Assembly (NCBI GenBank): GCA_044892505.1
Contig: CM097882.1
Location: forward strand, 137,826,001 to 137,868,611
Reading direction: 5' to 3'
DNA: 42,611 nucleotides
DNA from: Schmidtea nova
Taxonomy: Eukaryota
A model generated the notes under the pieces. It did not search any database. It worked only from the letters and a program-made list of their open reading frames with translations, and was not told the origin of the DNA. Both the position numbers and the translations under genes were made by a program. The first letter of the stretch is position 1. Each line of letters starts with the position of its first letter. Below are positions 1 to 42,611 of the stretch, in pieces.

Positions 1-2172
1 CCCTTCTACCTGTTTGTTATTATTATTTATGAATTCGTATTGCTTCGTTTCTTTGGTTGTCTTTGACCTAATTTTGTTACTGATTTTTTCCAGCTGATTT
101 TGGTTTTCCTGTTGTTTCTTGCGATTCCGGCAATTTCTTGAAATGTGCCCTTTTTTCCCACAGTTGTAACATCCTTGAATACCACAAACTTTCTTTCCAT
201 GTCCTTTCCTTCCACATTTGGTACATACTTTGTTGTTGAAACAGCTGCTTTCTAAGTGTCCTTGTCTTTGGCAGCATTTACACCATTTGTCCTTTTTGTA
301 TAGATACTCTTCTTTGAGTTCTTGTTGACTTTTCTTTTCCTTCTTTTCCTTCTTTTCATTTTTGTTTCCTTCTTCTGCGTTTCTGGTTTGTTCTTTTCTC
401 TTTTCGACTTCTGTCATATCGTTTATTACTGACTGCTTGCTGTGTTTATTTCCCGTGACAAGTTGATCTATTGTTATCTTTCCCGTTTCTTCGATTATTT
501 CGCTTTCAATTATGGTTTTTCTGTCCTGTTCTGTTTGATTCCTAGTTTCTATTTTTCTTAGCATATTGATTCTTGGTTTATTCTTTTCTTGTTGTTTCCA
601 TAATTCTTCTATCTTTTGTGCACTATTACTTCTATTCGCCATTTTCAACATATCTGCTTTTAGTAGTTCTTCCTTTATCTTCCTGCAATGTTCCTCGTTG
701 TCACAGGCCTGTAATCCTCCTAATTTATTCCATGTGAATTCTTCTTGACGGGCTTCTTTGATTGTTGGCTTTTGTAGTTCTGATTGGCAACTGGTCATCA
801 TGTTGATTCTCAATATTTTTCTTGCTAGTTCATTTCCATTTTCTTTGAATTTCGCGGTTTCGTCCTTTTCACTTGTGACTGTTATCTGTTTGAGTACTTC
901 TTCAAATTGCTCCTTTTGTTCTTGGAATCTTCCTTGTAATATACGAGCTTCATCCCCATTTAGTTTGCTGCCACGTTCTTCTCCTATTCTTGCCTCATCT
1001 AATTGCAACTCTAGCCATTCTCGACGTTGTTTCTCTTGTGATGTTTCTTCTGTTAGTGTTGGTTCGATGAATGTAAGTTTGTTGATTTTTGGTTGTTGCG
1101 TTATTCTTGTCCTCTTTTTAATCACCTCATTTAGCCTTAAGATTTCTTGCATTAGTCTTATTTCTCTGTCATTCGGGTTGTTGCTCAGACTATTGTTTTG
1201 ATTATAGCTGTTTACTCCGTTTCCATTGGTCTGCTGGTTTCCTTGTAGATTATTTTTTGTCCCACATTTTCGTGCTATATGTCCTAATTCGCCACAACTA
1301 TAGCATCCCCGTATTCCACATATTTTCTCAGAATGTCCCCACATCTTGCACTTCTCGCAAAATTGATTTTTATAACACTCACTACTCGAATGTCCGGATT
1401 TCCAACATGTTTGGCAATGTTTGGTGTTGTTCAGGGTGTTATTGTTTCTGGGGTTATTCTTGTTGTTGACTGTATCGTCGTTATTTTCTTTCCTCGTTTG
1501 TCTGTTCCCAGTTCTTTGGTTTGATTTCTTTGGCTTAACTTGATTCCCTTCGTCTTCCGATTCGTTTGGTGTTACTGTTACGATTCTGATGTCGTTTACT
1601 CCTATGTGTAACTCATATCTATTTGCAATTTCTAGCGCATCGTCAATTGTTAGGCATCCTTTACATCCCACTTGAGCTCGAATATCTGGCCTTCTCAACC
1701 CTCGCACAAATATTGCTGTCATCAATTCTTCGTTTATAGGGTTTTCTCTGTCGAATGCTAGTTTGGATAATTTCCTTAGTTCACTTGCGTATACCGCATT
1801 TGACTCGTTCTTCCTCTGCCTTCTTGCTGAAAAATCATCGAATGCCTGGCTTAATACTTTGCTTATTCCGAATGTTTGTCGGAAGAATTCTTTTATTTCG
1901 TCCCAATTTTTAAATGGTTTGGTTCCTCTTTTGGCTTCTAGGTACAAATCTAACGCACTGTCTCTAAGGTATAGTGGGATTCGACCGATTATTGTTTCTG
2001 GATCCCATCTATATACCTCGACGAATACACCAAATTCCTTTAAAAATGTTTCTAATCTACTAGCGTCTCCATTGAATGGTTCGCCTTGAAATCTTTCTCG
2101 ATATTCTTTTCTCTTTGGTGTTATTGACGTTGCTGGTGTATCTGACTCATTTCCGTTTCTTTCGATATTCAT
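1..2172 (-). CDS. gag: Gag-like polyprotein, 3'-incomplete (no stop before window edge); capsid-like region plus six CX2CX4HX4C knuckles
   Basis: Manual translation gives an uninterrupted frame from 2562 to 1, first ATG at 2172 (MNIERNG...). It has a retrotransposon-capsid-like stretch (FNGDASRLETFLKEF...YRWDPETIIGRIPLYLRDSALDLY). Knuckles: CQTCWKSGHSSSEC, CEKCKMWGHSEKIC, CYSCGELGHIARKC (1264-1416) and CKCCQRQGHLESSC, CTKCGRKGHGKKVC, CYNCGKKGHISRNC (130-282). Confidence 0.88.
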   Translation of the reverse strand, partial: MNIERNGNESDTPATSITPKRKEYRERFQGEPFNGDASRLETFLKEFGVFVEVYRWDPETIIGRIPLYLRDSALDLYLEAKRGTKPFKNWDEIKEFFRQTFGISKVLSQAFDDFSARRQRKNESNAVYASELRKLSKLAFDRENPINEELMTAIFVRGLRRPDIRAQVGCKGCLTIDDALEIANRYELHIGVNDIRIVTVTPNESEDEGNQVKPKKSNQRTGNRQTRKENNDDTVNNKNNPRNNNTLNNTKHCQTCWKSGHSSSECYKNQFCEKCKMWGHSEKICGIRGCYSCGELGHIARKCGTKNNLQGNQQTNGNGVNSYNQNNSLSNNPNDREIRLMQEILRLNEVIKKRTRITQQPKINKLTFIEPTLTEETSQEKQRREWLELQLDEARIGEERGSKLNGDEARILQGRFQEQKEQFEEVLKQITVTSEKDETAKFKENGNELARKILRINMMTSCQSELQKPTIKEARQEEFTWNKLGGLQACDNEEHCRKIKEELLKADMLKMANRSNSAQKIEELWKQQEKNKPRINMLRKIETRNQTEQDRKTIIESEIIEETGKITIDQLVTGNKHSKQSVINDMTEVEKRKEQTRNAEEGNKNEKKEKKEKKSQQELKEEYLYKKDKWCKCCQRQGHLESSCFNNKVCTKCGRKGHGKKVCGIQGCYNCGKKGHISRNCRNRKKQQENQNQLEKISNKIRSKTTKETKQYEFINNNNKQVEG

Positions 2173-3544
2173 TTTCCTGCTTCTTGTTTCCCTGTTTCTT
2201 GTTTCCCTATTTGTTGCTTTATTCTCCGTATACTTTTCTGGTTGTTCAATTTGTGCTTGGCTTTTCCTAGAGTTATCTTCGATGCTTGTTCTTGTTGTCT
2301 TTTGATAGAATTGGGTGTTTATTGAAATTTCTCTGTTTTCTTTGATGCTTGATTCACTGTTTGTGTTCTGGGTGTATTTATCGTTTGTTCTTTGATAGGG
2401 TCTTTTTATTGATACTGATCGTGCTCTTTTAATTTTTTTTTCTACTACGGATTTGTCTAATAATTGGTTAAATTTTGAGCTGGGTCTGAATTTTTCTATG
2501 TAAAGATTCTCAATGATGGCGAATTTCTTTACTGATTTGGATTCCGATTTTGGTACGGTTACTCAATTTACCGTTGGCTTCTTTTTGACTTGGGTTTGTC
2601 CTCTTGAATTATGTTTTACTTGTTCTGTATCTGTAGCTTTCTGTTCGTTTGACTTGTTGGTTGTTGTTGACTTGAATTGGTTGCTTGGTTCGTTGTTTGA
2701 TTGAAATCTACAAAAAAAAATACACTTTTAACCATTTGGGTGGCTGTCACCGCTCACCCAGTTCCTTCAAATAATTATTATTAAATAAATTCTGCTCTTT
2801 AGTTTTTTCGAATATTTATGGGTATTTTATGGCTCGGTTATCTTTCTCCCTTGATTTTAGTCTATTCTATCTGTATTGCAATATTAATTGTACTTTACCT
2901 CGTCGTAATTCATCTTAGACAATTAGTTTATTAACTTCATCACTTTGAACTTTTCAGTGTTTTGTTGCTTTTATTATTTTGGTAATTATGTTTCTTGACA
3001 CTTAATTCTCTAAATCGATGTAATTCTTTTGAATTATTCTATATCCTTGCTTCTTGTGGTCTTTATGTCCTTTCTTATGATATCTCGAATTCTCTCAAAT
3101 TTAGTTGTTTTACTCTCGTCATCTTCACTATTTTCTCTAGTCGATGATTCTTAGTTTATTTGTCTTTTATTTCACACAATTATTATCTACTCGTTCCTAC
3201 AACTTTTACTTGCTCGTACAGCTATGGTTTTAATTGTTTATAACACTTTTATTTTACTTGTTTATACCCCTTTTACTTGTTCGTTTTTTACTCCGTTCTA
3301 TCCTTTGTTATTTTACTTTAACTATGTATGCTGGTTTTTTTTTTAGTCAGTATTTAGACTACATCATCAGCTTGTCTCTCGTATCCTTTTAATCCTCTGA
3401 TGCGCACCTTTTAACTCTATGAAACTCTAATCGTCGAAAACTTTATTTTCCTCAATCGCTATTACTATTTCTACTATCCGGATAGTTTTTAATGACTCTC
3501 TTTAATCTAATAATTTCTAAAATAAACCCTTAACTTTCAAATTA

Positions 3545-4782
3545 TTTTATGCCCCTTTTAATATATTGACGGCTATATGTCCCTTGGCCTCAATTTTATT
3601 TTATGTCCCTTTTAATATATTCATGGCTCTATATGTCCCTTGGCCTCAATTTTATTTTATGTCCCTTTTAATATATTCATGGCTCTATATGTCCTTTGGC
3701 CTCAATTTTATTTTATGTCCCTTTTAATATATTCATGGCTCTATATGTCCCTTGGCCTCAATTTTATTTTATGTCTCTTTTAATATATTCATGGCTCTAT
3801 ATGTCCCTTGGCCTCAATTTTATTTTATGTCCCTTTTAATATATTCATGGCTCTATATGTCCCTTGGCCTCAATTTTATTTTATGTCCCTTTTAATATAT
3901 TCATGGCTCTATATGTCCCTTGGCCTCAATTTTATTTTATTTCCCTTTTAATATATTCATGGCTCTATATGTCCTTTGGCCTCAATTTTATTTTATGTCC
4001 CTTTTAATATATTCATGGCTCTATATGTCCTTTGGCCTCAATTTTATTTTATGTCCCTTTTAATATATTCATGGCTCTATATGTCCCTTGGCCTCAATTT
4101 TATTTTATGTCCCTTTTAATATATTCATGGCTCTATATGTCCTTTGGCCTCAATTTTATTTTATGTCCCTTTTAATATATTCATGGCTCTATATGTCCCT
4201 TGGCCTCAATTTTATTTTATGTCTCTTTTAATATATTCATGGCTCTATATGTCCCTTGGCCTCAATTTTATTTTATGTCCCTTTTAATATATTCATGGCT
4301 CTATATGTCCCTTGGCCTCAATTTTATTTTATGTCCCTTTTAATATATTCATGGCTCTATATGTCCCTTGGCCTCAATTTTATTTTATTTCCCTTTTAAT
4401 ATATTCATGGCTCTATATGTCCTTTGGCCTCAATTTTATTTTATGTCCCTTTTAATATATTCATGGCTCTATATGTCCCTTGGCCTCAATTTTATTTTAT
4501 GTCCCTTTTAATATATTCATGGCTCTATATGTCCCTTGGCCTCAATTTTATTTTATGTCCCTTTTAATATATTCATGGCTCTATATGTCCCTTGGCCTCA
4601 ATTTTATTTTATGTCCCTTTTAATATATTCATGGCTCTATATGTCCCTTGGCCTCAATTTTATTTTATGTCCCTTTTAATATATTCATGGCTCTATATGT
4701 CCCTTGGCCTCAATTTTATTTTATGTCCCTTTTAATATATTCATGGCTCTATATGTCCCTTGGCCTCAATTTTATTTTATGT
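3545..4782. repeat. Tandem array of a 56-bp unit, ~22 copies, inside the retrotransposon leader
   Basis: Unit ttatgtcccttttaatatattcatggctctatatgtcccttggcctcaattttatt recurs with exact 56-nt period (3601, 3881, 4441); only a few point variants. Confidence 0.97.
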
Positions 4783-6619
4783 TTCTCACATGGCACACTG
4801 GCCTTATTTATCCTATTCTGAGTTGATTTTCCATTTATCTTATTCTAGACCGGTCTATTTATGGCCGTTAATTATCGGCAACTATATTTACTAATCTCAG
4901 TTGATTAATTCCTACTACCTCTATTCATTCTAACTTCTACAACGTCGTTTTATTCTGATTTTTCGGTATTCTCGTTTTTATGCTATCGTCTTTTATCGTT
5001 ACTTAATTGTTATTCATGCTAGCTAGCTTTTATTTCACTTTCCTTACTCGCTATATTTACCTGGTTCGTTTCAATTGTTACTTTTCCCCTGCTTTCTTGG
5101 TTCTGACAGCGCTGTTTCTACTATGTTTCAAATTCTCGTGATGTTTTATTAGTTTAATTTTATTTCTTGTAAGCTTACAGATTTTCTCTCTTGCTTCTAT
5201 GATTTAACTATTCACGGTGTATTTTTATATTACCTATTTTTATTGCGCACTTTTTATAATTTATATTCGTTATGGGATTTCCTTCACTTCCTGACTCCAG
5301 ATAAGAGACAATCGCACTAGTCCATTCCAGAATCGTATGGTGATCAGTCACACGCAAGAATTTTCCAGCCTCTGCGATGGTACCCAGTCTCTCATCCTTC
5401 ATCGAGGATGATCGGTAATTTCCAAATTATTATATCGTACTACCTTTGTGGTAGCTCAAAAATTCGTTTTACTATTACCTAACAAGCTATTCAACATACA
5501 CTAAATTGAAAATAATTGGTTCTATTCGAATGATTTGGTTCTAAATCTTTTCCTTTTTAATTTACCCATCTTTTAGTTTGATTTCCCTACCAGCCAGTCT
5601 TTATTCGGTTACTTTGTGATCTACTATCGTCTATCTTAATTTTGTTATCCCTTTTTTTAACTTATTTTGTCTCTACCCCGTTATTTCTGGATTCTGTTTT
5701 GAGTTTAGCTCATTTTTTTTTAATTGTCCTTTTACACGATTTTACTTTTGCTTCCGTTCATTTCGTTTAATTTTTATTATTCGTCTCTGTTCGTAATGTT
5801 TACTGTTGTTTGTTTCCCCCGATTCCCCGGTCTTACTTTATTAGACCTGCTTTTCTTTCTCGTCGAATTTATCTTTCAAGTAGGCATGTCATCCGTTTTT
5901 TATAGTTTTAATTTCCGGTTAGCGTTTTCTTTTAATATTTTCTGTGCTGTTCTCTCCGCGGTTTCCTCCAAATGTCGACCTCGACATAATGTTCGTTTTG
6001 TATTTGTTAACGTCATATATGTTGTTTGCAATTTATCTTTGATCTTGACTTTTTCTCTTTGAGTAACGTAGTTCTCGTCCGATAAGTTTTCAGCTTGTGT
6101 ATTTTCCCTGGTTATTTACTACTTTTAAAGCTTTTACTTTAGCTTGGTTCGACTTTACCTCTTGATTTACTACTAACTTCCTTATAACTTTCATATTTTT
6201 CGCAAACAAACGTCTTTATCCATTTACATTAGTTGTTTTTATATTTACTTTACTTTTGGCTTTATATCGGTTATTTCTTTCGTTTTATTCAATCATACTT
6301 CCTTTCCCACCTTTCTCTATTCAAACGTTCCTCTATGCGAATCTTTCAACAAATTCTAAGCACTTATCCTTTATTCACTCACATTTTTCTATCTGGTAAT
6401 GGTTTTTATCACAAAAGCCAGATCAAAACATAATACTTTGCACTAATTGCATTCCATTTGCTGATTTCGACATAATTTCTGTAACGACGCTGTATTTCTT
6501 TTTCCAATATTTGCTCTAGCAACTACAAAATTTGATTTATTCCTTGTTTTTCGTTTCATTATAGCTTTGAACGTTAATCATTGTCTTTCCGCTTAAATTT
6601 TCGGCGGGTCCTATTCATT

Positions 6620-7200
6620 CTAACAAGATGAGTATTTTCCGTTTTCGGGCATTATTCATTGTTAGTCAATGCATATTTTCAATTTTGACGTTAATTACTG
6701 CAATATTTCCTATATTTCCGATTTTGATTTTTTTTTTCACTGTACTGCAACACATTCTTTTTATTTTGATGTTGTTCACTGAAATATTACATATCTTATC
6801 GCTTTTGATATCATTCACTGATATGTCACGTATCTTTTCGATTTCGATGATATTCATTGACACGCAATATGCATTTTCGCCTTTGGTGTTGTTTGTTGAA
6901 GCTCCTCATTAAATTTCGATTTTATTGGTTGATATACAATCCTTTTCCAACTTTTGATGTTAATCACTGAAATATGTTCGTTCTCATTACTTTCGATGCA
7001 GTACAATTTTGTTTCGTCAGTTTTGATGTTATTCACAGTCATATTATGCATTTTAAATATTTAAATATTATTCATTGTCATATCACAAATTTTACCTATT
7101 TTTATGTTATTCATCGTCATATCAACTATTTTATCTATTTTGATGTTAATCATTGTACTACTATTTATTTTACAGAATTTGCTGTTATTCACTGCAATCT
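6620..7200 (-). pseudogene. Decayed reading frame made of ~39-bp / 13-aa repeats (consensus about MTVNNIKIxKIxD)
   Basis: Translation gives units STMINIKIDKIVD, MTMNNIKIGKICD, MTMNNI*IFKMHN, MTVNNIKTDETK, ISVNDIKSDKICN, ISVNNIKIKRMCC, IAVINVKIENMH. It is broken by a TAA at 7061-7063 and a frameshift near 6860. Confidence 0.5.
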
Positions 7201-7583
7201 AACCATCCGTTTTTAGGTATAATTTAATGTCTGCTTGTTCTACCATTAATTCATTGTAACACGAATCATCCTACTAAATTCAACGACATTCATACCATAC
7301 AGCTCTTAATATTTGTTTTGTACTGTAATTTACTGTTAACTTATTCAACTATCAATCTGAATGCTATTCATTATCCTTACAATGTTATTACTTGCCTAGT
7401 CACTCCCCATCAACTATTGCTTCGCTTTCCTTAATATAATCACTTTCATCTCGCGGGAGAACGCACTCTTTTTCATTTTATTTTTATTTTTACCCATAAA
7501 AATCGCTATCAATTCCGGCTAATTATGCACGACAAAACTCTTTCTTTATGTTTGTTTTTCACTTTCCCCATAAAACTACTTTC

Positions 7584-7601
7584 ATCCCGGCTGAGCCCCC
7601 A
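7584..7601 (-). promoter_or_regulatory. Primer-binding site complementary to the 3' end of tRNA-Pro
   Basis: Minus strand reads TGGGGGCTCAGCCGGGAT, 16/18 identical to the classic PBS-Pro TGGGGGCTCGTCCGGGAT, and lies upstream of gag in the correct orientation. Confidence 0.82.
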
Positions 7602-9391
7602 AATTTATGCTGGGTTTATGGGTGGGTTTTAAATAATTAATAATAAATAAATAATAATTAAACAAATAATCATAACTAAGTAAACTAGGGATGCCTCACC
7701 CATAACCATACATAAAAAACAAATCGTCTCACTCGCACGCCCCTAACTATTCCCTATCTAGTTAGGTTGGAACTGCGCGCGGTGGCTGAAAAATGATGGG
7801 CAGGTGAGCTCCATCGCTGGAACTACTCCCCATTTATTTTCACGGGTTCCCGCTGCCGCTAGAAGGTCTTACGCGTTATTCTCTCAATGTCTACGCTCAA
7901 ATTCCTTAAAAAAAATTAACAAACGTCTTTTAAATAGAGATTTTATTTAGCTACAAACTCCTTACGCTATATAAAACCCAAAATAATGCGCTGCACCTTA
8001 AAATTATATTTATTTATAAAAACTCTCGAAAATTTCCTTTACTCAAAATCACCGCTATGTCGTTGCATTGTTATGCGTAACAAAATCTATTGATCAAGTT
8101 CGTCTTGCTAACATTTTAATTCTGAAATTAAATCACTACATAAGATGTAAAATTCCTGTAAAGCTCCAAAATTATCGCTGAAAAATGCGCAAACCTCAAA
8201 ACCTATCGTTCAACACTCAAAAATCCTATCATTATATGAAACCCTCAAAATCTATCGCAATTTCCAAAACTATTCTCTATGTGCAACCATTCATTATGTG
8301 CAAACTCAAAAATATCCGAAAAAATCCCAGATACATAAATTATAAAAAGGTACAACCGCCGTGTGAAGCGACGAGGCTCCACGATGACGACTATGTCTCC
8401 CTCGCCGCGTTAGCAGCCTAGGAAGCATAACTATGTAAATATTTTATATAATAACTACAATAATACTCATCATCGAATATTTATTTTCGGAAAAATTAGC
8501 CTCAAAACTTTACTAGGACCACTACTTAACAAATTACCCAACACATCTCACACAAAAATATTCAAATAACACAAAAATACCCGTTCGAAATCGATCCACA
8601 CGACTGGCGAAATCAAAACCAAAATTTTGCTCTCAGTAAATTAATGCCAAGTAAGTTTAGATTGTGATTTTTCAGCATCTATTTATACTAATTTTACTGA
8701 CGCTTAGATATTTTGTTATTTACATAATTTATTAACAATTTAAACTTACTTATTAGTTTTAATAAGTGAGCATTTATTTATCTTTCATAAATTTAACTTT
8801 ATAATTTGATTTATTTATTTCGAAAATATTTGTTTTTAATTCTATTAAATTAGGTGTGTATCTATTGTTTTATTGTGCATTTATTGATTAAAACAATTTA
8901 ATTTTAAATCTATTTTCATTCCTATCTCTGTTAATTTTTGCGATATTTCAATGGGGATTTATTCTATAATTTTTAATAAATTATTTTCTTTATTCTGATA
9001 CTGATTTTATTCTTTGATCATGCTTTTCATAATCACTTTACAAGTACTGATCTTCCCCATTCAATTCTCATGCGGTCCTTCGTGTGTAAATCCGACCTGC
9101 ACTCAAATTGTGTGCTCTTCCTTGAGATGCCTCTTTTTTATCGCTTCAACCTTATCTCGATCGATTTATAAGATGCTGTTCGTATGACTACTATTGTACT
9201 TAACTGTTTTTATTTTCCTTGCGTTATTTTACTGCTTACGGTCTTGTCGTGCGTTTCTCTTTGTTTCTCATTGTATGTATTTAATTTTTAATAATTTTTA
9301 ATTAAATTCTATTTTTGATTTCACCAGCCCAACAATTGCTTAAAAAAAATAAAATCCTGGCGTCTTATAAATAGGACGCTGGGCTATAACA
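7602..9391 (-). mobile_element. Candidate 5' LTR (~1.8 kb)
   Basis: Abuts the PBS. The distal end on the minus strand begins TGTTATAG at 9391, where the compositional skew changes. The second LTR and TSD are not visible, so the outer boundary is provisional. Confidence 0.55.
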
Positions 9392-10932
9392 GGTTAAGTG
9401 GTTTTTGATTAGCGAAATAGGTTTGCACTTATTGAACAGATTGAAAACTGAATATAACTGGTAGACTTTTAAATATTCTTTTAGGAAATACGTATAGCAT
9501 TAACTATTTTAAACGAAATAACTAAAACTGAATATAGTAGGCTATTTCAAAGTAAATGTTTACATATATAATTGATTTTAATTGCGAAAAAATAAACAAT
9601 TTCTAAACACTGAAAACTAGTAATCGCGTAGTTTTTCAAGAAAATTTTATTTAAAATAAAATTATTTTAAAAAAATTTTAAAAAACTAGAAATAAAATTT
9701 TTAATTTTTTTTTTACATATTAAATAGACTAAAATTCTATTTTTTTAAACGCCCTGTACAAGAGGCGCCCGATTCTTAGCATCCACCGCTTCAGCTAAAG
9801 CCAACACTGGAGATAGATGGATATAGTATAATTCGTATAGTACACCGCATTTTACACCATTCCTTATCCTAATCAGGGTGCAATGAATTATTATAGTCGA
9901 ATTGTACCAATAAATAGTTTTATTTGACAACGTATTTATTTTATTATTGTTTCAACAATGAAAATTGTAATAATATTTATTACTTTTGTAAGTTATCGAA
10001 TAAAATGTTTTATGTTGTAAAAATGTTTTTCTGTTTCATCTTGGGCCATCAATATACATGATATCGTGGATACGTATGCTTTACATTCATTTGCTGACAC
10101 ATTGTTGCGCCTCTGGTTGGAAAATCTTTAAGTCATAATTTGATTAATTTTAGAAAAGTAATTAAGTATAAAACTGGTATGATTAATGGAAATAAGATCA
10201 AAATCAAAATATTGCTAAACGTTGAATATAAATTATAACTGTTAGCATTTACATTATTTTTCGAGGGAGAAATTGGATCAAATATTAATTAACCAAAAAG
10301 CACGCCATTTGCCGATTATATAATAAATTATTATTAAATTTTCTATGGGAACTCGAAAGTGTGCATATTTTTATATACAAATATCCTAGAGGTATAATAG
10401 TAACTATTTAAATAAATATGTGACGTAATTAATATAGTTTACATTTTTTTTTATAAAAAAATACATTGTAATCAAAAATCACAATAAATTAATTAAATTT
10501 TTGATAATGAGCAGCAATTTTTGAGAATGAGTAGGAGTAGGCTTTACAGATAAAGATCTTATAAAAGTCTATAAATGTCTATGAAATGAAATTGATCAGT
10601 TCACCTAAAAGCTTAAATGTTCATTATGCATGATTAAAATTTATCAACTAAATAATATCATTAGTTTAAATAGTCTCTCCAGTGGCGCACTTAGGGGGTA
10701 CCACAGCGTTTTGGAATATTTATTTACTATTTTATTAAACGGAAACGATGCTCCAATTGCACGTGTATTGGAAGATTTTCATCATTTGTGTGAGCTCCCA
10801 ATTGAATTTGCCTTCTACAAATCTGGCAACTTAAAAAGCCGATGCAGTTTAGAAGTGTAATTAATTGATTCATAACCAGAGTTACATTCGTGTATATTTA
10901 GGACGCGACGCAGTCATATTGACCGTGTAAAT

Positions 10933-11715
10933 CAGCGGTCTGGGAACTTTTTTAGCCATTACCCCAAAATATTTTTGCGTAAGTCGATATTATCCCCCCC
11001 CATTCTGAAAAGAAAACAATCAATGTAAATTTTAAATAAACATTATTTATTAAATTAATTTACATTTACATATTTATAAAAAAAGTTACATGAAAATAGT
11101 AAGTATGTAATATAGAGTCCCATCTGTAATTCATAGCTATACTTTTCGGGAAAATTAAATAATTTTTTAAAAAAATTCCGATGAAAAAATTTTCAATTAA
11201 AATTATTTAATTTTCCCAAACCGTCGTAGGCGAAACGCGAATAAACCCGTCTGACGCGTGACAAAAATAGTGATAAAAATTTTTTAATTAAATTAAATTT
11301 TACAATCGCGCTTACCTTGATAGTGGAAATTGATGATGAAATGATGTGTCTCGTCAGTAAATTGCACATAATCAAACGACGCGTCGGAAACCCGTGCATA
11401 ACTGACCGTTGGGTGCTAAGTTTAAACATTACAACGTACGCAGCGCCTCTAGTGGTCGATGCAAGAAACAACGTAACGCAAGCACGCACACACAACGCGC
11501 GATTCTTGCTTATCATGCACACACCAAACGAAAAACTTGACTTCAACCAGAATTAGCGGCTCGACCCGTATATCACGCTGAATTGTTTAAGTTTATAAAC
11601 ATACTAACACGTTTATGAAATAGCAATTTAAATATTAGAAAAATTTCACCTATTACCCAAAACATTTTCATTTTTACCCCATTTGGGGTAATTTACCCCA
11701 GTTCCCCGACCACTG
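10933..11715. mobile_element. Non-autonomous hAT-type element (MITE), 783 bp
   Basis: TIRs CAGCGGTCTGGGAACT / CAGTGGTCGGGGAACT (14/16), perfect 8-bp TSD GTGTAAAT at 10925-10932 and 11716-11723, CpG-rich interior, no transposase. Confidence 0.9.
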
Positions 11716-11980
11716 GTGTAAATGGTTATTGTATAATTATGAATTTTAAAGTGGTCAGTACATAAATCTTTTATATTAATCATTCAAATAAAGTCTCACT
11801 AAAATAAAACAAAAATATCTCTAGTTCGATACAAAAGTCTTTCATGCCAAGGTGGAATGTTTATCTTCAACATATGTTCCATGCATCATCTACCCATATT
11901 TGTCACAGGATGACCACCATATTTTGCGAAATTTATTTTCGTTTTATAGGGTTGTTTGTTATATTTATCCATAAGTTGTT

Positions 11981-11982
<2 letters not shown>

Positions 11983-12041
<59 letters not shown>

Positions 12042-12050
12042 TATATATAT
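11983..12050. repeat. (TA)n microsatellite
   Basis: Directly visible. Confidence 0.99.
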
Positions 12051-12129
12051 TTATGCATTCTCCAGACAGTTGGAAGTAAACATGCATATGTTTATAGCTA
12101 CCAAATCTAATACATTTGTGAAATTGGTT

Positions 12130-12330
12130 CGAAGTCACCGCCTCATTTCTATTTTATTTGTGTAGGTATTTTCCACTTGATCAAGGTCATTCATGCCACA
12201 TTTGCCAGCGTTGTAAGCCAAGATCGTGTCAGGTTTCTTCTTTTTGTCGTTGGATATTTTAACAGCATTGATTGATCTACACTTATTTACGTTGAAAATG
12301 TATCTAAATAAAAAGATAAAGAAAATCATT
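12130..12330 (-). pseudogene. Decayed piggyBac-like transposase fragment
   Basis: KKKPDTILAYNAGKCGMNDLDQVENTYT...MRR* resembles the piggyBac motif KP.(I)..YN..K.GVD..DQ...Y......RRW. Confidence 0.6.
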
Positions 12331-12646
12331 TGTAGATATTTATTAATATTTCCAAATTATTACAATATGATCAAACATAAAAACTATTTGTTTACAGAAA
12401 GATTCGATGCTCTATAAAGAAAGAGATCAGGTATACAAACTGGTATTCTACAGTTTCAGTGTGATGAATTATTATGCTACTGTTACTTGTTGAAATAGAA
12501 TACTATAATACTATAATAACTTGTCAAATAATACGATAACGTATTCTAAATTCAAATGTTTTACTGAAAAATGTCAAATAAAACTGTTAATTAAACTTTT
12601 CTAACTTCGAGTAATCACAACTGCTGAAAACAAACACACAAACAAC

Positions 12647-12814
12647 TCAATAATATTCATATTAATAATTGTATGACTATAGATCAAAATTTGTTTGGTT
12701 GTTAGGTACACGCTATTTCGGCACTTGATAAAGGCTGTGCCAAAATATCGTGTACCTAACAACCAAACAAATTTTGATCTATAGTCATACAATTAATAAT
12801 ATGAAAATTATTGA
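12647..12814. repeat. Fold-back (78-bp arms, 12-nt loop) derived from the Penelope 3' end / hammerhead region
   Basis: 12647-12724 is the reverse complement of 12737-12814 with 4 mismatches. The loop and right arm match 38990-39096 (ttgataaaggctgtgcc...tgatctatagtcat...gatcaaaggt). Confidence 0.92.
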
Positions 12815-13277
12815 TATAAATAAAAAGAGATCAAAGGTGAAACCAAATGAAATAATTCCTATAGTCAATGTTCGAAAACTTTAGAAAGATTTATTAAAAA
12901 AGTTATTATTGTTTTTGCGCATCTTGACGTACTTCGCACTAGGCAGGAATAGTATCCATCTGTCTCTCGTATTTGCGCTGCGCAAAGTTATTAATTACGC
13001 TAAAGCGAAAGATTACCTACAAACGGTCCTAAGATATTACTAAGTAATAAAGTTGGTTCTAAATTGCATAGGTTGGGTAATAAAGACAAGGCGAGAGGTT
13101 TCCAAAAGATCGCGCGATTCATGTCAACTAAAAAAACGACTGTCACGTTTCTTCGTTGTTTATATCTTATGATTTTAAATATCAAATGCAATGACACCAA
13201 AAATGGTGATTATATTTGTATTCTATAAATATTTTAACAAGTTTTTCAAAATAATCAAAAATAGTTAAACAAATTAA

Positions 13278-13511
13278 CCCTTAAATGTATTCTGTTGCAT
13301 ATGTGAAACCATTTATTTAAGCGTTTATAACTCATTATACATGTAATAAATGAACTGCAATGCATAGTGTTGCGTAAGTGTAACAAAACGCCGAACCATC
13401 GTGTTTTTTAATTATTCTAGTAGATGTCCCTGTACGCATGAAATTGACATTTTTGTAAAAATATCGCTGGGTGCAGATGTGTCATTTTGTTAAAAATCAT
13501 GCATTTAAAGG
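13278..13511. mobile_element. piggyBac-type MITE, 234 bp
   Basis: TTAA on both sides (13274-13277, 13512-13515); TIRs CCCTTAAATGTAT / CCTTTAAATGCAT (11/13). Confidence 0.65.
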
Positions 13512-13630
13512 TTAATAAATGCTAATACCTTTAAATTTAATGCAAAATGTCTTATTTTAAATCGAACGAGAGAATAAAACATTTTCAACGAAACGATAAT
13601 CGTGAGACAGTTGATTCTCACAGCATTTCA

Positions 13631-13750
13631 GATACACACTTAATAAAGGCTGTACCGAAATATTGTGTACTTGTTTAAAGTAATATTGATCTATAGCCTT
13701 ACCGTTATGAGAAATATTGATATTATTACTAAAAAAATCAAAGGTGAAAC
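13631..13750 (+). mobile_element. Solo, decayed copy of the Penelope 3' end with a mutated hammerhead core
   Basis: gatacacacTTAATAAaggctgtaccGAAAtattgtgt...tgatctatag...atcaaaggtgaaac is homologous to 38982-39096; it carries G5-to-A and a stem II mismatch. Confidence 0.8.
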
Positions 13751-16700
13751 AAAAACAGAATTATTATAGTATAAACTATTAGTTTATTAAACCGTTCCAT
13801 CCAGCCAGAACACATAAATCTGAAATTATGTTTCTCTATTTTAGAAATCGGGAAATTCTTGGCATTATTTGTTACTGCCTTCCAGGATTTCGAAATTCCG
13901 TTGTAAGTAACGGGAAAATAAGAACTATCAGTTAATACGTATAACATCATCATATAATTTCATCGTTATAATGTTATACGAACCTGCAAACAAAATATTC
14001 CTCTAAAATTTTTTAATTGTTATAAATTAAATTCTTGAAAATATTGCGGTCCAAAATAATAGTTATGCTAATCAGTCGGTGCCGTGACCTATTGCACAAA
14101 TTATGTGACAAATATTTTGGCAAAATAAAATTTAGACCGCAGTTTGAAAGTCGAACATTTATTGAAAAAATTTCCCAATTATTTTTCATAATCTTAACTA
14201 TTTGGAATTCCAACTATTTTAATTCAATTACTGAATGAAGAATCCGGTTCAAGTATATTTGTTGAATCATCCTTCATTCCTTCTGCCCACATAACATGAT
14301 TGATGATAATTGAAAATTATTTTATTGACTCTGCTGAAACTTCACATAATAAAATGACTTCAATTCCGCAACCGTGTGACATAAATTCATGCTTATTTGC
14401 ATATTCTGATAACGCTATTTTCGTTTATGTAAACTTTAGTATATTATTTATAATTTCGTTTGTTTTCCTCTTTTTAGGCAATAGAGGGGAAAAAAGTCTA
14501 TTATTAAGCATAAATTTTTGGTACTGCTTTTTTCAAGGGATATTACAATCGATTATTTTACATAATTTTAATAGCAAGTTTCATCCAATGAAATTAATTT
14601 TAAATATTAAATAAAATAAAACTAAAAATTCCATATTAAAGGTAAAAAATTTTATTAATAGTTTTTACAATAATACAGTATTTGTATAAATTTACAGAAG
14701 CAGTGATGCTAAAAGCCTTCTCTGCGGATGGACATTTACTGTATCTGGGTTTGAGGCCTTTCCATTTTTGTTTTTAGTTGTTTGATGTTCTTATCGTCAT
14801 TGGTATGTTAGTTACTTTGATCATCTTTGTTGTTGGAGTTCTGTCTAGGCTAATGACTTATTTATCTTGTGAGAATCCCGACAACTTTTATTTGTTCAGA
14901 CAATACATACACAATTTTTATGTGCAATTTTTATGTGAAATTGATTGAATATTGATTGAATATTGAATATTGATCACACTGACGTGACTTTTGTGCTTAA
15001 GCTGAACATGCTTAAATAGATCCAGATGTATTTATTTGTATCCGTCTATCTAGCTGTCCCGTGCATTTAACTTCATGCCACAAATGTATGTATTGTATAA
15101 TGATAATAGTATAAGACCATAAAAAATAGTGCCTGTCTTTTCTTTCTATATAGCCTTTTAGTGACTTATTGGAAACGTAACTCAAAGGCGTCAAAGATTC
15201 CTTTCACCCAAAAAGAAACCATGAACCGGTACTGTATGTATCTTTCGAATGCTCTACATACTTCTTTGCTTATACTAGAATGAATTTAAATAGGATGCAA
15301 ATTGATTCACGTGAATTTGGCTGCATGTTACAAATATGTTTATTTGCGTGCCTCGAATACTCTACAAATTTATCTGCTTATAGCAAATTCAAATTTATAA
15401 TGGTGTAAATAGTTTTCTAATAAAAAATTCGATTATTTTTTAACCAAAAATTTAAAATAGATTAAGTGGTCTAGTGAAATAAACGATTGAAATAATATTT
15501 GAAAAATTCAATTCCAAAAGTTTTTTCTTTGAAAATTTTTTTTGATCTGTTGTCACACAAAAATCAAAATAAACAAAATCGTAAAATTATCATAGGTGAA
15601 GAAAATTAGTGATTTTGATAATATAAATTTAGACATTTTTCTCGATACGGATTATAGCTTGGTTGCTATTAAAATTGTATGAAGTCAGCTTAAAGCTTTA
15701 GCAAATTGATCTAGACATTTTTCAGCCCATGAAAAAAATACTGTTTCACAAGGAAAGAGTTATTATCTGGACATGAAGACGACAGTTATTTTAAACATTA
15801 TCTATCTGGGTGAACGTTCGTGATATAAATTGATTAACAAGATTTAATATTAATGAATACTCAAAGTCTGGCAATTTTGAACATTTCCAAACCTGGAGAC
15901 ATTTTCTTAGAATGACTTTAAATTAAATACCGATAGATTATTAAAGATAAAAGATATGTTATATACACGCTATCAAACAAAATACGAAAATACTGAGGAA
16001 ACTAAAGCGCATTAGTATAATCGAGAAGCAGAAGTAATATCGCAAGTATAAGAAGTATAGGAAAAGAATATATTCAGAACACATTCAGAAATATCTGATG
16101 ATGAATAATTTAGAAATGTTAACTTTGGATCCTAATAATATTTTTGAAACTAAGGAACGACCTTGAAAATAAGAATAATCTTTTTTATGATAAAAATCAA
16201 AAGAAAGGATTTATTAATATTTCTTAAAGATTTCAGTGAAGTACTCGTTACTAGGATTGACGAAGAACTTTGTTATATAAGAGTAAAGAAATTAATACAT
16301 TAAAATAATATCTTTATTGGTCAGACAACCAGTGTATCCAACATTTGTAGAATGCCTTTAAAAATGTCTAAGAATCTATAAAGGGGAAAGTAAATCTATA
16401 ATAAACAATTTCTTGGATAAGTTTAGAATTTCTTATCTTTCGATTTTTTAAGTGAAACCTCTGGCTATAAAACAACAAGTAGTGATAATAATTTGATGGT
16501 TTTACCAAACACGTAAGTCTAACACAGAGGGAGAGCAATGCATTAAATTGACTATTTCTTGTTCTATCGTTTCTGATTTAATTGTTGTGGTTGTTGACGA
16601 TGCTAAAATTTCTGTATTGCTGTTTTTCTCTGTTATCGTTTATTTTTTCAAACGTCATGGGTCAAATGTTTCATACCTTAAAAAAGACTGTTTGTCTTCT

Positions 16701-17091
16701 CTGTATTCGAGTTTCAGAGCATCCAGTTAAAGGGAATGAGTGTTGTTTTCTTTCAAATTGGTGTTAGTGAATAATAGAATGTGATCTTTAGAATGTGTTG
16801 TTTTTGTTATTTTGTTCTGGCTCTTTTAATTTCGGTAATGTGGCAAATAATTAGCCTCCATAAGGCGTGGGCAAAAAAACTAGTTTAATGAGAAAATAAT
16901 AAAGCAATGTTAATTAATATCAAATCTAAAATTAAAATTTTTAATAATAAAACATTTAATATTGTAATAGAAATATTTAATATAGTCAATTTAAATTAAA
17001 AGTTACGGTAAAATTAAAAATTACGATAAATCGCTTTTTACAGAATATTAATTAGAAATTCACTTTTCCTCTTAAAATTAGACATTTTTAT

Positions 17092-17765
17092 TAGGGCATA
17101 ACCGAGTAGACAATTTCCACCGAGTACCGAGTCCGAGTATTTAGATGTACTATTTGCCGGATCCGGATACGAACCGAGTAGTAGCGGTTTTAAATCGATA
17201 ATTTATTAATTTTATCCGCAATGTAAATTTATTATGATTTATGACGTAATTCACGTATGCTATATTTTTTTGTAGATTTATTTAATTTTTAATGGAAAGC
17301 GCCGAATGAATTTATTATTTACGACGTGTTTCAAAAAATCTAAGAAAAATATATCGAAATTAGCTATATGATAAAAGTTAATATTTTAATCTAAAAATAA
17401 CAATTTTTCATTGTATATTTCCATTGAAAATGTCTATTTTAAATTGTATGCCGAGAGTACTTACTTTTCGCCTGCCACGCCGTCAAACAAGGAGGTCGCT
17501 AAAGTGAAAACAATTTCACTCATAACACTTCTTATAATCCATTTTCTTTGGTAACAACTAACAACTAGTTACACCACCTGTGGAATGCTACTGAAATTAC
17601 AATTTCTTTTTCGCCAGCTGTTTGATATTTAATTATTTATTGAATTCGATTTTTTTTACCTATTTGCGCGTGTAATATTTGCCGAGGCGAATACTTCCGA
17701 TTATTGCCGAAAAACGCAATATTCGGCCGAGGCGAATGTCCTAGGCAATTTCCGGTTATGCCCTA
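17092..17765. mobile_element. Non-autonomous hAT-type element (MITE), 674 bp
   Basis: Perfect 13-bp TIR TAGGGCATAACCG, perfect 8-bp TSD ATTTTTAT (17084-17091, 17766-17773), subterminal ccgagta / gccgaggcgaat repeats. Confidence 0.93.
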
Positions 17766-17999
17766 ATTTTTATAGTAGTTTTTAATACAGAAATAGCCAG
17801 TAAAGTAATCTATCTTTTATGACTGTGTCAAACTCTAAACCCAATAATAAGGATGTTTATAAAGAACATACAGAGACACCAACACTGAGATATTATCTAT
17901 GTAAATAAAATACATTTCAAAGGTAGTACTTTAATATTTTTAGTGTTTTAATATTTTTACCTAATATAAAATTTATTTAAAATCAATGTAAAATTTTAG

Positions 18000-18106
18000 A
18001 TTTTAAAAGTTCCTCTATATTGGAAGCATTTAATTTTTTTGAATTCTGGGGGCAACGAAACTAATTTATGCATTTATAGAGAAAACATGGTATCCATGTG
18101 GCAAAA
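18000..18106 (+). CDS. PPP2R3: PP2A regulatory subunit B'' (PPP2R3A/B-like), exon; first exon located in window
   Basis: AG/GT bounded; ILKVPLYWKHLIFLNSGGNETNLCIYRENMVSMWQK aligns with the B'' motif PLYWK...AMWRK. Confidence 0.85.
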
Positions 18107-18154
18107 GTTTGCTAAATATTATGTTAATATCTACTTTTAATTAAAAAATTTTAG

Positions 18155-18257
18155 AATTGCTGCCATTAATCATAGTGATGCTTCGAAATTATTTTCTCTT
18201 TTGACTCAAGATAAAAAAGGTTTCGTTGAACCACCAGATTTTTATCCTCTAGTGCAG
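18155..18257 (+). CDS. PPP2R3: PP2A B'' exon
   Basis: Follows a 48-nt intron; IAAINHSDASKLFSLLTQDKKGFVEPPDFYPLVQ, phase-compatible with flanking exons. Confidence 0.9.
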
Positions 18258-19099
18258 GTAAATATTAAATATTTTGAACATTTATATATATATATATATA
18301 ATATTTAAAAAGTTTTTAATGACTTAATTTAAGGAGTATTTAGGAATATTAATTTTATTCTTCGATATTTAATATAAATATATTCAAAAAATATTATTTT
18401 ATTATTTTTTAGTTTAAACTAGACCACTGGTCGCATTAATGTAAGTGATTTTTATCAAGTAAATTTTTCATGTTTTTGAAAGACACTTTTATTTGCCTTG
18501 CTATTAACTGTATATTTCACTAAAATTATTTTATGGAGAACTAGTTAAACAGGCTTATATCACGGAGGTAGTGGTCAAATTTTAATATTTTATTCAAGCT
18601 GGTAACATATTTATTATCCACCGTTAATTTCACGTACTTTTAAAGGAAAAAAAACTTATGGAGACCTGGTTTTTTAATTCTGTTAATTGTAGGTTGATTG
18701 AAGGCAAGTGTTTTATAGAAAGGTGTGACCTTAGAAAGAGATTCTTCTTCCTACGTGGGGAAAGTTTAATTTGTTACAAAGCAACTGGAAAAGTAGCTCT
18801 ATAATCCTCGATTTCTGTGTGAATAGTCTTCCAAGGAATACAAAAAAGTATATGTATTTATGTAGGTACCTCAATGAATAAATATTGAAATAGGCTGAAA
18901 TTATATAAACCGTTTCTTGAGGATGATAGTCCTATAGTGAATGAGTTTTTGTTTGAGGTTTCCTGTTACATTGTTGTACACGTCAACAGTCATATGTTTT
19001 TTATTTTACTTTATGTCTTTTTTGCCCATAATTTGTGAACAATGATGTGATCTAGAAACATCTTAAACCAACTCTTTTTGCATATGATTTCTCGTGCGA

Positions 19100-19560
19100 A
19101 TGTTTTTGATCTATGTTCTGAATTTTCTGAATGCCATATGAGCTAGTAAATTCTTCACACAGACGAGTATTTTGACTATGCCTTTGCGATTTGAAGCGAG
19201 CCATCTCATCCCTTTGAGAATTTGAAGTCTTTTGCTTTACTTAACTTCATTTATACACGGAGGTTTCTTTTTCAAAGTTTAACCTGAAATTGTAACAGTT
19301 CTATGTTGAACAGAGTCAAGCCATTTAAAGAGCCTTGACTTCAGTCTGTGAAACTGAACTCTCTGAAATATTTGTGATCCATTTCTTCTTCTGCCACAAA
19401 AGTGATCTAATTTGCCTTGTTTGATTAAATAACTCAAACCGTCTTCCAAGCCTTCTTGAAACTGTCAGTGATATACTGTATAGTAAGGCTACGTTGTTGT
19501 ATAGCATGATTTCTTTTGGTGTCACAAATACTTTTCTTTTCATTTCTCTCTAGTCTGATA
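19100..19560 (-). pseudogene. Decayed 3' part of an L2-clade-like non-LTR retrotransposon ORF2
   Basis: MLYNNVALLY...LLWQKKKWITNISES... resembles the L2/Crack post-RT pattern LYNSL..P.L.Y...LQKKAIRII; several stops. Confidence 0.4.
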
Positions 19561-19779
19561 TTATGGTTGTATAAACCGCAAGGAAATTGAGTAGGTGTAT
19601 AAATAATAGATGATAATGACTTTAAAGGAAAACGACAAACATCTGGTCTAAATGGGATGATTTGCTGGTTAAAGGTTTATTTAACACTATATAATCTTTT
19701 ATTCATTTTTAGTAAGTGTATGTGGACAATGTCCACTTGACATACAACAAAAGATAAAATTGTATTATAAATTAATTTT

Positions 19780-22450
19780 TATTAATTGTCAGTGATAAAA
19801 GGAAGGTGACAGTGACTTATATCACATTCATAATTAATGGTGAATGGCGGAATACAAGGAGTGGTGGATAGCTCCATATCGGTAAATGAAAGACCAAACG
19901 TTTTCCAATTTTTTGAATAAAATGCGGGTAGCGGAAAAAGTTTGCTCGAAAAACCAAGGTTTATGTGTATAATGATATTTCTATAAACCTTTCTAAATGG
20001 TTCCAGAAAAACGCTGATGATTTCTGGCTGCTGATTGCATTGCAATTACGAATGGCTCAGTTTGATTATAGCATATAAAATTAGAGAATTAGAATTTTGT
20101 GGTTTTATAAATTATTTTGTAGTATCTCATTATAACTACATCTAAGACAAATTTTGGCAAGAGTCATCTCAAACATTTTTCTAGATAAATTTCAAATACT
20201 TTCGGAGTTCAGATTTTTTCTTGTATATTCTAAAATAATATGAAAAAAACTCATTAGCCCCTTACCCTATACTGTAGCACATCAGCTACATCCTATAAAA
20301 TGCAACTAAAATTATGTTGGTACTAAAACCAGCTGTCAAATACTGGTATACCCATTTGACAGACAAATTCTTGATAATTTTCACTCGGTTCCACTTCTTC
20401 AATTAGGAATATTTTGTCATGTTCTGTATATCTATGAAAAATTAAATCTAAAATTAAAAAGTTTTTTACTCACAATAAAGTCATGCAGTAAGGGGTTATT
20501 AATCATCAAATTTTTTTACGAGATTTTAAATAATACATTGCCTGTTTAGCTAAAAAAACAATTTATGCAATAAAACAGTTATTTTGAAATTCAGATAAGA
20601 TAAGCAAAAAGAATTTATGAATTGCTTAATTTATCAAAATCATTTTTGATTTCTACGTTATCCGCGTATTACGGTGTTGGTATTCAACAATTAATGAACA
20701 GTGTAATAATTATTACTCTCACTGTTCTAATAGTTCTTTCAGCAAGTACATTTGACTGATGTGGATATGGTGAACTAAACCCTTGTCGCGCTACAAATTT
20801 CTACATTCAGTCTTGCATCAACGCAACTTTGAATATCCTTCCTCTATCAGTTAATATACTATCCGATTTTCCGAAACAATATATCCAGTTATTCAAAATA
20901 ACATTCAAAATAGTGTTTTGATCTTGCTTGTTGATGCTAAACTTGACAGCTTACTGAACCGATCAGTAATAACTATTATATATTTCTTTTTTCAATTTAA
21001 ATATTTCCATGTACGCTATATCTATTGTTATCTGTTCTGAAATCTTTTCTCCTGACCTCGGCAAGAAAATTTCTTTTGTTCTTTCCTATTCTATTTTTCT
21101 CTTTGCATAGAACATTCATTTATACAGTTGATGATAATTTGATTCATATTATTCTACAAAAAGAAATTTTTTTTTAATTCTAAGTTTTTTTAGTAACAAA
21201 TTGGCATAATTCTGTGTGCATGTAATCTTTCAATGTGGAAACATAATTTTTGGGGAATTAATATAAGTATTTTGTTAACCTCCATAATAGATAGCAATCC
21301 ATTTTTTATACATATTTGTTATTGTTTGACTTCTTCCGATATCATATCTTTCTCACCATTCAATAAAAAATAATTTCTTTAAAAATAAATCCTTCATTTT
21401 ATTTCTTTCTGATGATTTCCACAATACTTGCATCTCCAGGTCAACCATTTATATACTTGACTTTATATTTTACTTTTTTTTGAGCGAAGTTCATCTTTAT
21501 TTCACGATAATCCGTCGGTATTTTCATATTCATCTCTTTTCCGATATTGTAAATTACAATCATATTATAATAAGTTTGCGAGCAATTTCTTTAATTGCGG
21601 ACTTATATGTTTCTTCATAGTGTTCATTAAAGTCAAAGCTTTATGATCTGTTATTGCAATGAATTTCTTGCCGTAAAGATATTGTTTTAAATGCACATTA
21701 AACTCACGAAGAGCTAATAATTCTTTCCTTGTAATACAGAATACATTTCAAGTGCTGTTCCATTCCATATGCAATCACAACCTTTTAATTGTCTTCTTTA
21801 ACCTAACTGTACACAGCATCAATCACTCCTAAACTAGCATCATTATTAAATATAAACACGCTGCCTGACATTGGAAACTGAAGAACTATAGCTTTACATA
21901 GAACTTTCTTTAATTTATAACTGGCTTTGCATTCATCATTACAAATTATTTTTATTATTCTCCGATATTGCAGTTTATAACAGTGCTACTATTCGTGAAT
22001 AATCCATAAAGATTTGTCAACCCCAAAAACGATCTAAGCTGAGTTACACATTTTGACTCAAATTTCTCCAACATTACATCAAATTTCTTTTCTTTTATTC
22101 CTATTGATATGAATACCTTTATTACGGACAATGTGCCCAATAAAATTATATTCACTTTTATAGAATTGACACTTTTCTGGATCTATCTTCAATCCTGATT
22201 CTTTGATGTGACTAAATACTTTACAAATAATAATATCATGTTCTTCTTGATTTCATGCATAAATTAATATATCGTCTAAGTAAATCATTATGCTATTAAA
22301 CATCAACTCGTCTAATATTTGATGCTTTAATCACTGAAATGCCGCAAATGCTGTTGATAATGGAAATGGTAATCTATTAGAACAAAATTGTCCTTTTGTA
22401 CTGAAAGCTGTTTTAATCTGAGAGTTAATCTCAGAGATTAACGAGGATTA
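19780..22450 (-). mobile_element. Heavily decayed Gypsy pol (RT, RNase H, integrase) in a PP2A B'' intron
   Basis: KTAFSTKGQF, RLPFPLSTAFAAFQ*, IMIYLDDILI (~22271-22282), LLALREF..HLKQYLYGKKFIAITDHKAL; many stops and frameshifts. Confidence 0.85.
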
Positions 22451-22799
22451 TTTTATAATCGAACATTTTCTCACTTAATAAAATCGTTTTTGCAGCAAAG
22501 GGTTATTTTCTTACTTATTAATTTATTTAATACTTTATGCTGCTACCAGGGAATCACCATTATATATATATAAATGTGTTGAATAAGAAGAAGCACTGAA
22601 AGGGATAAAGATAAAAATTGGATGAAAATTTAAAATTATATTTTCTCAAAGTAAATTCGTTTTCAATATTTGGCTTAACTCAATGCTTGTGTTGATTCGA
22701 AACCCAAGGATAAAAAGCTTCTCTGGATTATATGTTCATCGCCTCCTTGAAATATTTAAAGCAATAATAACTAAATATGGTACGATGGTAACTGGAGAT

Positions 22800-23600
22800 A
22801 GTTTCTATGGAACAAAACAAGACTTATAAAATGACGCGAGTACTGAATACGTGGTTAACACAATTGAAAAACAAAATTGATGGTCAAAGAATCGTTGAAA
22901 TATCCAGATTCTGTACACCAAATGTAATATATAAGACTGAATTTATGCGGATTTCCATACGGATCATCATTTGGAATTAACTAGACACTTCTTTTAATTA
23001 TGAAATTAGATCCATCAATTTCAAAGGTTTTGAGGACGAAAACTGTTGGTCAGTATCAAATTTGCAAACTTATCCATATATCTTTGATAAAACAAAAAGA
23101 AAAGTTTATGGGTGTTAGAGACGCCTCGCAGAGATTATCGGTAGACATATCACATATAGGATTCCATATTTCTGAGAGTAATAAATTGTGAACCAAAAAG
23201 ATTTTCTATTTGGAAAGCGACTTAATCCAGAAAACGAAACAGATGTATAATGTCGGCTTCGATCAGTATTCTTTGAGAAAAGTGTGCTTTCAGAGATAGT
23301 TTTAAATAATACTTAAAGTTTTTAATCAAGTAAACTTATAAGACGAAAATTCTTAGAAGAAGAAATTTACATAATTGATTTTTCGAAGCTGTTATAAACT
23401 GTCAGGAAATGGAATAGTAGAGTTCACTGAAAGGTTCAAAGAACAGTTGCTTGAGTGGGTCATTTTTGTTTTTGTAGAGTTATTGTATAAAGTGAGTTCT
23501 ATCAGATAGCAAGTCAACTATGTTCGGCTATAACCATTTATATCTATAATGAAAACTCCAAAATACTTCTGATATCAAAGTTTAAGGTAGGCAATCTAGT
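22800..23600 (+). pseudogene. Decayed Gypsy-like integrase fragment, opposite orientation
   Basis: Residual motifs IYADFHTDHH and LSVDISHIGFHISESNKL resemble the integrase Zn-finger/core; very degraded. Confidence 0.4.
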
Positions 23601-23779
23601 ACACTTGAAATCTAGAGGAGTTTGTTGAACACACATACATATACCAAATAAACATGGCAAAGATTAAAATGAAGAAAAGCGCCACTCATATAACTTTCGT
23701 ACTATATATTTCGATTGAATTTGTTTAAAATATTATGACCCTTAGAAAAGTTTGGATAAAGTAGTGAATAGCAGTATTA

Positions 23780-24730
23780 GATCTATCAAAAAAGAAAAGG
23801 CTAAATTCACGATTGTATTGCCATATAAGGAGAAGTTTATTGATCATTAAAGAAAAATAAGTAAGCACTTGAGTGGTTTAAACTTCAGGATTGACTCAAA
23901 TTCATGCAAAGTGAGTAGAGCTTTCCCACCTATAACACAGTTTTCCATAAACACGGTAAAGGAAATAGTGTCAAATAATCGTATAACACGTTTTCCTTTA
24001 ATACGATTTTCCTTTAAAAATACTTATCGTTTAACATAGTCTTTTCCGGGAACCTAACTATCGCGTTATAGTAGGGAAACCTGTGGTATGTTAGTTAATA
24101 AGTCACAAATTCCGGTTGGATTGTGTCAACATCTCATTTATCAATTTATATGTAATGGGTGTAATTCCACGCACATCGGAGAGACTGTCCGTCATCTCTG
24201 TACTCGAGTTCTTGAACATGTTCGACTGAAAAGAGAGTCAAATATAATGATCATAATAAAGACTTTAAGAGAAAATTTGGTATGTTTAATTTGAAATTTT
24301 TTTTGAAAATCATAATAATCATTATGAACGTATTATATGTGAAGCGTTGTTGATAAGACCTTTGAATCCAAATTTATTGTGCAAAATGCAGTGAACACGT
24401 GTATTTTGAATGTTTTTAAATAGTTTGTATGTAAGCATAGGTGTGTTGTATTAATCGAATTGAAAGATTAAATTAGTTTTGTTAAAATAAAATTAATAAT
24501 TTTTTCAAAATTTAAATAAGTCATTAATAATTAAATTTTTATAAATAATTTAAAAAAATAATTTTTTGATTAATTTTTAATAAATAAAAAATATACGTAT
24601 ATTAAAATAATATTTAAAATTGAAAATATATAATTATAATTAATAATTTGTTTTAATAAATTGAATTAAACTGTTTTTTTTCTGGGTGTCTATTGCCTGA
24701 AGAGGACAGAAAGTCTTTCGAAATATATAA
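23780..24730 (+). mobile_element. Decayed Penelope-like 3' fragment (linker, GIY-YIG, 3' UTR, hammerhead-like relic)
   Basis: FTIVLPYKEKF..., LIYQFICNGCNSTHIGETVRHLCTRVLEH, ICEALLI; ends with CTGAAGA..gac agaaa gtc..GAAATAT at 24697-24728. It appears interrupted by a short Tigger-like insert (~23935-24085). Confidence 0.8.
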
Positions 24731-25635
24731 TACAAAGATAATATTAGTGGCGTTTATATATATATATTATTATAGGTCTTAGTGCGGTTGTAGTTTGTGT
24801 TTTTAATTTGTTGTATGTGTGAATGTAGAGGAGATTTGTAGAACCCGAGAGAGTCCGACGTTATTAATGTGTCGACACTCGGGGTGTGTGCTGTGTCGTG
24901 CGGTAATAAGATAACAATTAAATATAACAATGTGTAAATGATATAATAAAATAAACGGAACTATTATTAATTTATAAAACTTTATTATCGACAGTATAAT
25001 AAAAAACCACGAAAATGTTACTTGATTTACACAAGAAAAATAATGTTTAGATTGAAAAATGTTCTTTGATCGTTTATCTTGTTTAAATTAATTTAGCGTA
25101 ACTCAGATAGTCTTCTTTCAAAATATAGATATTTATAAGGATAACTTGTAAAGTCGATTCTGAAAGTTCGGATATTCTTCTTTCAAAATATAGAGATTTA
25201 TAGTGATAGTTTCGGAAATCTTTTTGAAAGGGATCTTCTTTTAATAATCTATTTTATATTTTATTGTAACTCGGATGATTTTCTTTCGGAATATAGAGAT
25301 TTATAGAGATGACTTCGGATAATCTTCTTCTGGGATATAGTGATTTATAGCAATAACTTTGGAAGTTGTTTTTATAAGGGATCTTCTTTTAATAATCTAT
25401 TTTTATTTGGTTGTAATTCAGGTAATCTGTTTAATATTTTCTAATAAATTTTTAATCAATTTTTATTTAATTCTGAATTCAGCTTACTATAGTTTCCTAT
25501 AGTAAGCTATTTGAATTCAGAATTTAAATTTCATAATTAAATTATTTAATTATTTTATTCTAGGCATTTATAAAAAATAAAAGGGGGGGTTCCTGGTGTC
25601 CGCAAGGGCACCGTCCATAGTAATGACGGCGCTTA

Positions 25636-25782
25636 NNNNNNNNNNNNNNNNNNNNNNNNNNNNNNNNNNNNNNNNNNNNNNNNNNNNNNNNNNNNNNNNN
25701 NNNNNNNNNNNNNNNNNNNNNNNNNNNNNNNNNNNNNNNNNNNNNNNNNNNNNNNNNNNNNNNNNNNNNNNNNNNNNNNNNN
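25636..25782. other. Assembly gap (other gaps: 29776-29956, 34245-34447, 39097-39230, 39955-40262)
   Basis: Runs of N. Confidence 1.
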
Positions 25783-25950
25783 TGTTAATATTTATAACTA
25801 GACAATAGCTATATCTAATATGTCTAGTCATGAAATAAAATAATTTATAGAATTTCATAATAAAACTATGAAAAATAAAAAATTGGAATTATTTTACACA
25901 CATAAAATAGTAAAATTACGTTCTACTAGTTGAACTAATATTTAATTCAG

Positions 25951-26269
25951 GATGTTTTAGAAAGTCATCCGGGCTTGACATTTTTGCTCTCTGCCCGAGA
26001 TTTTCACTCTCGATACATTGCTACAGTTGTATACAGAATATTTTTCGGTGTAAATTCATCCTGGTCTGGTAAAATCACTTTGCAAGAATTGGAAAAATCC
26101 GATTTATTATTAATATTGGAATCGTTAGAAACAACAGACGATATCAACACAATTACACAGTATTTCTCATATGAACATTTCTACGTTATTTATTGCAAAT
26201 TCTGGGAACTGGACGAAGATCACGATTTGGTTATTAGTAAGGCAGATTTAGCTCGGCATAACAACTATG
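25951..26269 (+). CDS. PPP2R3: PP2A B'' exon (EF-hand region)
   Basis: DVLESHPGLTFL...FHSRYIATVVYRIFF.VN.SWSGKIT...FSYEHFYVIYCKFWELDEDHDL...LARHN is the hallmark B'' sequence; ttcag/gtaat boundaries. Confidence 0.97.
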
Positions 26270-27066
26270 GTAATTTTTGTATAAAATTTAGTGAATCTAG
26301 TCTTTTAAATATATAATAAATCTTATTATGCAACAAAATTTTGGTTGACAGAAAACTGCGGCGTATTATATACAATATTTAATATAGAAAATTCATTAAA
26401 GCAAAATTTTATTTTTTTACTTAGTGACTGTCAGACAAAGTTCGAACAGAATTATGCCTCGGTGTCGTTTTGATTTATAGTTCCTAGGATTTAGATGTTC
26501 AGAAAATAGATACAAATTGTATCATTCAATAAAACTATTGTCGTAGAGATTTAGAGAAATAACTCCGAGTTCAATTTTTAAAACGAGTTTAAAACTGATT
26601 TGTTTAAATGCAGTGGTCAGTTACCAGAGTAAATTATCACAAAATAGGGAGAAGGGAAGTAGGCGAAAAAATATATATAAATAACTATACTATTTTATGT
26701 TAATTGAGACGTGAGTACTATTTGGTTGTAAAATTTTATTTTGCTGACTTGTTTATTTCGGGTGGTGACATGTTTAAGGTGACGTAAGAGTGACAGTTTT
26801 GAGCTGAAAGGAAACATGTTTAATTCGAACTGGTAATATAGAAACAAAAATATATAGTTTAGGGTAATATCTGTAGGAAGCTAGCCAACTTCTGGTGTAA
26901 TCATAAAATAAGTGTAGAAACATTCATTCCGTGTTAGAGATTTTGAGAAGTGGAATTCTTATTTTGTGATACTAAATGTGAACTGATTTTTAATAATCAG
27001 AAATTTGTTCATTTAAGCCTTATGGCTTATCAAAAAAATTCAAATTATAAGTAGTAAGTTAATAAA

Positions 27067-28256
27067 ATAAGTTGTCCGGAATGAAATGTCCGAATGATAT
27101 ATAATAACTTTAAATCATCATAACTTTTTTATATAAAACGTTTTTCTTTATTTTAACGTTCATTTGAAAGCTCTTATTTAAAACTCAAATACTAAGAAAG
27201 ATTTATAATAATGTAATTACTATAAATTTCATTTTCAAAAAGAAATGTACAAGTTAGAAAATCATGATTTGAGACTTCATCATTTATATGAGTGGAAATC
27301 GAAGAACAATTCAGTTGTGGTGAAGAAGAATATTAATAATTTTTTGGGAGCGATACAGTTAATGACAAAACTATTAGGCATTGACTCAAACAATATGATG
27401 ACGGCGAAATCGATCATGAAAATATGCCTCGCGGTAAACCTAATATCAAGCTGTTAGAGGAAGATTTACGTGAAGCTGTTCCATAGCCAATTGCTATGGT
27501 CAAAAAGCTTCAAAAATGGGTCCCATATGAATTGCAGAAATTAAACAGATTTCAAACTTGCTTATCTTGTCATACACGACATCGAAAATCATCTTTTCTT
27601 AATAATTTTATTACCTGTGATGAAAAATGGATTCAATATGATAGTCGTAAGCGGTCAGGAGAATGGCTGCATAAACATCAATGTCAAAATCAGTTTCCAA
27701 AACCGGAACTTCGCCAAAAGAAAGTCATGCTCTCAGTCTGGTGACTATGTATGGTGTAATACATTATTGTTTTCTGAAAATGGGTACAACAATCAATTCT
27801 GAACGAAACTGTGTAGAACTAGAAAGAATGGGTGAAAGATTCACCATTAGTTACCTTGCAACTGTTAATAGAAAAGGCCCAATTATCCTGCATTATAACA
27901 CCAGGCCTCACGTATCGAAAGTCACTGTCAACAAATTACACAACTTAGGATTTGAAATTTTACCGCATCAACCTTACTCACCCGATCTATCACCAACTGA
28001 TTTCGACTTATTTAAGTTTTTATATCAAGAGCAGGAAGTTCAAAGATTTGGAGGAGATAAAATCGAATGTTATCACTTTCGTGAACTTCAAACATGAGAC
28101 TTTTTTAAAGAAGGTATAAAAAAGCTGCTTCCACGATGGCAAGAGTGTATTAATGTTGATGGATCATATTTAGATTAAAATATAAATGTTTAAATATATT
28201 TGTACGTCTTTTGAATTATAATCCATTTAGCGGACATTTCATTCCGGACAACCTAA
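27067..28256 (+). mobile_element. Mariner (DD34D) element with pseudogenised transposase
   Basis: ~26-bp TIRs (TTAGGTTGTCCGGAATGAAATGTCCG; left copy has 2 mismatches), TA after the right end. Motifs WVPYEL, TCDEKW, HYNTRPH, PYSPDLSPTDFDLF are split by stops and frameshifts. Confidence 0.95.
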
Positions 28257-28837
28257 TAATTATCTAAAAGAATATCCAAAATATTATCGTTTTCACTCGA
28301 TATTGTGGACACGAATTTTCATTTAATAACGAGTAAAGATTTGTGCAATTTAGAACTATAAATCATATTATCATTAAAATTAATAATCATCTTCACCTTC
28401 AGTTTTTCAATTTCAATAATTTTCATTGTTTTTCAGGCAATAGATCAAACATTTCTCTATTCAAAAGAAATTTTTTTGGATAGTTTTTTTGCTATTGAAT
28501 AATGAATAATGTTGAATTTAGATAACTCGGTCACTCTAATAAATACAGATTTTTCAGATTTGAATATCAAATTCTTTGAATTTAGTCATATTCTAATTGA
28601 AATACGATTATTTTCTTTTGGGTGACCTTTCTCTTTGTCGCATTTGACCTGTTATCTAAGATCTTGTTAATTTTAATTTTTCGGAATATAGTTCAATATA
28701 TTTTCAATTGAAAGCATATTGATCTAGAGTCTGCAAAAATGAAAATAAACGATATATAGTTGTAATTTTATAGATATAAGTACTATATAATTAGTTGTAA
28801 TCCCACAATTATCATTTCTATAATTGTATTTTGTTAG

Positions 28838-28886
28838 CCGTCTCAGAACGAATGATTGAAAGAATATTCAGTGGAGCTGTAACGAA
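28838..28886 (+). CDS. PPP2R3: PP2A B'' exon
   Basis: AVSERMIERIFSGAVTK matches ALSTKMIDRIFSGAVT; phases fit. Confidence 0.93.
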
Positions 28887-28932
28887 GTAAAATAAAAAGT
28901 CGCATTTTGATTTCAATTAATAAAAACTTTAG

Positions 28933-29019
28933 AAGCCGTGCTCGAACAGAAGGTCTAATGACATACACAGAATTTGTATGGTTTTTGTTATCGGAAGAAG
29001 ATAAAAGACATCCGCGAAG
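28933..29019 (+). CDS. PPP2R3: PP2A B'' exon
   Basis: Follows a 46-nt intron; SRARTEGLMTYTEFVWFLLSEEDKRHPRS. Confidence 0.95.
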
Positions 29020-29100
29020 GTAAATATTGAAGCTTGTCAAAGTTTTTTTATTTTTCTGAATTATTATTGCAGTTTAACATGTTTAATACTCTTAAACATT

Positions 29101-29102
<2 letters not shown>

Positions 29103-29182
<80 letters not shown>
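29103..29182. repeat. (TA)n microsatellite
   Basis: Directly visible. Confidence 0.99.
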
Positions 29183-29185
<3 letters not shown>

Positions 29186-30105
29186 GGGCCGTAACAAGGC
29201 ATTATTGCGCCCTGTGCGGTTCACATATCTGGCGCACCCAGCACGCGAATTCAAAACAGCCTATTATAATAATTATAATGTTCATGTTAAGATTGTTAAC
29301 TATGTATTCATCTCCAGCTATTGTAATAGGTAGTAAGGCTCTTAAAATTCTGTTGCTAATTGAAAAAATGACAAGAACCAATTTTGTGGACTAAAGTTTT
29401 ACAAAATGAAACTTTTATTTTTATCATCAACAAGCTGGTATAGTAATGGAGTTGTAAGATTTTATAAATAATATTATATAACCAGCTTATTCAAACTTAT
29501 TTAATATAAACTTTGTGAGCTTTTGATGATGCAAAATCGTCAATAATGTTGTCATAGTTCAAAGAATTTGCAAAATAAATTTCAATTGACACACTTTATC
29601 AACTTGTCAAAAGTTCCAAAATACACACCTACGAAGGCACGCTAATGGACCAGTCCAACCAGTAATGTTAAAAATAGGCTAGCTAGGGTGTCGTTTTTTA
29701 CGGGCATGCCATTTGATAATTTTCTTTATTTATATTTTTTTTATTTTTTGGTAGTATTAAAAAAATTCATCCCAANNNNNNNNNNNNNNNNNNNNNNNNN
29801 NNNNNNNNNNNNNNNNNNNNNNNNNNNNNNNNNNNNNNNNNNNNNNNNNNNNNNNNNNNNNNNNNNNNNNNNNNNNNNNNNNNNNNNNNNNNNNNNNNNN
29901 NNNNNNNNNNNNNNNNNNNNNNNNNNNNNNNNNNNNNNNNNNNNNNNNNNNNNNNNAGAATATTTTTTATTCATTGTCAAAATATATAACATTTTTTATA
30001 TAATACAATTGCGTACCGAAGCATTTATATAGAGACAATTGACAAGGACAGTAGGATTCGAGTGGTTGCAATGTGTTTGTATTTTTTTAAAACTATAATA
30101 ATACT

Positions 30106-30457
30106 AGGTAATTGTAAGGCGCCTAAGGCGCCCGTTGACAAATCATAAAAGTTTATTTTGCAAAATAAAAATTAAAAATTAATCAAGAGTTGCAACTCAA
30201 GTGAAGGTGCTTATTGAATCGAATCCACAGCAAGAAAATCTTTGAATGATCAAAGACAATTCACACGGAATGTAGTTTTTCAAGACGTTCTTCAATAAAA
30301 ACAATTTTTTTGCCATTCCATATATATATATAACAGAAATAATTTTCAATTGCTTAAGAATAAAAGAAATTTAATTTTTAATAAAAATTTCGTACATCAA
30401 ATTGTTCTTTTATTTTATTATTTGTCAACGGGCGCCTTATGCGCCTTACAATTACCT
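30106..30457. mobile_element. MITE with ~45-bp terminal inverted repeats, superfamily unassigned
   Basis: AGGTAATTGTAAGGCGC(C/A)TAAGGCGCCCGTTGACAAAT(C/A)ATAAAA at both ends in inverted orientation; no TSD recognisable. Confidence 0.8.
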
Positions 30458-30468
30458 CACAATTACTA

Positions 30469-31105
30469 TTATCCTAAACGTTGCCTATAATCTTTCGCCT
30501 TTTATCCTAAATGTGTCCCTATAATCTTTCGCCTTTTATCCTAAATGTTTCCATATAATCTTTCGCCTTTTATCCTAAATGTCTCCCTATAATCTTTCGC
30601 CTTTTATCCTAAATGTTTCCATATAATCTTTCGCCTTTTATCCTAAATGTTTCCATATAATCTTTCGCCTTTTATCCTAAATGTTTCTCGATTCAATAGT
30701 GTTAGAATCATAGTGTTAGAAAATGATAGTGTTAGAATCAACCAATCAGCGAGCGTTATAGAATCAGTCAGTGAATCAGTGATGAGCGTAATTATTATAT
30801 GGATGTCTCCCTATGTTTCTTTATAATCTTTCGCCATTTATCCTAAATGTCTCCCTATAATCTTTCGCCTTTTATCCTAAATGTTTCCATATAATCTTTC
30901 GCCTTTTATCCTAAATGTTTCCATATAATCTTTCGCCTTTTATCCTAAATGTTTCCATATAATCTTTCGCCTTTTATCCTAAATGTTTCTCGATTCAATA
31001 GTGTTAGAATCATAGTGTTAGAAAATGATAGTGTTAGAATCAACCAATCAGCGAGCGTTATAGAATCAGTCAGTGAATCAGTGATGAGCGTAATTATTAT
31101 ATGGA
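30469..31105. repeat. 34-bp minisatellite arrays with a duplicated ~115-bp spacer block
   Basis: Unit taatctttcgccttttatcctaaatgtttccata (~6 + ~5 copies); block gattcaatagtgttagaatc...attatatggat repeated 301 bp apart. Confidence 0.93.
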
Positions 31106-31693
31106 TTTTACTTATCTGCAGTTTTTTAAACCATAGATTATTGTGTTACTTTATATTATCACTCAATAGTTTTGTTGGGTAAAACTGAGTATAATAAATC
31201 TAATTTTAAATCAAGCTATAACATAACATGTAGAGATTACAAGAGAAGTTTATTTAAATAATTGAACAAAGACCAAGTAAACAAAAATAAAATAACATGT
31301 AAGAAAAATTTAAAACAAAAATGAAGATTAACCTCAGTAAGAGGCAAGAAGTAAACACGAAGGAAATTAACTACAGCAAATTAATAAAAATTTGATAAAT
31401 TCACAAATTTTAAAATTTTAAAATTTCAGGAAATTTGATAATTAATTATTTCAATTTTAATAGTTTAATGATAAAATTAAAAAGAAAAATAGTAAAAATT
31501 AAAAATAAATTATATTAGTCAAAATCAGTGTAAAGTATAAAAATTTAAGTAAAGATGTAGTACCTCAGACTTTTCAATTTAATTATGACATTAAATTATT
31601 AATTAAATTATAATTGTAATATATTAAATGAACTTTTTTTCTTTTTATTTTAAATAAGAAAAAAATGCACTTTTTCACATTCAAAAAACTAAA

Positions 31694-32253
31694 ATGACGA
31701 ACATGCTCCAAAAAGAATTTACAATTATAAAATCAAAATCCGAAGTGAAATCCAATAAAATGTTTTTTAATCCAAATGAAACGATGAATCAGAGATCTAC
31801 GGAAATATCGAATGAAAAGAAGCTATTTGGATCCAATACTAATACTTATAGACTATCGGATTGTGTCAGTAACAATCATCAATCATTGAATACGGGAATT
31901 CTTTCATCCTCATCTCAATTATGTCCTCCGCCTGGAAGGGCAAATGCTCATTTACTTCAACAATTTCAAAACAATTTCAAAACAATTCCCAATATTTTTC
32001 GTTGCTAAACATTAGCAATGTGACTTCGATTTTTAGTGGCTGCAATATGAATCAGATTAATGAGTTTTCCGATGTCGGCCCTTTGGATGTCAATCAGACC
32101 CATCAATCGTTTATGCATAGTGAAACCAATAAGCAATTCAACCAAATACCATCGAATCCCAAACACAATACATGTGATGTTCAAACAAGGCCGAATCCCA
32201 GAACAATCAATAAAAATCAACTGGTTAGGCTGTCAAAGATTAGCGATTACTAA
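31694..32253 (+). pseudogene. Intronless N/S/Q-rich ORF (182 aa) split by an 11-bp tandem duplication; product unknown
   Basis: ORFs 31694-32008 and 31921-32253 fuse in frame if one copy of caatttcaaaa (31961-31982) is removed (549 nt). Confidence 0.45.
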
Positions 32254-32834
32254 AGTCAATCAACTAATTCATCATTTATTGTAGATTGGAATATAATGTA
32301 TTTTGTTCTTAATCTTTTTTTATTTTACATTAAAATAGAAATTTATTTTTAGTCTAAATAAAATAAATCTTTTTAAATTAAAATAAATAAAAGAAAAGAA
32401 AAGAATATTTTAGAAGCTGTTTAAATACATTAATTTAATCAAATGTCTAAAAAATGTTATATAATCAGTTGCTATTTTCAGTTAAAATTAACACTTTTTT
32501 GAGAATTCGGAGAAAATTTCATGAAGATTATATTCTTTTTTCTGAAAATACTTTATCAATTCTCAGAGAACAACAAGCAGTAAAATAATCTTAATATATT
32601 AAGAAAAAAATTAAAAGATTTTACTGTTTTACTATGTTTAATATCAAAAGGCTTTTGTAAAATAAATTTAGCTTATTAATTTGAATTTTTGCCTAGTCAA
32701 ATTATATATTTACCGTTCGTAATTTCTGTAATATTTAATTTTTAAAATTTTTCTTTACTTTCTTAAAGTATTGTTATTTACATATTATTATAAGTAACAA
32801 AATTTTTAAAAATAATTTAAATATATCACATCAA

Positions 32835-33100
32835 ATATCAGTATAGTTTACCCTTCCTTGTTCTTGATTTATATATTTCTGTAAATGCAACTTTAAAAGC
32901 TCATCGTATTCACTTAGATATTCTTTGCAAGTTAAGTAATTTGTTTTTTTCTTGTTGGAAAATTTACTTTCATCGTGACCCCTAAATCCTGATCCTCGGC
33001 TGCCTTGTAGTTTTATTGTAGATACAATTCGTTTCCATACTTCTCTCCAATAATATACTTCCTTTTCCTCTTGCTTTTATAGTTGCGTATCAATTCTATT
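32835..33100 (-). pseudogene. Decayed hAT transposase fragment (DUF4371/ZMYM1-like)
   Basis: YWREVWKRIVSTIKLQGSRGSGFRGHDE...NYLTCKEYLSEYDELLKLHL matches the YWR.V..RI...I......GL.FRG.DE...GNYL pattern. Confidence 0.7.
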
Positions 33101-33739
33101 AAATTTGGTTGATCTCTTATACATTGTATACATAACTGAAATATGTTCTTTTGAAATTTCATGGTGCGATAAAATAACAATAATTGATCTCCAATTTTGC
33201 AAGCTAGTTATTACTTTTTACTTCGATGTTGAAAAGAATTTTCCAAATGTAGCAATAAACACTTTTGTTTGTTTCTGAAAATATCAAATAATTTCTTTTA
33301 TCCATGGTTCCATTAGATTTGTTCTATGAAAGTGATCATTAGAAAGTTGTCTGTAATATATTTTATCTAGTGATTTCATATTTTGTAAAAAGAAAATTTA
33401 ACATTCATTTTCGTGTTTAAAATCGGAGGAAAAAATCGGAAAAAATGTTTTAGTCTTTTTATTAATAGAACATGACAAACAAGGTTTTTTAATTTTGTGT
33501 GTTAGTTTGTATACTGGAAAAAGAAGTTATCAGTTTTTTGGTGGAGAGACTGTACTTTTTAGTTTCTGGTGCTGGTAAAAGAAAATCAACAAAAAATTGA
33601 ATACAAGTGTTATAAAACAATTTTTAACTTAAACACTTAAAAAATCGGATTTTTTGGACCACTTACAAGCACGGGGCCCCCGCGGCCTCTTTTTCCGCGT
33701 AGTGTATAATAATTTCCGTTTGGGAATGTCTGATTTTAA

Positions 33740-34175
33740 CATATTATCAAAATATCTTAATAATCAGGATGAACGTATTATATGTGAAGCGTTGTTGATA
33801 AAGGTTTTGAATCCAAAAATGAATGTGCAAAATGCGGTGAACACGTGTATTTTGAATGTTTTTAAATAGTTGAGATGTTAGCATGGCTGTGTTGAATTGA
33901 TTGAATTAAATTATAAAATTAGATTTTTTTTAAATAAACTATGTTAAATGAATAATTTTAAAATATTGGTTAATAATTAAAATTTTGTAAATCATTTTAA
34001 TAAAAAAATAATTTTTAGATTGATTTTTTGAATAAATTAAAAGTGTATTTTTATTTGAATAATATTTAAAAAATCTTATATTATATTTTAGAACTTGTTT
34101 TTATAAATTCAGTTAAACATAATTTTTTTTCTGAATGACTTTTTTCTGAAAACAATAGGGAGTCTGTCGAAATAT
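33740..34175 (+). mobile_element. Decayed Penelope-like 3' end, paralogous to 24300-24730
   Basis: ERIICEALLIKVLNPKMNVQNAVNTCILNVFK* and an AT-rich UTR closely similar to 24325-24730; ends in a CTGAAAA...GAAATAT relic. Confidence 0.75.
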
Positions 34176-34480
34176 GTAGATTGTTTTTGGAGAATAGGCT
34201 TATTTTGTTACTTATTTATTAATTAATTTAATACTTAATGCTGCNNNNNNNNNNNNNNNNNNNNNNNNNNNNNNNNNNNNNNNNNNNNNNNNNNNNNNNN
34301 NNNNNNNNNNNNNNNNNNNNNNNNNNNNNNNNNNNNNNNNNNNNNNNNNNNNNNNNNNNNNNNNNNNNNNNNNNNNNNNNNNNNNNNNNNNNNNNNNNNN
34401 NNNNNNNNNNNNNNNNNNNNNNNNNNNNNNNNNNNNNNNNNNNNNNNACTATAGATCAAAATTTTTTTTTATAAACAATA

Positions 34481-34513
34481 ACACAATATTTCGGCACAGC
34501 CTTTATCAAGTGT
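34481..34513 (-). ncRNA. Minimal type I hammerhead ribozyme (U3-A8 variant), mirror copy
   Basis: Exact reverse complement of 38986-39018. Confidence 0.65.
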
Positions 34514-34612
34514 GTATTTCTATCGTTATATTTACTTAATCCTAAATAGTAGCCTTAATTATTTTTTTAATATTTTATAATGATTTTATTGGATGAAAAA
34601 ATTTATTTTATT

Positions 34613-42611: not shown

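Follow-up and report, generated by a model that had tools for sequence, protein, structure and literature searches.

The question raised by this locus is why the Gag protein of a retrotransposon would carry two sets of zinc knuckles. According to the original prediction, Gypsy Gags usually have zero to three CCHC knuckles in one block. This agrees with the zero to three CCHC arrays given for LTR-element nucleocapsids in the accessible portions of two surveys (PMC2774666, PMC2577118), and the related autonomous family described below has a single triplet. In the window, i.e. the whole 42.6-kb stretch (42,611 nucleotides) of Schmidtea nova DNA that was analysed, a scan of all six frames found exactly six C-x2-C-x4-H-x4-C motifs, all in one frame of the minus strand. 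The arrangement described beforehand was recovered in full: two blocks of 51 aa with three CCHC knuckles each, spacers of 5 and then 4 aa, and the linkers GIRG and GIQG. The distance between the blocks, put at about 330 aa, was measured as 327 aa, and the frame indeed has no stop within the window. The proposed gag span of 130..1416 does contain the six knuckles, but it is incomplete: the gene is on the minus strand and its ORF runs beyond the left window edge.

Domain structure of the Gag protein

At the single locus fetched for this purpose, the ORF comprises 1,031 codons from stop to stop, 177 of which lie beyond the left window edge. Extension of the contig, which had been suggested for reading through into pol, thus revealed a continuation of the ORF that holds one more knuckle, the seventh (aa 880), giving a 3+3+1 layout, but no pol after it. 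The first Met is codon 131, and Gag therefore has a length of 901-1,031 aa. Pfam detects Retrotrans_gag (PF03732, E 1.7e-6) and zf-CCHC in the ORF. The capsid model, with a pLDDT mostly above 90, matches the folds of the dArc, Arc, PNMA2 and Ty3 capsids, the best match being dArc1 (E 7.3e-4). The assignment to the Ty3/Gypsy type is supported by the PF03732 match and these fold matches. A word-index protein search with Gag gave nothing, the hits from a search of representative proteins were limited to distant Gags and generic proteins with knuckles, and the best score of an Atlas search (0.82) was uninformative.

The two triplets align in register, with 26 of 51 residues identical. Their local alignment score of 208 was reached by none of 300 shuffles, which scored 44.7 +/- 7.7. 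Knuckles at matching positions of the two triplets are identical at 8, 9 and 10 of 19 residues, and other pairs at 5-7. Different codons are used at 18 of the 26 residues common to both triplets, which indicates that their split is old. The net charge is +10 for triplet 2 against +4 for triplet 1. According to structure prediction the linker between the triplets forms isolated long helices. It is collinear with the Gag of the helper family described below up to about aa 530 (window position 973), and beyond that point no relative was detectable.

Table 1. Features of the gag-bearing element, in window coordinates unless another locus is named.
Feature	Position	Strand	Evidence or remark
5' LTR, 1,727 bp, TG...CA	7608..9334	minus	99.88% identical to 3' LTR
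Primer binding site, 18 nt	7584..7601	minus	18/18 bases complementary to the 3' end of host tRNA-Pro(TGG), including CCA
Leader, 5 kb, without long ORF	2563..7583	minus	
39-bp repeats in leader	6763-7191		
56-bp tandem array in leader, 22 copies	3542-4782		
130 open codons ahead of first ATG, putatively coding	2173..2562	minus	
Capsid domain (retrotransposon Gag)	1579..2100	minus	PF03732, fold match, dN/dS
Knuckle triplet 1	1264..1416	minus	occupies the same place as the single triplet of the helper
Knuckles 1-3 (triplet 1)	1416-1375, 1359-1318, 1305-1264	minus	CCHC motif scan
Linker, 327 aa	283..1263	minus	helper alignment, predicted structure
Candidate protease-site motifs in linker	1086-1072 (loose), 807-793, 570-556	minus	
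Knuckle triplet 2	130..282	minus	absent from helper; first knuckle (282-241) dead in one subfamily
Knuckles 4-6 (triplet 2)	282-241, 225-184, 171-130	minus	CCHC motif scan
ORF end	1..129, then out of window	minus	knuckle 7, predicted long helix, stop 531 bases past edge
3' LTR	outside window, L021:6062-7788		starts 1.68 kb past gag stop

Structure and copies of the element

This gag is the only gene of an LTR retrotransposon of 13,273 bp (Table 1) with a 4-bp target duplication, CAAT. The sequence of its primer binding site is identical in the helper family; an Rfam tRNA search was unspecific. Genes for tRNA-Pro(TGG) form a tandem array with a period of 308 bp at another locus (L133, G000:C1:459.6 Mb), and the tRNA-Pro(TGG) pattern has 1,106 matches in the genome. 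Splice-like signals were recognized by eye at about 2700-2760 on the minus strand, just upstream of the open codons that precede the first ATG, and the helper likewise has 153-173 open codons ahead of its first Met. Four contig runs of one study showed splice-like joints at none of the sites suspected, a result that says nothing on expression. The 1.68 kb from the gag stop to the 3' LTR include a polypurine tract and no long ORF. An integrase remnant, suspected by eye in this 3' region, found no support: the region does not match the helper, and blastp and phmmer searches against 242 fetched ORFs were negative. The element's own LTR holds only one Pumilio motif.

The genome contains at least 150 scored capsid matches, at 88-100%, and 64 of these at least 150 copies were read. 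Pol is absent from all 64: the 40 that a knuckle query retrieved, the four that were read first and the 20 that came from a capsid query. Of the last group 17 reach LTR sequence and three are cut or interrupted earlier. The LTR pairs of the three copies compared are 99.88, 99.83 and 99.94% identical, and the element has multiplied recently. All seven knuckles are intact in 35 of the 40 knuckle-query copies, a count that is biased by the way in which this set was obtained. Indels common to several copies are in frame, and frameshifts are confined to single copies. The subfamilies L068-L080 and L081-L093 have a common gag, but parts of their LTR and of their 3' region are different, and some ORFs resemble mosaics of subfamilies. 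These differences and the mosaic ORFs point to recombination between copies.

A candidate helper family

A pattern combining the LTR end and the primer site occurs 398 times, compared to none for the control. Among 100 of these places listed, 33 have a match to the family capsid downstream and 67 do not. Of the capsid-less junctions, 15 of 20 sampled lead into another family, and with a second pattern this was 16 of 20. This family, termed the helper for brevity, has one Gag-Env-PR-RT-IN frame of about 5,650 aa, in which a viral fusion domain comes first and protease, RT, RNase H and integrase come next, before ankyrin repeats; a TRAF/MATH ORF follows the frame. Frames of at least 5,400 aa were found in about 33 of 150 scored matches by hand count. 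The LTRs measure 3.1-3.3 kb and the distance from primer site to polypurine tract is about 23 kb, giving a total of about 30 kb; LTR pairs are 99.91-99.97% identical. The helper Gag is 47% identical to the element Gag over aa 133-530, and in all 31 helper-type copies, for each of which 10 kb was read, the knuckles, two or three in number, form a single block. The Ty3/Gypsy pol order PR-RT-RH-IN is present in the helper, whereas the element itself has no pol. A Pfam search of a Bel/Pao pol would list a Pao family. The Pfam scan of the helper returned RVP, RVT_1, RT_RNaseH, Integrase_H2C2 and rve and no Pao family, so its pol is not of the Bel/Pao type.

Helper and element have the tRNA-Pro primer site, the polypurine tract and the LTR tips in common. 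At the 3' end of the LTR the identity is 77-79% over about 200-270 bp, while most of the LTR differs. Because the primer site, polypurine tract and LTR ends are shared, the helper likely supplies protease, RT and integrase to the element. Another donor of pol may act instead, in view of the detection of the helper via these shared ends and the divergence of most of the LTR.

Deletion derivatives of several types seem to arise from the helper family itself. Variants L145 and L146 are env-less and keep PR-RT-IN in one frame, L143, L149 and L151 keep the protease and skip RT and integrase, and in L137 protease, RT and integrase are all skipped.

A motif common to element and helper

The motif [IV][NSCH]M[LMV][RTK] was defined after the data were seen, and with this definition strict matches number two in the element Gag, both in the linker, and four and one in two halves of the helper, compared to shuffle means of 0.01-0.05. 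One of the helper sites lies after the integrase and before the ankyrin repeats, and a second helper subfamily has retained the motif. A control set of 55,051 residues gave five matches, four of which are helper fragments and only one of which is truly unrelated. All nine element ORFs compared retain INML at aa 665; the loose fourth site, at aa 929, is lost in the subfamily that lacks knuckle 4. The shared motif may be a protease site, cleavage of which would free two nucleocapsid pieces. As such it offers a candidate map of how a Burro-like polyprotein is processed, and no earlier one was found in the literature searched.

Origin of the second triplet

An old in-frame duplication was originally proposed as the source of the second triplet. 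Old, homologous triplets in one frame are present, but the data do not single out a duplication within this lineage. Outside the zinc ligands, triplets 1 and 2 are identical at 14 of 39 residues and each is identical to the helper triplet at 13 of 39, so the three are equidistant. The triplet tree has no supported branch, and the similarity stops at the flanks of the triplets, where 145 of 1000 and 504 of 1000 shuffles do as well. All three observations are consistent with a gain of triplet 2, together with knuckle 7, by recombination with another Gag of the clade. On the other hand, a G-I/V-x-G linker is common to triplets 1 and 2 and was seen in none of the helper triplets examined, which mildly favours duplication. 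Knuckle 7 with the 90 aa behind it also resembles knuckle 3 with its tail, at 27-30% over a length of 107 aa and with E 0.004-0.08 against a small database, although this likeness is weak and was reached by 31 of 1000 shuffles. A donor was found neither among the 31 helper-type copies nor among the 150 matches listed for the knuckle-7 region, all of which are 80% or more identical. Recombination is a possible origin, if one that we consider less likely than not.

Two other relationships were considered and rejected. For a duplication of capsid plus nucleocapsid with a decayed second capsid, the capsid/linker score was matched by 576 of 1000 shuffles, the model has no second globular domain, and the protein lacks a second capsid. 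Mapping of aa 531-760 onto the helper was not significant (50 of 1000 and 21 of 300 shuffles).

Selection and loss of knuckles

A dN/dS comparison of the blocks and the linker had been proposed together with the duplication. It was judged here against the spectrum of 305 singleton changes, for five subfamily pairs that overlap, and hence are not independent, and that were all drawn from intact ORFs. For the capsid, purifying selection is clear (dN/dS 0.14-0.33, p 0.008 or less in five of five pairs). Constraint on the extra half, aa 531-1030, is weak, with a dN/dS of 0.49-0.80 and p 0.011-0.078. Within it, triplet 2 gives values of 0.14-0.81 and reaches significance in one of the five pairs (L001-L071: 0.14, p 0.021); for triplet 1 there were too few changes for a verdict. 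Between intact subfamily ORFs the extra half contains no stop, where 8-25 would be expected if it were neutral.

Degradation of one triplet in other copies, named beforehand as an argument against a maintained double module, was found in part. One dead form of knuckle 4 is common to 13 of 20 copies, in a set of lower-ranked capsid matches that is enriched for divergent copies, but knuckles 5 and 6 survive in this subfamily even though the stretch is only 68-75% identical. Of the copies with a dead knuckle 4, some keep ORFs of 1,014-1,025 codons, and three, L082, L085 and L087, have lost knuckle 7 as well. A subfamily without knuckle 4 still spread; the extra module is retained, yet the element can do without part of it.

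These results could also be explained if everything past aa 530 were a passenger that stays open only so that translation of the RNA proceeds almost to its 3' end and the RNA remains stable, with the extra knuckles drifting away. The contrast between weak dN/dS and strong stop avoidance would then be expected, as would the loss of knuckle 4 and sometimes knuckle 7 in spreading subfamilies and a linker for which neither fold nor relative was found. The survival of knuckles 5 and 6 where knuckle 4 died argues against this, as do the low dN/dS of triplet 2 in the L001-L071 pair and the INML motif kept in every ORF compared. Moreover, triplet 2 is still recognizable despite near-saturated synonymous divergence. 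We consider a mere passenger role unlikely.

Possible roles of the extra nucleocapsid module

It appears probable, with appreciable room for doubt, that this pol-less element with 3+3+1 knuckles is copied by the enzymes of the co-resident Burro-like giant and that its own Gag packages its own RNA. Selection on the capsid of an element without pol suggests that Gag favours the RNA from which it is made. In the proposed mechanism the element Gag would enter particles along with the helper polyprotein, after which the helper protease could cut at the common I-x-M-hydrophobic motifs. Such cuts would release two basic, nucleocapsid-like pieces, one with triplet 1 and the other with triplet 2 and knuckle 7. 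The latter could add RNA binding and thereby aid the element in competition for particles. It would be an accessory and partly redundant gain.

A two-part animal system can also be considered, in which the helper protease cuts a satellite Gag into two nucleocapsids that serve either to out-compete the 30-kb env-bearing helper for particles or to provide it with the additional Gag that a single reading frame is unable to yield; this is a tentative proposal that we regard as quite doubtful. If the element acted as a Gag supplier, it would give extra, double-binding Gag to a helper that makes Gag and Pol in a 1:1 ratio, and so help to package helper RNA. The single helper frame, the common signals and the simultaneous recent activity of both families would be in agreement with such a role. 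However, selection on the capsid in the element lineage implies that Gag benefits the RNA of the element itself. Helper subfamilies and deletion variants that have a single triplet also spread, and the helper could make a short Gag by putative RNA processing. We regard the supplier role as improbable. An autonomous Gypsy element with a doubled nucleocapsid for packing an unusually long RNA, as originally suggested, is highly improbable in spite of two real triplets in frame, since no copy read has pol and the seven-knuckle element of 13.3 kb bears the extra knuckles while its relative of about 30 kb has one triplet, so that the long-RNA idea points the wrong way.

Comparison with known systems

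The accessible parts of two papers describe TR-GAG elements of plants as shorter than 4 kb, with LTRs and a single Gag ORF but no pol (PMC4350172, PMC8704663). The planarian element resembles these in having LTRs, a primer site, a polypurine tract and a target duplication around a single Gag ORF without pol, in its recent activity, and in its presumed use of an autonomous relative. It differs in its length of 13,273 bp, over three times that of TR-GAG elements, its 5-kb leader, its animal host, and a Gag of 901-1,031 aa with seven knuckles. In view of the differences in length and host, the element is not filed under TR-GAG. In the portions of the literature available, most descriptions of gag-only LTR elements come from plants, and the reason for keeping Gag is treated as an open question.

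For Burro/GYPSM1 of planarians, the available part of the description mentions a giant frame, a Gag with three CCHC knuckles, env before protease, ankyrin repeats and TRAF/MATH (PMC6431247). The helper fits this description on all these features. In comparison, the element has no env, pol or accessory genes, adds triplet 2 and knuckle 7, and measures 13.3 kb against about 30 kb. It is a relative or derivative of Burro and not a full member.

An Arc/Ty3-type capsid followed by a knuckle block is what the element has in common with Ty3/Gypsy; unlike these, it has seven knuckles in three separated blocks. More than three knuckles are not unique, since the library Gags P0004, P0067 and P0069 have four and the Gag-like P0024 and P0068 have five and six, in a single C-terminal cluster each. 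No Gag with separated triplets was present among the 150 matches listed. Neither a Gag with several separated triplets nor a Burro derivative reduced to gag was found in the literature searched, and planarian repeat libraries or supplements may hold the family. The portions seen of PMC8532177, PMC11410931 and the Atlas-virus preprint contain no such layout, and the same portion of the preprint gives three knuckles for Bel/Pao.

The element is not a new class. It provides an animal gag-only case with a simultaneously active candidate helper and measurable capsid selection, along with natural subfamilies of seven, six or five knuckles. The preference of a Gag for its own RNA and the part played by extra nucleocapsid modules in satellite-helper competition thereby become testable.

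Other features of the window and genome

Two ORFs with RT (Pfam RVT_1) are located at 34448-39051, one at 34613-37075 on the minus strand (820 aa) and one at 37039-38886 on the plus strand (615 aa). Both lie within a perfect inverted repeat with arms of 1,984 nt that are 636 nt apart, a layout that we take to recall Penelope-like elements. EF-hand matches were found on the plus strand at 25939-26313 and 40305-40646 (EF-hand_13, E 7e-23; EF-hand_7 weak), and these stretches are likely exons of a host gene. At 30443-31140 there is a tandem array of 34-bp units that also shows a higher-order duplication of 302 bp. Elsewhere, ORF clusters occur at L024, L025, L028, L029 and L040, the L029 set in an inverted duplicate; with their ATPase-like and polymerase-like ORFs they are presumably Maverick/Polinton-like.
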